64,000 nt of DNA from Candidatus Saccharimonadota bacterium (GTDB lineage Bacteria > Patescibacteriota > Saccharimonadia > Saccharimonadales > JAGQNJ01). The translations under genes were made by a program, and so were the position numbers. Positions 1-64,000 of this stretch are shown here, one piece after another. The first letter of the stretch is position 1; each line of letters begins with the position of its first letter. The notes under the pieces are model-generated. The model ran no database searches. It worked only from the letters and a program-made list of their open reading frames with translations, and was not told the DNA's origin. The DNA lies in the NCBI GenBank assembly GCA_036826295.1, contig DAISWO010000001.1:157652-221651 (forward strand). The letters run 5' to 3'.

Positions 1-139
1 GAGCGAGCTAAGCGAAAAACGAGTCGAGAAAGTCACTGACTTCATTAAAGAAGGCGAAAAAGTTACCGTTAAATTAGTTGCTATAGATGAAAAAGGCCGA
101 TTGAATCTAAGTATGAAAGCTGTAAAAAAAGAGGGGTAG
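1..139 (+). CDS. pnp: 3' end of a gene ending in an S1 RNA-binding domain, most likely polyribonucleotide nucleotidyltransferase (5' part outside window)
   Basis: Frame 2 reads ...[36 protein letters not shown] with stop TAG at 137-139. This is a typical PNPase C-terminal S1 ending. Confidence 0.5.
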
Positions 140-149
140 GCATCGACAA

Positions 150-362
150 ATGACTAGTACTAAGAAGCGAATTAATCCGGATCATTTTCGAACGCCACAG
201 GCATATCTCGCTACTGGTCTAGTTATGTGGCTTATTAGCTACATTCTATTTTTATTAGCTACTGATTCTGGCAATACACTTCAATGGCTAGGTTTTTTTG
301 TAGCAGTTGTTTGGGGCGGGATCAGGATATGTCAATCGGTAGTCTTCTATTTAAAAAAGTAA
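150..362 (+). CDS. small hypothetical membrane protein (70 aa, two hydrophobic helices)
   Basis: ORF with two clear hydrophobic segments. No recognisable family. Confidence 0.4.
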   Translation: MTSTKKRINPDHFRTPQAYLATGLVMWLISYILFLLATDSGNTLQWLGFFVAVVWGGIRICQSVVFYLKK

Positions 363-370
363 AAATAACC

Positions 371-967
371 ATGTTAAATTCTCAAAAACTAGATCGAATC
401 AATCAAAAACTAACTAATAGCGGTATTTGCAGTGAACTAGCTGAGTCAGCAACACAGCTAGTTTTTGGATACGGTAACCCTAATGCAAAAGTCGTATTTA
501 TTGGTGAAGCGCCCGGCAAGAACGAAGATAAGGAAGGACGCCCATTTATAGGCGCAGCCGGTAAATTTTTAGATGAAATGCTCGATAATATCGGACTAAA
601 GAGAGAAGAAGTATATATAACTAATATTGTTAAATACCGGCCACCAAATAATAGAGATCCTCTGCCTGACAAAAAAAATCAATTTCTACCGTATTTGTTA
701 GAAGAGCTAGAAGCAATTAAACCAGTTATAGTGGTGACTTTGGGTCGTCATAGTATGAATTGCTTCTTGCCAGAAGAACAAATTGGTAAAATGCATGGCC
801 AAGTAATAGAAAAGTCAGGGTATATTTTTGTCCCGCTTTATCACCCGGCAGCTGCGTTATATAACGGGGCTATGCGTCAATTATTAATCGAGGATTTTAA
901 TAAAATCCCAGTCATTTTAGAAAATTTAAATTCAACAAAAAAATTAAAGGAGAAAATCCAAATATGA
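371..967 (+). CDS. uracil-DNA glycosylase, family 4
   Basis: Motifs GEAPGKNEDKEGRPFIGAAGKFL and HPAA match family-4 UDG. Start moved to ATG 371, which removes the overlap with the upstream ORF. Confidence 0.85.
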   Translation: MLNSQKLDRINQKLTNSGICSELAESATQLVFGYGNPNAKVVFIGEAPGKNEDKEGRPFIGAAGKFLDEMLDNIGLKREEVYITNIVKYRPPNNRDPLPDKKNQFLPYLLEELEAIKPVIVVTLGRHSMNCFLPEEQIGKMHGQVIEKSGYIFVPLYHPAAALYNGAMRQLLIEDFNKIPVILENLNSTKKLKEKIQI

Positions 968-3030
968 ATAACAAACCAAACCCGAGTAGAGGGAATAATC
1001 GTCCAACAAATAATGGACAGAAGAATAATGGGATGAACACATCCCGCGGTGCTGCGATACGTGCTCAAAAAAGATCACATGAGGATGCTAGAAAGATTGC
1101 CGATCAATATAGTGCTGTAAAGGACGAACAACCTAAAAAACGCGCTAATCTAGTTACTGACGATTTTGAAAAAATTAAGATTTCGTTCTTGGGTGGACTT
1201 GAAGACGTCGGTGAAAAAAATACAACTGTAATTGAATACCAAAATAGTGCAATCGTTCTAGATTGCGGTATAAATCTCGGCGTAGATTTGCCTGGTATAA
1301 ATTACGAGATTGCTGACCCAACCTATATTGCTCAGATTAAGCACAAGATTAAGGGTTATGTTATTACTCATGGACACCTGGACCACATTGGTGGCCTAAA
1401 ACACATTGTGCCTCGTTTTCCAGCGCCTATCTATGGGTCACAGTTTACTATCGGAATAGTAGAGAAAACATTCGAGGAACTACCTCCTGGCGTAGACCCA
1501 AGCTACAAGCCCGAGACTATTACTATGAGCATGGACAATCACGAAAAACTAAAGATTGGACCGTTCTTTATTGAACTAATTCGCGTAACGCACGCAATCC
1601 CAGATTCTACAGCAGTTTGTATTGATACACCGGTGGGTAGGATATTGGCAACCGGTGATTATAGATTGGATCCAGAACCATTAGACAAAATGCCGTCAGA
1701 TGTAAAACGATTACAAGAGCTCGGCGATGAAGGTGTGAAGTTGTTACTCGCTGAGAGTAGTTATGCCGATATAGAAGGAAGAACACCGACTGAGCATACA
1801 CTAGAGAAAAGTTTTAAGGACGTAATATCCCAGGCCCAGGGCCGAATATTTTGTGCAGTTTTTTCGAGTAATATGAACCGTATCCAAATGATTATTAATG
1901 CAGCAGTCGAGAACGGTAGAAAGGTAGCTCTAGATGGGCGGAGTATGATGTCGTATGCAGAGATTGCCGTCAGACAAGGAATTTTAAAAGTACCTAAAGG
2001 CACGCTAATGGCTATGCGTGAAGCTGCCAATCTGCCCGACGAACAACTTCTAGTTATGTGTACTGGCGGTCAAGGCGAACCAAACGCAGCGCTACAACGA
2101 ATGAGCGAAGGATTGCATAATCATATTAAATTAAAGGCAGGCGATACGGCTCTGATTAGTTCATCGCCAATTCCTGGTAACGAAATTAGATATGATCAAA
2201 TTGGCAATAACCTAGCTAGCCTGGGTGTAAAACAGTATCGCCATCCCACGCATGAAGTTGATGGTTGCGGACCTCTGCACGTTTCTGGTCACGCTAAACG
2301 TGATGAAATGAGAGATATGTTAAATATGGTTAGACCAAAGTATTTGATTCCGGTTCACGGCGGAATGCTACGTAGACGATATTTGGCCGATCTTGCAGTT
2401 GAAGAGGGAATGAAACGTAGTGATGCCATGCTAGGTTATAACGGCGCCAGCTTCTTGCTTAGTAAGGACAAACTAGAAAAAATCGAAGACGTGCCAGCTG
2501 GTAGTTTACTGGTGGATCAAACTGGGGCAATTATTAGTAATATTGTGGTTAAAGATCGCATTATGTTATCCGAAGAAGGCTTGGTTACGGTTGTTTTAAC
2601 TGTTGATCGGAAAACTGGCGCATTAATGACTAGCCCAGATATTATTACTCGTGGGTTTATCTATATTCGTGATAACGAAGAAATTATGAGTGGGCTTCGT
2701 ACAGAACTAAAACGAGCTGTCATGCAAAGGTTTAAGAGAATTGATCTAGAAAGATTCAAAGCAGAACTTAAGGATCACGTTACTCATTATTTGTACGATC
2801 AGACACAGAGAGCACCTATTGTTATTCCGGTAGTAAATGTTGTTGGAGGTGGTTCTTCAAAACAAGGTAGCCCAAAGCCTACGCAAGGCTCGGCAAAGTC
2901 TAATTCTCCTAATGGAAAGTCAGAGGTTGTTGAAAAGCCAAAAACTGATATGGATATGGCCGTAGAGCAACAAGAACGATTTGCCCAGATGCGCAAACAG
3001 TTGCTTGACCAAAAAACATATGGCGACTAG
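964..3030 (+). CDS. rnj: ribonuclease J (metallo-beta-lactamase/beta-CASP RNase) with a basic low-complexity N-terminal extension
   Basis: HGHLDHIGG motif and length/architecture typical of RNase J. ATGA overlap with the UDG stop. Confidence 0.9.
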   Translation: MNNKPNPSRGNNRPTNNGQKNNGMNTSRGAAIRAQKRSHEDARKIADQYSAVKDEQPKKRANLVTDDFEKIKISFLGGLEDVGEKNTTVIEYQNSAIVLDCGINLGVDLPGINYEIADPTYIAQIKHKIKGYVITHGHLDHIGGLKHIVPRFPAPIYGSQFTIGIVEKTFEELPPGVDPSYKPETITMSMDNHEKLKIGPFFIELIRVTHAIPDSTAVCIDTPVGRILATGDYRLDPEPLDKMPSDVKRLQELGDEGVKLLLAESSYADIEGRTPTEHTLEKSFKDVISQAQGRIFCAVFSSNMNRIQMIINAAVENGRKVALDGRSMMSYAEIAVRQGILKVPKGTLMAMREAANLPDEQLLVMCTGGQGEPNAALQRMSEGLHNHIKLKAGDTALISSSPIPGNEIRYDQIGNNLASLGVKQYRHPTHEVDGCGPLHVSGHAKRDEMRDMLNMVRPKYLIPVHGGMLRRRYLADLAVEEGMKRSDAMLGYNGASFLLSKDKLEKIEDVPAGSLLVDQTGAIISNIVVKDRIMLSEEGLVTVVLTVDRKTGALMTSPDIITRGFIYIRDNEEIMSGLRTELKRAVMQRFKRIDLERFKAELKDHVTHYLYDQTQRAPIVIPVVNVVGGGSSKQGSPKPTQGSAKSNSPNGKSEVVEKPKTDMDMAVEQQERFAQMRKQLLDQKTYGD

Positions 3031-3044
3031 CGAGCATTAGCATA

Positions 3045-3073
3045 TTGACTAAAGTTGTAAAAACTGCTACAAT
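3045..3073 (+). promoter_or_regulatory. sigma70-type promoter upstream of ftsK
   Basis: TTGACT (3045-3050), 17-nt spacer, TACAAT (3068-3073). Confidence 0.45.
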
Positions 3074-3135
3074 ACTGAGAGTGAATTATGTGCTCGACAA
3101 CAGATACGTAAACTTCTTATAATACCAAGGTAGAT

Positions 3136-5334
3136 ATGGTTAAAAAGAAAAGACAAACACGCAAGAAAAAGAATCAACAGCCGGTTGAGAAGTCCAATTT
3201 TTGGCAGCTTTCTGGCGCAGTAACGATGATACTGTTGGGGCTATTTTTGTTGCTCGGCGGCTTCGGTGCAGGTGGCCCACTACCTGTAAATATGTTTAGT
3301 GGAATATATTGGGCTCTTGGCTGGGCTGCTTACATCGCACCATTTTTATTAGCCTACCTTGGGGCATTAAAGTTTATTAGTGAAGATAAGCAGATACCAT
3401 TAGAAAAATTTGCTTCTAGTATTGGTATTCTAGTATTTAGTTCTAGCTGGTTCTATACAGTCTTTGTAACAGTAGATGAAAGCGGAACATATAGTGGTGG
3501 TCATGGTGGGTCGATCGGCGAACTAATCGGTGGCGCCTCACTTAATCTTATTTCTAAGTTTCCGGCATCAATCATGTATTTTGTGCTAACTGGCTTGGCT
3601 GTTTTTCTCACTTTCAATATCTCGCCTCAGATAATCTTAAAACTAGGCAATATATTTAAACAAAAAGATAATGGAGACGTCGATTTAGCCAAATTAAAAG
3701 GTAATGAACAAAAAGAATTTCAGCTTAATGAAGGTGTGCCAGTTGAACATCGTGGCGCAAAACTATCTTCGCTTAAAAACACTGCCCAAAAATTGACGCC
3801 GAACGAAAATCACGAAGCCCTAACAGCTAAAAGTGATCCAACCTGGAAGTTTCCGGGCCTTGAGCTATTAAATCAAAAACAAGATAAAGCTGATGCTGGT
3901 GATGTCGAGGGTAATGCCAAACAAATAAAAGAGAGCTTGGGCAACTTCAATATTGATGCCACCATGGAAGGGGCGAATATTGGACCACGTGTCACACAGT
4001 ACACACTCCGACCTCCCAACGGTGTTAAATTAACCAAGATTAAGGCATTAGAAGATAACTTGGCGCTTGATCTAGCTGCTCAAACCATAAGAATTGAAGC
4101 TCCGATCCCAGGGAAAAGAGCTGTTGGTATCGAAGTGCCAAACGTCAAACAAGCCCACGTGCGAGTGAGTAGTATCTTACAGACGAACGAATGGCAAAAT
4201 CGTGAAGGTAATCTTAATATTGCAATTGGAAAAGATATATCAGGTACGCCTGTGATCGATGATTTAGATAAAATGCCACACATTCTGGTTGCTGGTCAGA
4301 CAGGATCAGGAAAATCCGTAATGATTAACACTATCTTAACTAGTTTGCTGTATAGAAATACGCCAAGTGATCTTAAGTTAATAATGGTCGACCCAAAACA
4401 AGTTGAACTAAAACCTTATGACGGCATCCCGCATTTGCTAACGCCTGTAATTACCGAGCCAGAAAAATGTATTAGCGCGCTTAAATGGACAGTAGCGGAG
4501 ATGGAGAGACGCTATAAAGCGCTCTCAGAAGTACACAAACGTAATATCCTAGAGTATAACGAGCTAAAAAAAGAAGAGGGTATGCCTTATATCGTTATTG
4601 TAATTGATGAGCTTGCAGATCTGATGATGATGGCGGCACGTGATGTTGAAGCCTTGATTGTCAGAATTGCCCAGAAGGCTAGAGCAGTAGGAATCCACTT
4701 AATCTTAGCTACTCAGCGTCCGAGTGTGGACGTTATAACAGGGTTGATAAAGGCAAACATACCGGCGCGCGTCGCATTTACGACTGCCAGTCAGGTCGAT
4801 TCTCGTACCATTATCGACCAAATGGGCGCAGAGAAGCTACTTGGTAGAGGTGATATGTTGTACCAGACCGCAGAGATGCCAAAACCGAAGCGTATTCAAG
4901 GTGCCTTAATTACTGACGAAGAGACTAACAAAATTACTGATTTTATAAGAGCCCAACGTGCACCGAATTATGATGACGAAGTTGTGAGCCAGCCAGTCCA
5001 ATTAAATGGTCGTGGTGGCGTGGTTGCTGATTATGGCGCCAATGATGCCGACGATGACATGTGGAAGGATGCTATCCAAGTTGTAGTTGATGGCAAAAAA
5101 GCTAGTACCAGTTTGCTCCAACGTCGACTTCGAATAGGTTATGCTCGGGCAGCTAGGCTAATGGAAAGCATGGAAGAGCAAGGGATAATTGGTCCAGCCG
5201 ACGGTTCTAGACCACGAGATGTACTCATAAGTTCTGTCGACGAGGTATTCGGCGACACTCACTCTGATGACGTTGCCATGCAGGACAATAGTAGCGACGC
5301 TGATGCGGACCCAGATGAGTTGACCAACGCCTAG
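3136..5334 (+). CDS. ftsK: DNA translocase FtsK/SpoIIIE
   Basis: N-terminal TM helices, Walker A GQTGSGKS, ATQRPSVDVITG motif, and a C-terminal winged-helix gamma domain (LLQRRLRIGYARAARLME). Confidence 0.9.
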   Translation: MVKKKRQTRKKKNQQPVEKSNFWQLSGAVTMILLGLFLLLGGFGAGGPLPVNMFSGIYWALGWAAYIAPFLLAYLGALKFISEDKQIPLEKFASSIGILVFSSSWFYTVFVTVDESGTYSGGHGGSIGELIGGASLNLISKFPASIMYFVLTGLAVFLTFNISPQIILKLGNIFKQKDNGDVDLAKLKGNEQKEFQLNEGVPVEHRGAKLSSLKNTAQKLTPNENHEALTAKSDPTWKFPGLELLNQKQDKADAGDVEGNAKQIKESLGNFNIDATMEGANIGPRVTQYTLRPPNGVKLTKIKALEDNLALDLAAQTIRIEAPIPGKRAVGIEVPNVKQAHVRVSSILQTNEWQNREGNLNIAIGKDISGTPVIDDLDKMPHILVAGQTGSGKSVMINTILTSLLYRNTPSDLKLIMVDPKQVELKPYDGIPHLLTPVITEPEKCISALKWTVAEMERRYKALSEVHKRNILEYNELKKEEGMPYIVIVIDELADLMMMAARDVEALIVRIAQKARAVGIHLILATQRPSVDVITGLIKANIPARVAFTTASQVDSRTIIDQMGAEKLLGRGDMLYQTAEMPKPKRIQGALITDEETNKITDFIRAQRAPNYDDEVVSQPVQLNGRGGVVADYGANDADDDMWKDAIQVVVDGKKASTSLLQRRLRIGYARAARLMESMEEQGIIGPADGSRPRDVLISSVDEVFGDTHSDDVAMQDNSSDADADPDELTNA

Positions 5335-5340
5335 CTAAGG

Positions 5341-5349
5341 TGGTATAAT
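5341..5349 (+). promoter_or_regulatory. extended -10 promoter element (TGGTATAAT) for the rpsF-ssb-rpsR operon
   Basis: TGGTATAAT lies about 80 nt upstream of the rpsF start. The same 9-mer or a close variant recurs before other genes in the window. Confidence 0.45.
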
Positions 5350-5428
5350 TACATCTGTTAATAAAACTTCAGCTCGTGATTTTCTTTAAGGATTACGGGC
5401 CAAAGACCAAAGGAAGGAGATAAAATAA

Positions 5429-5815
5429 GTGCAAGATTACGAAATAGCAGTGCTATATGATCCAGGTTTAGAGGTAGACCTGACCAAATCTGAGGACAGA
5501 TTTAAAAAAATAATTACCGACAATAAGGGCAAAATTAAAGATACCGATAACTGGGGTAAACGAAAATTAGCCTACCCAATTGCCAAAAACGAACATGCCA
5601 TATATGTTTTTTATACGGTCGAGTTAGAGCCAGCCTCTCTCGGTAAAATTGAGAGTACGCTAAATATCACGAACGAGATTATTCGGTATTTAATTGTAAA
5701 AATCGACCATAAAGAATTAGCCAAAGCAGAATTAGCTAGAAAAACTCTAGCAGAGAAAGCAAAAAAATCTAAGAGCTCTGACGAGACCAAGTCGGACGAC
5801 GAAGTAGAGGAGTAG
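5429..5815 (+). CDS. rpsF: 30S ribosomal protein S6 (GTG start, acidic C-terminal tail)
   Basis: YEIAVLYDP...WGKRKLAYPI signature. SD AAGGAGA upstream. Confidence 0.9.
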   Translation: MQDYEIAVLYDPGLEVDLTKSEDRFKKIITDNKGKIKDTDNWGKRKLAYPIAKNEHAIYVFYTVELEPASLGKIESTLNITNEIIRYLIVKIDHKELAKAELARKTLAEKAKKSKSSDETKSDDEVEE

Positions 5816-5821
5816 TACAAA

Positions 5822-6289
5822 ATGGCACGAAGCGTAAACCAAGTAACATTGATGGGCAACCTTACTCGTGACCCAGAACTCCGCCAAACACCCAACGGAC
5901 AAAGTGTCTGTAGCTTTAGCCTAGCTCTAAACCGCAGTTATAAGGGTAGTAATGGTGAGTGGCAAGAGGCTACAGATTACGTCGATATTGTGGCTTGGGC
6001 AAATTTAGGCGAACGAGTTGCACAGTACCTTACTAAAGGCCGACGGTGCCTAGTTATTGGACGTTTGCAAAGTAGCTCATGGGAGCAAGAAGGCAAAAAA
6101 CGCAGTAAAGTTGAAGTTATTGCCAACGACGTGACGTTCCTTGATAGTCGCGGAGCGGATAGTGGAGGTAATGAATCGGGACCAAGTGATAGTCCAGTCA
6201 GCGAAAAACCAGCTAGCAAACCAGCAAAAGACGAAGTAGTCGAAGACGTCGATGATGAACCAATTAACCTAGACGACATACCATTTTAA
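5822..6289 (+). CDS. ssb: single-stranded DNA-binding protein
   Basis: OB-fold N-terminus (VNQVTLMGNLTRDPELR) and acidic tail ending DDIPF. Confidence 0.9.
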   Translation: MARSVNQVTLMGNLTRDPELRQTPNGQSVCSFSLALNRSYKGSNGEWQEATDYVDIVAWANLGERVAQYLTKGRRCLVIGRLQSSSWEQEGKKRSKVEVIANDVTFLDSRGADSGGNESGPSDSPVSEKPASKPAKDEVVEDVDDEPINLDDIPF

Positions 6290-6405
6290 TCGGCTGGCGC
6301 CTTTATGAGAGGGGAATATCCCCTCTCATCGCGCCGGGAAGTGAATAAATCACTTCAGCGGGCTGCTCACCCCTAACAACAAGCAATAAGTAAAAGGAGA
6401 ATTTA

Positions 6406-6609
6406 ATGGCAAAAATATTTAGAAAACGAGATGAAGTACCATTCTTTGATTACAAGGATTTTAAATCTTTGCAACGCTACGTTAATGTGTACGGCCAGAT
6501 AGAATCACGTAAAAAGACTGGTCTAACAGAGAGTCAGCAACGACACCTATCGCGTGCCATAAAACGTGCACGACATTTAGCATTGCTACCATTCGTAGCA
6601 AATAACTAG
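6406..6609 (+). CDS. rpsR: 30S ribosomal protein S18
   Basis: DYKDFKSLQRYV...LSRAIKRARHLALLPF signature and S6-SSB-S18 synteny. Confidence 0.9.
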   Translation: MAKIFRKRDEVPFFDYKDFKSLQRYVNVYGQIESRKKTGLTESQQRHLSRAIKRARHLALLPFVANN

Positions 6610-6619
6610 GAGATTACCT

Positions 6620-7186
6620 ATGGCGTTTGGAATAACCGATCTTAAAAAAGGCACAATCTTTCAGTTTGAGGGCGATCCGTATAAAGTCGTAGAGTATTCA
6701 CAAAAAGTAATGGGGCGAGGCGGTTCAATCGTTAACGTCAAGATTAAGAGTCTTGTTGACGGTAAGGTGTTGGATAAAACTTTTAAGGGTAACGAACAAC
6801 TCGAGCCGGCTGATGTGAGCAATAAAACAGTTCAGTATCTTTATAACGATGGAACGAGCTTTCATTTTATGGATCCAGAATCTTTTGAGCAATTTGAAGT
6901 GCCGGCGAGTATCATTGCTGAACAGTCTGGATATCTCAAAGAATCAGATACTGTGACTCTACAAATTTTTAAAGATAGAATCATCAATGTAGAGTTGCCA
7001 AAAAATGTATATCTAAAAGTAACTTACGCTGAGGATGCCGTTAAAGGCGATACCTCTAGCTCAATTACCAAGGATGCCACGCTAGAAACAGGCATTAAGG
7101 TAAAAGTCCCGCCATTTATCAAAACTGGTGATGAAATTAGTGTTGATACCGATTCTGGTGCTTATCGCGAGCGTAAAAAAGTCTAA
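6620..7186 (+). CDS. efp: elongation factor P (Arg at the loop position that is Lys34 in E. coli)
   Basis: Full-length similarity to EF-P by eye. The tip loop reads KVMGRGGS. Confidence 0.9.
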   Translation: MAFGITDLKKGTIFQFEGDPYKVVEYSQKVMGRGGSIVNVKIKSLVDGKVLDKTFKGNEQLEPADVSNKTVQYLYNDGTSFHFMDPESFEQFEVPASIIAEQSGYLKESDTVTLQIFKDRIINVELPKNVYLKVTYAEDAVKGDTSSSITKDATLETGIKVKVPPFIKTGDEISVDTDSGAYRERKKV

Positions 7187-7201
7187 GGATACTAGGTAGC
7201 C

Positions 7202-7912
7202 ATGAGAATAGATGAATATTTGGCCAAGAATGGTCTGGTCAGGTCTAGGTCTCATGCGAAAGATCTAGTGAATAGGGGAAAAGTTCGGGTTAATGGTGAT
7301 ATTGTCACAAAAGCTGGATATCAAATTAAACCTAGTGATAATTTAGTAGTCGATGAAGCGATTCAGCTAGTTTCGCGTGCTGGCGAAAAGTTAGCTTCTG
7401 TATACAAGAATTTTAACCTAGACTTTAATGACAAAGTTGTACTGGACGTCGGGTCCTCAACCGGAGGTTTTACTGACTTTGCATTACAAAATGGAGCAAA
7501 AAAAGTAATTGCCGTAGATACAGGCACTGATCAGCTGGCTGAAAAACTTCGGATAGATCCAAGAGTAGAATTGCACGAGAAAACTGATATCAGAGATTAT
7601 TCTGCGCACGGCAAATCGATAGATTACGCATTGATGGACGTGTCGTTTATATCAATTCGAAAAATTCTGCCTGCGGTTAAGGAATTATCGGATAAAGATA
7701 CTATCATTATCGCCATGTTAAAACCTCAGTTTGAAGCAACGATACCTCAGAAGAATAAGGGTGTAATCAAAAATTCTCGGGTAAGAAAAGAGATTTTATC
7801 TGAATTCGAAGCATGGGTTAAAAGGGGCTTTGTAATCTCTGCGTCTATGGACAGCCAGCTTAGTGGAACTAAAGGTAACGTTGAACGTTTTTATCGTCTG
7901 CAAAAAACATAA
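7202..7912 (+). CDS. tlyA: TlyA-family rRNA 2'-O-methyltransferase (S4 domain + FtsJ-like MTase)
   Basis: N-terminal S4 motif (RIDEYLAKNGLVRSRSHAKDLV) and SAM motif VLDVGSSTGGFTD. Confidence 0.8.
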   Translation: MRIDEYLAKNGLVRSRSHAKDLVNRGKVRVNGDIVTKAGYQIKPSDNLVVDEAIQLVSRAGEKLASVYKNFNLDFNDKVVLDVGSSTGGFTDFALQNGAKKVIAVDTGTDQLAEKLRIDPRVELHEKTDIRDYSAHGKSIDYALMDVSFISIRKILPAVKELSDKDTIIIAMLKPQFEATIPQKNKGVIKNSRVRKEILSEFEAWVKRGFVISASMDSQLSGTKGNVERFYRLQKT

Positions 7913-7938
7913 GCGTTCTGTTAAACTCATAAACATAA

Positions 7939-8595
7939 ATGTACTACAAAAGTCGAAATGAAGCCGGGCAGTTATTGGCAAAAAAATTGGTCGAAAAGTA
8001 CCGATATGAAGATTGCGCTGTAGTTGCGCTGTCTGAAGGTGGGGTGATAGTCGGTGCCGAAATCGCAAAAGCCCTTCACTGCGTGTTGACGATGCTTTTA
8101 ACTGAAGAAGTAAAGTTACCGGGAGAGACAAAACCAATCGCTGTGGTTAATCAAGATGGTGGGTTTACATATAATAATTTGTTCTCAACCGGAGAATTAG
8201 AAGGTTTTACAGCAGAATTCCATAACTATCTCGAGCAAGAAAAAATGCAAAAATTCCACGCTATTAATAGATTATTAGGCGAAGGGGGGCTGATTAGAAG
8301 TGATCTTTTGTATGGGCGAAACGTGATTCTTGTTTCTGACGGTTTAAATAGTGGGATTTCTTTGGATGCTGCTTCTGATTTTCTAAAGCCGATCAGAATT
8401 CAAAAAATGATAGTTGCGACCCCGCTAGCTACAGTTCAAGCGGTGGACAGGATGCATATTATGGCAGACGAGATTCAATGCCTCAGTGTGGTAGAGAACT
8501 ACATGAATACTAATCACTACTATGACGATAATAAGATGCCGGATAGAGACGTTATCTTAAAAACTATTGAGACGATTGTACTTAACTGGAAATAA
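7939..8595 (+). CDS. phosphoribosyltransferase-family protein (degenerate PRPP loop)
   Basis: VILVSDGLNSG resembles the PRTase VxLVDDGxxTG loop. Overall layout is COG1926-like. Confidence 0.5.
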   Translation: MYYKSRNEAGQLLAKKLVEKYRYEDCAVVALSEGGVIVGAEIAKALHCVLTMLLTEEVKLPGETKPIAVVNQDGGFTYNNLFSTGELEGFTAEFHNYLEQEKMQKFHAINRLLGEGGLIRSDLLYGRNVILVSDGLNSGISLDAASDFLKPIRIQKMIVATPLATVQAVDRMHIMADEIQCLSVVENYMNTNHYYDDNKMPDRDVILKTIETIVLNWK

Positions 8596-9243
8596 CTATA
8601 ATAATTTTTTAAGCTTTTGTATATCTAAGATTGAAATAACAGAATTATTAGTCTCAATTAACTTGTTACGTTCTAGTGCGACAATTTCTCGCCCAGTGGT
8701 TTCGCGTGTGGCATTAACTGAGCTAGCAATATCGATACGTCGCAGGGGAGCGGATATTATTATTTTGGATCCGGACTCCTCGCCAAATCGTTCAGCCATT
8801 AGTAGTAAAAAGGCCACAACTCGTTCTTTGACAGTCCTGTACTCTAAGTTAATTATTCTTAAAGAGTGCATACGATACATGGCGATAACTAAGTCAATAA
8901 ACGGCGGTAATGCTTCTTTATTATTTTGGAGGTAATCTAAATACTCATCTCGATCGACTTTCCAAATCTCTACCGGCGACATTGCTTCATATACAACTAA
9001 TTTATCTTCTCCGGTAACAGACCAGATTAGAGGAAAGATTTCTCCAGCTTTTCTGATAATAAGTAGGTTTTCTTCGCCATACTTTGTGATGTCATAAGCT
9101 TTGACGAGACCCGACTCGATTAAAAAAACACCCGTAGGTGTTTCGTTGGCTCGGATTATTAGTTCGCCTTTTTTGTAGGTTAACTTTCGCCCTTTTTCAA
9201 ACAGGGCTTTGAAGGACTTGCGTTGTTTATCATTTGCAAGCAT
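8596..9243 (-). CDS. Crp/Fnr-family transcriptional regulator (cNMP-binding domain + C-terminal HTH)
   Basis: Beta-roll region (GVFLIESGLVKAY...) and C-terminal HTH (IASSVNATRETTGREIVALE). Confidence 0.75.
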   Translation of the reverse strand: MLANDKQRKSFKALFEKGRKLTYKKGELIIRANETPTGVFLIESGLVKAYDITKYGEENLLIIRKAGEIFPLIWSVTGEDKLVVYEAMSPVEIWKVDRDEYLDYLQNNKEALPPFIDLVIAMYRMHSLRIINLEYRTVKERVVAFLLLMAERFGEESGSKIIISAPLRRIDIASSVNATRETTGREIVALERNKLIETNNSVISILDIQKLKKLL

Positions 9244-9283
9244 AGCTTAATTATCCCACAGATATACAGTTTAGTCACTCGCG

Positions 9284-9299
9284 TGTGATAAAAATCTCA
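9284..9299. promoter_or_regulatory. CRP/FNR-type operator candidate TGTGA-N6-TCTCA in the divergent crp-like/PH-domain intergenic region
   Basis: TGTGATAAAAATCTCA has one mismatch to TGTGA-N6-TCACA. It sits 41 nt upstream of the regulator start codon. Confidence 0.35.
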
Positions 9300-9384
9300 T
9301 CGATTGAGTTACAAGGTTAACAGACAAGGTAGTGCTATAGGGTTAGAGTATAAATGTACTTCAATTAATAAAGGAGGTGCGGAG

Positions 9385-9978
9385 ATGAGAGATCTAAAAG
9401 ATATTGAGAGAGAACTAATTAGTATCGGATCATATATTCGTTTTGTAGGAAGACCTGCGCTCCGCGAACTACCAAAGATATTAGTTGATGGAGAGAAGAT
9501 AAAACACTGTCTTAACATTCGATATGAAGGTGGCGTGGCATTGTTGTGTGTCACTAACTTTCGAGTTTTGCTAATTGATAAAAAGCCTTTTTTCTTGATG
9601 TTGGAGGACATTCGCTACGACATGATCATGGAAGTCGATTACGGATATCAGATGTTTAGTGGTCAGGTAAAGATGATAATGCCGAATAAAAAACTGACTT
9701 TTCGAGCTTTTAAAAAAGATCAACTAAGAGACATGACAACCTATGTACAAAATCGGGTTTTAACCTCTCGCCAGCAACACGATACCCAACACACAGTAAT
9801 CGCCGACAACAGACTAGTGCCGGATATGCCGATTGGTGCGCCAGCGGAAATTCAGCCAAATGAAGGGTATATTAGTAGCAATTTAGAAAATCCTGAAGTT
9901 TTGGTTTCTGTACCAAAAGCTATTCACCCGTATATTCAATCAACTTTAACGGTTAGAAAACAGCTGTCTAGATACTAG
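9385..9978 (+). CDS. hypothetical protein with bacterial PH-like (YokE/bPH_3-like) N-terminal domain
   Basis: GEKIKHCL...GGVALLCVTNFRVLLID pattern. Start moved to ATG 9385, preceded by AAAGGAGG. Confidence 0.5.
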   Translation: MRDLKDIERELISIGSYIRFVGRPALRELPKILVDGEKIKHCLNIRYEGGVALLCVTNFRVLLIDKKPFFLMLEDIRYDMIMEVDYGYQMFSGQVKMIMPNKKLTFRAFKKDQLRDMTTYVQNRVLTSRQQHDTQHTVIADNRLVPDMPIGAPAEIQPNEGYISSNLENPEVLVSVPKAIHPYIQSTLTVRKQLSRY

Positions 9979-9982
9979 AACA

Positions 9983-11065
9983 CTAGACGTTAAATCTAAA
10001 ATCGACAACATCTCCAGGTTTCATGATGTAGTCTTTGCCTTCAGTCCGGACTTTTCCGAGAGAACGGGCATTTACGAGAGTTCCTGCATCAATCAAATCT
10101 TGGTAACAAACAATTTCCGCAGCGATGAATCCGCGTTCAAAATCACCATGTATTACTCCCGCAGCTTGTGGGGCAGTGCTACCTTTTTTGATTGTCCAAG
10201 ATCGGACTTCTTTTGGTCCTGCAGTCAGATAGCTTTGTAGCCCTAGTACGTCATAAGCTGCGTGAATCAGCTTCACTAAGCCTGATTCTTTTTGACCGTA
10301 GCTCTCTAGTAGTTCGGCTGCGTCATTTCCGTCCAGATCTTTTAGTTGGTTTTCAAGTTCAGCACATACAAACAGGGCTTGGGAGGGCGCCACTAAATCG
10401 GCTAGACTAGACTGTAAATCCTTGTCGATAAGTCCGTTCTCATCAATATTAAATAGATATATTGTCGGTTTGGCAGTCAGCAGGTGGAGGTCCGAAATCA
10501 GATCAAAATCGATATCTTTAGCTGAGAAAAGCGGCGTTCCTTCATTGAGTAAATTATGTATACGATTTAGCTGTTCTACCTGAGATTTTAGCTTTGGGTT
10601 GGCTTTGGCTTCCTTTTGTAGTTTGGGTAATCTATTTTCTACTGTTTGCAAGTCAGCTAGTACTAGCTCTGTGTTAATAATATCAATGTCTTTTTTAGGA
10701 TTATGTTTTTCGTCAACATGGACAATATTATCGTTTTCAAATGCTCTAACTACATGGCATATTGCGTTTGTAGATCTAACATGTGATAAGAATTGATTGC
10801 CCAGTCCTTCTCCTTTACTAGCGCCTGCGACTAATCCTGCGATATCAACAAAGTCTACCGTAGAAGGGACAATTTTTTCTGAAGAATATATTTTTGATAA
10901 TTCTAGTAATCTTTCGTCGGGGACTGCTACTACGCCAGTATTTGGTTCGATTGTGGCAAAAGGGTAATTAGCGGCCAGTACGTTATTGCTAGTTAACGCA
11001 TTGAATAAAGTGGACTTGCCCACATTCGGAAGACCTACGATCCCAATGGATAATGACATGAACAA
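9983..11065 (-). CDS. ychF: ribosome-binding ATPase YchF
   Basis: GIVGLPNVGKSTLFNALT P-loop and C-terminal TGS-like end (DVVDFRFNV). Alternative start at 11059. Confidence 0.9.
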   Translation of the reverse strand: MFMSLSIGIVGLPNVGKSTLFNALTSNNVLAANYPFATIEPNTGVVAVPDERLLELSKIYSSEKIVPSTVDFVDIAGLVAGASKGEGLGNQFLSHVRSTNAICHVVRAFENDNIVHVDEKHNPKKDIDIINTELVLADLQTVENRLPKLQKEAKANPKLKSQVEQLNRIHNLLNEGTPLFSAKDIDFDLISDLHLLTAKPTIYLFNIDENGLIDKDLQSSLADLVAPSQALFVCAELENQLKDLDGNDAAELLESYGQKESGLVKLIHAAYDVLGLQSYLTAGPKEVRSWTIKKGSTAPQAAGVIHGDFERGFIAAEIVCYQDLIDAGTLVNARSLGKVRTEGKDYIMKPGDVVDFRFNV

Positions 11066-11235
11066 TATTTTAACAGAGGTGGGTGATTTATCCTAGCAAA
11101 AATTCTGAGAATAAGTTTGATTTCTAAATATGTTTGAGCAATCGATTTGACCCTACTTTATATATATGGCTACTAAATAGCTTTAACCATAAGCGCGGAT
11201 GCTGTATATTATTAGGTAATTAGAAAAATCAGAGT

Positions 11236-14200
11236 ATGAAAGACGATATTATTAAATCAGACCACGAATCAAACGAGCACCTCCGCGATGAGGATGCTAT
11301 TGACGTAGTGAAAGATAATAACCCAGAGATCATATCTGGCAATGGCAAGTCTTCTAAAAAACGACCAGTTATTATTGGCTTGGTACTATTGTTAGTAGTA
11401 GGATTAGGTCTTTTCCAGTGGCTAGTCCCCGGAGGGATACTCAACTCTGATAATAATGACCAACAAATAGAGCAAAGTATTGTAATTGGGGATACTACAA
11501 TCACACAGTCCGATGTTGATAGATACGCCAAAGGCATAGAAAACTATAAAAAACAACGACCGACTGTTGTCATAGAGGGAGAACCTAAGCAAGTTGCCCT
11601 TGATGATCTAATAATGCATGCCGCACTACTAAAGGAGGCTAAAGATAATAATTTGTCTCTGTCAGATACAGAACTTCGTGAGCTGTATAAAATCCCGTCA
11701 AAAACTTCAATAGACGATTATTATAAGTATAAAGAGGCTAACAAATCATCTGATGGAGTTGATTATTATGAGGGCGTAACGCAGGAAAATGGATTATTAC
11801 GCCAAAAATTAGAGAAAAAACTGATACGAGATCAAAATCTATTCTATGTGACTGTTAATTTTGACTCACCATTTTTTAATAAACAAAAAGACAAAGAAAA
11901 ACTACAAGAATTACACGACGAAGCAAAAACAAAATTACAGAATGATATATTGCCGTTGTTCGAGAAAGGTACATCTAAAGAAAAAATAATTGACAGTGTG
12001 GATGTAAATAATATCGGCACGACCAAACAAGATTTTACGAAAATTGCTGATTTGTACGCAAAACAACTGGTGGTCAGCGCTAACGAGATAAAGAATTATG
12101 CTTCTAATAACGAGAATGTTAGATATATCAACCTCAAGGAACTGGGCAAAACAGATGGTCAATCAGTATCACAATCTTTTAGAGATCTAGATGTTGATTA
12201 CGGTATTGAAGTCCCTGATCTAAAAAATACCAATGAAGAAATAGCCAAGTTACAAAAAGACGGTGACCACACGACTGTGTTTGCTTCAAAAACTGGTACC
12301 TATATGATTGCTCGGCTAGAAAAGACTGGTGGAGGTGATTATTCAACCTGGCAAGCATTTCTAGACAAGTACAAAAATGATTATGTACCGAAGGACTTCA
12401 AAGTTTCGTTATCCGCTGTACTCAATAAAGTATTCGCGGTTAGCGCCCAACCGTTTAATATAATTACTTCAGTGTTTGATCAGAAGGCAAAAGCCCAGGG
12501 TCCACCTGATGGTTGCGGAAACCATACCCTAGATATGTCTGTGGCTATGATTGATAGGTCTGGAGCCGGAGTTAACGGATCAGTCTATATCGGTCAACAA
12601 AATGGTACATATTGTCCTGGTAGCCCAAGAGTTACCGGTAATGGATATGCGTTAACTACAGGAAACTGTTGGAATGGTAACGCACCATATTTTGGCGGAA
12701 CGGCTCCATCGGGCTATAGGATTGTTGGCTACATCCCAGGTGATTACACGGTTGAAGGGGCCAATAATACTGGAGACTATAATGCCTATGTTGTTGTTGA
12801 ACGAACGAACAATAAGACAATAAGCGGTACATCGTCGATGGTTAGCGATGACGGGTCGAGCTTTGGTGGCGGAAGATCTGTGTTTAGCCATACAATAACT
12901 TACAGCAATCTTTATCCGTATTTAAGTAATGATTATGGTGTGTCGGGGAGTTGGAATGTGCCTGGTGGACAGAGTTCATATACGATTACTGCAAGTGCCC
13001 CAGGGAGCTTTACTACGAACCGAGGAACATGGACTGTTATTGGTTCGACGACCAAGGATCGACCAGCTAACGTCGGTAATAATTGGCACGCAGATATCCA
13101 GTTTAGATATACCTTATCGCAATGTACTGGTAACTGTTGTCCTGGGAGTACCGATCCTAGTTGTAATCCTCCGAATACACCAACCTGTAGTTTGTCAGTT
13201 AGCCCAGTAGGTACGCTAAATGCTGATGGCTCAGGAGAAGTTGTTGTGTCTTGGTCAAGTACTAATAACCAGAGCGGAAGTATTAGCCCTATAATTGGTA
13301 CTTTAGGTAGGGCCGGTGAAGCTGACAGTAGGTTTGGCGGATCTAGGCAGGTTCGTATTGATGGGCCAACTACTTTCACTGGTACTTGGAAAAACACCGA
13401 TGCTAATCCAGACAGGTCCGTATCGTGTAGCGATGGTACTGACAGCACTCCACAACCACCAAGCTCGCCGATGCTTCAACCGTATATGCGGGTTTACGGT
13501 AATGATGTGATTGTAGGGAGTGTCTTTAAAAATGATGCGGGGGTGTGTGATACTACCAGTATTAATCAGGGGATAACTGGCGTAACTGGATCCGAAATTG
13601 TCGATGATAAACGGGTATTTACTGGGGCATCTGGACAGTTTGCCGTATTCGATAACTCTTTAGGCAATGGACCTGACGCTCCCTATTATGGAAGTATAAA
13701 ACGATTCTTTAGCGACAATCAAAGATCTAATGCCTCTGTGGACAATTCTGGTACCCTAGGTAGTGGTCTTCCATTAGCGAATGATTTAACTTTCGGTAAC
13801 CACTATAGCAGATATATTGCGAATACTTTTGGTCGTGGTGGGGATAGCAACTATCCAGATTGGATTAAAATTAATAGTGGCAGAGTACCAGGGTATGGTG
13901 GTAATAGTGGCGTAGTGATGTGCATACCAAATTATTATGGCGACACACAGACAGCTGGCGCTACACCGGTGACTGGTGGAAAGCTAAGTGATATAGCCGG
14001 TAGTCTAACCAGCCCGATTGCTAACGGTCAACGAAAGGTCCTTCTAGTTAACGGCGATTTATTTATTGATAAAGATATAAAATATGAATATACATCGTGG
14101 AACAGTGTACCTGCAATCCCTAATGTCACAGTCATAGTAAAAGGCAATATCAGAATAGACAAAGATGTAACACAACTAGACGGAATCTATGTCGCCCAAC

Positions 14201-14571
14201 CAAAAAACTCTGATTCTGGTAATAACCCTAGAGATGGCGGGTTAATCTATACTTGTTCGCAACAAAATGATCCATACCCAGTGAGAGATTTAAGAGAAAA
14301 TTGCGGTAAACAATTAGTAATTAACGGATCATTTATATCTAAAAAAGTCATTTTCCATAGGACTAAAGGCTCCGTGCATTGCATGGAAGAGTTGCCGGCT
14401 ACAGTCCCTTGTACTCCGGCGGGGCCTAATGAACGGGCGAGTTCAGATAACATCGCTGAGGTCTTCAATTTTAGCCCAGAAGCATACTTAACACCACTAA
14501 GCTCAAAGCTTGAAACATCAGCTCCTTATCAAAAATATGATTATATAACCAGCTTGCCGCCAGTACTCTAA
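11236..14571 (+). CDS. 1111-aa exported/membrane-anchored protein: N-terminal TM, SurA/PrsA-like helical region, long Cys-, Gly-, Thr-rich extracellular region; function unknown
   Basis: Long uninterrupted ORF. TM at RPVIIGLVLLLVVGLGLFQWLV. No catalytic motifs recognised. It lies directly upstream of the pilus operon. Confidence 0.7.
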   Translation: MKDDIIKSDHESNEHLRDEDAIDVVKDNNPEIISGNGKSSKKRPVIIGLVLLLVVGLGLFQWLVPGGILNSDNNDQQIEQSIVIGDTTITQSDVDRYAKGIENYKKQRPTVVIEGEPKQVALDDLIMHAALLKEAKDNNLSLSDTELRELYKIPSKTSIDDYYKYKEANKSSDGVDYYEGVTQENGLLRQKLEKKLIRDQNLFYVTVNFDSPFFNKQKDKEKLQELHDEAKTKLQNDILPLFEKGTSKEKIIDSVDVNNIGTTKQDFTKIADLYAKQLVVSANEIKNYASNNENVRYINLKELGKTDGQSVSQSFRDLDVDYGIEVPDLKNTNEEIAKLQKDGDHTTVFASKTGTYMIARLEKTGGGDYSTWQAFLDKYKNDYVPKDFKVSLSAVLNKVFAVSAQPFNIITSVFDQKAKAQGPPDGCGNHTLDMSVAMIDRSGAGVNGSVYIGQQNGTYCPGSPRVTGNGYALTTGNCWNGNAPYFGGTAPSGYRIVGYIPGDYTVEGANNTGDYNAYVVVERTNNKTISGTSSMVSDDGSSFGGGRSVFSHTITYSNLYPYLSNDYGVSGSWNVPGGQSSYTITASAPGSFTTNRGTWTVIGSTTKDRPANVGNNWHADIQFRYTLSQCTGNCCPGSTDPSCNPPNTPTCSLSVSPVGTLNADGSGEVVVSWSSTNNQSGSISPIIGTLGRAGEADSRFGGSRQVRIDGPTTFTGTWKNTDANPDRSVSCSDGTDSTPQPPSSPMLQPYMRVYGNDVIVGSVFKNDAGVCDTTSINQGITGVTGSEIVDDKRVFTGASGQFAVFDNSLGNGPDAPYYGSIKRFFSDNQRSNASVDNSGTLGSGLPLANDLTFGNHYSRYIANTFGRGGDSNYPDWIKINSGRVPGYGGNSGVVMCIPNYYGDTQTAGATPVTGGKLSDIAGSLTSPIANGQRKVLLVNGDLFIDKDIKYEYTSWNSVPAIPNVTVIVKGNIRIDKDVTQLDGIYVAQPKNSDSGNNPRDGGLIYTCSQQNDPYPVRDLRENCGKQLVINGSFISKKVIFHRTKGSVHCMEELPATVPCTPAGPNERASSDNIAEVFNFSPEAYLTPLSSKLETSAPYQKYDYITSLPPVL

Positions 14572-14577
14572 AAATTC

Positions 14578-14608
14578 TTGCAACTAACATTAATGCTTAT
14601 GGTATAAT
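14578..14608 (+). promoter_or_regulatory. promoter upstream of pilM (TTGCAA ... TGgTATAAT)
   Basis: -35-like TTGCAA (14578-14583), 19-nt spacer, extended -10 TGGTATAAT (14600-14608). Confidence 0.4.
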
Positions 14609-14721
14609 TTATACCAAGTATGAGCATTAGTATTCTCTTGGTGGGATAAACAATACTCAGATTGGCATAACATGATAAAACATTTAAATATACCAAAAAA
14701 TAAATATAGGATTTTACAGTA

Positions 14722-15762
14722 ATGGGTTTGCTGAGCGGGTCAACGGATTTTTTTGGACTTGATCTGGGTACTACGGCAGCTAGAATAGTTCAGCTAAGTG
14801 GCAACGGTCCGACTAAACAGTTAGTTAAGTATGCTCAGGTTGCAATAAACAGCGACGTAGCATCCAGCGACTCTAATGCTGATCAACAAAAAGTTGCGCA
14901 GGCCCTGAAGGAGCTGATATCTACTACTCGAATTAATACTAGGGACGTTGCGGTCGGTTTACCGTCAAATAAAGTATTTACTACTGTGGTTGATATAGAC
15001 AGATTACCTGTGAACGAGCTAGCGAACGCTATCCACTACCAAGCGGATTCAATAATTCCTACCCCAATTGCTGAATCAAAGTTAGATTGGGCTGTGGTTG
15101 GTAACTCCCCTAAAGACAAAACCAAGCAAGAAATACTTCTAACCAGCGTTACTAATGAGTTCATCGAAAAACGGCTAGATATGCTCGAGTCTATCGGTCT
15201 TAATGTAATAGCCTTTGAACCTGATAATTTGGCCTTATCGCGAGCGCTACTATCGCCCGATGTAGCAAATCCCCAGATGGTACTTGATGTCGGCCATAAA
15301 TCGACAGACATTGTAATTGTAATGAATGGGGCGCCTAGACTAACACGTTCAATTCCTACAGGAGTAGAGGCTATAATTAGGTCTGCAACACAGAACTTGA
15401 GTATTGACGCTAAGCGGGCAGAACAATTCGTCTTTAAATTTGGCCTTGGCGAAGATAAATTAGAGGGCCAGATCTATAATGCAATTGTCGGTACCGTTGA
15501 GATCATAATGAATGATATCCAAAAATCTATAAAGTTTTTTAGCTCTCGATATAACGGTGCGACTCCAGAGCGGATTATAGTAAGCGGCGCAGCTGTTACG
15601 ATGCCTGATTTTCCCAAATATATCGCCAATGTAACAGGTTTGAACGTCGAAATAGGTAATACTTGGCGTAACGTGACTTATCCGTCCAATAAAACCAACG
15701 AATTAATGGCTATATCAAGTAATTTTGGTGTCGCTATTGGGCTAGCGGAGCGTAAGGCATGA
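14722..15762 (+). CDS. pilM: type IV pilus assembly protein PilM (actin-like ATPase fold)
   Basis: FGLDLGTTAARIVQL... N-terminus, length, and position before pilN. Confidence 0.85.
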   Translation: MGLLSGSTDFFGLDLGTTAARIVQLSGNGPTKQLVKYAQVAINSDVASSDSNADQQKVAQALKELISTTRINTRDVAVGLPSNKVFTTVVDIDRLPVNELANAIHYQADSIIPTPIAESKLDWAVVGNSPKDKTKQEILLTSVTNEFIEKRLDMLESIGLNVIAFEPDNLALSRALLSPDVANPQMVLDVGHKSTDIVIVMNGAPRLTRSIPTGVEAIIRSATQNLSIDAKRAEQFVFKFGLGEDKLEGQIYNAIVGTVEIIMNDIQKSIKFFSSRYNGATPERIIVSGAAVTMPDFPKYIANVTGLNVEIGNTWRNVTYPSNKTNELMAISSNFGVAIGLAERKA

Positions 15763-16451
15763 TTCAGTTCAATCTCCTACCATCAGTCAAACTAGAGTAC
15801 ATTAAAGCTCGTAGAACCAAGAGATTGGTTATGTCTATCGCCATTGTTGCTGGGTTATTCAGTTTTGCAATTTTTGGGTTGCTTTTTGTGAATGTTAATT
15901 TTCTTCAGACTGGCCACATCTCAAACCTAACTAAAGAAATTGAGGATAATACTAATCAGTTAAAAAGTATCGAAGATATCGATAAGGTTTTAACAGTACA
16001 GAATCAATTAACTGAACTTACAACGCTACACGAGAAAAAACCTGCTGCTGATAGGACTCTAACTTATATTAGTCAAGTGACCCCCCAAAAAGCTAGTACA
16101 TCTCAGGTAAGTGTAGATTTTGAACAGCAAACAATTAGTATTAGCGGCACAACCGATAGTCTAGTGACTGTTAACAAATTTGCAGACACCCTGAAGTTTA
16201 CAAAATATGTGGTAGGTGATAGTACTGATCAGATTAACGCGTTTTCAGATGTTGTTTTAGCGAATTTCAGTGTGTCAGACGACCAAACAACCTATCAAAT
16301 CGATCTAAAATTTAATCCAGAGATTTTCGATAATACGAAGTCTATTAAATTGTCTATTCCAAATATTATTTCGACTAGGTCGCAAACACAAAAGCCTAGT
16401 GATAATTTGTTTCAAAAACAACCAGACCCCACCAAAGAGGAAGGTAATTAA
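15759..16451 (+). CDS. pilN: type IV pilus assembly protein PilN-like
   Basis: N-terminal FNLLP motif followed by a single TM. ATGA-coupled to pilM. Confidence 0.7.
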   Translation: MIQFNLLPSVKLEYIKARRTKRLVMSIAIVAGLFSFAIFGLLFVNVNFLQTGHISNLTKEIEDNTNQLKSIEDIDKVLTVQNQLTELTTLHEKKPAADRTLTYISQVTPQKASTSQVSVDFEQQTISISGTTDSLVTVNKFADTLKFTKYVVGDSTDQINAFSDVVLANFSVSDDQTTYQIDLKFNPEIFDNTKSIKLSIPNIISTRSQTQKPSDNLFQKQPDPTKEEGN

Positions 16452-16453
16452 TA

Positions 16454-17116
16454 ATGAACAATAAAAATTCACAAAAACACACTCAAGTAGAAAAACTGAA
16501 TTCAGCAGTTGTGCTAACAGTTGCTGTTTCGGCATTTGTGATAGTGTTCGCCCTTGTTGCCTCGAGAGCTCTCTGGACTAAGATGAGTTATCAAAATCGA
16601 GTAATTTCAGCCAAGGAAGAAGCTCGAGATCAGCTTCGAGATAATATTGATCAGGTTGATGAGCTAGTAATAGCATATAAAGCATTTTCAGAGACTCCTA
16701 ATAATGTGCTTGGAGGGTCATCGAATGGAAAATCTGAGAATAGTGGGGATAATGCTAAACTCACCTTGGATTCATTGCCGAGTAAATATGACTTTCCAGC
16801 ACTTACAACTAGTGTCGAAAAGCTAGTTAAAAGTACCGGGAGTAAAGTTGGGAGTATTAGCGGAACAGACGACGAAGTTAGTCAACAGGATCAATCTAAA
16901 GAAGGGGTTATCGAAATCCCGTTTGACTTAACAGCAGAAGGAAATTATGCGAGTATTGTGAATTTGATGAAAGCCTTTAATCTATCCATTCGTCCTATTA
17001 GCATAAAAGCTATTGAATTTTCTGGTACAAATGAAGATTTTAGCGTCTCACTATCTGCAAAGTCATATTATCAGCCCGCAAGGACACTTGAAGTTACGAA
17101 GAAGGTAGTAAAATGA
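16454..17116 (+). CDS. PilO-like bitopic pilus alignment protein
   Basis: Single N-terminal TM, a coiled region, then an alpha/beta C-terminus. Call rests on position after pilN. Confidence 0.5.
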   Translation: MNNKNSQKHTQVEKLNSAVVLTVAVSAFVIVFALVASRALWTKMSYQNRVISAKEEARDQLRDNIDQVDELVIAYKAFSETPNNVLGGSSNGKSENSGDNAKLTLDSLPSKYDFPALTTSVEKLVKSTGSKVGSISGTDDEVSQQDQSKEGVIEIPFDLTAEGNYASIVNLMKAFNLSIRPISIKAIEFSGTNEDFSVSLSAKSYYQPARTLEVTKKVVK

Positions 17117-17361
17117 AACAAAAAGACATCGCGATTATCGTACTGGCCGTTGGTTTAAGTGGAATAATATCATTTTTCCTATCCAATCAATTTTTCGCAT
17201 CACCTAATGATTTAAAAACTAAGGTAGAGGTTGTAGAGCCAATAACTGCTGATTTTCCCGAACTAGATAAACGATACTATAATTCGAAATCTATAAACCC
17301 GACACAAGAAATTGTTATTGGTGACGAGAAGAATCAGCAACCATTTCAATCGCCGAATTAA
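17113..17361 (+). CDS. small bitopic membrane protein of the pilus operon (82 aa)
   Basis: TM helix IAIIVLAVGLSGIISFFL. ATGA-coupled to the upstream gene. Confidence 0.4.
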   Translation: MKQKDIAIIVLAVGLSGIISFFLSNQFFASPNDLKTKVEVVEPITADFPELDKRYYNSKSINPTQEIVIGDEKNQQPFQSPN

Positions 17362-17370
17362 GGACGTTAA

Positions 17371-19173
17371 ATGAGCGTCTTATCTGAAGATATCCAAAAT
17401 CAAGTCGAGAAATCTTTAATTGATGATAAATTGATATCGCTTGATGTCGCCAAAGAACTTCGTAAAAAAGCAAAAGACGACCAGGTGCCATTTATACAGC
17501 TATTAGTGTCTGAAGGCGGTGTTACAAACGAAGTGTTGACGAAAACTATCGCTAATGTGACCAACGTACCTTATGTTAACCTGACTAATGCCAAAATTGA
17601 TCCAGATGTTCTAGCTTTGCTTTCTCAAGATACTGCTGAGACCTACATGACTGTTCCTCTGGGTGAAATGCAGCATCGTCTGGTTGTAGCTATGTTGGAT
17701 GCAGATAACGTGCAGGCGATAGATTTTTTAGCTAATAAAATTGGACGTCCTTTAAAAGTATATGCAGCCAGCGAAGAAGGGATACGGCGCGTATTGGGTC
17801 AATACCAAACTAAGATCGATCAATCTGTTGCCAGAGACTTAAAACAAGATGATTTAATTGAGTCTCAATCAGAGGACGCCAAAGCTAATACGAAATCTCA
17901 ACGTGCTATCGAAAGTGTAGTTCAAGATTCTCCGATAAGTAAAGCTTTGTCAGCGATTTTGGAATATGCAGCCAATAACCGAGCTAGTGATGTCCATATA
18001 GAGCCATTGCAGAATGAGATTAGAATCAGGGCTAGAATTGATGGCGTTCTCAGAGAGATAATGAGGCTACCTAAATCTACGGAAGCGCCTCTTGTGTCTC
18101 GTGTCAAAATTCTGTCTAGCCTAAAGATTGACGAACACAGAATACCGCAAGATGGACAGTTTAGTGTGACAGTCGCTGGACGTGACATTGATCTGCGTAT
18201 TGCCATTAGTCCGGTCGTCTGGGGCGAGCAAGTAGTAATTAGATTATTAGATAAATCTGGCACAAGTTTGCAACTCGAAGACATGGGCTATATGGGTAGA
18301 TCATTAAATCGAATTCGAAAATCGTTGAAATACTCTAATGGGATGGTGCTTACTTCTGGGCCAACAGGATCAGGAAAGTCCACTTCTATGTATGCCTTGA
18401 TACAGGAGGTGAAAAACGACCAAGTCAATATTGTAACTCTTGAAGACCCTGTCGAATACAAAATACAAGGTGTTAATCAAATTCAGGTAAATAGTGATGT
18501 TGGCCTAAATTTTGCCGATGGTTTACGGTCTATTTTGCGCCAAGATCCAAATATCATCATGGTGGGAGAGATTAGAGATAAAGAGACTGCCCAGCTTGCA
18601 GTGCAGGCGGCCTTAACTGGACACCTTGTCTTCTCGACGCTGCATACTAATTCGGCTGCAGGCATATTACCTAGACTCCTTGATATGGGTATCGAACCAT
18701 TCTTGATAGCTTCAACTGTTAGGACTGTGATTGGGCAACGGCTAGTTCGTCGTATTAGCAGTGCGGAATCTGAAAGAGAAGCTTATCAAGCTAGTCAGAC
18801 AGAGATCCAAGCCATTCACGATACATTAGATCCAATCCTTCCAGAGAAGAAAGAAGATTTAAAAAAATTAGCAGAAGAACTAGGGTATAAAAGCTTGCCT
18901 ACAAGAGGGCAAAGCGCTTATACTTTGTATAAGGGCAAAGATAGTCCCGAAACGCCTGGTGGTTATAAAGGTAGAATGGGCTTGTACGAGGTTTTTGATA
19001 TCAATGACGATATACAAAATCTAATTCTCAAACATTCAACAAGTGCTGAGATCCAAAAAGCGGCTCAAGTACAAGGTATGATCACAATGAGGCAAGATGG
19101 ATATCTAAAAGCTCTGGCTGGATACACAACACTAGATGAGGTGAATCGCGTAGCCGGCGCTGGGGGCGCATAA
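17371..19173 (+). CDS. pilB: type IV pilus extension ATPase PilB (GspE family)
   Basis: N-terminal MshEN/GSPII_E_N-like domain, Walker A GPTGSGKST, and Asp/His boxes (MVGEIRD, TGHLVFSTLHTN). Confidence 0.9.
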   Translation: MSVLSEDIQNQVEKSLIDDKLISLDVAKELRKKAKDDQVPFIQLLVSEGGVTNEVLTKTIANVTNVPYVNLTNAKIDPDVLALLSQDTAETYMTVPLGEMQHRLVVAMLDADNVQAIDFLANKIGRPLKVYAASEEGIRRVLGQYQTKIDQSVARDLKQDDLIESQSEDAKANTKSQRAIESVVQDSPISKALSAILEYAANNRASDVHIEPLQNEIRIRARIDGVLREIMRLPKSTEAPLVSRVKILSSLKIDEHRIPQDGQFSVTVAGRDIDLRIAISPVVWGEQVVIRLLDKSGTSLQLEDMGYMGRSLNRIRKSLKYSNGMVLTSGPTGSGKSTSMYALIQEVKNDQVNIVTLEDPVEYKIQGVNQIQVNSDVGLNFADGLRSILRQDPNIIMVGEIRDKETAQLAVQAALTGHLVFSTLHTNSAAGILPRLLDMGIEPFLIASTVRTVIGQRLVRRISSAESEREAYQASQTEIQAIHDTLDPILPEKKEDLKKLAEELGYKSLPTRGQSAYTLYKGKDSPETPGGYKGRMGLYEVFDINDDIQNLILKHSTSAEIQKAAQVQGMITMRQDGYLKALAGYTTLDEVNRVAGAGGA

Positions 19174-19186
19174 GGAGGGGAATATT

Positions 19187-20275
19187 ATGACAACAAAATC
19201 AACCGCAGGACAATTAGCAATTCGTATAGAACCACTACTAGATGAGGTGGTGAAGAAAAAGGCTTCCGATCTTCACTTGCAGGTCGGTCTACCGCCGATA
19301 CTGAGAATTGATGGAAAATTAACTCCGGTTTCTAGTGCTGACGCTTTAACGGAGGAAGCAACAGAAAGCCTAATTTTTGCAATTCTAGATGAAGACCAAA
19401 AACAAATACTTTTGAAAGATAAAGAGTTCGACTTTAGCTTTGCGTACGGTGATTTGGGACGTTTTCGAGTTAACGCATTCCATGAACGAGGTAATCTAGC
19501 CGCTGCTTTAAGGTTAATACCAAATGAGGTGCTAACTATTGAACAATTAGGCTTGCCACAAATAGTAAGTAAATTTGCAGATTATCCGCGTGGATTAGTA
19601 CTCGTGACTGGTCCGACCGGTTCAGGAAAATCAACTACACTAGCTGCCCTTGTAGACAAAATTAACAGTGAAAGACCTGAGCATATAGTTACAATTGAGG
19701 ACCCAGTAGAATTTACTCATAAATCGAAAAAATCAGTTGTCGTACAACGCGAAGTTCATTATGATACATATTCATTTTCGGCTGCGTTAAGATCAAGTCT
19801 ACGGCAAGATCCTGATGTTGTATTGATTGGTGAAATGCGCGACCTGGAAACTATCGCCGCGGCTATAACCATCGCAGAGACAGGTCATTTAGTATTTGCA
19901 ACTCTACACACCAACTCTGCTTCGCAGTCGATAGACCGTATGATTGACGTGTTTCCGCCGCATCAACAACCTCAGATTCGTTCTCAGTTGGCTAATATCT
20001 TAATGGCTATTTGTTCTCAACGCTTAGTGCCATCAATTGGCGGCGGAAGAATCGCGGCTGCAGAAATTCTAGTCGCTAACCCCGCGGTTAGAAATATTAT
20101 ACGAGAAGGAAAAAGCCATCAGCTAGAAGCAGTGATTCAAACTGGCGCAGAGAATGGCATGCAATCTATGGATAAGACCCTTGTTGGGTTGATCCAAAAA
20201 GGTTCTATCACTTACGATGAAGCCAGAAATGTTGCAGTAGATCTCGATGAACTCGATCGGATGATGCGGGGTTAG
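19187..20275 (+). CDS. pilT: type IV pilus retraction ATPase PilT
   Basis: ASDLHL..., GPTGSGKSTT, IGEMRD, TGHLVFATLHTNSA, AIRNLIREGK-like motif (AVRNIIREGK). Confidence 0.9.
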   Translation: MTTKSTAGQLAIRIEPLLDEVVKKKASDLHLQVGLPPILRIDGKLTPVSSADALTEEATESLIFAILDEDQKQILLKDKEFDFSFAYGDLGRFRVNAFHERGNLAAALRLIPNEVLTIEQLGLPQIVSKFADYPRGLVLVTGPTGSGKSTTLAALVDKINSERPEHIVTIEDPVEFTHKSKKSVVVQREVHYDTYSFSAALRSSLRQDPDVVLIGEMRDLETIAAAITIAETGHLVFATLHTNSASQSIDRMIDVFPPHQQPQIRSQLANILMAICSQRLVPSIGGGRIAAAEILVANPAVRNIIREGKSHQLEAVIQTGAENGMQSMDKTLVGLIQKGSITYDEARNVAVDLDELDRMMRG

Positions 20276-20301
20276 TATGATGATTGATATCGGAGTTGCC
20301 A

Positions 20302-21516
20302 ATGCTAACGTATAGATATACGGCAAGGGAGCCAATTACTGGTAAGAAAGTGAACTCTGAGATTTCGGCAGATAGTGAACAGGCCGCGATTAAAGCTATT
20401 CAAAAAGACGGTTTGGCGCCAATTAATGTGACTGTAAAAGATGTGAATTCGAATTACATCGGGCGTTTTAGAAACAGGATTAAGACCAAAGATAAAGTGC
20501 TTTTTTCTCGACAACTTTCAACCTTAATTAACGCCGGACTTCCATTAGTCCAGAGCTTGCGTAATGTAGCCGGTCAAACACAAAACAAGAATCTCCAAAA
20601 TGTAATAAATATTGTCATTACTGACGTCGAATCGGGGAAGTCGTTTTCTGACGCTCTGGCTAGACATCCGGTTGTTTTTGATTCAATTTTTATAAACTTA
20701 GTCGCCGCTGGTGAAGCATCAGGTACATTAGACAAGGCTCTAGAGCGAATCGCTAACCAAAAGGAAAAAGACGCAGAGATAATCAGTAAGGTACGTGGAG
20801 CGATGGTTTATCCAATAATCGTGCTTCTTGTTATGGTGGCGGTTGTTATATTTATGATAGTCAGCGTGCTTCCCGGCGTAGAAGAGGAGTATAGCGGTAT
20901 TCCGGGCGCACAACTTCCTCTAGTTACGAAAGTCTTGCTATTCGTCGCACACTTTACTATCAAATATTGGTGGATAGAGTTGATTATAATAGGTGTGGCA
21001 ATTTTTGTAACTAGTAGGTGGGCGAGATCTTTTGGCGGCAAACGTGCCATCGATCGAATGAAAATGCGTGTTTGGCCGATTGGTAGGTTATTTATGAAGC
21101 TTTATATGGCAAGATTTACAAGGGTAGGTTCGACCTTGGTGGCCAGTGGCGTTCCGTTAATTCAGATGTTAGATATTACCGGCAAATCAGTGAACAATAT
21201 TTATATTCAAGAATCTCTACAAAAAGCCGTAGAAAAGGTAAAAGGCGGAGTCGCATTGTCCACCGCCTTGAAGGGTGATGAAAACTTTTTGGAGCTTGTG
21301 CCTGATATGCTTCGAATCGGAGAGCAGTCTGGTTCAGTAGAACAAATGCTTTCAAAAACAGCAGACTATTACGAAAGAGAAGTAGATAACGAGATTAAAG
21401 CCATTTCTACGACAATAGAGCCGGTGCTGATGATTGTTATGGGTATTGTGGCTATCACTATAGTTACGGCAATACTATTACCGGTGTACAGTTTGGTTGG
21501 TAAGGACTTGTTGTAG
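20302..21516 (+). CDS. pilC: type IV pilus platform protein PilC (GspF family)
   Basis: Duplicated GspF domains with three TM segments. Start placed at ATG 20302, with GGAG 6 nt upstream. Confidence 0.9.
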   Translation: MLTYRYTAREPITGKKVNSEISADSEQAAIKAIQKDGLAPINVTVKDVNSNYIGRFRNRIKTKDKVLFSRQLSTLINAGLPLVQSLRNVAGQTQNKNLQNVINIVITDVESGKSFSDALARHPVVFDSIFINLVAAGEASGTLDKALERIANQKEKDAEIISKVRGAMVYPIIVLLVMVAVVIFMIVSVLPGVEEEYSGIPGAQLPLVTKVLLFVAHFTIKYWWIELIIIGVAIFVTSRWARSFGGKRAIDRMKMRVWPIGRLFMKLYMARFTRVGSTLVASGVPLIQMLDITGKSVNNIYIQESLQKAVEKVKGGVALSTALKGDENFLELVPDMLRIGEQSGSVEQMLSKTADYYEREVDNEIKAISTTIEPVLMIVMGIVAITIVTAILLPVYSLVGKDLL

Positions 21517-21595
21517 GGGGAGATTTTTGTTGCATTTTATTAATTGAAACAGTAGTATATTAAACATAAGCATAAAATAACTATCAAAAAGGGGA

Positions 21596-22093
21596 ATGAA
21601 AATGGGCATCAAAGATATAAAGAGAAAAAGACAAGAAGGCTTCACTATAATCGAAGTAATGATAGTGCTTGTTATTGCTGCAGTTATATTGTTGATGGTG
21701 TTCTTGGCTGTTCCAGCCTTACAGAGGAATTCGCGAAATACGCAACGCAAAAATGATGCGGCGAACTTGATGGCAGCAGTAAATGAGTACGCCACTAATC
21801 ACAATGGCCAACTTCCAACTTCACAGTCAGTCTTTGATAGTGAAGTTTTGCCTAACGTTAAATTAGGTTTTTATGATGATGATCCAACGGCTGATGAGGT
21901 AATATTTTCTACTACAGCTGGTCCTGGCGGAGAAGTCGATGATGACGATGGCGCCCTGTACATAGTTACAAATGCAAAATGTAGTAGCAGTGTTGCGATA
22001 ACGGGCACTGGCGCAACATCTAGACAGTTTGTCGCGGGGTATAACGTTGAAACTGGCGCCGGCTTAGATCAATCGCAGTGTCAAGACGGCTAG
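21596..22093 (+). CDS. pilA: major type IV pilin (prepilin)
   Basis: Class III signal MKMGIKDIKRKRQEG|FTIIEVMIVLVIAAV with F+1 and E+5. Followed by a terminator. Alternative start at 21602. Confidence 0.85.
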   Translation: MKMGIKDIKRKRQEGFTIIEVMIVLVIAAVILLMVFLAVPALQRNSRNTQRKNDAANLMAAVNEYATNHNGQLPTSQSVFDSEVLPNVKLGFYDDDPTADEVIFSTTAGPGGEVDDDDGALYIVTNAKCSSSVAITGTGATSRQFVAGYNVETGAGLDQSQCQDG

Positions 22094-22112
22094 TTGCATA
22101 AATAGTATTTTA

Positions 22113-22150
22113 GGGAAACCCTTCGTTAAAATGGCGTAGGGTTTCTTTTT
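22113..22150 (+). terminator. intrinsic terminator after the pilin gene
   Basis: GAAACCC (22115-22121) pairs with GGGTTTC (22139-22145), followed by TTTTT. Confidence 0.6.
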
Positions 22151-22180
22151 ATTTAATAGGCAAGTAGTATAAGCATAATA

Positions 22181-22996
22181 ATGATCTATTTTATATTAGG
22201 GTTACTTGGTCTATGTTTCGGTAGTTTTACCAATGCCGTTGTTTGGCGTATCCACGAGCAAGATACCAAGAAGACTAAAGACAAAAAACTCTCAATCTTA
22301 ACAGGTAGATCGATGTGCACATCGTGTAAACACGAATTACATGTGCATGATTTGATCCCTGTTTTTAGCTGGCTGTCACTACGCGGTAGGTGTAGATACT
22401 GTAAGAAAAATATCTCATGGCAATATCCAGCAGTAGAACTACTGACCTCTTTAATTTTTATAGGTTCTTATGTATTTTGGCCTATTAGTTTCGATAGCAT
22501 TGGAATATTTCAGTTCTGTCTCTGGCTGGTCTTTGTTATCGGTTTTATGGTATTGGCTGTTTATGATCTGAAGTGGATGATCCTACCAAATAGAGTGGTT
22601 TATCCGATGATAATGCTCGGCGTAGTATATGTTCTTGGCAGTAGTCTTATCTTAAAGTCCACAGTACCTTTATCGCAAGCATTTTCCGGAGTCTTAATCG
22701 CAAGCGGGCTTTTTTACATCTTATTCCAGATATCTCGCGGAAAATGGATTGGCGGGGGAGACGTCAAGCTTGGGATCGCGATAGGTCTAATTATTGGTGG
22801 AGCCGCTCAAGCACTGCTAGTTTTATTTATCGGCTCACTACTCGGGAGTTTAGTGTCCATTCCGATACTAATATCCGGCGGAGGACGAAAAAAGAAAATC
22901 CCATTCGGTCCATTTTTGATACTTGCAACTATAATCGTGTATATCTTCGGCAACAGTATTTCCGACTGGTATCTGAACACCTTCCTATTAGTTTGA
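22181..22996 (+). CDS. pilD: prepilin peptidase PilD (A24 family)
   Basis: Cys-rich N-terminal region (CTSCKHEL...CRYCKK), multiple TMs, and GGGDVKL catalytic Asp motif. Confidence 0.9.
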   Translation: MIYFILGLLGLCFGSFTNAVVWRIHEQDTKKTKDKKLSILTGRSMCTSCKHELHVHDLIPVFSWLSLRGRCRYCKKNISWQYPAVELLTSLIFIGSYVFWPISFDSIGIFQFCLWLVFVIGFMVLAVYDLKWMILPNRVVYPMIMLGVVYVLGSSLILKSTVPLSQAFSGVLIASGLFYILFQISRGKWIGGGDVKLGIAIGLIIGGAAQALLVLFIGSLLGSLVSIPILISGGGRKKKIPFGPFLILATIIVYIFGNSISDWYLNTFLLV

Positions 22997-23040
22997 GATA
23001 ACGATCATACAACATAGAGCTTATGGTATACTAATTAGTA

Positions 23041-23874
23041 ATGATTATAGGGGTGAATGAACAAAATTCAGCCACTGATAAAAGTAGTGGGTATACAGTT
23101 GTAGAGACAATGCTATTCTTGGTGATATCTGGGGTGATTTTAGCCACGTCTTTACTTTTCTTCAAAGGTAGGCAAGAGCGCATCCAGTTTACTCAGGGAA
23201 CAAGAGAGATAGAAGCGCAACTGAAGACCACGATGAATGAAGTCACTTCTGGCTATTACCCGAATAAAGGAGATTTTAGTTGCAGTGAAGGATCTGAAGG
23301 TCCAGTATTGAATTTTAGCGGTTCAAACGAACTTGGGACTAATGAGAACTGTATATTTATCGGGAAGATGCTAAAATTCGCTAGTAATGGATATGACGCG
23401 TATTCTGTTCTCGGCCTTCGACGAAATAACACGACTATCGCAAATTCTTTAGAAGCATCAAAACCAGTAGTGTCAGAGAACATTAAAGAGTCTTTTAAAT
23501 TCCCTTGGGGGATTACTGTGACTAAAGTTGTTAGCTTTAAAGGTGCAACCAATGCAGAAAAGAGTTCTGTAGGCGTCCTAACCTCTATTGGAACATTTTC
23601 AGATGACGATGGTGATGGAACATTTGATATTGCCGCTGGCTCCCAGACGGCTAATTTGTTACCAATTGGGTTGGGACTTGATGATTCTTTCGAGACATTT
23701 TCTGACAACGTTAATGATATGACGGATGCCGACAGCCGACCTAATAAAGTATATATTTGTCTGGAATCAGGTGGTGGCGACCGAAAGGCCACTATAATCT
23801 TGGGTGGAAACGACAAACAGCTAAATACAGAGCTTGTGATTGATTCAAATTTCCCGGAGTGTGAAGATGCGTAG
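23041..23874 (+). CDS. pilin-like protein (minor pilin, 277 aa)
   Basis: Prepilin signal ...DKSSG|YTVVETMLFLVISGVIL with E+5. Confidence 0.7.
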   Translation: MIIGVNEQNSATDKSSGYTVVETMLFLVISGVILATSLLFFKGRQERIQFTQGTREIEAQLKTTMNEVTSGYYPNKGDFSCSEGSEGPVLNFSGSNELGTNENCIFIGKMLKFASNGYDAYSVLGLRRNNTTIANSLEASKPVVSENIKESFKFPWGITVTKVVSFKGATNAEKSSVGVLTSIGTFSDDDGDGTFDIAAGSQTANLLPIGLGLDDSFETFSDNVNDMTDADSRPNKVYICLESGGGDRKATIILGGNDKQLNTELVIDSNFPECEDA

Positions 23875-24334
23875 ATTATCCATCGGTCAATCAGGTGATA
23901 CGATTGTAGAGGTGTTGATAGCGGTTACGGTTATAGGTTTATCAATTGGTTTGGCATATGGAGTGGCTAATCGTAGTTTAAAGACGGCTAGACAGTCTCA
24001 GGAGCGTACGGAGGCCGTGAAACTTGCTGAAGGGCAGACCGAACAACTGAAGGCCATGTCATACAGAGATGCTGCGAGCGACGAAGGCATCTTTAATACC
24101 GGCCAAACGTATTGTCTAATAAATGGTGAAAAGAAAACTTCTTCGGGGTTAACTATCGGCTCGCTAGATGATGATGATTTGTCGAATTATAATGCAGATT
24201 GCACAGAAGGTCTTTATCATATTGCAGTTGTGCCCGCCAGCGATAATAATTTCGACATATATGTTAGGTGGTTTGGTATTGGTCAGCTCGAGAAAGAACA
24301 AGTTAAAATATCTTATAGGTTGTACAGCGAATGA
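23867..24334 (+). CDS. pilin-like protein (minor pilin)
   Basis: MRRLSIGQSG|DTIVEVLIAVTVIGL with E+5. Start moved to ATG 23867, with GGAG 7 nt upstream. Confidence 0.7.
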   Translation: MRRLSIGQSGDTIVEVLIAVTVIGLSIGLAYGVANRSLKTARQSQERTEAVKLAEGQTEQLKAMSYRDAASDEGIFNTGQTYCLINGEKKTSSGLTIGSLDDDDLSNYNADCTEGLYHIAVVPASDNNFDIYVRWFGIGQLEKEQVKISYRLYSE

Positions 24335-24972
24335 TATATCGAGACAAAAATGGTTTTACATTAGTGGAATTAATGATAGCGGTTACGGTGTTCTCTGTAT
24401 TATTAATACTATCGGCCGCTTCATTAACACAAATTAGCCGATTGTATTACAAGGCAGTAATTGTTACAAAAACTCAAAATGTTAATAGAAACATAATGGA
24501 TAACATTGCCCAGGCCTTTCAGTTTAGTTCTGGCAATGTAGCTACTGGTGGCCCTAGTAGTAACGGCTTAAAGAGTATCTGTGTCGGCAATATTAGGTAC
24601 ACCTACGTACTTAATAAACAGATCAACTCAGTGAATAAACACGGTCTTTGGAGGGATAAAATTGCATCAAGCGGTTCTTGTACACCATTAAACTTTTACG
24701 ATGATTCTGAACTCGAAAATTCAATTTCTTCCGCAGAAGGTGTTGAATTACTAGAACCAGGAATTAGACTCAAAGCTATTTCTGTCACCCCTAGTGCTGT
24801 TACTGAAATAAAAAATGTTGATGTCGCGGTGATATATGGTGACGATGATTTGATAGATTTCAGTGATAGCGCAAATACTCAACCGGTGGGCTGTAAAGGG
24901 GGTGTAACGGGTTCACAGTGGTGTGCGTTGTCGCGACTTTACACTCAAGTTTTTTCAAGAGTTAAAAGCTAG
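24331..24972 (+). CDS. pilin-like protein (minor pilin, PilW-like)
   Basis: MIYRDKNG|FTLVELMIAVTVFSVLL with E+5. ATGA-coupled to the upstream gene. Confidence 0.7.
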   Translation: MIYRDKNGFTLVELMIAVTVFSVLLILSAASLTQISRLYYKAVIVTKTQNVNRNIMDNIAQAFQFSSGNVATGGPSSNGLKSICVGNIRYTYVLNKQINSVNKHGLWRDKIASSGSCTPLNFYDDSELENSISSAEGVELLEPGIRLKAISVTPSAVTEIKNVDVAVIYGDDDLIDFSDSANTQPVGCKGGVTGSQWCALSRLYTQVFSRVKS

Positions 24973-24990
24973 TGTACAATAGATATTAAT

Positions 24991-26043
24991 ATGAAAAGCA
25001 TAAGGATTAAACTCAACCAGCGTGGCGTAGCATCGATAATAGTTGCTGGTGTATTTGTAGTGATAATATCCTTGATAGTTACAAGTTTTGCACTACTCAT
25101 GAGAAGAGAACAAAGGCAGTCGCTGGATAAGCAACTTAGTACTCAGGCATATTACGCGGCAGAATCTGGTGTCAACGCAGCGGTGAAGGCTCTTGATAAT
25201 AACGCGAGTTTATCAAATGAGGACTGCAATGCTACGAACGAAATTTTGCCTGGTTCAAATGACCTAGGAGACAGCTTAGAATATACATGTGTCTTGGTGG
25301 ATAACGACCCTGGGGAGCTCATATATTCACCAGTTTCAACTGAAAAATCTACAATTTTGAAACTTAATGCGCCAGGGGCCGATACTATAAATATTAGCTG
25401 GCAAGATTCGGCTAATAAAGAAAATTATGTAACTGCGTCAGATGGCCACCCGTTATCTAACAATAGTTCTATTGGTCCTTTACGAGATGAAGTGTGGCAA
25501 TCAGGCGTTTTGCGCGTATCTCTAATGCCTATAACTCAACCGATTACTAGGGAAAAATTAATCAATGAGACGCAGACCCTATTCTTGTACCCTAATTTGA
25601 ATACATCCGCCGGCAGAATTGGTGCTCATCAATTCTCTGCATCTAAAGCTGGGCAAGGTGTTTTTGTGGATGGCGAGTGTAGTCCTGCGAATGGCGGGAC
25701 TAATCCCGATATGCCTTATGACTGCAACATGAAGATTACTAATTTACCGGGGGTGGACTCGTATTATATCAGGCTAAAATCGATTTTGAGTACACATTCT
25801 GTTCAGATTACTGCTAATGGTGATGGCAATCAGATTCAGTTACCTGGTACGCAAGCCGTTATTGATGCTACCGGTAAAGCTAACGATGTGCTTCGTCGAA
25901 TTCAAGTGCGCGTGCCTCTAAATGCGGATTATAGCTATCCAGAATTTGGCCTAGAAACAACTAATGCTATCTGTAAAGACCTAGAGCTATACGTACATAT
26001 CCCAGATCATTTATTTAATATGGACAAAGATAACTGCTCGTAA
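24991..26043 (+). CDS. PilX-like pilus-associated protein (hydrophobic N-terminus without E+5)
   Basis: NQRG|VASIIVAGVFVVIISLIV N-terminus. Last gene of the pilus cluster. Confidence 0.5.
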   Translation: MKSIRIKLNQRGVASIIVAGVFVVIISLIVTSFALLMRREQRQSLDKQLSTQAYYAAESGVNAAVKALDNNASLSNEDCNATNEILPGSNDLGDSLEYTCVLVDNDPGELIYSPVSTEKSTILKLNAPGADTINISWQDSANKENYVTASDGHPLSNNSSIGPLRDEVWQSGVLRVSLMPITQPITREKLINETQTLFLYPNLNTSAGRIGAHQFSASKAGQGVFVDGECSPANGGTNPDMPYDCNMKITNLPGVDSYYIRLKSILSTHSVQITANGDGNQIQLPGTQAVIDATGKANDVLRRIQVRVPLNADYSYPEFGLETTNAICKDLELYVHIPDHLFNMDKDNCS

Positions 26044-26044
26044 T

Positions 26045-26959
26045 TTAATTAGGATCTTTGTGGAATTTATCATGAATCTTTTTAAGGTGTGGGTCTGTTA
26101 CATGAGTATATATCTGCGTAGTAGCCACATTACTATGGCCAAGCATTGCTTGAACGCTTCGTAAATCTGCGCCATTCATTAGTAAATCAGTTGCAAAAGA
26201 ATGTCTCAGTGTATGAGGTGACACGTGTTTAGTGATTCCAGCAGATTTAGCATATTTTTCAACCATTCTTTGTACGCTTCTCGCTGACAATCTCTTGTAA
26301 TCTCCACTCAAATTTGCAGAATTTTTACCGCTGTTGTTGATGAAAAGCGGTGTCAATGTGTCAGCTCTTTTACTTAGATATTTTTCTATCCATTCTACGG
26401 CGTTAGTACTAATAAAAATTGGTCGATCTTTCTGGCCCTTACCGCGCACCATGAATTCACGACGTTTCAGGTTAATGTCATCGCGATTTAGCTTTACTAG
26501 CTCAGATACCCTAAGTCCACTAGAAAACAACAGCTCTAAGATGGCTCGATCACGCAACCCTGCAATATTTTCAGTTTTGGGCGCAGAAAATAACCGCGTA
26601 AGTTCGTCTTGGTTTAGAAATGTTACTTGGGGGCGTTTTGTTCTGGCTAGCTCGATCTTATCGGCTGGTAGAGTCTTAATGTCTCTTTTCGCGCAAAATT
26701 TTAAAAACGATCGTAACGCTATAAGGTGATAGTTTTGAGTAGTTTTTTGAAGTTCATCGGACGTATTTGTACCCAGTCGGTTTAACCATAGTCGCCATTT
26801 TTGTACGAATTCGGGGGTTATGTCGCTAACTTTGATATCTCCGCCAAAATCTTCTAATCGCGTAAGGTAATGGTCGTAATTCTCTATAGTTTTTTGTGAA
26901 CGGTTTTGTTCAATCTCTAGGTATTCTAAAAAGTCGGTTTTAGCTTTAGCAAATTGCAT
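26045..26959 (-). CDS. tyrosine recombinase XerC/XerD family
   Basis: SAM-like N domain plus catalytic R...HTLRHSFATDLL...LGHSNVATTQIYTHV. Confidence 0.85.
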   Translation of the reverse strand: MQFAKAKTDFLEYLEIEQNRSQKTIENYDHYLTRLEDFGGDIKVSDITPEFVQKWRLWLNRLGTNTSDELQKTTQNYHLIALRSFLKFCAKRDIKTLPADKIELARTKRPQVTFLNQDELTRLFSAPKTENIAGLRDRAILELLFSSGLRVSELVKLNRDDINLKRREFMVRGKGQKDRPIFISTNAVEWIEKYLSKRADTLTPLFINNSGKNSANLSGDYKRLSARSVQRMVEKYAKSAGITKHVSPHTLRHSFATDLLMNGADLRSVQAMLGHSNVATTQIYTHVTDPHLKKIHDKFHKDPN

Positions 26960-27051
26960 ATATTTATCATACGCTAGTTGCTGTTCAAATCGTGCTCTAA
27001 TCTGTTACAATTAGCTCTAACAGTTAAATAATATATAATAAGGAGTAGATT

Positions 27052-27561
27052 TTGGAACGAACATTAATTATTTTAAAACCTGATGCCGTAAAACGAGGAA
27101 TAGTTGGAGAAATCTTAAGCCGATTCGAAAAAGCCGGTCTAAAGATAGTCGGTACTAAAATGCTTGCACCAGATGAACAACACTTCCATCATCATTACGA
27201 AACTATCGGAAAGATGGTAACTCGTAGAGGCCAAGAAGCATTTGATGTAACGCTTCAGATGATGCAGGAAGGTCCAGTGATAGCGTTTGTTCTTGAAGGC
27301 ATTAAAGCCGTCCCACTTGTCAGAAAGATGGTGGGGGACACAGAACCAGAGAAGGCTTTACCGGGCACAATAAGGGGTGATTATGCGCATATGGGGTTCG
27401 AGTATAGCAACAAAGAGAAGATTGGTGTCCCTAACCTTATTCACGCCTCTGGCGATTCAGAAGAAGCTAAAGATGAGATTGCTCATTGGTTTGCCGAGTC
27501 AGAATTATTTGAGTATGAAACAGTCCACGAAGTCTACACTCAGGCAAAAGCTAGAAAATAA
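27052..27561 (+). CDS. ndk: nucleoside-diphosphate kinase (TTG start)
   Basis: ERTLIILKPDAVKRG...GTIRGDY...NLIHASD-like motif (NLIHASGD). SD AAGGAG upstream. Confidence 0.9.
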   Translation: MERTLIILKPDAVKRGIVGEILSRFEKAGLKIVGTKMLAPDEQHFHHHYETIGKMVTRRGQEAFDVTLQMMQEGPVIAFVLEGIKAVPLVRKMVGDTEPEKALPGTIRGDYAHMGFEYSNKEKIGVPNLIHASGDSEEAKDEIAHWFAESELFEYETVHEVYTQAKARK

Positions 27562-27598
27562 CACTTCATAAGCTAGTTGTGCGGAAAAGGTCGATTAT

Positions 27599-27910
27599 TT
27601 AATCTGTTCTAGATGAATAGTCTTGACCCCACTCTAAAAGTCGATCTCGCACAGGTTCTAGTTTGCCTCTGATTGATTCTGGGAAATATATACATTCACC
27701 TTGTTCGATCGCTAAGTCGCATATTAGCTGAGCTCTCCACCATAAAAATTTTCCATCATTTACTTCTGCTAACAGAGGCGTGAGAGCAGTCTCGCCGAGA
27801 CCCAAGATCTGCGGGTATTGTTCCGCCCTCTCAAAGCCTCCAGACCAACAACGCGTTTCTTCATCAAGCTGCGCCGATAATTCGTGAACTAAGTCGTCAG
27901 AACTTTCCAT
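27599..27910 (-). CDS. hypothetical acidic cytoplasmic protein (103 aa)
   Basis: ORF only. No recognisable motif. Confidence 0.45.
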   Translation of the reverse strand: MESSDDLVHELSAQLDEETRCWSGGFERAEQYPQILGLGETALTPLLAEVNDGKFLWWRAQLICDLAIEQGECIYFPESIRGKLEPVRDRLLEWGQDYSSRTD

Positions 27911-27974
27911 TTATTCCTCGCCATAAGAATATATTATTGCTTTTTTGGGTTAATAATTTTGTATAATTCAAATT

Positions 27975-28358
27975 TTAGTTAGAATCACACAAGCTTGGTT
28001 CGCCTGCAAGCATTAGTTCGTCAGGACAAAGACCCTGAGTTTGTTGCTCGTTGACGCCCGGAACATAGTTTTTGCCAGTTGTTAAGCCGAAAAACCACAC
28101 TGAATACCCAATAACGACAGAGGTGAAGACTGCGATGAGTACATATTTATGAAGTCTGTCTTTAGAATATAGCCAGACGTATATCCCGAGTACGAGTGCA
28201 ATTATTGCAGCGTAATTTGCTGGCGAACCGAGCAAACCGTATGGAATGTCTATAACCAAACGAATTGTCCCATATATGAAATACAACGTCGCTAGTATGG
28301 AACCTGCCAATGCTAGGTTGTGCATATTATTATTTTTTGCGATTTGTTTTTTAGGCAT
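27975..28358 (-). CDS. hypothetical membrane protein (127 aa, 3-4 TM, Cys pair at C-terminus)
   Basis: ORF with SD AAAAAGGAG upstream and hydrophobic helices. Confidence 0.5.
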   Translation of the reverse strand: MPKKQIAKNNNMHNLALAGSILATLYFIYGTIRLVIDIPYGLLGSPANYAAIIALVLGIYVWLYSKDRLHKYVLIAVFTSVVIGYSVWFFGLTTGKNYVPGVNEQQTQGLCPDELMLAGEPSLCDSN

Positions 28359-28425
28359 AATGCCGCTCCTTTTTAATTATAAGCATAACTATAAACCTTT
28401 TAATTATATGTATCTACTTTTTAAA

Positions 28426-28448
28426 TGGTACCCCGGACAGGATTCGAA
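28426..28448 (-). repeat. exact 23-nt copy of the 3' end (T-loop to CCA) of the adjacent tRNA-Arg
   Basis: tggtaccccggacaggattcgaa is identical to 28594-28616. Confidence 0.9.
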
Positions 28449-28593
28449 TTGATTGATCCGCTCGAGAGCTAGGGAGAATTCGCTAGAAATATTTAAAACT
28501 CAAACAGTCCCCGACTGTTTTCGCCTGTCGGTCCGAATCCTATAAATGAATAATCCTTCATAGCTAACCCTTAAAAGGGTTTGCGACGAAGGA

Positions 28594-28670
28594 TGGTACC
28601 CCGGACAGGATTCGAACCTGTGACGCCCGCCTTAGGACGGCGGCGCTCTAATCCACTGAGCTACCGGGGC
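28594..28670 (-). tRNA. tRNA-Arg (anticodon CCU), CCA encoded
   Basis: Manual cloverleaf: acceptor GCCCCGG/CCGGGGT, D arm GCTC/GAGC, anticodon stem CCGCC/GGCGG with loop gtCCTaa, T arm ACAGG-TTCGAAT-CCTGT, A73, CCA. Confidence 0.9.
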
Positions 28671-28673
28671 TTA

Positions 28674-28913
28674 CTATATTCTTTTGTGCAAGTTTGTACG
28701 TATGCTACCACTTTTCTTGACTTGTAGTTCTCGTAATCTTGCTTTTATTAAGGTACTGTAGGCTTCATAATATACTAAAACGATAGGTAAATGATGCTTT
28801 GTTGAAATTACTCTCCCTGAAACGTGTTCATTCGTCCTTCTCCTCAGATCATTAGTAGAGCCATGATAATATGAGTTGTCCTTTTTAGACTGAAGTATGT
28901 AGAAGTAGTACAT
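28674..28913 (-). CDS. GIY-YIG nuclease family protein (79 aa, UPF0213/YhbQ-like)
   Basis: MYYFYILQSKKDNSYYHGSTNDLRRRTNEH... gives the GIY-YIG-type YxY...YxG...R...E core. The stop lies 3 nt before the tRNA 5' end. Confidence 0.8.
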   Translation of the reverse strand: MYYFYILQSKKDNSYYHGSTNDLRRRTNEHVSGRVISTKHHLPIVLVYYEAYSTLIKARLRELQVKKSGSIRTNLHKRI

Positions 28914-28918
28914 TATTA

Positions 28919-28974
28919 TAATCCACTGACCTGTCCGTCCTGTCTGGCCAGACAGGCGGGGCTACCGGGGCTTA
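28919..28974 (-). repeat. copy of the 5' flank plus nt 1-23 of tRNA-Arg, interrupted after nt 11 by a 31-nt palindromic insert
   Basis: taagccccggtagc[cccgcctgtctggccagacaggacggacagg]tcagtggatta compared with the intact taagccccggtagctcagtggatta. Confidence 0.85.
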
Positions 28975-29055
28975 TACTCAATATAATACCCTATAACTTC
29001 AGTTGGTAATAAGCGATAGTTTGATATAATAAAAGTGTTCAATAAAAAAACAAAC

Positions 29056-31278
29056 ATGAAAAAACAGATTAATCCAATTGTCGCTCTATTTTTTATAGTT
29101 ATTTCATCTATTTTATTGGGGTTCGGCATCTTTCTTGGCTATTCTGGTGTCACAACTGATCCCGGTGTTCAGATTAGTAATCCAAAGTCATATGTGGAGT
29201 CGTTTTTTCAAGGAATTTATAGATCTCCAGAGCTTGCTATCCCAGTAAAAAAAGCCGAGCAAGGTAAATCTAGCAAGCCTGAACAAACTCTTGTTACAGT
29301 TAATAATCAGACAGATTTGAACTCGTTTTTAGAAGCTAACGGCCTCGACGAGTCTGACATTCAGAAATCTAACGCTCTGCCTAATACATACATCGTCAAC
29401 ATTTCAAAGAATGAGCTCAATTCAGATAATGTAAGCCTTGCAGACCGCAAAAAGTACACATCGCTGTATGATTTTTCTACTCAGGACGTAATTTATCCTC
29501 AGTGGTATACCACTGCAATTCGGGCTGATGATATTTGGTCAGAAACTATCGGCAGCGTATCTACTACCGTTGCGGTAATAGATACAGGTTTTGCTCTAGA
29601 GCATGAAGACTTAATCGGACGATGGGCTGACGGGGGGTACGATTTTTACAATAATGACTCTGATCCATCAGCCGGAACCACAAGTGTTAATGGTTCAAGT
29701 GTGTCTCACGGTACGATGGTAGCAGGTTTGGTTGGCGCCACGGGGGATAACGGCGTTGGAGTGGCCAGTGTTAATTGGAGAACCAAGCTTTTGCCACTTC
29801 AGGCTCTTAGCGATAATGGTTCGGGCTGGACCGATGATGTCGCCGCCGCAGTCAACTATGCCGTGATTCAAGGAGCTGATGTTATTAATTTGAGTTTAGG
29901 TTCTAGCGGATCAGATCCAATACTAAAAGAAGCCATTGATAATGCTGTTGATGCTGGAGTGACTGTTGTCGCCGCTGCTGGCAACTGTGGCGCCAATAAC
30001 TTTGCATACCAAGGTTGCTCGCATCAAGGGGAGGTGTTGTATCCAGGCGCGCATTCTAACGTTATTGCCGTCGGTGCCACTGACAGTTCAAACAATAGAG
30101 CAGACTTTAGTAGTTATGGCGCAAGCGTTGATGTTGTAGCTCCGGGCTATGGGGCCATAAGGAGTACTATGTGGACAAATAGCAATAGAACCTCCGGTTA
30201 TAACAGCGTTTTGGCGGGAACGTCATTTGCGTCGCCTATTGTCGCTGGTGTTGCAGCTCTAAAAGTTGGCCAAGAACCAAGTATTACGCCTGACGAGGTT
30301 AGAAGCCAGCTTATTTCATCGGCAAATAAGGTGAATGCGATGGGTAATAAGTTTTTTTCAAATTATTATGGTTATGGACTGATCGATACTTATAAGTTGT
30401 TTCATCAGAATTCTTGTATTAATGATGTAGATTCCCCTAGCGGTGATGGCCAGCAAATTATAGCCGAAAAACACAATGCTAAGAATCCTACAACAATGTG
30501 GCATGTTCAACGGAATAACACCGATTCTCACTGCGAAGAAATAAGTCGGTGGAACGCCAACTATAATCAATGGGAGCATAAGGCTGTGACGAACGTGCCG
30601 ACACTTGATTCGGATGCAGAAAAAATGCTTTTCGCGGACACTAACGGCGACGGAGCAAGTGAACTAATACGGATCAAATATAACGACCCTTCAGGTAAAG
30701 TTGTTTTAAATTTCTGGGACGACACACTACAAGTATGGGCAAGACAGATAACTACAAATCTCAGCATTGCAAACATGTCATATGGTGATATTCAGGCAGC
30801 TGATACAAACGGCAACGGTAAAGACGAACTATTCTTCATAAAGTATAATCACACTAGTTCTGGCAAAGTTATGTTTTATCGATGGGATTCGTCTAGTTAT
30901 CAATCGTGGAACAAAAAAACAAAATCAAGGCTAGGTTCAATTAGTCGTTCGAAGGGGACTATCATACCAGCCGACTTTAATGGGGATAAAATCGATCGGT
31001 TTATATTTGTTCAGTATCAGGGGACAAGATCTGATAGAGTTGAAATTCGAGCTTTTTCTGGAAACTTACAGCAATGGACAAAAACAACTACTACGAATTT
31101 AAAAACGAGCTCAGCAAAAAATAATCTTGTTATAACTACCGATGTTAACGGTAATCGTAAGGATGAGCTAAATTTCGTAAAACGACAATCTACAGAAAAT
31201 AAAGTTATCATCTATCGTTGGAGATCAGACTTTAAGCAATGGACAGAAAAGAACGTAACTAATCTAACAGAGTTTTAG
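29056..31278 (+). CDS. membrane-anchored subtilisin-like serine protease (S8) with C-terminal FG-GAP/VCBS-like repeats
   Basis: Catalytic triad contexts VAVIDTGF (D), HGTMVAG (H), GTSFASPIVAG (S). Four ~48-aa repeats of the form D.NG[DN]..(D/E)....Y...V...W...W. The ORF also allows GTG 29035. Confidence 0.85.
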   Translation: MKKQINPIVALFFIVISSILLGFGIFLGYSGVTTDPGVQISNPKSYVESFFQGIYRSPELAIPVKKAEQGKSSKPEQTLVTVNNQTDLNSFLEANGLDESDIQKSNALPNTYIVNISKNELNSDNVSLADRKKYTSLYDFSTQDVIYPQWYTTAIRADDIWSETIGSVSTTVAVIDTGFALEHEDLIGRWADGGYDFYNNDSDPSAGTTSVNGSSVSHGTMVAGLVGATGDNGVGVASVNWRTKLLPLQALSDNGSGWTDDVAAAVNYAVIQGADVINLSLGSSGSDPILKEAIDNAVDAGVTVVAAAGNCGANNFAYQGCSHQGEVLYPGAHSNVIAVGATDSSNNRADFSSYGASVDVVAPGYGAIRSTMWTNSNRTSGYNSVLAGTSFASPIVAGVAALKVGQEPSITPDEVRSQLISSANKVNAMGNKFFSNYYGYGLIDTYKLFHQNSCINDVDSPSGDGQQIIAEKHNAKNPTTMWHVQRNNTDSHCEEISRWNANYNQWEHKAVTNVPTLDSDAEKMLFADTNGDGASELIRIKYNDPSGKVVLNFWDDTLQVWARQITTNLSIANMSYGDIQAADTNGNGKDELFFIKYNHTSSGKVMFYRWDSSSYQSWNKKTKSRLGSISRSKGTIIPADFNGDKIDRFIFVQYQGTRSDRVEIRAFSGNLQQWTKTTTTNLKTSSAKNNLVITTDVNGNRKDELNFVKRQSTENKVIIYRWRSDFKQWTEKNVTNLTEF

Positions 31279-31307
31279 GGCAAATATTGCTGTAGAATAA
31301 GGTTAAT

Positions 31308-31868
31308 ATGGCGAAGAAACCAAAAGACAAGCAGAATAAACCCGAGAAACAATTCGATGATCAATTTGACGATGAAGAAGTCTTATTTGTTTTTCGAAAA
31401 CACCCCGTTGTTATGCGTAAAGGATTGATTTTCTCGATGCTCGCAATACTTGCTGGTACGATCCCTTCACTCATCAAGCCCGAAATGTCATATTTTTTCT
31501 TGGGCCTAGCAGGTGGATTTGCTATTGGATTTTTGATTTTTATGCCTTATTGGATCTCGTGGTACTACAGTGTGTATATTGTTACCGATCAACGGCTAAT
31601 TCAGATATCTCGAAAGGGTTTGTTTAGTAAAACTGTCGTAGACATGAGCTTAAATCAAATACAGTCAATGAATTACTCTGTAACCGGATTACAGGAAACA
31701 CTGCTTAAGTTTGGTACAATAGTTATACAAACATATATAGGAGATCTAGTAATTCACGACGTACATCACCCCGAACATGTTCAGAAAACACTCGCCACAA
31801 TCCTAAGAGATCAAGGTATATCGACCAAGAATTTTATTCAGAATAACGAAGAAGAGGAACAGAAGTAG
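31308..31868 (+). CDS. membrane-flanked bacterial PH domain protein (YdbS/bPH_2-like)
   Basis: Two TM helices followed by YIVTDQRLIQISRKGLFSKTVVDMSLNQIQ...FGTIVIQT. Confidence 0.6.
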   Translation: MAKKPKDKQNKPEKQFDDQFDDEEVLFVFRKHPVVMRKGLIFSMLAILAGTIPSLIKPEMSYFFLGLAGGFAIGFLIFMPYWISWYYSVYIVTDQRLIQISRKGLFSKTVVDMSLNQIQSMNYSVTGLQETLLKFGTIVIQTYIGDLVIHDVHHPEHVQKTLATILRDQGISTKNFIQNNEEEEQK

Positions 31869-31869
31869 T

Positions 31870-32934
31870 ATGAAAAAATACCTAAAAAATATAAAGAAAA
31901 AATCTACCGATTACAAAGCGGCAAAGGCGCGGGATAACGAGCCGCCTAAAACGGTGCCGGTAATTTCTAACAAAACGGTACCAGAGCATCGCGATGAAGT
32001 ACTATCATCTGCTAGAAAATTCATTTATCCTCTGCAACACTCCAAGCATCGGATTGTTGTTATTTCAATTAGTATATTGATAACTGCGATTGTCTTCTTT
32101 TTTACATACTGCGTAGTAGCGTTGTATTCATTACAATCAACTTCAACTTTTATTTATAAAGTAACTCAGATATTTCCTTTCCCGATCGCTAGGGTTGGAA
32201 GGGATTTTGTATCTTATGAGAACTATTTGTTTGAATTAAGACGTTATAAACATTACTACGATAGTCAACAAAAAGTTGACTTCAACACGGAGTCCGGAAG
32301 GCAACAATTAGCTGAGTACCAGAAGCGCGCTTTAGAGAAAGTTATCGACTTTAGTTACGTGAAAGAACTAGCAAAAGATAATGATATTTCTATATCCAGC
32401 AATGAAGTTGATGAACAAATAAAATTGTTGAAAGATCAAAATAGACTGGGAAATGGCGAGCAAGTATTTGAGGATGTACTGAAGGATTACTTTGGATGGT
32501 CAGTCCCAGAATTTCGCAGGTATTTAGAACAAGAAATGCTCACTCAAAAAGTTGTCGCAACACTCGATAAAGAGACGCAAGAAAAGGCAAATAAAGCATA
32601 TCAAGAGCTCCAAGACGGAAAAAGCTTCGCCAAAGTAGCAAAACAGTATTCGGACGACCTGTCTACCAAGAATAGTGGCGGTGAAATAGGCTTCACAATT
32701 AGTAGACAGAGCAAAGATTTAACACCTCAAGCCACAAACATCCTCTTTCAGTTAAAAAAAGGTGAGTTTTCTAAGGTGATTAATACTGGCTATAGCCTAG
32801 AGATCTTTAAACTTGATACTAAGAGTGGCGACAAGGTAAATGGTTCACATATTTTGTTCAACTTCAAAGACATTAATGAATATATTAATGATCTAAAAGA
32901 AAAAAAACCGGCTAAAACCTATGTGACTTTCTAA
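31870..32934 (+). CDS. membrane-anchored parvulin-type peptidyl-prolyl isomerase (PrsA/SurA-like foldase)
   Basis: N-terminal TM, SurA-like helical region, and PpiC domain (FAKVAKQYSDD...SGGEIGF...GSHILF). Confidence 0.75.
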   Translation: MKKYLKNIKKKSTDYKAAKARDNEPPKTVPVISNKTVPEHRDEVLSSARKFIYPLQHSKHRIVVISISILITAIVFFFTYCVVALYSLQSTSTFIYKVTQIFPFPIARVGRDFVSYENYLFELRRYKHYYDSQQKVDFNTESGRQQLAEYQKRALEKVIDFSYVKELAKDNDISISSNEVDEQIKLLKDQNRLGNGEQVFEDVLKDYFGWSVPEFRRYLEQEMLTQKVVATLDKETQEKANKAYQELQDGKSFAKVAKQYSDDLSTKNSGGEIGFTISRQSKDLTPQATNILFQLKKGEFSKVINTGYSLEIFKLDTKSGDKVNGSHILFNFKDINEYINDLKEKKPAKTYVTF

Positions 32935-32981
32935 TATCTTCTGCCTAATGAATCTTCGACGTCAAACAATAAGTAAGTATA

Positions 32982-33731
32982 ATGATTGTTATGTTTAAAA
33001 AAGTCCTTGTGGCGGTTATAGTTCTTGGCGTATTTTTTGCGATTGGTTCAGCAACCTATGCCCAGACTTCCAGCTCGCCCAACTATCAGATCGAAGAGAG
33101 TTTTATAGGCCCTGGAGGTGAACTAGAGAGTAGCTCTCCAAACTTTCGGACTGCACCGGGTGGGCAGTCAATAGGTAATTCTGGCGGGGTAGGAGACAGT
33201 GAATCATCGCCTAATTATCGCACTCAGTCTGGAGCTACTACCACTAGTGACCCGTCATTGGCCTGTATTACAAATACCTCTTCTTTAGACTTTGGAGCCT
33301 TATCTAGTTCTGTAGTTTCTACGGCAACAGCTACTTTCAGTGTTCTTAACTACACTTCTTATGGGTACATAGTACAGGTAATTGGTGCTCCACCCGCAAG
33401 CGGTGCTCATACATTAACAAATTTGACAGCCAATGCCGCGTCAGCCCCTGGGACTGAGCAGTTTGGAATAAATCTTGCAGATAACACCACGCCAAATATT
33501 GGTTTAAATCCTGTACAGAACCCAGATAATACGTTCTCTTTTGGTGAAGCGGCCCCGAATTATGATTCTCCGGATAGTTTTCGTTATAATAACGGCGAAA
33601 CTGTCGCTAGATCTGTTAAAACATCTGGCGAAACCAACTACACCATGTCGTATATAATTAATGTTGCTACGACTACTCCCGGCGGGAGCTATTCAGGTAA
33701 TCAAACTTTGGTTTGTACAGGCACATATTGA
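32982..33731 (+). CDS. secreted beta-rich subunit-like protein A (249 aa), paralogous in its C-terminal half to the next gene
   Basis: Signal peptide ...SATYA|QT. Three SSPN[YF][QR] repeats. Shares motifs EQFGINLADNTTPNIG and SYIINV...PGGSY...LVCTGTY-COOH with the next gene. The true start is probably ATG 32991. Confidence 0.7.
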   Translation: MIVMFKKVLVAVIVLGVFFAIGSATYAQTSSSPNYQIEESFIGPGGELESSSPNFRTAPGGQSIGNSGGVGDSESSPNYRTQSGATTTSDPSLACITNTSSLDFGALSSSVVSTATATFSVLNYTSYGYIVQVIGAPPASGAHTLTNLTANAASAPGTEQFGINLADNTTPNIGLNPVQNPDNTFSFGEAAPNYDSPDSFRYNNGETVARSVKTSGETNYTMSYIINVATTTPGGSYSGNQTLVCTGTY

Positions 33732-33799
33732 TCATCTTGTTTGTCTGAGGATAGCTCTTATGCTACAATCTAACCCATAATATCAGAGGCAAAAATAAA

Positions 33800-34882
33800 G
33801 TGACCCAAAAGAACAAAAATTACCTAACTATAAAAGAATTTTCACTTAGAACGCGAAATATATTCGTAGCAATTGTATTTAGTCTTTCCGTATTCATATC
33901 GCTGTCGCCCGCAAATGTGCTTGCTGCCCAGATCACTTCTAGGAAAGTTACTCTTTCAAATTCTGGGGGGGCTGCAACAGGGGTTACTTATACCTTTAAC
34001 TTTACAGTACCTACAGCAACTGTTCTGAAGTCTTTTCAAGCACAGATTTGTACTACTGCCTCTGGCGCATGTACAACACCTGTTGGTTGGTCAGGCGCAG
34101 CATCAGATCTTGCGGCACAACCAACTAACTATGGCGATGCTTCTGGTTGGACTGATGCCAGCACAGCTTCTGCACTACGCATGACTAAAACCACTAACTC
34201 AGCTGCTCCTACTGGCTCACAAACAGTAGCCTTCAACGGGACAGTCAACCCAACTGCGAATAATACTACGTTCTTTGCCCGTATTACCACGTATTCAGAC
34301 GATGCTTACACAACAGCGGTAGACTCTGGTGTTGTAGCTGCTAGTACATCGCAGCAGATAACACTTACAGGAACTATCGATGAAACCTTAACTTTCTGTA
34401 CGGGCACTTCGATAACAGGTACGAATTGCGGTACCGTAGCTGGTTCGTCAGTAAACTTTGGTAGTTTTTCTAGTACATCAACTAGTAGTGGCACTTCTGT
34501 CATGGCAGCCTCTACAAATGCTGATGGCGGATACTCCATAACTGTTAACGGAACAACACTCACATCTGGAGGAGACACCATATCTGCATTGGCAGCTCAG
34601 ACAGCATCGTCGATAGGAAGTGAACAGTTTGGCTTGAACCTAAAAGACAATACTACTCCTAACGTTGGAGCAGAAGTATCTGGTACTGGTTCCGGTGCGG
34701 CTACGGCAAACTATGGAACAGCCGATCAGTTTCGTTTTGTTACAGGCGACTCAATTTCGAGTGCAGCCGGCAACACTGACGCAAATACATTTACCGCTAG
34801 TTATATTGTTAACGTGGGTGGCTCGACGGAACCGGGTACCTACACGGCTATAATGACTTATATTTGTACGGCAACCTTCTAG
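33800..34882 (+). CDS. secreted beta-rich subunit-like protein B (360 aa), paralogue of protein A
   Basis: GTG start, signal/anchor ...PANVLA|AQ, then EQFGLNLKDNTTPNVG and SYIVNV...PGTY...YICTATF-COOH. Confidence 0.7.
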   Translation: MTQKNKNYLTIKEFSLRTRNIFVAIVFSLSVFISLSPANVLAAQITSRKVTLSNSGGAATGVTYTFNFTVPTATVLKSFQAQICTTASGACTTPVGWSGAASDLAAQPTNYGDASGWTDASTASALRMTKTTNSAAPTGSQTVAFNGTVNPTANNTTFFARITTYSDDAYTTAVDSGVVAASTSQQITLTGTIDETLTFCTGTSITGTNCGTVAGSSVNFGSFSSTSTSSGTSVMAASTNADGGYSITVNGTTLTSGGDTISALAAQTASSIGSEQFGLNLKDNTTPNVGAEVSGTGSGAATANYGTADQFRFVTGDSISSAAGNTDANTFTASYIVNVGGSTEPGTYTAIMTYICTATF

Positions 34883-34925
34883 AGTTTTTGCTATACTTAT
34901 TATAGTCTTAGAATGAAAATCAATC

Positions 34926-35882
34926 ATGGGGAGCAGTATGATTCGAAGGTTTAGCGCAGTTATTCTAGTTTTTACATTATTTGTGATAGCTCCACTTGTA
35001 AAAGCCCAATCTAATCAAGGTCAGGGCTTAGAGATTTCACCTCCACTTGTAGAACTTAAAACTGATCCCGGAAAAACTGTTCAGGCAAAAATTAGAATTA
35101 GAAATGTCACTAACCAAACTCTTGTTGTAAGGTCGGAGGTCAACGATTTTACTGCAGCAGGCGAAGACGGTCAACCAAGATTGTTACTAGATGGGACAGA
35201 AAAATCTCCATATTCGTTAAAAGAGTGGATTACTACCATTCCTGAAGTTACTTTAAAGTCTAAAGAGCAAAAGCCAGCCATAATTACTTTGCAGGTTCCT
35301 AATTATGCTAGTCCGGGAGGACATTATGGCGTGGTTAGATTTACCGGCACCCCAGCAGGGGTAGAAGGTACTGGAGTTTCGTTGTCGGCAAGCATTGGTG
35401 CGTTAATTTTGGTAAATGTTTCTGGCGACGTTAAGGAAGAAGCTACAATTGCAGAGATTTTTACCGCTCAAGACAACAAAAAACGAGGTTTTTTTGAATA
35501 CGGTCCCATTACTCTTTTTCAGCGCATAGAAAATACAGGTAATGTTCACGTTAAACCTTCTGGGACTATCAGAGTTATCAATATGTTCGGTCAGGAAACA
35601 GCTAGCTTCAGTCTGAACGATAATGGCGGCAACATTTTGCCTTCGAGTGTCAGGAAGTTCGAACAGCAGCTGAATCAAAAAATGCTTTTCGGCCGTTATA
35701 AATTACAGGCTGATGTTGTTTACGGTGAAGATAACAAGATAATTAGTGGCTCCACAACTTTCTGGGTAATTCCATACAAGCTTATAATCATGGCATTGGC
35801 CGGTATTATCTTAATTTTCTTTGTAATAAAGCGATACAATAAAATTATTGTAAAAAGAGCCCAATCTAAAGCTAAGAAGTAA
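34926..35882 (+). CDS. exported Ig-like/chaperone-like protein with C-terminal TM anchor and basic tail (318 aa)
   Basis: Signal peptide ...LVKA|QS, beta-sandwich-type pattern GLEISPPLVELKTDPGKTVQAKIRIRNVTNQTLVV, and C-terminal TM LIIMALAGIILIFFVI followed by KRYNKIIVKRAQSKAKK. Confidence 0.65.
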   Translation: MGSSMIRRFSAVILVFTLFVIAPLVKAQSNQGQGLEISPPLVELKTDPGKTVQAKIRIRNVTNQTLVVRSEVNDFTAAGEDGQPRLLLDGTEKSPYSLKEWITTIPEVTLKSKEQKPAIITLQVPNYASPGGHYGVVRFTGTPAGVEGTGVSLSASIGALILVNVSGDVKEEATIAEIFTAQDNKKRGFFEYGPITLFQRIENTGNVHVKPSGTIRVINMFGQETASFSLNDNGGNILPSSVRKFEQQLNQKMLFGRYKLQADVVYGEDNKIISGSTTFWVIPYKLIIMALAGIILIFFVIKRYNKIIVKRAQSKAKK

Positions 35883-37084
35883 TGACTTTAAAACTAGATC
35901 CCAATAAGAGACAACAGCGTAAGCAAAAGCGAGCTGAGCATATAGTAAGGTCGGTCGAGACAGCAAGGTCATATCAAAAGCCTATAAAATCTCGCATTAA
36001 AATTAGTCATAATCGTCACACTGGCAAAAAATTGCCTATTCACTGTACTTCATATGCCGCACTTTTTTTCATTTTGGTTTTTACAGGACTAGTTACTTTG
36101 TTTATCTCGCAGCAAAGTGTTACCGCAGGACCACCTATATCTGAAAGTAGCGCCGTTACAGTTTCTGGTGTTGTTCCAACGGATCCGCCAACGAGCGCAG
36201 CGTCAATTAGTAGCCCAGCCAATGGTACAAATTTTTCCAGCGGAATTATAAATGTATCTGGACGTTGTGTTAGTGGCCTACTAGTAGAAATTTATCGCGA
36301 CAATTCATTCGCTGGATCACAGATTTGTGATTCCAATGGTGAATACCTGATAAAAATAACTTTAATTAGCGGAAAAAACATATTGGTCGCTAAGATTAGC
36401 GATTCCCTCGGTCAATACGGCCCTGACTCGGATAACGTAATTGTTTATTTTAACGAAAGCATCCCACAAAGCGACGACTCGATAACTGTGATTCCGGGTA
36501 CATCATCGTCGAATCCTGTAGTACCCTTGCTGGTTTCTGCCAATCCAGTGCAAAGAGGGACTTTCCCTAAGCAATTGATGAAGTTGGAGTACGAAGTTGA
36601 AGGAGGCGTTGCGCCATATGCAATGTCAATTGATTGGGGAGATGGCTCTGACCCTACCGTTAGACCACATAAAAAAAGTGGGGACTTTAGTTCTAGCTAC
36701 ATATATCAAAAGGCAGGACAGTACACTATAAGACTGTCTGCAACTGACAGCGCCAAGAACAAAGCATTTACCCAAACTATTGCTATTGTGAATGGGATAC
36801 CTGAACCGCTAAGCACAAATGTGTTTGATTTTGCGTCCGCAGTTTGTGTGGAGCAGCAGGGGCTTTCGGGCATCGGACAGCTAAATAATTCAAATCCAGC
36901 TATTTATTTTGGATTATCTGTAACCGATATCTTTGGCAATGGTCAGTCGATAGCCTGTAAAATTATTCAGAATTCAAATATAATTTGGCCGATGTTTGTT
37001 GTTGCTAGTACTATGACAATTAGCTTTTGGTTGGGCGAAAGAATTGTTTTGCATCGCTACAAGACAATAATAAAGTCTAACTAA
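35882..37084 (+). CDS. bitopic (N- and C-terminal TM) protein with Ig-like and PKD domains
   Basis: TAATG overlap with the upstream gene. PKD-type signature SIDWGDGS...YIYQKAGQYTIRLSATDSAKN. Confidence 0.65.
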   Translation: MTLKLDPNKRQQRKQKRAEHIVRSVETARSYQKPIKSRIKISHNRHTGKKLPIHCTSYAALFFILVFTGLVTLFISQQSVTAGPPISESSAVTVSGVVPTDPPTSAASISSPANGTNFSSGIINVSGRCVSGLLVEIYRDNSFAGSQICDSNGEYLIKITLISGKNILVAKISDSLGQYGPDSDNVIVYFNESIPQSDDSITVIPGTSSSNPVVPLLVSANPVQRGTFPKQLMKLEYEVEGGVAPYAMSIDWGDGSDPTVRPHKKSGDFSSSYIYQKAGQYTIRLSATDSAKNKAFTQTIAIVNGIPEPLSTNVFDFASAVCVEQQGLSGIGQLNNSNPAIYFGLSVTDIFGNGQSIACKIIQNSNIIWPMFVVASTMTISFWLGERIVLHRYKTIIKSN

Positions 37085-37347
37085 GGTTGTGGATAAGTTT
37101 TAGGAAATTTATAATTGTTGTTTTAGTCACAACATATAGTATCTCAATTCGCTTCATGCCAGGAGAGACACTCCGTTATATCCAGATACCAATATTTAAA
37201 CATTGTAATGAATACTACGAATATCTTATACTTAATTCATTTTTGGAACTCAAATATTCTAACAATTCTCTAATCTATTATTGTTATGTTTAGATTGAAT
37301 TCTAATCTGTTAATCCGTATAATTTAGTACATATCAACAAATCAAAA

Positions 37348-40300
37348 ATGAAAACAAACGTGCATAAAATATTATTATCATTACGAGCCAATAAGAATCT
37401 CCTTTTTTCTATCTCTACTGCTTTTGTATTGCTGTTTTTAGTGAGTTTTGGGAATTCAAAAATTAGCGCAGCAACTGGAATTAACGAACAAATTAATTAT
37501 CAGGGTAGATTGCTAACTAATACAGGTGCAACAGTACCCGATGGTTCATACAATATGGAGTTTAAGATTACGCAGGACGGCGATGGATGTAATCCAACTT
37601 CTGGGACTCCTCCTTGCGGAGGTTCGGTAGAATGGACAGAAACTCGAACTGGAGGTAACAAGGTTACGGTGAAAAATGGATATTTCTCCGTGTATCTTGG
37701 TTCAGTGACGGCCTTTGGAACTAGTGTGGATTGGAATCAAGACTCTTTGTGGTTATCCGTAAATATTGGCGGAATAGGAGCGCCAAGCTGGGACGGTGAG
37801 CTTGAGCCTTTTTCTCGACTTAGCTCCACTCCATATGCCATGAACTCCAAGTCTCTTGGCGGTTTGTTGGCGAGTAACTTCTTGCAATTATCACAGGGTA
37901 GCCAAACAGATAGCTCGATACTATCGTCACTATACATAAATAAGACTGGAGCTAGTGGTAATATTTTACAGCTGCAGAAAAACGGTTCAGACGTTTTTGT
38001 TGTAGATAACGGAGGTGGACTGACGTTTGGTGCCGGTTTAGGTATCGATGCTTCGTCTGGCACTTTAACTTTAGGTAACTCAACTGCAAGTGCAGTGTCA
38101 ATTTGTAACTCTGCAACCTGCGATACGGTTTCGATCGGTACTAATGGGGATACGGATGCTATTACTATTGGTGACCAAAATGATACCACAAGAGTTATTG
38201 GAACATTTGATGTTGGCAATACCACCGGTGGGTCAACTATTGATATTGGAACGCGCGTTGGCGCTGATCCAGATTTGATTAGTCTCGGAAGCTCAAATGA
38301 TACTTTGACACTTACTGGCGGCTCAGCATCTACGATTGTATGGAATGGCACGACCATTTCGGCCGCAGAACTGAACATACTTGATGGTGGACTGGTCGAC
38401 TCCGAAATAGCTGATGCTCTGACCGTAACAGGTGGAACTGTAGATGCTACCACCACCATCGACAAAGACCCTGTCATCACTCTAGGTACTGATCTTTCTG
38501 GAAGCGTAACGCTGTCTAATCTAGCTAGCGGGACTTTGAATGCTACCATAACTAGCGACTCCGTGGCTCTCACTACTGATACGACAGGTGATTACGTTTC
38601 TTCGGCTACTGCAAGTGGCGGTTTGATAATCACCGGTACAGAAGGCGCTTCGCTTGGGGTCGATCTTTCTTCGGCGGACGGTACTGGGGTTACGTCTTCA
38701 GGCTCTGGCCTAGAGATCGACGCAAATGGTATTGGTTTGCTTCAGGGCTGTTCAGATGGAGAAATTATCAAATGGACAGAGGGTACAAATTTATGGTCTT
38801 GTGCAGCTGATGCTACAGGTGGCGGAGGAGTAAGCGATGGCGACAAAGGGGATATTACTGTCTCCGCCAGCGGTGTGACCTATACGTTGGATGCCGATAT
38901 TTCGAAAACTTTTACTGGCGCACTTACATTTGCTCCATCTGGAACAAACAATACAACCTTCAGAAATGACTCCAACTCGCAGGTTGTATTCGACTCAACT
39001 GATGATAATACGGCAGACTTTACAACTACTTCTAACCAAAACCTTGCATTTTCTGCAGGTGGGACTGGCGATATATATGTAGGCCTTGATGCAGATACTA
39101 ACTTCAATTTATATAACCCTGGCATAGCTACACAAGACCTATTTTTGATAAATGATGCCAGTGGCGGGACTGTAACTAATGGTGTAGATGCAATGCAGAT
39201 AATCTTTCGGCAAGGTGATGATGGTGACGCTACCGACACTAATGCCGGGTTAACTATATCCATAATATCTTCATCTGATGATGCTGATATTCTGTATGGC
39301 CTAAACGTTGATAATATCACTGGCGGTACAGCATCAGAAACGGCATTACGTATTGGAACTGGTTGGGATACTGGATTAAAGATAGAATCTGGCGGTGTCA
39401 ATGTGAGCGCCGGTCAGATTTTGGCTTCAAATCAAGGGGTTGAGTTTACCGAATCTGACACTAACCCGACGTGTGCGGCCGGTAATTATAATATATTTTC
39501 TGACGCATCTGAGTCCAAACTTAAACAATGTGTAAATGGTACGGTCAGCGATCTTGGTGCTGTTAATAAATACGAAACATTTACTAATACCGGTACATAT
39601 ACTAAACCAAGTGACGCATCACTAGTGATTGTCGAAGCTTGGGGAGGCGGTGGTGGCGGTGGAGGTGCTTCAGGCGGGACTCTAGCTGCAGTTCGTTCTG
39701 GTGGCGCTGGTGGCGGTGGTGGAGCATTTGTAACGGGTAGTTTCTTAGCAAGCAATATAGGCAGTACCGTTCCTGTTACGATAGGGACAGGCGGTACTGC
39801 TGGTGGCGCAGGTGCAAACAACACAGGTACTGACGGTGGTGCTGGTAACCCGAGTTGTTTTAGCACAACAACATCTTGTGCGGGCACAATTCATCTACGT
39901 GCATACGGTGGTGGTGGAGGTAATGGTAATGGTACCGCCGGTTCTGGCGGTGGTGGCGGGGGTGGCTCACACTCTGGTTGGGCTATTAACGGAACTGCCG
40001 GAACAGGCGGGACTGGAGGTGGTCCGTTGGGGGCAGCAGCTGGTGCAGTTAACAGTGGTTCTGGTGGTGGCGGAGGCGCGACAGCCGCAGCCACAGGTGC
40101 TGCTGGTGGAGCGGCTCAATTTGGCGGTGCCGGTGGCGGTTCGTCTTCTTCTACGGGTGCCGGTAACTCTGGAAACGGTGGTACATCTGTACGTGGCGGT
40201 GCCGGTGGCGGTGCCGGTGGAACATGTGCTATAACAACCTGCACATCACGTAATGGTGGCGCTGGCGGAAAAAATTTAAGTGGCGTTAGTGGCGGTGGTG

Positions 40301-41820
40301 GAGCATTAGGTACTGGTGGTGCTACGGGTACTGCTGGTGGTGCTGGATCAGACGGTATTAGTTATGGAGGTGATGGTGGCGGTGGAGGCGGAACAAGCAA
40401 TACCACGAGCCCAGGAGGTAATGGCGGTGCCGGTGGTGCTCAAGGCGGCGGTGGTGGTGGCGGTGGTGCTTTGGCAATTGCGGCTGGCGGAACTGGTGGC
40501 GCTGGTGGCGTTGGTGGCAGGGGTGAAGTTAGGGTATGGACAGTAAGGGGCTCAGGGGCTGACCTTGCTGAGGTATACGGTACAAAAGAAAATGATTTAA
40601 TTGCCGGTGATGTGGTTTGTCTAGATTCTTCGCTGAGGGCAGGGGTTAAAAAGTGTACAAATAAATATGACCCAACAGCAATGGGAATAATATCTACCAC
40701 TCCCGGACTGGTCATCGGAGACGTACAAGATAGTGATGTTCATGCAGCACCAGTAGTATTGGCTGGACGAACACCAATAAGAGTGTCAAGAGAAAATGGT
40801 GATATTGAGGCAGGTGATTTATTGACTGCCTCTTCAACGCCAGGAATAGCGATGAAAGCCACCAAAGCCGGTCAAATAATCGGTCAGGCGATGGCACCGT
40901 TCCACGGCGACGGAGTCGGCATGACCATGGCGTTCGTAAAGACCAATTTTTCAAACGGCTCTAGGGCTAGTAAACTTTTTCAGACGGCCGATAGCCAGAT
41001 TGCCGACAGTCAAACAGCCGTAGGCGCAGAATTATTATCGTATCTTGCCGAAGAAAAAGATGCAGTCACTGTGGATCACAGCCTGTCAGAAATAATAACG
41101 GATCGGGTAGTCGCTGGGTTAGAAGTTGTTTCCCCTAGTGTTGTAACTAGTGATTTGAGTGTGGATAATGTTACTTCGGCAAATGCAGATGACATCCAGA
41201 TAAATAGTGATGTAGTCATAAACGGCACCTTAAAAGCCGATAAAATATTTGCCAATCAGATAGAAGGCTTAGAACTACTGACCGATAAAATCTCTACCCG
41301 CTCAATTAATAATCTCCCTGTCGAACAGAGCAATACTCTGCTTTCAGGAGAAACAGCTAGCCACTCAACTAACTTAGATACTGTCACGATTAAATCAGCC
41401 GCTATAACACTGGATCTTCAGATCGCCGGCCAGTTGATGGCTAGTGGTGGGTTGAAAGTAGATGGGCCGTCTGAGTTTATGGGCGAGGCAATCTTTAACG
41501 GATTGGTTAGTATTATTGGAGACACGACAATTAGTGGCGATACGACCTTTACTGGACGGACGACATTCAATAGTGACAGCGGTGGATTTGCGCTAATTAA
41601 AGCAGGCAAGCGAGAAGTAGAGGTATTGTTCGATAAGCCGTATGCCGATCTGCCTATTGTTACTCTAACAAATAGAAACGGACAATTTGTTAACTATGCC
41701 TACAAGGACTTGGCATCCACTGGGTTCACGATTGTCTTAGATGAACCAGCAATATCAAATGTGGAGTTTTCTTGGACTGCACTTAGCATTAAAAACCCTC
41801 AGTTAAGTGAGAGCCCGTAA
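37348..41820 (+). CDS. 1490-aa secreted fibre/adhesin-like protein with a ~290-aa glycine-rich block
   Basis: Signal peptide, N-terminal module INYQGRL...PYAMNS, long Thr/Gly/Ser beta-type region, and poly-Gly block starting YTKPSDASLVIVEAWGGGGGGGG. The C-terminal small beta domain is lectin-like by pattern only. Confidence 0.8.
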   Translation: MKTNVHKILLSLRANKNLLFSISTAFVLLFLVSFGNSKISAATGINEQINYQGRLLTNTGATVPDGSYNMEFKITQDGDGCNPTSGTPPCGGSVEWTETRTGGNKVTVKNGYFSVYLGSVTAFGTSVDWNQDSLWLSVNIGGIGAPSWDGELEPFSRLSSTPYAMNSKSLGGLLASNFLQLSQGSQTDSSILSSLYINKTGASGNILQLQKNGSDVFVVDNGGGLTFGAGLGIDASSGTLTLGNSTASAVSICNSATCDTVSIGTNGDTDAITIGDQNDTTRVIGTFDVGNTTGGSTIDIGTRVGADPDLISLGSSNDTLTLTGGSASTIVWNGTTISAAELNILDGGLVDSEIADALTVTGGTVDATTTIDKDPVITLGTDLSGSVTLSNLASGTLNATITSDSVALTTDTTGDYVSSATASGGLIITGTEGASLGVDLSSADGTGVTSSGSGLEIDANGIGLLQGCSDGEIIKWTEGTNLWSCAADATGGGGVSDGDKGDITVSASGVTYTLDADISKTFTGALTFAPSGTNNTTFRNDSNSQVVFDSTDDNTADFTTTSNQNLAFSAGGTGDIYVGLDADTNFNLYNPGIATQDLFLINDASGGTVTNGVDAMQIIFRQGDDGDATDTNAGLTISIISSSDDADILYGLNVDNITGGTASETALRIGTGWDTGLKIESGGVNVSAGQILASNQGVEFTESDTNPTCAAGNYNIFSDASESKLKQCVNGTVSDLGAVNKYETFTNTGTYTKPSDASLVIVEAWGGGGGGGGASGGTLAAVRSGGAGGGGGAFVTGSFLASNIGSTVPVTIGTGGTAGGAGANNTGTDGGAGNPSCFSTTTSCAGTIHLRAYGGGGGNGNGTAGSGGGGGGGSHSGWAINGTAGTGGTGGGPLGAAAGAVNSGSGGGGGATAAATGAAGGAAQFGGAGGGSSSSTGAGNSGNGGTSVRGGAGGGAGGTCAITTCTSRNGGAGGKNLSGVSGGGGALGTGGATGTAGGAGSDGISYGGDGGGGGGTSNTTSPGGNGGAGGAQGGGGGGGGALAIAAGGTGGAGGVGGRGEVRVWTVRGSGADLAEVYGTKENDLIAGDVVCLDSSLRAGVKKCTNKYDPTAMGIISTTPGLVIGDVQDSDVHAAPVVLAGRTPIRVSRENGDIEAGDLLTASSTPGIAMKATKAGQIIGQAMAPFHGDGVGMTMAFVKTNFSNGSRASKLFQTADSQIADSQTAVGAELLSYLAEEKDAVTVDHSLSEIITDRVVAGLEVVSPSVVTSDLSVDNVTSANADDIQINSDVVINGTLKADKIFANQIEGLELLTDKISTRSINNLPVEQSNTLLSGETASHSTNLDTVTIKSAAITLDLQIAGQLMASGGLKVDGPSEFMGEAIFNGLVSIIGDTTISGDTTFTGRTTFNSDSGGFALIKAGKREVEVLFDKPYADLPIVTLTNRNGQFVNYAYKDLASTGFTIVLDEPAISNVEFSWTALSIKNPQLSESP
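39640..40520 (+). repeat. low-complexity GGT/GGC/GCT-rich coding tract (Gly/Ala-rich block of the giant protein)
   Basis: Visible runs of ggtggtggcggtgg and its variants. The tract generates spurious ORFs in other frames and on the other strand. Confidence 0.8.
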
Positions 41821-41827
41821 ACCCTGT

Positions 41828-42787
41828 TTAATTTGCTCGACTGACGTAGTCGTAAATTTTTTCTGATAAATCTTTTATATGCTGGTTTGCTTTGGTGGAA
41901 TTATCGTCTAACATTACGCACAAAATGTATCGCCGGTTTGGAACATACACGATTCCACAGTCACTTTGAGTTATATCACTAAACGAGCCAATTTTTTGTA
42001 CTACTTCAACATTTTTCGGTATACCAGCTTTAATTCTTTGTTCGCCCGTGCCAGTAGTATTTTTTAGCTCGTTAAGTATCTCTTGTGAATGCTCTGCGCT
42101 TAAGAAGCATGAGAAATAAAGACATTTAATGAACGAACTATATGAACGAGCGCTAATTAGCGCTAATTTACCTTGATCACTATATCTGACGTCAGTCTCA
42201 ATATCCAGATTATTGATAGCCTGATCCTGTGGCGCTAAAAGGCCCTGAGTACTGTTGTAGACTATCTGGGCGGCAGTATTATCTGATTCAATAAGTGCAA
42301 TTTTTGCTGCTTCCCGAAGAGTAATAACGTCGCCAGCCTTTAAACTTTCTTGATTTCCGAATTCTGGATCCTTGCTAATATCGTCTGCCCTAACTGTAAC
42401 TTGTTGATCTAACTCGATCTTTCCTTGTTCTGAGGACTTGTATAAATCCATAACTACAGGAATCTTCATAAGAGAAGCACCGACAAGTTTGGTGTCCTCG
42501 CCATACCTAATCGTAGAGCCAGTAAACAAATACTCAAAGTAAAAACTGTGTTTAACGCCAGTCCTATCCAAGTATTCTTCAATCTCTTTTCTGAGAGGCT
42601 GAAAGTTAATTAAGATATCGCTTCGATTTTCTAGAAATAGTCTTTTTGCCAGCAGTGGATACATTTTTTGCTCATTAGTATCCGATGCTCGACTGGTAAA
42701 ATATAACACTCCAAAAACAATACTAAGAACAAAGAAAAAACCAGTTGTGAATAGCAGGGTCTTTTGTCTCATGTCATCTAATAACAC
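41828..42787 (-). CDS. membrane-anchored class A beta-lactamase-related serine hydrolase
   Basis: S-x-x-K (ASLMK), SDN (ESDNTAA) and KxG-like (QKIGS) motifs, plus an N-terminal TM. Confidence 0.65.
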   Translation of the reverse strand: MLLDDMRQKTLLFTTGFFFVLSIVFGVLYFTSRASDTNEQKMYPLLAKRLFLENRSDILINFQPLRKEIEEYLDRTGVKHSFYFEYLFTGSTIRYGEDTKLVGASLMKIPVVMDLYKSSEQGKIELDQQVTVRADDISKDPEFGNQESLKAGDVITLREAAKIALIESDNTAAQIVYNSTQGLLAPQDQAINNLDIETDVRYSDQGKLALISARSYSSFIKCLYFSCFLSAEHSQEILNELKNTTGTGEQRIKAGIPKNVEVVQKIGSFSDITQSDCGIVYVPNRRYILCVMLDDNSTKANQHIKDLSEKIYDYVSRAN

Positions 42788-42836
42788 TCTATGTGTATAA
42801 ATATATGTCGGACTTTAAGCTATAGTAGATTGATAT

Positions 42837-43181
42837 ATGACAAACATTAAGCCCAAAAGCCGTTTTTCTCATTATATTAAAGAAAAGAAGGCAATAATAA
42901 TCAAGATTATTTTTCTTTTTACGTTGATTTTGTGTATTGCTTTGGGAATGTTTTTTATAATGTCCGAAAAGACTAACAGATACCCCTTAGAGTTTAGCCG
43001 TAATTTTTTGGATTCTTGTTTGCAGAACAATGGCACCAAGAAGGGTTGTGAGTGCGCACTTAAATACCTACAAGATAACTATTCATACGAAGAAGTTCAG
43101 CAGTTTGATCAACAAGCGCTGAAGGACAACAACACAATTCCGGACGCAATATCAAACAGTTTTACGAACTGCTATAAATAG
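42837..43181 (+). CDS. hypothetical membrane-anchored protein (114 aa)
   Basis: ORF with a single TM and four Cys in the exported part. Confidence 0.45.
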   Translation: MTNIKPKSRFSHYIKEKKAIIIKIIFLFTLILCIALGMFFIMSEKTNRYPLEFSRNFLDSCLQNNGTKKGCECALKYLQDNYSYEEVQQFDQQALKDNNTIPDAISNSFTNCYK

Positions 43182-43268
43182 ACCCTTAACTATTTCTTGA
43201 AACTCAGTCAGTATACTGGTAAGCTATGCAGAAGAAAGCCATAAGCGAGTAACGAGGAGACTAAGATA

Positions 43269-43721
43269 ATGCTTGAAGAACAAGCTACTCAGAATAGTTA
43301 TAATAAACCAAAAAAATCTAGAAAAAAGTTTAAAAAGATATTAGCAGTAATTGCGTTCATTGCTCTGTTGCTGGTTGGCGGGTACGTCACATACAATTAC
43401 ATTCAGGAGCAGAATGCCAAGATAGACAGATTATCAAACCCTCAAGAAGCAGCAAAAGATGAAGTCAATAAGTTGTTGACAGTAGTTGGGCAGACGACAG
43501 AGTTGCCGGCAGGAGAAATACCAACTCTCGCAACAGTTAGCAATGCCGCCAAACTAAAGAACCAAGCTTTTTTCAAGAACGCCGAGAACGGTGATAAAGT
43601 TCTAATCTTCACAAAAGCCAAAAAAGCATATTTGTATCGTCCGTCAACAAACAAGATAGTTGAGATTGCTCCGATTAATATTGGCGACAATACAAAAAAC
43701 ACTAACCAAAAAGATCAATAA
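43269..43721 (+). CDS. hypothetical membrane-anchored protein (150 aa)
   Basis: SD GAGGAG upstream, basic N-terminus, then a TM. Confidence 0.5.
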   Translation: MLEEQATQNSYNKPKKSRKKFKKILAVIAFIALLLVGGYVTYNYIQEQNAKIDRLSNPQEAAKDEVNKLLTVVGQTTELPAGEIPTLATVSNAAKLKNQAFFKNAENGDKVLIFTKAKKAYLYRPSTNKIVEIAPINIGDNTKNTNQKDQ

Positions 43722-43744
43722 AACACTAAAAGAATCACTGTTGT

Positions 43745-43819
43745 TGGTGCGGGTAGAGAGAATCGAACTCTCCTCTCGACCTTGGGAAGGTCGCATATTA
43801 ACCACTATACGATACCCGC
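43745..43819 (-). tRNA. tRNA-Gly (anticodon CCC), CCA encoded
   Basis: Manual fold: acceptor GCGGGTA/TACCCGC, anticodon stem CGACC/GGTCG with loop ttCCCaa, T loop TTCGATT. Confidence 0.85.
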
Positions 43820-43887
43820 GTGGGCATAATTAATTATACATCGACCTCTGTTTTGTTCAATTATTTCTGATAGAATATATCAAATGT

Positions 43888-43963
43888 GCCACCGTAGCTC
43901 AGTTGGTAGAGCAACACATTCGTAACGTGTAGGTCGGCAGTTCGATTCTGCTCGGTGGCTCCA
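43888..43963 (+). tRNA. tRNA-Thr (anticodon CGU), discriminator U, CCA encoded
   Basis: Acceptor GCCACCG/CGGTGGC, D arm GCTC/GAGC, anticodon loop ttCGTaa, T arm GGCAG-TTCGATT-CTGCT. Confidence 0.85.
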
Positions 43964-44016
43964 AGTTGCTGTTAACAGATAAAACTGATACGATATTTTA
44001 GTCTTTCAGACGATGC

Positions 44017-44094
44017 GGGCCCGTGGTGTAGCTGGCCTAACACGCCTCCCTGTCACGGAGGAGATCGCCGGTTCGAATCCGGTCGGGCCCGCCA
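44017..44094 (+). tRNA. tRNA-Asp (anticodon GUC), CCA encoded
   Basis: Acceptor GGGCCCG/CGGGCCC, anticodon stem CCTCC/GGAGG with loop ctGTCac, T arm GCCGG-TTCGAAT-CCGGT, G73. Confidence 0.85.
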
Positions 44095-44101
44095 TAGAAA
44101 A

Positions 44102-44132
44102 AGCCTCAGGTCTTGTATCTGGGGCTTTTTCT
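44102..44132 (+). terminator. intrinsic terminator after the tRNA-Thr/tRNA-Asp pair
   Basis: AGCCTCAG pairs with CTGGGGCT (8 bp, one G-U), followed by TTTT. Confidence 0.6.
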
Positions 44133-44371
44133 ATTGACGAGACTTGTCTCGTGTTTCGGACCGGATACCGCGTAGCGGCCGGTTCGGTCATCAAGCCCGC
44201 GCACAGAAGCTTGCTTCGAGCACGGGTGTAGATGTGCGCAGAAGGTCGGGCTCGGCAGACCGAACCTTAGTGCTGTACTTTGTTTGTTGGTTTTTACAAT
44301 TTCGTATTCACTAGATTTTATGAGGAAACATATAGATGCGTGAACTCAGAGTGCCTCGATGGCACTCTTCG

Positions 44372-44396
44372 GGTTCGAATCCGGTCGAGCCCATCA
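44372..44396 (+). repeat. degenerate copy (22/25) of the 3' end of tRNA-Asp
   Basis: ggttcgaatccggtcgAgcccAtca compared with ggttcgaatccggtcgGgcccGcca at 44070-44094. Confidence 0.75.
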
Positions 44397-44444
44397 AAAA
44401 TCTCTAGAATATATTACGATTGAACGGTATAATGGCTCTCAAAT

Positions 44445-44804
44445 ATGGAAATACCAAAAAAATTCTTTCATGATCGCGTAATATTGTTCTTGATCAGTTT
44501 TAATACGTTCTTTGTACTGTTAATAACACTGCTCGGACTGTTACATATTGATGGCAACAGCTCGGATCTGTTCCTGTCGCAGTGCCGATATTGTAGCGAG
44601 GACTTTCCTCAACGTATTTATGGTTCTAGTGTAACTTTATTCTCGATGATTGCGTTTTCATTCATCGTTTTAATCTCTCACGTTATGCTGAGCATGAGGA
44701 TTTATAATGAAAAACGCCGATATGCCATCACAATTTTGGCCCTCGCCACACTATTGATTATTTTCACTCTTGTAGTCAGTAACTCCTTATCAATACAAAA
44801 CTAG
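44445..44804 (+). CDS. hypothetical integral membrane protein (119 aa)
   Basis: Four hydrophobic segments. Lies immediately upstream of the GT2 gene. Confidence 0.5.
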   Translation: MEIPKKFFHDRVILFLISFNTFFVLLITLLGLLHIDGNSSDLFLSQCRYCSEDFPQRIYGSSVTLFSMIAFSFIVLISHVMLSMRIYNEKRRYAITILALATLLIIFTLVVSNSLSIQN

Positions 44805-44808
44805 AATC

Positions 44809-46392
44809 ATGACAGGCATAGAGATACCTCTGCAGTCTGAGAAAAAACTGCATTATAGATTGTTTGAAATACTGCCTGGCGCGCTAACCTGGACTATTTT
44901 GACAGCGCCTTTCTGGCTTAGCCTGATAGCCCCAACAATCACAGCGCTAATTATTATTGCGTTTTTTCTTCTCTGGCTTGTGCGTGCAATTGGGCTAAAT
45001 ATTCGTGTTCTGCAGGGTTATAGGATGATGCAAACGCAAATAAAACTGGACTGGGCAAAAATGCTCGACGATATTACTGATCCAAAAGATACATATAACA
45101 GAGAGTTTCCGAAGTGGCATAACGATATTAAAAAACGCTTAATTGAAAAAGAACCAATGATCGCACCAGATGAAATTATCCATGCTGTATTTATTGCTGC
45201 TTATAACGAGGGTGTTGAAGTGTTAGAGCCCACGATAAAGGCCGTTTTAGCATCTGATTTTGACTCAAAAAAAATGATTTTAGTCATGGCATATGAGGGT
45301 AGAGATGGGGCTCAATCAAAAACAGCCGTACAGGCTATGATTAAAAAATATGCGAATAAGTTTATGGAGGCTCTAGCGTATGAACACCCCTTAACAGAGG
45401 GGGAAGTGCGTGGGAAGGGCGGTAATATAACTTATGCAGGGCGGCAACTGCAAAAATATCTCAAATCTAAACAAATTGATCCGCTAAAAGTTATGGTAAC
45501 TACTCTGGATTCTGATAATCGACCGCACAAAAGTTATTTTTCTGCGCTAAGTTATGTTGTAGCGGCTACCCCTGATCCCGTTAGAGTTTCGTATCAGCCC
45601 ATACCGATGTTTACTAATAATATTTGGGATGTGCCTGCGCCGATGCGTGTGATTGCGACCGGTAACTCTTTTTGGAATATTGTGTTATCACTGAGGCCTC
45701 ACGTGCTCCGTAATTTTGCTTCACATGCTCAAAGCATGAAGGCTTTAATTGATACTGATTTTTGGAGCACCAGAACTATTGTGGAAGACGGTCACCAGTA
45801 CTGGCGGTCGTATTTTAAGTTTGAGGGTAAATACGAGGTTTATCCGTTATATATTCCAATCTACCAGGACGCAGTGTTGTCTAGTAATTACCGAAAAACC
45901 TTAAAAGCTCAATTCATACAATTACGACGTTGGGCATGGGGGGCGTCGGATGTAGCTTATGTTGCCGATAAAGCATTTTTTTCAAAAAATAAAATCTCAA
46001 AGACAGATAAAATCTTCAAATTCTTAAGATTACTAGAAGGGCATGTTAGCTGGGCCACAGCTCCAATAATTTTAGCTTTTGCAGCTTTTGTGCCCCTATT
46101 ACTTAATCCCGATAACTATACGGCCAATCAATTGCCGTTAATCGCCAGTCGTATCCAGACAGTCGCTTTAGTTGGGATATTCGTAACCTTTTTCTTGAGT
46201 ATTAAAACTTTGCCACCAAAACCTAAGCGTTATAAATCTCACAAGTCTATTTTTATGGTGTTACAGTGGGTGCTTTTGCCTGTAACTACCATTATGTTTA
46301 ATGCTATGGCGGCGCTGGTGTCGCAGACTAGGCTGATGCTTGGTCGTTATCTGGATAACTTTGATGTAACCGATAAAGTCGTCAAAAAATAA
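44809..46392 (+). CDS. membrane-embedded processive family-2 glycosyltransferase (cellulose/chitin/hyaluronan-synthase-like)
   Basis: AAYNEG, TLDSDN (DxD), VEDGHQYW (ED) and QLRRW (QxxRW) motifs flanked by TM helices. Confidence 0.75.
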   Translation: MTGIEIPLQSEKKLHYRLFEILPGALTWTILTAPFWLSLIAPTITALIIIAFFLLWLVRAIGLNIRVLQGYRMMQTQIKLDWAKMLDDITDPKDTYNREFPKWHNDIKKRLIEKEPMIAPDEIIHAVFIAAYNEGVEVLEPTIKAVLASDFDSKKMILVMAYEGRDGAQSKTAVQAMIKKYANKFMEALAYEHPLTEGEVRGKGGNITYAGRQLQKYLKSKQIDPLKVMVTTLDSDNRPHKSYFSALSYVVAATPDPVRVSYQPIPMFTNNIWDVPAPMRVIATGNSFWNIVLSLRPHVLRNFASHAQSMKALIDTDFWSTRTIVEDGHQYWRSYFKFEGKYEVYPLYIPIYQDAVLSSNYRKTLKAQFIQLRRWAWGASDVAYVADKAFFSKNKISKTDKIFKFLRLLEGHVSWATAPIILAFAAFVPLLLNPDNYTANQLPLIASRIQTVALVGIFVTFFLSIKTLPPKPKRYKSHKSIFMVLQWVLLPVTTIMFNAMAALVSQTRLMLGRYLDNFDVTDKVVKK

Positions 46393-46403
46393 ATAGGGAA
46401 GAA

Positions 46404-46805
46404 CTAGCAGTGATACGCCTTGTAATGGGAGGCTGAGGCTTTATCAAAGTTAGTTAATACCTCAGTCACCAGTTCTTTTATTGAATTAAGCTCAATGGTT
46501 GCATCGGAATTTGTTGCGAACACTTTAGTAATTATAGTTGCCGTAAGGCTTTCTGCGTCCTTCTCAGGGGTTTTACGGTGTTTACATGATTCGTATATGC
46601 TAGAGAGCAATTTCTCCCGCGAGAAGGGCTCTAATTGGCTATTCGGCCGTTTGATCATCAACACTTTTGATAAATCAATAGATTCACTGGTAGTGAACAG
46701 GGCGCCACAGTTTGGACACCTTCGTCTGCGCCAAACATTATTTTGCTTTTTTTGAATCCGAGAGTTGATTACGCCTAGTTTTTCATGACAATATACGCAA
46801 ACCAT
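46404..46805 (-). CDS. nrdR: transcriptional repressor NrdR (zinc ribbon + ATP-cone)
   Basis: CVYCHEKLGVINSR...RRRRCPNCGALFTTSE followed by an ATP-cone-length C-terminus. Confidence 0.8.
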   Translation of the reverse strand: MVCVYCHEKLGVINSRIQKKQNNVWRRRRCPNCGALFTTSESIDLSKVLMIKRPNSQLEPFSREKLLSSIYESCKHRKTPEKDAESLTATIITKVFATNSDATIELNSIKELVTEVLTNFDKASASHYKAYHC

Positions 46806-46880
46806 GACTACATATTGTCATATGGCAATAAAAAACGCTAGTGTATAACTTTTTCATATCGGTGGATAACGCAACAAATG

Positions 46881-46915
46881 AAAAACCCCTTCATCTCTCA
46901 CCTTGAAGGGGTTTT
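46881..46915. terminator. bidirectional intrinsic terminator hairpin
   Basis: AAAAA-CCCCTTCA-(10-nt loop)-TGAAGGGG-TTTT. Confidence 0.6.
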
Positions 46916-47097
46916 ACTCCACGTTTGCATCTTTGGGTTTCCTTAAGATGCAGCCGCTGTTTTTCGAGTTCGCCTAACCCTGTTGTAACGCTTGGGTTGG
47001 GCAGAAAATACTAGTTCTTCGTAAAACAGCTTGAAATCTTCTAACGAAGATCGTCGCTTTATGGTACTCACACAGAGTGCCTCGTTTAACGTGTCCC

Positions 47098-47126
47098 ATA
47101 GTATCAATGTGGGTGATTACTGTCAA
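47098..47126 (-). promoter_or_regulatory. near-consensus sigma70 promoter reading toward nrdR
   Basis: On the minus strand: TTGACA (47126-47121), 17-nt spacer, TACTAT (47103-47098). Confidence 0.55.
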
Positions 47127-47160
47127 GAGCCAGTGGGTATGATGATACAATATATAATCA

Positions 47161-48417
47161 ATGCAACCCACAAAAAACAACAGAGTAATAAGCATAAAAG
47201 ATATCAAGAATGGTGTTAGGCGAGGTATTCTTACTACAAGATCAGGGGCGGCTAACACTCCATTGTTTATGCCAGTCGGGACTAGAGGGGCTGTTAAGTC
47301 GTTAACACCAGATCAGGTCAAAACTACTGGCGCACAAATAATCCTTGGCAATACTTACCATTTGCATATGCAACCGGGCGAAAAGACCGTCGCACAATTA
47401 GGTGGTCTACATAAGTTCATGAACTGGAGCGGTCCGATACTAACTGATTCTGGCGGTTTTCAGGTATTTTCTTTGGCGCATACTAGCAAGATTACTGAAG
47501 AAGGGGTTAAATTCAAGGATCCGACTAACGGTGATTTGATTGAATTGACACCCGAGAAAGCAATTCAAATCCAGCTTGATTTAGGCTCCGATATAATTAT
47601 GGCATTTGATGACGTAGCTGGCCTGAACGGCGTGTCCAAACAGCGAGGCAAAGAAGCGTACGAACGAACCCATAGGTGGCTCGAGCGGTCCCTAAACGAG
47701 TTTAAGAGGCTTACAACTGGGATGAGGGGGCTGGAGGATACTGAGGAAGACGCCAGACGAGGCACTGCTGAGCAGCGCAGAGAATCGTATATACGATACG
47801 AAGAGCGAGCAGCGGAAGAAGTAACGAAGGCTGGCCCTTCAAGCAAGAGAGGGGTTAGGGGCTCTGCCGCTAAACAATCTCTTGCGGTCAGTAATCTCCA
47901 GAGGCCGTTGTTTTTTGGTATCGCTCAAGGTGGACTTAATAAAAAGCTTCGACAAAAAAGCATCGAAACAGTGCAGTCGTTAGATGTCGATGGTCTAGCA
48001 ATTGGCGGTTTATCGGTTGGTGAAGATAGGGTAGATATGTATGAAATATTGGAGTTTATGGCGCCGATTTATGACGAGAATAAACCGCATTATCTTATGG
48101 GCGTAGGCGATCCTAAAGACATGCGAGTCGCAATAGAGAACGGCATAGACATGTTTGATTGTGTCTTGCCGACTCGGAACGCCCGTCATGGCTCCGCATG
48201 GGTAACAGGAGATAAGCTGATTCATCTGACTAATGCAAAATACACAAAAGATACATCTGTTATTGATAAAACTTGTGACTGCTATACGTGTAAAGAAGGA
48301 TTTTCTCGGGGTTTTTTGCGCCATCAGTTTAAAGTAGGCGAACCGCTGGCCGGGTCATTGGTGTCGATCCATAATATACGCTACCTCGAACGCCTCTGCG
48401 AGGAATACAGAATCTAG
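47161..48417 (+). CDS. tgt: queuine tRNA-ribosyltransferase (tRNA-guanine transglycosylase) with a ~60-aa charged insertion
   Basis: FMPVGT, GAQIILGNTYHL, LTDSGGFQV, YLMGVG, DMFDCVLPTRNAR, CDCYTC motifs. Confidence 0.9.
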   Translation: MQPTKNNRVISIKDIKNGVRRGILTTRSGAANTPLFMPVGTRGAVKSLTPDQVKTTGAQIILGNTYHLHMQPGEKTVAQLGGLHKFMNWSGPILTDSGGFQVFSLAHTSKITEEGVKFKDPTNGDLIELTPEKAIQIQLDLGSDIIMAFDDVAGLNGVSKQRGKEAYERTHRWLERSLNEFKRLTTGMRGLEDTEEDARRGTAEQRRESYIRYEERAAEEVTKAGPSSKRGVRGSAAKQSLAVSNLQRPLFFGIAQGGLNKKLRQKSIETVQSLDVDGLAIGGLSVGEDRVDMYEILEFMAPIYDENKPHYLMGVGDPKDMRVAIENGIDMFDCVLPTRNARHGSAWVTGDKLIHLTNAKYTKDTSVIDKTCDCYTCKEGFSRGFLRHQFKVGEPLAGSLVSIHNIRYLERLCEEYRI

Positions 48418-48815
48418 AGCTCTCCATTTTTATCGGGCCAAGGATAGGGCATTTGCTCGGAGATCGGGACTATCTTAATATTTCCATCTATCTTCATAAC
48501 TACCTGTATATCGATGTCAGATTGTAGAGAGCTCTCCCAGATTAGTTGTTTGCAGATGTGACAGTTTGGCCCAGTGATAGCTATTATCTCTTTTTCGCCG
48601 TGAATGGCAGCATTTGCTAGTGCCGTAGCTTCGGAGTGCATAGTCAGGGTGTAGGTGTTAGATTTGTAGGATACGCCGTCATACATTTTGCCGTCTTTTG
48701 CAAGGACGCACACGGCAAATCCTTCATTGGGTTTGGGGTATGTGTTTGCCATTGCAGCTGATGCCCTGGCTAGCATTTTTTTGGCAATAGACGGTTTTAT
48801 ATCAAATGATTTCAT
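48414..48815 (-). CDS. cytidine/deoxycytidylate deaminase-family protein
   Basis: Zinc motifs HSE (HSEATALANA) and PCHICKQ. Confidence 0.7.
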   Translation of the reverse strand: MKSFDIKPSIAKKMLARASAAMANTYPKPNEGFAVCVLAKDGKMYDGVSYKSNTYTLTMHSEATALANAAIHGEKEIIAITGPNCHICKQLIWESSLQSDIDIQVVMKIDGNIKIVPISEQMPYPWPDKNGEL

Positions 48816-48823
48816 AAACTTCC

Positions 48824-48900
48824 TGGTGGGCTCTAGAGGACTTGAACCTCTGACCTCCTCAACGTCAATGAGGCGCTCTAGCCAACTGAGCTAAGAGCCC
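48824..48900 (-). tRNA. tRNA-Val (anticodon GAC), CCA encoded
   Basis: Acceptor GGGCTCT/AGAGCCC, anticodon stem CCTCA/TGAGG with loop ttGACgt, T loop TTCAAGT. Confidence 0.85.
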
Positions 48901-49052
48901 GAGAATAACAGATAACAGAATAGCAAAAACTAAGCGAAAAAAACAGTCCACAGGTCTTTGTACATTAAACAACACTAAAGTACTAGCATTATGATACTAG
49001 CCTATGTATACTCTGTAGCACTGGTGAAGTTTTTGGGGGTGGTTGCATCGCG

Positions 49053-49094
49053 AGCGTCGTGTTTAATTGCGAGAAAACACGACGCTTTTTGTTT
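49053..49094 (+). terminator. orphan plus-strand intrinsic terminator
   Basis: AGCGTCGTGTT (49053-49063) pairs with AACACGACGCT (49076-49086), followed by TTTTGTTT. There is no plus-strand gene upstream. Confidence 0.5.
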
Positions 49095-49134
49095 GGTTCT
49101 GTAAATGCAAATCATTAACTGATATAATCATCAG

Positions 49135-49304
49135 TAGGTGTTGATACGGAGTCACTACCCGTGGAGCCTCGTCGGTGCGGTAGCAGAAGTACGATAACTA
49201 ACGCTACAAGAGTTAAAGTCGAGGTGGAAACGTCCATCAAGGACCCGAGACACGAAACTAGTTAAATATATTTGCGAGAATATTGAACGGTTTCGTGTTT
49301 TTTA
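49135..49304 (+). promoter_or_regulatory. T-box leader (Thr specifier ACU) with terminator, upstream of thrS
   Basis: Promoter TGaTATAAT (49120-49128). ACU-A at 49197-49200 follows an AGUA-containing loop. T-box-like AGUCGAGGUGGAAACGUCC carries UGGA (49225-49228). Terminator ACACGAAAC/GGTTTCGTGT plus T6 at 49250-49304. Confidence 0.55.
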
Positions 49305-49327
49305 TTTCTATAAAATCAGGAGTCAAG

Positions 49328-51193
49328 ATGAGCAAACCAGACAATAATCAAATACAGGTGATGAGACATAGTATGGCGCATGTTATGGCAACAGCACTAC
49401 AACACCTATGGCCAGAGGTAAAGCTAGGGGTTGGTCCGGCTGTAGAGAATGGCTTTTACTACGATATAGACTTAGGTGAAACTAAATTAACAGAGGATGA
49501 TTTGCCAAAAATTGAAGCCGAGATGAAAAAGGTCATAAAAGCCGATCAAGAATTTGAGAAACTCGAACTTTCCATTGATGAGGCGCTATCTTGGGCGAAA
49601 GAAATGGATCAGCCCTATAAGCACGAATTACTCAATGATTTAAAGCGAGCGGGCACTACTGTAGCGAAGGACTTGAACAAGGATGAGCTAGGGACAATAA
49701 CAGATAGTGATAGCAAGGTAGAAAAAGTTTCGTTCTATAAGAACGGCCCTTTTACCGACCTCTGTCGAGGGCCACATGTTGAGAGTACTGGCAAAGTTGG
49801 AGCGTTCAAGCTGATGCGCATATCGGGCGCGTATTGGCGAGGCAAAGATGATAACCCTCAGATGCAACGTATCTACGGTGTGGCATTTGATACTGAGAAA
49901 GAACTTCGCCAACACCTAGTTATGCTAGAGGAAGCCAAAAAACGTGATCACCGCAAGCTTGGGCAAGAGCTTGAACTATTCTTTATGCACGAAACTGCAC
50001 CTGGTATGCCGTACTGGCTCCCTAAAGGAGTGGCCATATACAATGAGTTAATACGGTTTTGGCGGGAAGAGCATGCGAAGCGTGATTATCAAGAGACAAT
50101 CTCCCCTCTTATTAATAAAAAAGAGTTGTATCAGACTTCAGGTCACTTTGATCACTATTGGGAAGAAATGTTTGTAGCAAAGACAGATGAAGGGGAAGAG
50201 TACGGGCTGAAGGCGATGAACTGTCCCAACGCTATGTTGATCTACGGCCACAATAGCCATTCATATCGTGATTTACCTTTGAGATATAGTGATACGGACA
50301 CGCTCCACCGTAATGAACTTTCCGGAACACTCAATGGGCTGTTACGTGTGCGTGAATTTCGACAGGACGATGCACATATATTTGTGGCAGAAGAACAAAT
50401 AAAGGAAGAGTATAAAAATATTCTGGAGATTACTGAGTTGTTCTATTCTATTTTTGGCATGGAATATTCATTCAGACTAGGTACTCGTCCCGAAAAATTT
50501 ATGGGTGACCATAAGTTATGGGACAGAGCAGAGCAAACACTTAAAGAGATTCTGAAAGAAAGTGGAAAAGAGCACTTCGTACTAGAAGGTGACGGCGCTT
50601 TTTATGGTCCAAAAATAGATATTCTTATGAAAGATGTATTGGGGAGGCCTTGGCAAATGGGCACAATACAACTCGATTTTCAGCAACCTCTTCGTTTTGA
50701 ACTGAAATATGTTGATAAAGAAGGAAATGATCAAGTTCCGATCGCAATTCATCGGGTAATCTACGGTTCTATGGAAAGATTTATTGGAATATTGATAGAA
50801 CATTTTGCAGGTAAGTTTCCGGTGTGGTTGGCACCAGAACAGGTTAGGATTGTTACAGTTAATCAGGAAGAGACCACAACACAGTTTGCCGAGAAAGTTT
50901 TGGCTCAAGCTAAAGAGTTAGGTCTTCGGGCATATCTAGATAACGATAACGAATCAGTTGGCAAAAAAATCCGTGAAGCCGAAATCCAGAAAATCCCATA
51001 TACGTTAGTAATTGGTGAAAAAGAGATTGGTAGCGGTGAAGTCATACCGAGAGTGCGTCAGGATATCGAAGTCCAAGAAGAAAATAAACCGATTGCAGTT
51101 AATGAATTTTTGAAAACGGTTGTAAACGAAACGAAATCTCGGGTAACCCACACTTCTATGCATGCGTTTACCACAAAACACAAGGCAGATTAA
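49328..51193 (+). CDS. thrS: threonine--tRNA ligase (no N-terminal TGS domain)
   Basis: Editing-domain HxxxH (RHSMAHVM), class II motifs, and an anticodon-binding domain. Start placed at ATG 49328, after CAGGAG. Confidence 0.9.
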   Translation: MSKPDNNQIQVMRHSMAHVMATALQHLWPEVKLGVGPAVENGFYYDIDLGETKLTEDDLPKIEAEMKKVIKADQEFEKLELSIDEALSWAKEMDQPYKHELLNDLKRAGTTVAKDLNKDELGTITDSDSKVEKVSFYKNGPFTDLCRGPHVESTGKVGAFKLMRISGAYWRGKDDNPQMQRIYGVAFDTEKELRQHLVMLEEAKKRDHRKLGQELELFFMHETAPGMPYWLPKGVAIYNELIRFWREEHAKRDYQETISPLINKKELYQTSGHFDHYWEEMFVAKTDEGEEYGLKAMNCPNAMLIYGHNSHSYRDLPLRYSDTDTLHRNELSGTLNGLLRVREFRQDDAHIFVAEEQIKEEYKNILEITELFYSIFGMEYSFRLGTRPEKFMGDHKLWDRAEQTLKEILKESGKEHFVLEGDGAFYGPKIDILMKDVLGRPWQMGTIQLDFQQPLRFELKYVDKEGNDQVPIAIHRVIYGSMERFIGILIEHFAGKFPVWLAPEQVRIVTVNQEETTTQFAEKVLAQAKELGLRAYLDNDNESVGKKIREAEIQKIPYTLVIGEKEIGSGEVIPRVRQDIEVQEENKPIAVNEFLKTVVNETKSRVTHTSMHAFTTKHKAD

Positions 51194-51796
51194 GTGGCTA
51201 AAAAGAAAATTGCTATAGATATCGACGACGTTATCGCCGATAGCACCGAGTCACTCAGAATAGTTACGAATGAGCGTACGGGTTCAAATATATCAAAAGA
51301 ACATTTCAAAATACCTGGCGATTACTGGGGTTACTATGAGCGCGTTTGGCAAATACACGGCATAGATAAAGATATATCTTTTGAGGACTTAGATGACGAG
51401 ATGATCGAAGACCAATCACATATACCTCTTTTACCAGGCGCTAGTTTTGCACTCATGGAGTTATCTAAAAGCTTCGAAGTATACTTATTGACCTCGCGTA
51501 ATAAGGCTTGGGAAAATGCCACGAGGCAATGGCTTGATGATAACGGCTTCAAAGATTTTAAAGAATTACACTTTACTGAAAGTTATAAAAAATCAAAAAG
51601 TAAAGGAGAGATCTGTTCTGGTTTAGGCATCTCTTGGTTAATTGACGATAATCCTGAGCATTGTCAGTCTGCAGTTAGCCATGGAGTCGAGGCCATTTTA
51701 TTTGGTGAATACGGTTGGCATTACAAATCTACCGAAGGACTGGATAGATGTAAAAGTTGGCCAGAGGTTCTGGAATACTTCAATGGAAAAGAATGA
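51194..51796 (+). CDS. HAD-family 5'(3')-deoxyribonucleotidase-like protein (GTG start)
   Basis: DIDDVIAD nucleophile motif. NT5C-like length and layout. Confidence 0.6.
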   Translation: MAKKKIAIDIDDVIADSTESLRIVTNERTGSNISKEHFKIPGDYWGYYERVWQIHGIDKDISFEDLDDEMIEDQSHIPLLPGASFALMELSKSFEVYLLTSRNKAWENATRQWLDDNGFKDFKELHFTESYKKSKSKGEICSGLGISWLIDDNPEHCQSAVSHGVEAILFGEYGWHYKSTEGLDRCKSWPEVLEYFNGKE

Positions 51797-52097
51797 TAAT
51801 TTTAAAACTAGGGTCCTGAGTCTCGTAAAAATAATTCCTAAGGGCAAGGTTATGACTTACGGGCAGATAGCGGCACTTTGTGGCAAACCAAATGCAGCCC
51901 GAGCAGTAGGGACTATAGCGCACTATGGCCCATCAGAGCTCCCATGGCAACGCGTGGTTAACAAATCAGGTGGTTTGGCATCAGAATATACTTATGGAGG
52001 TAGAAGCGGCCAAAAGGCTCAATTAGAGGCTGATGGGATAATTGTCGGCAAGGACAACAAAATCGATATCGAGAAATACATATGGTGGCCAAAGTAA
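51783..52097 (+). CDS. alkyltransferase-like (ATL) protein / MGMT DNA-binding domain lacking the acceptor Cys
   Basis: MTYGQIAALCG...ARAVG...PWQRVV, with Trp replacing Cys of the PCHRV motif. Start moved to ATG 51783. Confidence 0.7.
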   Translation: MEKNDNFKTRVLSLVKIIPKGKVMTYGQIAALCGKPNAARAVGTIAHYGPSELPWQRVVNKSGGLASEYTYGGRSGQKAQLEADGIIVGKDNKIDIEKYIWWPK

Positions 52098-52858
52098 AAC
52101 CTTTAGTCGTAGTTTTGGGATCCACTGCTAGCGGAAAAAGCGATTTAGCAATGATGTTAGCCAAGAGATTTAATGGCGAGATTATTTGTGCTGATAGTCA
52201 GGCTATTTATCGGGGTATGGATATAGGAACGGCCAAGCCAAGCAGAGAAGACCGAGCTTTAGTTAAACATCACCTACTAGATATTCGTAACCCTGACGAA
52301 TCTTACAGTGTGGCTCAGTTTCAGCAGGATGCTCAAGAGGCAATTGCTGGTATTAACACCAGAGGTAAGTTGCCAATTATGGTCGGAGGCAGTGGCTTAT
52401 ATATAGATTCAGTCATCTATAACTATTCTTTTATCTCGGATGGTCAGCGCGATGATGTTAATCCGCGACATTTAGCTAAAAATGTGGGACCAACAAACAA
52501 GGAACTACGAGAAGATACATTGATTATTGGAATTCAGCGCAACCCAGAGGAGTTAGAAGCTCGGATTGTGGAGCGAACCGATGGGATGGTGGAGGCTGGA
52601 CTGGTTGGTGAAGTAAAGAACCTTGTTACTAAGTACGGCCGCGATGCCATGGGGCTGAGCAATATTCGATATCAAATCTTTGCAGATTACCTTGCTGGAT
52701 TGATAGGTCTAGATGAGGCAATGCAAAAATTTGTACGAAACGATATGTTACTCAGTAAAAAACAAAAGACTTGGTTCAAGCGCAATAAAAGTATTCAATG
52801 GGTAAGTAACAGTAGTAAAGCTGTTGAGATTACAACAACGTTTTTGAACAATTATTAA
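52082..52858 (+). CDS. miaA: tRNA dimethylallyltransferase
   Basis: LGSTASGKSDLA P-loop and ICADSQAIYRGMDIGTAKPS. Confidence 0.85.
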   Translation: MVAKVKPLVVVLGSTASGKSDLAMMLAKRFNGEIICADSQAIYRGMDIGTAKPSREDRALVKHHLLDIRNPDESYSVAQFQQDAQEAIAGINTRGKLPIMVGGSGLYIDSVIYNYSFISDGQRDDVNPRHLAKNVGPTNKELREDTLIIGIQRNPEELEARIVERTDGMVEAGLVGEVKNLVTKYGRDAMGLSNIRYQIFADYLAGLIGLDEAMQKFVRNDMLLSKKQKTWFKRNKSIQWVSNSSKAVEITTTFLNNY

Positions 52859-52882
52859 ATTGTAAGCTGTTATAATGTATAC

Positions 52883-53479
52883 ATGATTGAACAATTGTTT
52901 GGGAGTAAGACGAGGGTAAAGTTACTACAACTTTTTTACGCAAATCCAAATAGGGCATTTTATGTTCGCGAAATTACCCGAAAAATTGATGAACAAATTA
53001 ACTCTGTTAGACGAGAACTGGCGAATCTGCTCAGTATTGGGATAATTTCGTCAGAAGATAATGCACACAAGCTATACTATGAAGTCGATCAGAGCTACGA
53101 CTTTTATAAACCACTATCAGAGATTTTTGGTGGAAAGAAGAAAGCTGTAGCTGTAAAAACCGTATCAGCTAGTGGTGACGGCGATAATGACAAACTAAAA
53201 TCGATCGGGAATATTGAGATTGCGTTTTTAACCGGTCAATTTACTAGGGATGAGAATGCTAGCATCGATCTGTTGATTGTTGGGGATGTAAATCAGACAA
53301 AATTAGAGAAATATATTTCTGACCTCGAGAAGATAGAGGGTAAAGAGATACGATATTCAGCAATGACAAAAAAAGATTTTGATTATCGTCAACAGGTTAA
53401 AGATAGATTCATAACAAACATTCTGCATAATAAGAGGCAGGTTTTGATAGATAAACACAAAGTACTAAGCGAACTCTAA
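52883..53479 (+). CDS. winged-helix (ArsR-like) domain protein, probably translated from a leaderless mRNA
   Basis: FYVREITRKIDEQINSVRRELANLLSIGII wHTH pattern. TGtTATAAT ends 7 nt before the ATG. Confidence 0.45.
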   Translation: MIEQLFGSKTRVKLLQLFYANPNRAFYVREITRKIDEQINSVRRELANLLSIGIISSEDNAHKLYYEVDQSYDFYKPLSEIFGGKKKAVAVKTVSASGDGDNDKLKSIGNIEIAFLTGQFTRDENASIDLLIVGDVNQTKLEKYISDLEKIEGKEIRYSAMTKKDFDYRQQVKDRFITNILHNKRQVLIDKHKVLSEL

Positions 53480-53494
53480 GAAAGGGATAAATAG

Positions 53495-54130
53495 ATGGAA
53501 CTACAGTTTTTTGGTGCAAATTGCGTACGGATATCAACGAAAAAAGCTAATACGGTCATTGATGACAACTTGGCGAGCTTAGGATTAAAGACGGTTACCA
53601 GACCTGGGGACATAGCATTGTTTACGCATGAGAGCATTCTGGGCTCCAAGAAACTAAAAGATCCTAAACTGGTAATTCAAATTCCGGGCGAGTATGAAGC
53701 CTCTGCCGTATCAATCAGAGCAATATCAGCTAGGTCTCATATGGACGAAGAAGGTCAAGAGAGCGCAGTTATATACAAAATTATTAATAGCGGGATCAAC
53801 GTTGCTGTAGTAGGCCATATTCACCCTGATCTTACAGAAGGGCAATTAGAATCTTTAGGTATGATAGATATACTATTTGTGCCGGTTGGCGGAAACGGGT
53901 ATACGCTAGACGCAATCGGAGCGCTAAAAATTATAAAAAAAATTGAGCCAAAAATTATTATTCCTACGCATTATAGTGATAAAGAGATAAAGTACGAAGT
54001 CCCCCAGGCGGACCTAGATGAAGTGATGAAGAACATGACTTTTGAAATCAAAGAAAAATTACCCAAGCTAAAACTAAAAAACACAGACTTACCGTTGACG
54101 CCTGAGTTTATCGTCTTAGAGCGACAGTAA
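53495..54130 (+). CDS. MBL-fold metallo-hydrolase-like protein
   Basis: Beta-lactamase-fold pattern (FFGANCVRI..., VVGHIHPD, IIPTHY). Weak assignment. Confidence 0.45.
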   Translation: MELQFFGANCVRISTKKANTVIDDNLASLGLKTVTRPGDIALFTHESILGSKKLKDPKLVIQIPGEYEASAVSIRAISARSHMDEEGQESAVIYKIINSGINVAVVGHIHPDLTEGQLESLGMIDILFVPVGGNGYTLDAIGALKIIKKIEPKIIIPTHYSDKEIKYEVPQADLDEVMKNMTFEIKEKLPKLKLKNTDLPLTPEFIVLERQ

Positions 54131-54134
54131 AAAT

Positions 54135-54371
54135 CTATTTACTAGTAACAGGGGTAACTTCTGGAGCTGGATTTTTTGGGTCAGCGATTAGGCCTTTTCG
54201 TTTTAGCGTACGAATAGCCTGAGTGCTGATTTTCATCTTTACTTTACGACCGTCAATAACAAGAGTTTTCTTTTGAAGATTTGGTTTCCACACTTTTTTA
54301 GTGTGGCGTTGAGAAAAGCTGACATTACTGCCGTATTGCTTGCCTTTGCCGGTTAATTCACATCTTTGCAT
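54135..54371 (-). CDS. rpmB: 50S ribosomal protein L28
   Basis: MQRCELTGKGKQYGSNVSFSQRHTKKVWKPNLQKK. Confidence 0.9.
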   Translation of the reverse strand: MQRCELTGKGKQYGSNVSFSQRHTKKVWKPNLQKKTLVIDGRKVKMKISTQAIRTLKRKGLIADPKNPAPEVTPVTSK

Positions 54372-54494
54372 AACAGAGGAGTATTTTAGCGTTTAAAGTG
54401 ACGGAAGTCAACTAAAAGGTATCTGATGTTGTTATAGAATGCCGTCAGCACTAAGTATAAAATTTTTTGCTCTGCGCTGGTATACTAAAGCGTA

Positions 54495-55124
54495 ATGTTT
54501 GGAAATCTAACAGGATTAAACTTTGGAATATTCTTTGCATCGCTCTTATTAGCTGTCTCTATACACGAGGCTATGCATGGTTATGCAGCGCACTGGTTAG
54601 GTGATTATACGGCGGAAGAGGCCGGAAGGTTGACACTTAACCCTCTAAAACACCTTGATTTGGCCACATCTATAATTATGCCGATGTTGTTATTGCTACT
54701 GGGTTTACCGCCCTTTTTTATAGCAAAGCCAGTACCCTTTAACCCATGGAAAGTCAGGTACGGTGAATACGGGGCTGCAATGATAGGCCTAGCTGGTCCG
54801 TTAACGAATATCGTATTGGCGACTGTCGCTTCTTTGTTACTGCATCTTCTTGGGATTGCAGTTGGCACGCCGATCTATAACGTATTAGTCATTTTTATGG
54901 CAGTTAATGTCGCCATATTCGTTTTCAACATGATTCCTTTTCCGCCACTCGATGGATCTAGGGTATTGTATGCATTCGCACCAGAACCTTTGCAAAAACT
55001 AATGATGCAAATAGAATCGCTAGGGATGAACGCCATATTCATTTTTATGATGATAAGCTTTGTGTTTTTGTCGCCATTTATAATTCGTGCTAATGAACTA
55101 ATATTAAATCTACTGCTTTATTAG
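54495..55124 (+). CDS. site-2 protease family (M50) zinc metalloprotease
   Basis: HEAMHGYAAHWLGD (HExxH) inside a TM helix, and a downstream PPLDGS motif. Confidence 0.75.
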   Translation: MFGNLTGLNFGIFFASLLLAVSIHEAMHGYAAHWLGDYTAEEAGRLTLNPLKHLDLATSIIMPMLLLLLGLPPFFIAKPVPFNPWKVRYGEYGAAMIGLAGPLTNIVLATVASLLLHLLGIAVGTPIYNVLVIFMAVNVAIFVFNMIPFPPLDGSRVLYAFAPEPLQKLMMQIESLGMNAIFIFMMISFVFLSPFIIRANELILNLLLY

Positions 55125-55126
55125 AA

Positions 55127-55278
55127 TGGTATAATTAGTTTGCTGGCGATTTGCCAAATAATGATTATCTAACAACATATATTCGGGAACTCAATATCAG
55201 ATTTTGCCTCTGGCGAATGAATGCGAGTACCCACCTGGGTAAAACCAGATTAATCATTGGTGAATTAGCCAGCTTTTT
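55127..55278 (+). ncRNA. candidate ~135-nt structured RNA (sRNA or 5' leader) with its own promoter and terminator
   Basis: TGgTATAAT (55127-55135). Long-range pairing GCTGGC/GCCAGC (55142-47 with 55268-73) and AATGATTA/TAATCATT (55160-67 with 55251-58). T5 at 55274-55278. Confidence 0.4.
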
Positions 55279-55351
55279 GAATCCCATAAGATATGAAGTA
55301 GTAATTATGAAACAAAATAACTTTAGGTAATCTTGATCGTGGTAGTATTAA

Positions 55352-56008
55352 GTGATGCCAAAAGAAGATAAAAATTCATTAAAAAAATCCTATGAGTTTA
55401 AAGACTTCATGGAGTCGATGCGGTTTGTGCGCCAGGTGGCTGATCTTGCCGAAGTCGCCAATCACCATCCGAAGATACAGATTGACTACAACAAAGTTGA
55501 GTTGTGGTTTACGACGCACGATAAGGGTAAGGTGACTGAAAAAGACGAGAAATTAGCCGAGCAAGTTGATGCTTTGATTACTAATAAGCCATCTATTGGC
55601 CAGCTACCAACAGAGTTAAAGTTCTATGGCGATGGGGGTTCTCGCGGTAACCCCGGCCCAGCTGCAGCCGGTTTTGTGTTATTGGATATGAACGATCATT
55701 TACTAGAGAATGGCGGCGAGTTCATGGGCGTCACTACTAATAATCAAGCTGAATATCATTCTCTAGAAATGGGCTTGGAGCGGGCGCTGGAGGCCGGTGT
55801 GAAGAAAATTCACGTCTTTATGGATAGTCAGTTAGCTATTCGCCAAATAGGTGGCCAATACAAGGTTAGAAGCCCCGAGTTATTACCTCGTTATAAGAAT
55901 GTGAAGAGTTTGTTAGCTAAATTCGAGGAAGCTACTTGCACTCATGTACCACGAGAGCTGAATAAGTTGGCCGACGCAGAAGTAAACCGTATTCTAGATT
56001 CGTTGTAG
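55352..56008 (+). CDS. fusion protein: pterin-4a-carbinolamine dehydratase-like domain + RNase H (type 1) domain
   Basis: N-terminal part: ...FKDFMESMRFVRQVADLAEVANHHPKI...VELWFTTHD. C-terminal part: FYGDGGSRGNPGPAAAG...NNQAEYHSLEMGL...FMDSQL... Confidence 0.75.
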   Translation: MMPKEDKNSLKKSYEFKDFMESMRFVRQVADLAEVANHHPKIQIDYNKVELWFTTHDKGKVTEKDEKLAEQVDALITNKPSIGQLPTELKFYGDGGSRGNPGPAAAGFVLLDMNDHLLENGGEFMGVTTNNQAEYHSLEMGLERALEAGVKKIHVFMDSQLAIRQIGGQYKVRSPELLPRYKNVKSLLAKFEEATCTHVPRELNKLADAEVNRILDSL

Positions 56009-56025
56009 TAGCTGTATACTGTTAG

Positions 56026-56359
56026 AGCCAGATTATTGACTGATCGCTCGCTTTAACGTGGGAGGAAAGTCCGGGCAACGTAGAGAAGGGTAGTTGTTAA
56101 CGGCAACCGGGGGCGACCCTAGGGAAAGTGCCACAGAAACAATACTTCCGCTTCGGCGGTAAAGGTGAAAAGAGTGGGGTAAAAGCCCACAGTTTGCGAT
56201 GGTGACATCGTAAATAGGTAAACCCTACCTGTTGCAAGGAGTATATTCACAAAACGGTTTCTCGCCGGAATATACGATGATCCGCTTGATTCTATCGGCA
56301 ACGATAGAACTAGATAGATGATTAGTCGCGACTAAACCCGGCTTACAGATAATCTGGCA
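56026..56359 (+). ncRNA. rnpB: RNase P RNA (bacterial type)
   Basis: Conserved GGAGGAAAGTCCGGGC (P4 5' strand), ...ACCCGGCTTA (P4 3' strand), and P1 pairing AGCCAGATTAT/ATAATCTGGC. Confidence 0.85.
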
Positions 56360-56409
56360 TTTTTATAATAAACTTGAAAAATTTTCTATCTACCATGACA
56401 CTATAGGTA

Positions 56410-57744
56410 ATGGAAGTTTTAGTTGCCGATCCTGGAGCTCGTGGACATGCCCTAGCGCGTAAGATTGCTGAATCGAATTTAGTTGAGCGAGTGTTTATGG
56501 CTCCTGGCAATCCGGGGACTACTGAGATAGCGGAGAATACAGGGTTAGAACATACCGATATTGCTGGTCAGATAGATTTTGTTAGGAAAAATAAAAACAT
56601 TGGTTTAGTTGTTCAGTCTGCCGATAATCCTTTAGCATTAGGTGCAGTTAATACATTTGAGGAGCAATTTGATGGCGACGATAGAGAGTTGTATGTATGG
56701 GGTCCAACAAAAGAAGCAGCTGAGATTGAATCTAGCAAAGTATTTTCAAAAGAAATGATGAGTAAACTAGAGATTCCGACTGCTCATTATGGTGTATTTA
56801 ACTCAACGCTTGCGGCAATAGCGTATGCTAGGGATCGTTCTTTCCCTCAATTCGCCAAAGAGGATGGACTAGCTAGTGGCAAGGGTGTCGATAAGGCGAA
56901 TAATATTCAAGAGTTAAGTAAATGTCTCTATGAGTTGGTCAGAGCGGGTAAGCTTGGAAAAGAGCAGCGAATAGTCATTGAAGATGGTCTGAAAGGGCCA
57001 GAAATATCACTTCAAGCTTGGTGCGACGGCGAGAATTACTCTATGGTGCCATTTGCCATGAAAGATCATAAAACTATTGGCGATAATGATACTGGCCCAA
57101 TGACCGGCGGAATGGCTGTGATTGGGCCTGTGCCCTGCATTACTAGAGAAGATATAGAATCCTTTGGAGAAAGATTTGTTGCCCCAGTACTTCAGGAACT
57201 GAGCAGGCAAGGCCGACCATTCAAGGGAATGCTATACCCAGGCTTAAAGGGTTGGAAATGTCTAGAGTATAACGCCCGTCCGGGTGATTCAGAGGCTCAG
57301 GTTTGGGCAGCGTTACTCCAGTCTGACATTGTTGAATTAATGTTGGCCTGTTGTATGGGGGAGCTTGATCAAATCGATAAACCTGTCTGGAAGAACGCTT
57401 CAGCTGCTTGTATTGTTCTGGCAGCTGAAGGTTATCCTGTTAACCCCAAAAAGGGGGCACTGATTCATGGGCTAGATTCAGAGTTTGCAGAAAACACCCA
57501 CATGCTCCATGCTGGAACAAGGATGGAGGGTCAAGATGTTGTAGTTGATGGGGGTAGAGTCCTCAATGTCGTGACAGTAGGTGATGATGGTGAAAACCTT
57601 GAAACAGTTATACAGTCAGCTTATCGTGATGCAGAAAAGATTAAGTTTACCGGTAAACAGACCAGAGGTGATGTGGGGCAGGAAGTACTAACTACAGAGT
57701 TTATTGAATATGTTAATCGGTCCCGAGAAAATGATTGGCATTAA
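56410..57744 (+). CDS. purD: phosphoribosylamine--glycine ligase
   Basis: VLVADPGARGHALARKIAES...VFMAPGNPGT plus an ATP-grasp body. Confidence 0.8.
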   Translation: MEVLVADPGARGHALARKIAESNLVERVFMAPGNPGTTEIAENTGLEHTDIAGQIDFVRKNKNIGLVVQSADNPLALGAVNTFEEQFDGDDRELYVWGPTKEAAEIESSKVFSKEMMSKLEIPTAHYGVFNSTLAAIAYARDRSFPQFAKEDGLASGKGVDKANNIQELSKCLYELVRAGKLGKEQRIVIEDGLKGPEISLQAWCDGENYSMVPFAMKDHKTIGDNDTGPMTGGMAVIGPVPCITREDIESFGERFVAPVLQELSRQGRPFKGMLYPGLKGWKCLEYNARPGDSEAQVWAALLQSDIVELMLACCMGELDQIDKPVWKNASAACIVLAAEGYPVNPKKGALIHGLDSEFAENTHMLHAGTRMEGQDVVVDGGRVLNVVTVGDDGENLETVIQSAYRDAEKIKFTGKQTRGDVGQEVLTTEFIEYVNRSRENDWH

Positions 57745-57772
57745 AAAATCCTCAGTAAATTGAGGATTTTTT
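57743..57772. terminator. bidirectional terminator between purD and rplT
   Basis: AAAAA-ATCCTCA-gtaaat-TGAGGAT-TTTTT. Confidence 0.7.
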
Positions 57773-57794
57773 AATGCCGAGTTTTAAGTAAAGT

Positions 57795-58136
57795 TTATTT
57801 TACGGCGTTTACTACCGCTTCGAAGGCTTTTGGTTCGTTAACGGCTAGCTCAGCTAGTATTTTACGATCAATTTCAACGTTGGCTTTTTTCATAGCAGAT
57901 ATTAATTTGCTGTATGTTGTCCCGTGTTCTCGGGCAGCTGCGTTGATTCTGATGTTCCAAAGAGCTCTAAAACTTCTTTTTCTATTGCGTCTGTCTCGGT
58001 AGCTGTATTGTAAGGCTTTAACCGTAGCCTGACGGCCACGTCTGACGCTAACTCTATGAGCGTGGGACATTCCCTTAGTGCTTTTTCTTATCTTGTCATG
58101 TCGCTTTTTGGCTGCGACGCCTCTTTTTACTCTCAT
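57795..58136 (-). CDS. rplT: 50S ribosomal protein L20
   Basis: MRVKRGVAAKKRHDKIRK...YRDRRNRKR. Confidence 0.9.
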   Translation of the reverse strand: MRVKRGVAAKKRHDKIRKSTKGMSHAHRVSVRRGRQATVKALQYSYRDRRNRKRSFRALWNIRINAAAREHGTTYSKLISAMKKANVEIDRKILAELAVNEPKAFEAVVNAVK

Positions 58137-58331
58137 TTATATTCCTAACATTTTCTTAATAGACTTAGCTTTTTTACCAATAATCTCATCTGTACCTGCA
58201 AACTTTCGTTTTCTTACGGCGCTTTTTTTCTCTAAAAAGTGGTTGCCAGTAGCGTGTCGACGCAAAACTTTGCCAGTCTTTGTGATTTTAACTCTGTCTT
58301 TTGTCCCACTGTGGGTTTTGTGCTTTGGCAT
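58137..58331 (-). CDS. rpmI: 50S ribosomal protein L35
   Basis: MPKHKTHSGTKDRVKITKTGKVLRRHA. Confidence 0.9.
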   Translation of the reverse strand: MPKHKTHSGTKDRVKITKTGKVLRRHATGNHFLEKKSAVRKRKFAGTDEIIGKKAKSIKKMLGI

Positions 58332-58333
58332 TG

Positions 58334-58840
58334 TTATGCTCTCCTTATTACGAATATTATCTGTTTGCCGGTCATTTGTGGTGATTGATCAACAGCTATT
58401 TTATCATCAAATCGTTGAATAATCTTCTCTGCTAGTGCAAAACCTAGATCTTTATGGGCTAGCTCGCGACCTCGGAAGAATAAAGTGAACTTTACTTTAT
58501 GACCGTCATCTAAGAATCCTGAGACTTTACGAAGCTTTACGTCTAGATCGTGCGTATCGATCTTTAGACCCATCCGCATTTGTTTTAAATCTTGGGCTTT
58601 AGCGGCTTTTTTATTTTTTTGTTGCTGTTTCGTCTTTTGGTAGTTAAATTTTCCCCAATCAACTATCTTTGCAACGGGTGGGTTAGCGTTCGGTGATATC
58701 TCGACCAAGTCTAACTCGGATTGTTTAGCAAGCTGTAAAGCTTCGGATTTGGTCATTACGCCAAGTTGACTTCCGTCCTCGCCGATAACTCTTAACTCAT
58801 TGGCCCGAATTTGCTCATTCAGGCGGGTGTACTTGCTGAT
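58334..58840 (-). CDS. infC: translation initiation factor IF-3, non-canonical ATC start
   Basis: The track ORF starts at an internal Met. The in-frame upstream sequence ISKYTRLNEQIRANELRVIGEDGSQLGV matches the IF-3 N-domain. AAGGAG lies 6 nt before ATC at 58840-58838. Confidence 0.75.
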   Translation of the reverse strand: MSKYTRLNEQIRANELRVIGEDGSQLGVMTKSEALQLAKQSELDLVEISPNANPPVAKIVDWGKFNYQKTKQQQKNKKAAKAQDLKQMRMGLKIDTHDLDVKLRKVSGFLDDGHKVKFTLFFRGRELAHKDLGFALAEKIIQRFDDKIAVDQSPQMTGKQIIFVIRRA

Positions 58841-58919
58841 ATCCTTCTCCTTATTAAGTACCTACTACGCTTGCTTGGAATGAATTCTAACAGATTGACG
58901 CAGGTGTTTCAATAGGTAT

Positions 58920-60428
58920 TCATAAATTCGTAGAATATATGGGCCGATATTGTATGGCCTCTGCAATATGTTTATCTAAAATCATGTCAGAATCATCTAG
59001 ATCAGCTATTGTCCGAGCAACTTTCAATGTGCGCATATAGGCTCGCGGTGAAAGTTCCAAGCGAGAGGCTCCTTTGTCTAATAAGTCCCTCGCCGTATCT
59101 GTTAATCTTGCGAATTTTTTTACTTCGCGACTGTGCATAGTAGAGTTTGTTCGGCTTGTTTTGAAGCGACGGGCTTGGATGTCTCGGGCTTTTTCTACTC
59201 GACTTCGAACATCTAAACTGCTGTCGGCTATATGGTTATTCTCTAATAGTTTTGAGTGTTCAACATTTTCTACATTGGCATATAAGTCGATTCTGTCGAT
59301 GATGGGACCAGATATCTTTTTACGATAATTATAGATGTTATGAGGCAGGCAACTGCATTCTTTGTCGGTTCCAAAATATCCACAGGGACAAGGATTTGCT
59401 GTGGCGATTAAGATAAATTTTGCCGGAAAATCGATACTTTCTTTTGCTCGAGAGATTGTGATCTTGTTATCTTCTAGGGGTTGACGTAAGGATTCAATAG
59501 TACTTCTCTTAAACTCTGGAAATTCATCAAAAAACAACACTCCATTATGGGATAAGCTGATTTCCCCAGGTCGAGGGTCTGTGCCTCCACCTGTGATGGC
59601 TGTTTCGCTAGCACTGTGGTGTGGAGACCGGAAAGGACGACTGTATCTTACGATTTCGTAGTTTTTGCGTTGCAGACTGTGTAAATGGGTGGTTTCGAGT
59701 ATTTCTTCAATAGTCATAGAAGGCAAGATAGTTGTAAAAGTCTTTGCGAGCATACTCTTCCCCGTACCAGGAGGGCCATTTAGAAGAACGTTATGTGCTC
59801 CGGCAGCAGCAATCTCTAGGATTCTTTTTGCTTGAAATTGGCCTACGACATCTGAAAAATCATCTCCTGAAGGCTTGTCATGCTTAGGTAGTGAGATTCT
59901 GTAATTAGAGATTGGTTTAATAATATTTGCTTTTGTTAAGTGTAAATAAAGAGCTTTTAAGTCTTCTACAGGATATAAAGTTAACCCTTTGACCAATTTT
60001 GCTTGGTTTATATTATCTACTGGTAGGAATACTTCATCTAAACCATGTTTTTTTGCAGTCAGTAGCTTTCCGATTATTCCTCTGATTGCTCTGATATTTC
60101 CATCAAGCCCAATTTCTCCGAAGAAAATCGCTTTTTTACTTATAGGACTTACTATTGATGATGATTGTAATATAGATGCGGCGATCGCCAAGTCCAGACC
60201 TGTTTGGTTTTTTGGCAGATCAGCTGGCGCTAGGTTTATTGTTATTCGTTTTTTTGGGAAGGGTATCTTGCTAGATGTGAAGGCGGCTCGGATTCTTTCT
60301 TTTGATTCATCGACAGCCTTGCTCGCAAAACCCACAATAATTATTGTAGGCAAGCCGTTAGTTATCTGACATTCAATGTCTGCTACTATTCCATCAAATC
60401 CGCTGTCAACAATTGTCCTCGTCTTCAT
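58920..60428 (-). CDS. comM: YifB/ComM-family Mg-chelatase-like ATPase
   Basis: Lon-like N domain, Walker A GPPGTGKS, and a C-terminal Mg-chelatase domain. Confidence 0.85.
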   Translation of the reverse strand: MKTRTIVDSGFDGIVADIECQITNGLPTIIIVGFASKAVDESKERIRAAFTSSKIPFPKKRITINLAPADLPKNQTGLDLAIAASILQSSSIVSPISKKAIFFGEIGLDGNIRAIRGIIGKLLTAKKHGLDEVFLPVDNINQAKLVKGLTLYPVEDLKALYLHLTKANIIKPISNYRISLPKHDKPSGDDFSDVVGQFQAKRILEIAAAGAHNVLLNGPPGTGKSMLAKTFTTILPSMTIEEILETTHLHSLQRKNYEIVRYSRPFRSPHHSASETAITGGGTDPRPGEISLSHNGVLFFDEFPEFKRSTIESLRQPLEDNKITISRAKESIDFPAKFILIATANPCPCGYFGTDKECSCLPHNIYNYRKKISGPIIDRIDLYANVENVEHSKLLENNHIADSSLDVRSRVEKARDIQARRFKTSRTNSTMHSREVKKFARLTDTARDLLDKGASRLELSPRAYMRTLKVARTIADLDDSDMILDKHIAEAIQYRPIYSTNL

Positions 60429-60478
60429 AAATGCTTGTGTCTAATCATAACACTCATAGATATATAATTTAACTTGTC

Positions 60479-60511
60479 AAAAAAATAACACTCATTTTCT
60501 ATGAGTGTTAT
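60479..60511 (-). terminator. minus-strand intrinsic terminator 50 nt upstream of the comM start
   Basis: On the minus strand: ATAACACTCAT-agaaa-ATGAGTGTTAT followed by T7. Confidence 0.6.
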
Positions 60512-60573
60512 TTAATGTGGGTTATATTTATTTGGTTGTTTGTTTTTGTGATTATAACTTCTTTGTTTTATAG

Positions 60574-60606
60574 AACAACGGCTTGCGAGAAGCCGTTGTT
60601 TTTTGG
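60574..60606 (+). terminator. plus-strand intrinsic terminator in the ORF-free region
   Basis: AACAACGGCTT-gcgag-AAGCCGTTGTT followed by TTTT. Confidence 0.55.
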
Positions 60607-61546
60607 TCTTTTTGTTTTTGAGCACTTTATTTGTTCAAGTGCTGAATACATCTTATAAATTGATAATGCTAGTGTCAATAAGAAAATTCAGCAATTTTAA
60701 AACTACTTGTGTATAACTCGTTAGGCGTATAGCTAAAAACTGCAAATAAATTCAATTATTCGTTAAAAAAATGATTAATATCAAACAAAAACGACCAAAA
60801 GATTGACAGTAATTGCCTTAATAATCAATATGGCTTTGTTTTGTTGAATTAAAATTGATCATTAAACGTGGTGGTAGGTAATATCAGCCTCGAAATCCAA
60901 AGCCAACTGTTTAGCTGTACGTAGATAATAATTGACTAGCCTAATAATACTAACTGTGCTGTTAGGCCTTGAATAACTCGAAAACAAGACACGAGAGTCT
61001 TCATAATTAATTTGTTCAGAATAATGACCAAATTATTCATAATTGACCCATCTTTATGTATTCGGAATTTTTAGAATCGATTATCTACAATTGACACTCA
61101 TTTGTCCATGAACAAGCCAGACTAATAATTCATTGCAAATGATTTGACGACTCATTATTAAACGAGACACAATTGAATAGTTTTTTTGGTACCCGTCGAC
61201 GCCATGACGATGAGTTGAGACATCATTGCTATTATTCCAAAAACACAGCTTAATATTCAAAATCTCATAAGAATATAGAGTAATCGTAGAGAATATAACT
61301 ACGATATTCGTATACGTCTAACAGTGTAAAAATGTGTAAAATACAACGTATATCTGAAATAATGGTTGACCTTACAGTTCTTTTACGCTATTGTTTATTT
61401 GGAGTTTTAAAAATACAAATATCGCCCAAATTTAGTCTAAAGCTGAGTTCGGGCGGTCAGTCACAAACCAGGACGGTAAGCGCTTCAAAAGTCATAAAGT
61501 TAAGCGGAGTTATCGTCCGGTTTTTTTGTTAGAATATACTTTAACC

Positions 61547-61876
61547 ATGAACAAAAAACCAAAAATTAGTATTCTTATTCTACTACTCATTCTTGGGGCA
61601 CTTTTTTTTATGAATACCAGCCCCAGTGAGGTGCCAATCTATGTATTAACCTTACCATTCATATATTTTTTCATTTTGGTTTATGTAACTGTGTCTGTTG
61701 TCCAGGATCTTTTCAGTAGAGATATTGCAGCCCCTATCCCGCTTATAGTCTCTGCTCTGACGTTGTTAATGTTAATTCTTGGTTCTTTGCATCAGCTTGG
61801 TGCAAAAGACATAACTCTTAGTTTGGTCCTAATGGTTCTTCTTGGGTGGTACATCCATAAACTTAGTCCCAAATAG
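61547..61876 (+). CDS. hypothetical integral membrane protein (109 aa)
   Basis: Three to four hydrophobic helices. Start moved to ATG 61547. Confidence 0.5.
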   Translation: MNKKPKISILILLLILGALFFMNTSPSEVPIYVLTLPFIYFFILVYVTVSVVQDLFSRDIAAPIPLIVSALTLLMLILGSLHQLGAKDITLSLVLMVLLGWYIHKLSPK

Positions 61877-61945
61877 AAGATTAGATACTGTATAAATTAA
61901 TAACTTCTATGCTTAAGCTATTATTTGATATACTTTCCATCAGGA

Positions 61946-62434
61946 ATGAAAGAAACTGGCAAAAATCAATTCAATGAGGCAATAACTCGTGAACAAGCGG
62001 AGCTTGACGATCTTGAAGTTAAGAAGAAAAAAATCGATAATTCTTCTGAACCAACCGAATTGAATATTTTGCCACGCATAGAGCATATAAACGGTGAAAC
62101 TAATCCAGAGATAGTCAAAGATCAGCCACAGTCTGGGGGTTCATCATCACAACAGCAAACTAACGATGATCAAACTTCTGCTACACAAACTACTGACGAT
62201 GATGACGACACGACTACAGAACCAACCACCAGTTCGTTACCTAGTAATGACAATAATCCGCAGATTGCCGATGATGTTGATTTGATAGAGAAAGAGTGGG
62301 TAGATAAGGCGAAAGAGCTGGTAGAGCGAACAAAGTCTGACCCTAGACAACAAAACATAGCTCTTAATAAGATGAAGGCTGATTATTTAAAAAAACGGTT
62401 CAATAAGGTAATAAAAACCGAGAAAGAAGGCTAA
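61946..62434 (+). CDS. hypothetical acidic Thr/Asp-rich protein (162 aa)
   Basis: ORF only. Start placed at ATG 61946. Low-complexity centre QQTNDDQTSATQTTDDDDDTTTEPTT. Confidence 0.45.
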   Translation: MKETGKNQFNEAITREQAELDDLEVKKKKIDNSSEPTELNILPRIEHINGETNPEIVKDQPQSGGSSSQQQTNDDQTSATQTTDDDDDTTTEPTTSSLPSNDNNPQIADDVDLIEKEWVDKAKELVERTKSDPRQQNIALNKMKADYLKKRFNKVIKTEKEG

Positions 62435-62435
62435 G

Positions 62436-64000
62436 GTGTCCTTTTTGATCGTAATAGTTTTGGCATTGTTAGTATCTTTAGCTGTAATAGGGCCAATTAT
62501 CTTTCTTAATTCTAGAAAGGTACTTCGTGAGCAGAAGAATTATGAGCGTGGGCTAAAAATGGTGCCATTGCTTATTCATTTGCCCCCAAGTAGTGACGAT
62601 AAAGAGGCTGGCGCTAGAGATGAGAGGGAGTTAGTTGATGAAAATATATCTAAAGCTCAGATTCTATATACGATTATTGCTAGTACGATGCAGAAAGGAT
62701 TCAAGAATAAGTTTTACGGACAACGTCATTTCGCTTTTGAAATTGTAGCAACGCATGGATTTGTTAAGTTCTATGTAGCCGTACCCCTGGTTATGGTTGA
62801 GGTTGTAAAACAAGCTATAATCAGCTCGTATAATTCAGCGATATTAGAAGAGGTCCCTGAACACAATATATTTAGTCCTGTAGGTAAGATTAACGGAACG
62901 GTGGGCGGGGAACTTACCCTTAAAGAAAACTATGCTTATCCGATTGCTACTTATCAAGATATAAAGCGAGATCCGATCCAGTCACTACTTAACTCTTTAT
63001 CGAATCTTGAGAAAGACGATGGTGTTGGTATCCAGATTATGCTTAGGCCAGCAGATTCTAGTTGGAGAAAAGCCGCAAGTTCATTTGCTAGTAAAAAACG
63101 CAAGGGAGAAAAATCTCGAAAGCCCTCAGAGGAGGCTCTATGGTGGATTAAGCAAATATTTACAGCATTATGGAAACCACCAGAAGATAAATCCGGAAAG
63201 GATGGGGGCGGTTCGGATAAAGCAGATTTATCAAGCTTAGATCAGGCAGTATTAGATGCTGTTGACGAAAAGACTCGCCATGCGGGTTACGAGACATTGA
63301 TAAGGGTAGTTGCATCATCTAATGTGTCGCATAAATCTCAGGCAATATTAGCGAATGTAGTTGCAGCTTTTTCGCTATACGATGCTCCTGGGAAAAATGG
63401 ATTTAAGTTTACGCCCTCCAAAGATATCGATGAATTTGTTACTGCATTCATCTTGAGGTTTTTTCCACAACAAATTAATCAAAATATATTAAACGCTGTA
63501 GAGTTAGCCACTCTTTTTCATTTTCCTGACCAAAAGAATATTCCAACTAGCCAATTAGAGAGGCAAGATTCTAAACAAGTTGATGCGCCTCGTGATATGC
63601 CTACAGAAGGACTGTTTATCGGCTACAACTTATTTAGGGGTATCAAGAAAGCGATTCGAATCTCTTTGAAAGACAGACAGCGTCATATGTATATCGTTGG
63701 ACAGACAGGTACTGGTAAATCTACTTTTATGGAGAATCTTGCATTTCAAGACATGCTAAATGGTGACGGTTTTGCGTATATTGATCCTCATGGAGATGGA
63801 GCAGAGCACTTGCTTGGGATGGTTCCTAAAGAACGGACCGAGGATGTAATTTACTTCTGTCCTGCAGAGATGGAAAACCCTTTAGGGTTGAATATGTTTG
63901 AATATCAAAATCCTGATCAAAAGGACTTCTTGATTCAAGAGACCATCAACATGCTCTACAAACTATACGATCCTCAGAAACAAGGAATAATTGGCCCAAG
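62436..64000 (+). CDS. 5' part of a membrane-anchored T4SS coupling-protein-like (VirD4/TraD/TraG-type) ATPase; continues beyond the window
   Basis: I translated an open frame by hand from GTG 62436 to the window end. It is absent from the ORF track because it has no stop. N-terminal TM FLIVIVLALLVSLAVIGPIIFL; Walker A YIVGQTGTGKST near 63.70 kb; then YIDPHGD. Confidence 0.7.
   Translation, partial: MSFLIVIVLALLVSLAVIGPIIFLNSRKVLREQKNYERGLKMVPLLIHLPPSSDDKEAGARDERELVDENISKAQILYTIIASTMQKGFKNKFYGQRHFAFEIVATHGFVKFYVAVPLVMVEVVKQAIISSYNSAILEEVPEHNIFSPVGKINGTVGGELTLKENYAYPIATYQDIKRDPIQSLLNSLSNLEKDDGVGIQIMLRPADSSWRKAASSFASKKRKGEKSRKPSEEALWWIKQIFTALWKPPEDKSGKDGGGSDKADLSSLDQAVLDAVDEKTRHAGYETLIRVVASSNVSHKSQAILANVVAAFSLYDAPGKNGFKFTPSKDIDEFVTAFILRFFPQQINQNILNAVELATLFHFPDQKNIPTSQLERQDSKQVDAPRDMPTEGLFIGYNLFRGIKKAIRISLKDRQRHMYIVGQTGTGKSTFMENLAFQDMLNGDGFAYIDPHGDGAEHLLGMVPKERTEDVIYFCPAEMENPLGLNMFEYQNPDQKDFLIQETINMLYKLYDPQKQGIIGP

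Follow-up and report, generated by a model that had tools for sequence, protein, structure and literature searches.

A small GIY-YIG nuclease cassette in a tRNA-Arg(CCU) gene of a Saccharibacteria genome, probably a selfish element of the homing type

We consider it probable that a selfish, homing-type nuclease cassette, belonging to a minimal GIY-YIG family distributed across CPR bacteria, has inserted in the 5' part of a tRNA-Arg(CCU) gene and restored the tRNA by duplication. The window analysed is a 64-kb stretch of a Saccharibacteria genome, in which we read the locus on the minus strand throughout. A first-pass annotation of this DNA had proposed that a small GIY-YIG element invaded a resident tRNA-Arg gene and left a working tRNA behind, and this proposal is now supported by the existence of empty and occupied alleles at the orthologous locus and by a signature of horizontal transfer.

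Anatomy of the locus

The tRNA fragments, the nuclease ORF, the intact tRNA, the spacer and the 3' copy are all found where they had been placed (Table 1), with one correction: the 5' copy covers tRNA nt 1-22 and not nt 1-23, as nt 23 differs.

Table 1. Features of the tRNA-Arg(CCU) locus, in window coordinates.
Feature	Position	Strand	Basis or remark
Promoter-like site native to the tRNA, TTACCA-18-TATATT	28980..29009	-	Consensus scan; ends 6 nt ahead of TAA
Displaced original tRNA 5' end: TAA + tRNA nt 1-11 (GCCCCGGTAGC)	28961..28974	-	Repeat analysis, allele alignment
301-nt insertion relative to the GIY-empty allele L086	28660..28960	-	nt 11/12 register; junction alignment
31-nt GC-rich palindromic hairpin insert, CCCGCCTGTCTGGCCAGACAGGACGGACAGG	28930..28960	-	Splits the displaced copy between nt 11/12
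Copy of tRNA nt 12-22 (TCAGTGGATTA)	28919..28929	-	Repeat analysis
Linker TAATA, 5 nt	28914-28918	-	With the nt 12-22 copy, 5' leader of the ORF
GIY-YIG nuclease gene, 79 aa, UPF0213/Slx1-like, catalytic domain only	28674..28913	-	Pfam PF01541
Intact tRNA-Arg(CCU), CCA encoded	28594..28670	-	ARAGORN; Rfam tRNA 61.7 bits
Non-coding spacer, 145 nt	28449..28593	-	Fold z = -2.6
Exact copy of tRNA nt 55-77, 23 nt including CCA	28426..28448	-	Begins at the first base of the T loop

The 301-nt insertion consists, in this order, of the hairpin, tRNA nt 12-22, TAATA, the ORF, TAA and tRNA nt 1-11, and the spacing of the repeats is likewise 301 nt. Thanks to the second copy of nt 1-22 that it brings, a complete tRNA is rebuilt directly downstream of the ORF. 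It is these duplicated first 22 nt that keep the tRNA in the window, and the complete replacement gene that the cassette had been thought to carry is not demonstrable here; whole replacement-tRNA cassettes do occur elsewhere (L063, L050 and the tRNA-Gly of L089). The displaced copy of nt 1-11 stands where the empty alleles have their own tRNA nt 1-11, and the promoter-like sequence ahead of it is identical to the one that L086, L087 and L094, as empty alleles, have directly before the intact tRNA. Only 3 nt separate the ORF stop from the tRNA, which has no promoter of its own: a consensus scan of the minus strand found no second promoter-like site between the one in Table 1 and the tRNA.

Together with TAA, the displaced nt 1-11 form an exact 14-nt direct repeat (28974-28961 and 28673-28660). 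The TAA had been taken as a copy of the upstream flank. The TAA is not shared by L001 and L089, which have TAT before the fragment and TCA before the intact tRNA, and the shared flank is probably coincidental and no part of the duplication. By chance, any one 11-mer should occur about 0.03 times in 128 kb (both strands); here two 11-mers in collinear order and a 23-mer lie no farther than 550 nt from their source, which excludes a chance origin of the fragments. The same layout in independent assemblies from other samples (L001, L089, L090) rules out an assembly artefact.

Among the GC-rich perfect palindromes of the 64-kb window, the 18-nt core of the 31-nt insert is the longest. The predicted fold of the insert, at -21.8 kcal/mol, is not significant compared with shuffled sequences (z -1.5). 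The hairpin is identical at 30/31 positions in L002, where the ORF protein is only 63% identical and the tRNA is a different one, and this despite the saturation of synonymous sites between the ORFs of L002 and the window. The leader piece of L002 matches its own tRNA-Arg(UCU) variant (nt 12-24). L089 has the hairpin too, as does L001 in a form longer by 29 nt, and no empty allele has it.

On the other side of the tRNA, the spacer begins with a 40-nt hairpin immediately 3' of the CCA (28593-28554), and contains at about 28520-28495 a AAACAGTCGGGGACTGTTT hairpin followed by GAGTTTT with its T-run; a strict-rule terminator scan found none, and we therefore call this structure terminator-like only. 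The segment 28530-28541 is complementary to the T arm of the tRNA, and the spacer matches no family in Rfam. The repeat formed by the 3' copy reaches 24 nt when one flanking base is counted. We rejected a continuation of this 3' fragment upstream, past a hairpin insertion, because the preceding 14 nt match the tRNA at only 3-4 positions (by eye). A group I or group II intron, or another known RNA, was also rejected, as Rfam, searched with E <= 1 over 27500-29800 and at the gathering threshold over the whole window, returned tRNAs and RNase P RNA only, and no intron family over the locus. The tRNA-Arg reads uninterrupted, with no splicing ribozyme (ARAGORN, Rfam).

The ~470 bp between the two outer fragments had been considered a single cassette. 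L086 contains the 145-nt spacer and the 3' fragment, without nuclease gene, 5' fragment or hairpin; L002 contains the nuclease gene, the 5' fragment and the hairpin, without spacer and 3' fragment. Since each of them carries one module, the window holds two independent insertions, of 301 nt on the 5' side and 168 nt on the 3' side, the latter being an ORF-less insertion at the T loop made of the spacer and the 23-nt 3' copy. The first-pass annotation had also named fragments free of any GIY-YIG association as an argument for simple duplication and decay, and the 3' fragment is of this kind, while the 5' fragment is not. The spacer is 93% identical in L086 and there is none in L087 and L094; spacer and 3' fragment are found in L086, L089 and L090 and are absent from L087, L088 and L094. 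Comparing the window with L086, the dS of the 127-aa gene that adjoins the 3' module is 0.38, against saturation in host genes. ORF-less 3' modules similar to that of tRNA-Arg are stacked at a tRNA-Asp of the window, and Rfam gave nothing meaningful on the spacer there.

Occupied and empty alleles, and horizontal transfer

Aligning orthologous tRNA-Arg loci, as had been proposed, yielded both kinds of alleles. The syntenic order is XerC-like, NDK, variable genes and tRNA-Arg, followed by divergent S8 peptidase, bPH_2 and SurA genes. The locus is empty in L087, L088 and L094; L086 is empty of the nuclease and carries the spacer and 3' fragment only; the nuclease cassette occupies it in the window, L001, L089 and L090, and both modules are present in L089 and L001. 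Occupied and empty alleles part exactly after GGTAGC, that is, after tRNA nt 11. Between the window and L086 the promoter is 100% identical, then comes a clean gap of 301 nt, and the tRNA is again 100% identical. This identity of the tRNA-Arg(CCU) extends to the empty alleles L084-L088 and L094. Scanning metagenome contigs for exact matches to 47 nt of the tRNA gave two loci only, both empty and more distantly syntenic, which are usable as empty sites and not as close relatives.

The distribution of the cassette does not follow that of the host genes. In the closest host pair, L087 and L089 (dS 0.2-0.5), occupancy differs. L001 and L089, in turn, have ORFs identical at 232/240 nt, with third positions changed in 5/80 cases, versus 343/741 in the adjacent S8 gene (third-position test, P = 3e-15). 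The corresponding dS is 0.10 for the ORF, a value based on 79 codons, against 1.8 for S8 and 1.1 for bPH_2, and the flanking host genes are saturated. The nuclease gene is thus phylogenetically discordant with the host genes that flank it, and has moved horizontally. The conserved promoter and tRNA on both flanks make the ends of the transferred tract uninformative.

The nuclease and its relatives at other RNA genes

The ORF is an intact nuclease gene under purifying selection (dN/dS 0.11-0.16). It matches the Pfam GIY-YIG profile PF01541 with E = 1.5e-13 and 51.3 bits (cut-off 22.6) over profile positions 1-71 of 78. Residues Y3, Y5, Y16, G18, R26, H30 and E50 are invariant across 33 aligned homologues, and we take them to be catalytic by analogy with I-TevI and UvrC. 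The AF2 model (pLDDT 95.6) has three strands and helices in the GIY-YIG alpha/beta fold, and resembles BH0048, Slx1 and the GIY-YIG domains of I-TevI and UvrC. With these invariant residues, this degree of constraint and a confidently predicted fold, the protein appears to be functional, and nuclease activity is predicted. The Pfam match and the model span essentially all of the 79 aa, with no appended DNA-binding domain.

By sequence as well as by fold, the protein is nearer to UPF0213 and Slx1 than to I-TevI or UvrC. A profile search of the PDB ranked 1zg2 (1.6e-13) first and 1ywl (1.1e-10) next, followed by SLX1, and in Foldseek BH0048 came on top, with TMq values of 0.65-0.70 for Slx1 and 0.46-0.53 for I-TevI. 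Such relatives, and the GC-rich palindromes found at junctions, suggest that the enzyme may cut branched or hairpin DNA in a structure-specific manner. Membership in the SegB family, or a phage origin, was considered and rejected: no PHROG family was matched, there are only two phage matches, both weak (39% identity), and relatives on viral contigs are distant (31-40% identity). In a tblastn search of the window with the protein the gene itself was the sole match, and we discarded on this basis the presence of a decayed nuclease gene within the spacers.

A search for further GIY-YIG genes beside tRNAs, also proposed by the first-pass annotation, revealed the same architecture at many other tRNA genes. 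Among homologues at 80 other loci of CPR genomes, 39 have a tRNA at 400 nt or less from the ORF. The density of tRNAs is 0.76 per kb near the ORFs and 0.04 per kb farther off, a 19-fold excess, and nearby tRNAs are on the strand of the ORF in 42/50 cases (P = 1e-6). ORFs immediately upstream of a tRNA have, on their own upstream side, a copy of the 5' part of that same tRNA (L038, nt 1-36; L041, nt 2-36; also L063, L016, L028, L071 and L074); with the ORF downstream of the tRNA, a 3' copy can come after the ORF (L010, L054, L048). L063 and L050 have flanking tRNA pieces whose acceptor stem is not that of the intact tRNA, which indicates that a foreign tRNA copy replaced the resident one. Homologues are also found inside 23S rRNA genes (L073, L075, L077-L079, L083) and inside a 16S rRNA gene (L069); those in rRNA genes, found with the window protein at 49% identity, are bracketed by inverted repeats of 19-22 nt. 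One more adjoins an RNase P RNA gene.

Palindromes are a recurrent element of these loci. The neighbourhood of the junctions contains GC-rich palindromes or tight inverted repeats; 23/37 of the GC-rich palindromes lie within 150 nt of the ORFs, and in every upstream-type locus that we inspected a GC-rich hairpin breaks or abuts the displaced 5' copy. In a neighbor-joining tree of 88 of these short proteins the architectures group by clade, at a resolution too weak for counting independent insertions. We did not find this arrangement described in the literature on UPF0213/YhbQ/COG2827 or on GIY-YIG proteins together with tRNA, Patescibacteria or palindromes.

Origin and spread of the cassette

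Spread by a homing-like process is the most likely account of these data. The original 5' end of the tRNA stays at the promoter, split by the conserved GC-rich palindrome, and the old tRNA promoter would drive a single RNA containing leader, ORF and tRNA, from which RNase P, by its cut at the start of the tRNA, would set the tRNA free. To spread, the nuclease would break the DNA of a tRNA gene, and the occupied allele would be copied during repair of the break, for which the cassette would bring its own homology arms, namely the displaced 5' piece on one side and the intact tRNA on the other. The palindrome might serve to ruin what is left of the target in the displaced piece and to block repeat-mediated deletion; alternatively, it might be the structure that the nuclease recognises. 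Several points weigh against homing. The enzyme is a catalytic domain of 79 aa alone, without DNA-binding domain, unlike characterised site-specific GIY-YIG homing enzymes, and its nearest structural relatives (Slx1) are structure-specific and not sequence-specific. As empty and occupied genomes do not differ in their intact tRNA, a target lying wholly within it would be cut in the carrier too, and immunity would call for an enzyme that recognises either the junction between promoter and tRNA, disrupted by the hairpin, or a DNA structure. Also, the left homology arms are short (11 + 11 nt), and about half of the homologues sit in tight inverted repeats without tRNA duplications, something that fits a transposon-like logic, or that of an RNA stem, equally.

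It is indeed conceivable, although we hold it to be unlikely, that the element is transposon-like, with the palindrome or inverted repeats as its ends, the Slx1-like nuclease as a structure-specific 'transposase' acting on extruded hairpins or on tRNA-gene DNA folded as a cloverleaf, and the tRNA repeats as target-site duplications; solo palindromes and ORF-less modules would be non-autonomous derivatives moved in trans. Of 87 homologous ORFs, 45 are tightly flanked by exact inverted repeats of 10-23 nt (about 2 expected by chance), whose left arms share the consensus (A)CCCC[CT][AC]CAC. L074 and L049 read as tRNA nt 1-11, left arm, ORF, right arm and nt 1-11 again, the layout of terminal inverted repeats within a target-site duplication, and the nt 1-11 repeat of the window could be read as a duplication too. 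The hairpin of L001 resembles two arms around a 29-nt remnant, junctions recur at tRNA nt 11/12, 14-15, 35-37, 54-58 and just past the CCA, and the closest folds are those of structure-specific Slx1 nucleases. In the window, however, the hairpin is single-copy and its arms abut each other upstream of the ORF, which lies outside and is not bracketed. Copies bounded by inverted repeats at a distance from tRNA genes show no consistent target-site duplication, and the inverted repeats of those in rRNA genes could be RNA stems that let the insertion be excised from the transcript. We know of no transposase made of a GIY-YIG domain only, which also counts against this scenario.

Other explanations deny the nuclease any part in the process. 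Repeated integration and excision by a recombinase at a tRNA att site, which the first-pass annotation had also contemplated, would make the GIY-YIG gene a passive cargo. The 3' module, with its tRNA, 145 nt and exact 23-nt 3' copy, has the look of a classic attL/attR pair, and comparable ORF-less modules are those stacked at tRNA-Asp; a tyrosine-recombinase gene lies 1.5 kb away (26045-26959), and what follows downstream of the tRNA is a hot spot of mosaicism, where NDK exists in two allele types and 127-aa, 103-aa and CYTH genes are gained and lost between relatives. However, this recombinase (PF00589) is also present in the empty alleles L086 and L087, its protein being 94-100% conserved in these two, and it resembles the housekeeping XerC/D. 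The 301-nt cassette is too small for an integrase and neither it nor the 168-nt module has an integrase ORF; integrases do not leave a hairpin-split duplicate of a tRNA 5' end; and no recombinase was seen where the ORF alone recurs, at more than 12 further tRNA genes with partial tRNA copies and within rRNA genes. Such scars are possible for the 3' module only, and as an account of the locus they seem to us very improbable. The last alternative, an ancient tandem duplication of the tRNA followed by decay, with the GIY-YIG gene as an ordinary resident (a repair nuclease, for instance) that is there by coincidence or uses the tRNA promoter, is scarcely credible. It is true that the ORF is under purifying selection, that UPF0213 proteins are widespread cellular proteins, and that the fragments match the adjacent tRNA exactly, so that the window itself shows no foreign origin. 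But the allele series already contradicts and largely refutes it, given the clean presence/absence polymorphism; the divergence of the ORF between L001 and L089 is more than 10-fold below that of flanking genes, the hairpin sequence is kept across different tRNA loci, the layout is repeated at many tRNA species and in rRNA genes, and the pieces in L063 and L050 are unlike the intact tRNA.

As a homing-type element, the cassette is best read as the equivalent, at a bacterial tRNA gene, of phage SegB and the mORFs of fungal mitochondria. SegB, a free-standing GIY-YIG enzyme of phages T4/T6, recognises the T-psi-C motif of tRNAs and homes the tRNA region (PMC2330249); it cuts within tRNA genes, and the breaks and ensuing recombination produce duplications of tRNA-containing segments (PMC13096335). 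Both have a GIY-YIG gene adjoining tRNA genes, in both the association to tRNAs is statistically enriched and extends beyond a single isotype, and SegB spreads its own gene and flanking tRNA DNA into empty alleles. SegB is, however, a phage protein, site-specific with a 27-bp recognition site (PMC2330249; PMC13096335), whereas the protein of the window is chromosomal in CPR bacteria, a catalytic domain of 79 aa only and nearest to UPF0213/Slx1, and its ORF is embedded in one tRNA gene that is partly duplicated, where a conserved palindrome marks the junction. The mORF endonucleases bring a duplicate of the gene end with them when they insert, as in atp6 of Allomyces macrogynus and atp6, atp9, cox2 and nad3 of Glomus (PMC3630166). 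There, a LAGLIDADG or GIY-YIG ORF comes with a duplicate that replaces the native end, which is left as a fragment; close relatives have empty alleles, and there are signs of horizontal origin. Their hosts, in contrast, are mitochondrial protein-coding genes whose C-terminus is duplicated, while here the host is a bacterial tRNA gene duplicated at its 5' end (at its 3' end in other family members), the junction has a GC-rich palindrome and the nuclease belongs to another GIY-YIG clade.

Closer to our genome, insertions in rRNA genes of CPR bacteria are reported to encode GIY-YIG ORFs without being group I or group II introns (PMC11270868). They belong to the same radiation, and it is inside such 16S and 23S genes that we find homologues of the window protein, whose own copy is in a tRNA gene. 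An rRNA gene tolerates an excisable insertion; tRNA genes receive instead a partial duplication that rebuilds an uninterrupted tRNA. Islands and prophages that target tRNA genes through tyrosine recombinases also supply the displaced part of the tRNA, which stays intact, and leave a direct repeat of its 3' end at the far border, as in the 3' module of the window only; but the modules described here have no integrase, measure 301 and 168 nt rather than kilobases, and the one with the nuclease duplicates the 5' end. As for the protein, Slx1 and UPF0213 (BH0048, EF2693) are the best profile and fold matches and have the same minimal GIY-YIG core, with the difference that Slx1 has a RING/zinc-finger domain and partners Slx4. 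The PDB entries of UPF0213 are titled 'hypothetical UPF0213 protein', with no function in the titles, and the literature we searched contained no report linking UPF0213 to tRNA genes or mobility.

A more tentative extension, which we see as possible rather than likely, is that these elements form a CPR-wide class, undescribed so far as we found, in which an Slx1/UPF0213-type nuclease reduced to its catalytic domain and a conserved GC-rich palindrome attack the structure-prone DNA of tRNA, rRNA and RNase P RNA genes. Partial tRNA copies would be portable homology arms that always leave a working tRNA, and solo palindromes, ORF-less tRNA-3' modules (tRNA-Arg, tRNA-Asp) and replacement-tRNA cassettes (tRNA-Gly of L089, L063, L050) would be non-autonomous relatives mobilised in trans. 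If this were true, the tRNA genes of tiny CPR genomes would be a battleground of competing self-restoring cassettes.

At ~300 nt and with an enzyme of 79 aa, the nuclease cassette would be, to our knowledge, the smallest self-propagating one. It illustrates how a selfish gene may live in an essential and very short gene by means of a partial duplication. It brings together SegB at the tRNA genes of phages, the mORFs of fungal mitochondria and the GIY-YIG insertions, themselves unexplained, of rRNA genes in CPR bacteria, a link that we did not find in the literature searched, and it gives a testable role to bacterial UPF0213 proteins, whose structures are listed only as hypothetical. Should the enzyme prove specific for the structure of DNA hairpins or cloverleaves, it could also find use as a reagent. 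The cassettes also mark recombination hot spots in otherwise streamlined genomes. By creating pseudo-fragments of tRNAs and repeats they can mislead the annotation of tRNAs in CPR bacteria, and they may break assemblies: both contigs with the closest S8 orthologue (89% identity) end ahead of the locus, 52 nt upstream of the S8 gene.

The tRNA-Arg locus and its empty and occupied alleles

The layout proposed in the first-pass annotation, in which an intact tRNA-Arg(CCU) is preceded by a 5' fragment of itself and a GIY-YIG ORF, and followed by a spacer and a 3' fragment, is borne out at its coordinates. The 5' copy is present as described, but it ends at nt 22 of the tRNA and not at nt 23. The repeats (14, 11 and 23-24 nt) are collinear with their source and far above chance expectation for 64 kb. 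The core of the 31-nt insert is an 18-nt perfect palindrome, the longest GC-rich one in the window. A single promoter-like site lies upstream of the displaced 5' piece, and a scan found none between that piece and the tRNA.

Coordinates of the features discussed (L numbers are comparison loci from other genomes)
Feature	Locus	Positions	Strand
TAA + tRNA nt 1-11	window	28974-28961	minus
31-nt GC-rich insert	window	28960-28930	minus
Copy of tRNA nt 12-22 (linker TAATA follows)	window	28929-28919	minus
79-aa ORF, 3 nt from the tRNA	window	28913-28674	minus
Intact tRNA-Arg(CCU)	window	28670-28594	minus
145-nt spacer	window	directly 3' of the intact tRNA	minus
Exact copy of tRNA nt 55-77	window	28448-28426	minus
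Mosaic stretch	window	26045-28358	
Intact tRNA-Gly(CCC)	window	43745-43819	
Split tRNA-Gly(CCC)	L089	7882-8075	minus
tRNA-Asp module region	window	44017-44396	plus
tRNA-Asp module region	L087	8154-8600	
tRNA-Asp module region	L089	8266-8520	
Exact 16 nt of tRNA-Asp 3' copy	window	44372-44387	
RNase P RNA, class A	window	56028-56361	plus
Truncated tRNA-Arg locus	L092, L093	1-52	
tRNA-fragment cluster	L084	1205-1370	
tRNA-Trp between two nuclease genes	L016	2007-2761	
tRNA-Trp between two nuclease genes	L028	1898-2761	
Tandem tRNA-Pro unit	L071	2430-3118	

The ORF had been read as a GIY-YIG nuclease, and its Pfam match (E = 1.5e-13), its invariant catalytic motifs and its predicted fold uphold this. 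No variation is seen among 33 homologues in the tyrosine motifs, Arg26, His30 or Glu50, and the AlphaFold model is confident (pLDDT 95.6). Among solved structures, sequence profile and fold both place the protein closest to bacterial UPF0213 (BH0048 and EF2693), then to the Slx1 nuclease domain, with I-TevI and UvrC well behind. The catalytic domain makes up the entire protein, with no further part, and membership of a phage family was looked for in phage and viral sequence sets and not found. Against its closest relatives the ORF has a dN/dS of 0.11-0.16; it is a live gene, conserved and selected, encoding a predicted nuclease activity.

Orthologous loci in other Saccharibacteria were reached through orthologues of the divergent S8 peptidase neighbour. 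They share one gene order (XerC-like, NDK, a few variable small genes and tRNA-Arg(CCU), then S8 peptidase, bPH_2 and SurA on the opposite strand) and a tRNA-Arg(CCU) that is 100% identical everywhere except in L091. The comparison suggested at first pass could be made among them, as empty and occupied sites are both present. Two loci (L087, L088) hold the promoter and the tRNA and nothing more, and L094 has one hairpin in addition. The hairpin-bearing 5' fragment, nuclease gene, tRNA, spacer and 3' fragment are all found in L089 and L090, and L001 has the same order up to the spacer, within which its contig stops. L086 carries the promoter, the tRNA, the 145-nt spacer (93% identical), an exact 3' fragment and a 127-aa gene, without nuclease gene, 5' fragment or hairpin. 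Aligned with it, the window has a 100% identical promoter, a single clean 301-nt gap and then the identical tRNA again; occupied alleles depart from the tRNA sequence exactly after GGTAGC, at nt 11. Conversely, L002, a locus at a different gene, tRNA-Arg(UCU), has a nuclease 63% identical, a hairpin matching that of the window at 30/31 positions and a 5' fragment corresponding to the tRNA at that locus, with neither spacer nor 3' fragment. Because L086 and L002 each carry one module without the other, the two fragments do not bracket one cassette, as had been supposed, but stem from two separate insertions: as read from these alignments, the window locus is a 301-nt nuclease cassette on the 5' side plus a 168-nt ORF-less module at the T loop. 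Nor have relatives kept the TAA flank that was thought common to the 5' copy and the tRNA.

Two contigs with the closest S8 orthologue (89% identity; L092, L093) both stop 52 nt upstream of S8, at the tRNA-Arg locus, where repeats may break short-read assemblies. At another locus (L084), an empty tRNA-Arg(CCU) is followed by an apparent reverse-strand tRNA-like sequence and a tRNA 3'-end-like piece (GGTCAAATCCCTCCGGGTGTCACA), a cluster of tRNA fragments without a nuclease gene.

Horizontal movement and recurrence across CPR bacteria

Between L001 and L089 the ORF is identical at 232/240 nt, with third positions changed in 5/80 codons versus 343/741 in the adjoining S8 gene (P = 3e-15); dS is 0.10 for the ORF (79 codons only), about 1.8 for S8 and 1.1 for bPH_2. 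L087 and L089 are the closest host pair in the set (host dS 0.2-0.5), yet they differ in occupancy. At the level of these divergence estimates, horizontal movement of the nuclease cassette is shown. Between the window and L086, where host genes are saturated, the 127-aa gene has a dS of 0.38, and NDK exists as two allele types, 54% identical. Between tRNA-Arg and the conserved XerC-like gene, the window and the equivalent regions of L086, L087, L089 and L094 hold a mosaic 1-2 kb in which the 127-aa membrane protein, a 103-aa protein and a CYTH-domain gene are variably present among close relatives.

Scanning the nuclease alignment against one genome per species gave >540 relatives, of which the best 80 loci were kept. 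A tRNA lies within 400 nt in 39 of these best 80; tRNA density is 0.76 per kb near the ORFs versus 0.04 per kb beyond 1 kb, and the nearby tRNAs are on the ORF strand in 42/50 cases, with at least 13 isotypes among those associated. An ORF directly preceding a tRNA is itself directly preceded by a copy of the 5' part of that tRNA (L038, with 36/36 nt, L041, L063, L016, L028, L071, L074, L067, L049, L006, L011); where it is downstream, a 3' copy follows the ORF in some loci (L010, L054, L048). A GC-rich hairpin interrupts or adjoins every displaced 5' copy inspected, and 23/37 GC-rich palindromes in homologue loci are no more than 150 nt from an ORF. Judged from these loci, the self-restoring tRNA architecture is a family trait across CPR bacteria. 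In L063 and L050 a foreign tRNA allele has, by its sequence, replaced the resident one, because the flanking tRNA-Glu pieces differ from the intact gene in the acceptor stem.

Exact inverted repeats of 10-23 nt with a common CCCC..CAC start tightly bracket 45/87 ORFs, mostly those away from tRNAs. Among them are ORFs in RNA genes, bracketed by repeats of 19-22 nt: six in 23S rRNA (L073, L075, L077, L078, L079, L083), one in 16S rRNA (L069) and one at RNase P RNA (L026). The 23S insertions were placed by eye in the region of helix 25, a classic intervening-sequence site. In L026 the ORF and the beginning of the RNase P RNA match overlap, and RNase-P-like sequence is found upstream of the ORF too. 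The bacterial RNase P RNA of the window (253 bits) is uninterrupted.

How the cassette may spread

Homing-like spread, with repair from an occupied copy, is the most likely reading of these data. The old tRNA promoter would transcribe leader, ORF and tRNA together, and RNase P would free the tRNA from the joint transcript. The nuclease would break tRNA-gene DNA; repair would then copy an occupied allele, with the displaced 5' piece and the intact tRNA supplying the homology, and would recreate the whole arrangement in the recipient. The sequence of the hairpin palindrome persists between loci even though synonymous sites in their ORFs are saturated. One possible role for it is to spoil the target left in the displaced piece, the sole spot at which the promoter still adjoins the tRNA 5' end; another is to protect the ORF from deletion by the flanking repeats; a third is to act as the structure that the enzyme recognises. 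The main rival is a structure-specific, transposon-like mechanism, kept in play by the Slx1-like fold, a nuclease without DNA-binding domain and the recurrence of junctions at a few tRNA positions (nt 11/12, 14-15, 35-37, 54-58 and after CCA, from exact-match scans and by eye, not a structure-aware census).

Homing-like spread would have parallels elsewhere. Phage SegB, a homing enzyme of the GIY-YIG type, has a target site that takes in the tRNA T-psi-C motif (PMC2330249); its cuts fall within tRNA genes, it is enriched beside phage tRNAs, and segmental duplications are driven by it (PMC13096335). Fungal mitochondrial mORFs bring along a duplicate of the end of the gene they enter, the native end remaining as a fragment (PMC3630166), and CPR rRNA genes contain non-intron insertions with GIY-YIG ORFs, in a study that leaves tRNA genes unmentioned (PMC11270868). 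The window case seems to work in a similar manner, but it differs from these systems in its GIY-YIG clade, its bacterial and chromosomal genome, the tRNA gene as target, the 5' end as the part usually duplicated and the conserved palindrome marking the junction. A literature search found no description of the cassette arrangement. In L071, the intact tRNA-Pro is preceded by two tandem copies of a unit made up of a 5' tRNA-Pro fragment, a hairpin and a nuclease ORF, resembling the SegB-type segmental amplification reported in phage T6.

Palindromes and ORF-less modules at other tRNA genes

Just after the tRNA 3' end, ten homologue loci (L003, L008, L010, L012, L014, L016, L017, L022, L025, L028) have a 26-nt perfect palindrome, GCCA-CGTCGNTCGCGANCGACG-TGGC, and four (L004, L023, L048, L066) have a variant, CGTCAGCTTAAGCTGACG. 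The GCCA that ends the tRNA is also the start of the palindrome, after which the tRNA's last 7-8 nt are repeated; its sequence is nearly unchanged in distant CPR classes and at Trp, Asp, Ser and Gln tRNAs. At the loci listed, a nuclease gene belonging to one clade (in a weakly resolved protein tree) invariably lies 80-380 nt downstream of it. Half-palindrome and tRNA end form tandem arrays in L004 (x5), L010 (x3) and L022 (x3). In L016 and L028 one tRNA-Trp gene lies between nuclease genes of two different clades, the upstream one with a displaced 5' copy, the downstream one after the CCA palindrome.

Downstream of tRNA-Asp in the window come, in order, a terminator hairpin, ~130 nt rich in GC, AT-rich sequence with a hairpin at its end, and a degenerate copy of tRNA-Asp nt ~54-77. 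Such modules (~120 and ~160 nt), each with a copy of the tRNA's 3' portion behind it, differ in order and number among the window, L087 and L089, and have no match in Rfam; the arrangement suggests that ORF-less modules stacked serially at the tRNA-Asp 3' end. In L089, a resident tRNA-Gly(CCC), intact in L087 and the window, is split in the anticodon loop by a ~125-nt insert without an ORF, in which short imperfect inverted repeats accompany a second, different but complete tRNA-Gly(CCC). By its sequence this is a true replacement tRNA, nested within the halves of the old one. Pseudo-tRNA pieces in L041, L063, L050 and L070 carry ~30-nt inserts in the anticodon, T or D loop, each insert a pair of mini-hairpins with 6-bp stems and 3-nt loops, reminiscent of the 'double-hairpin elements' of fungal mitochondria.
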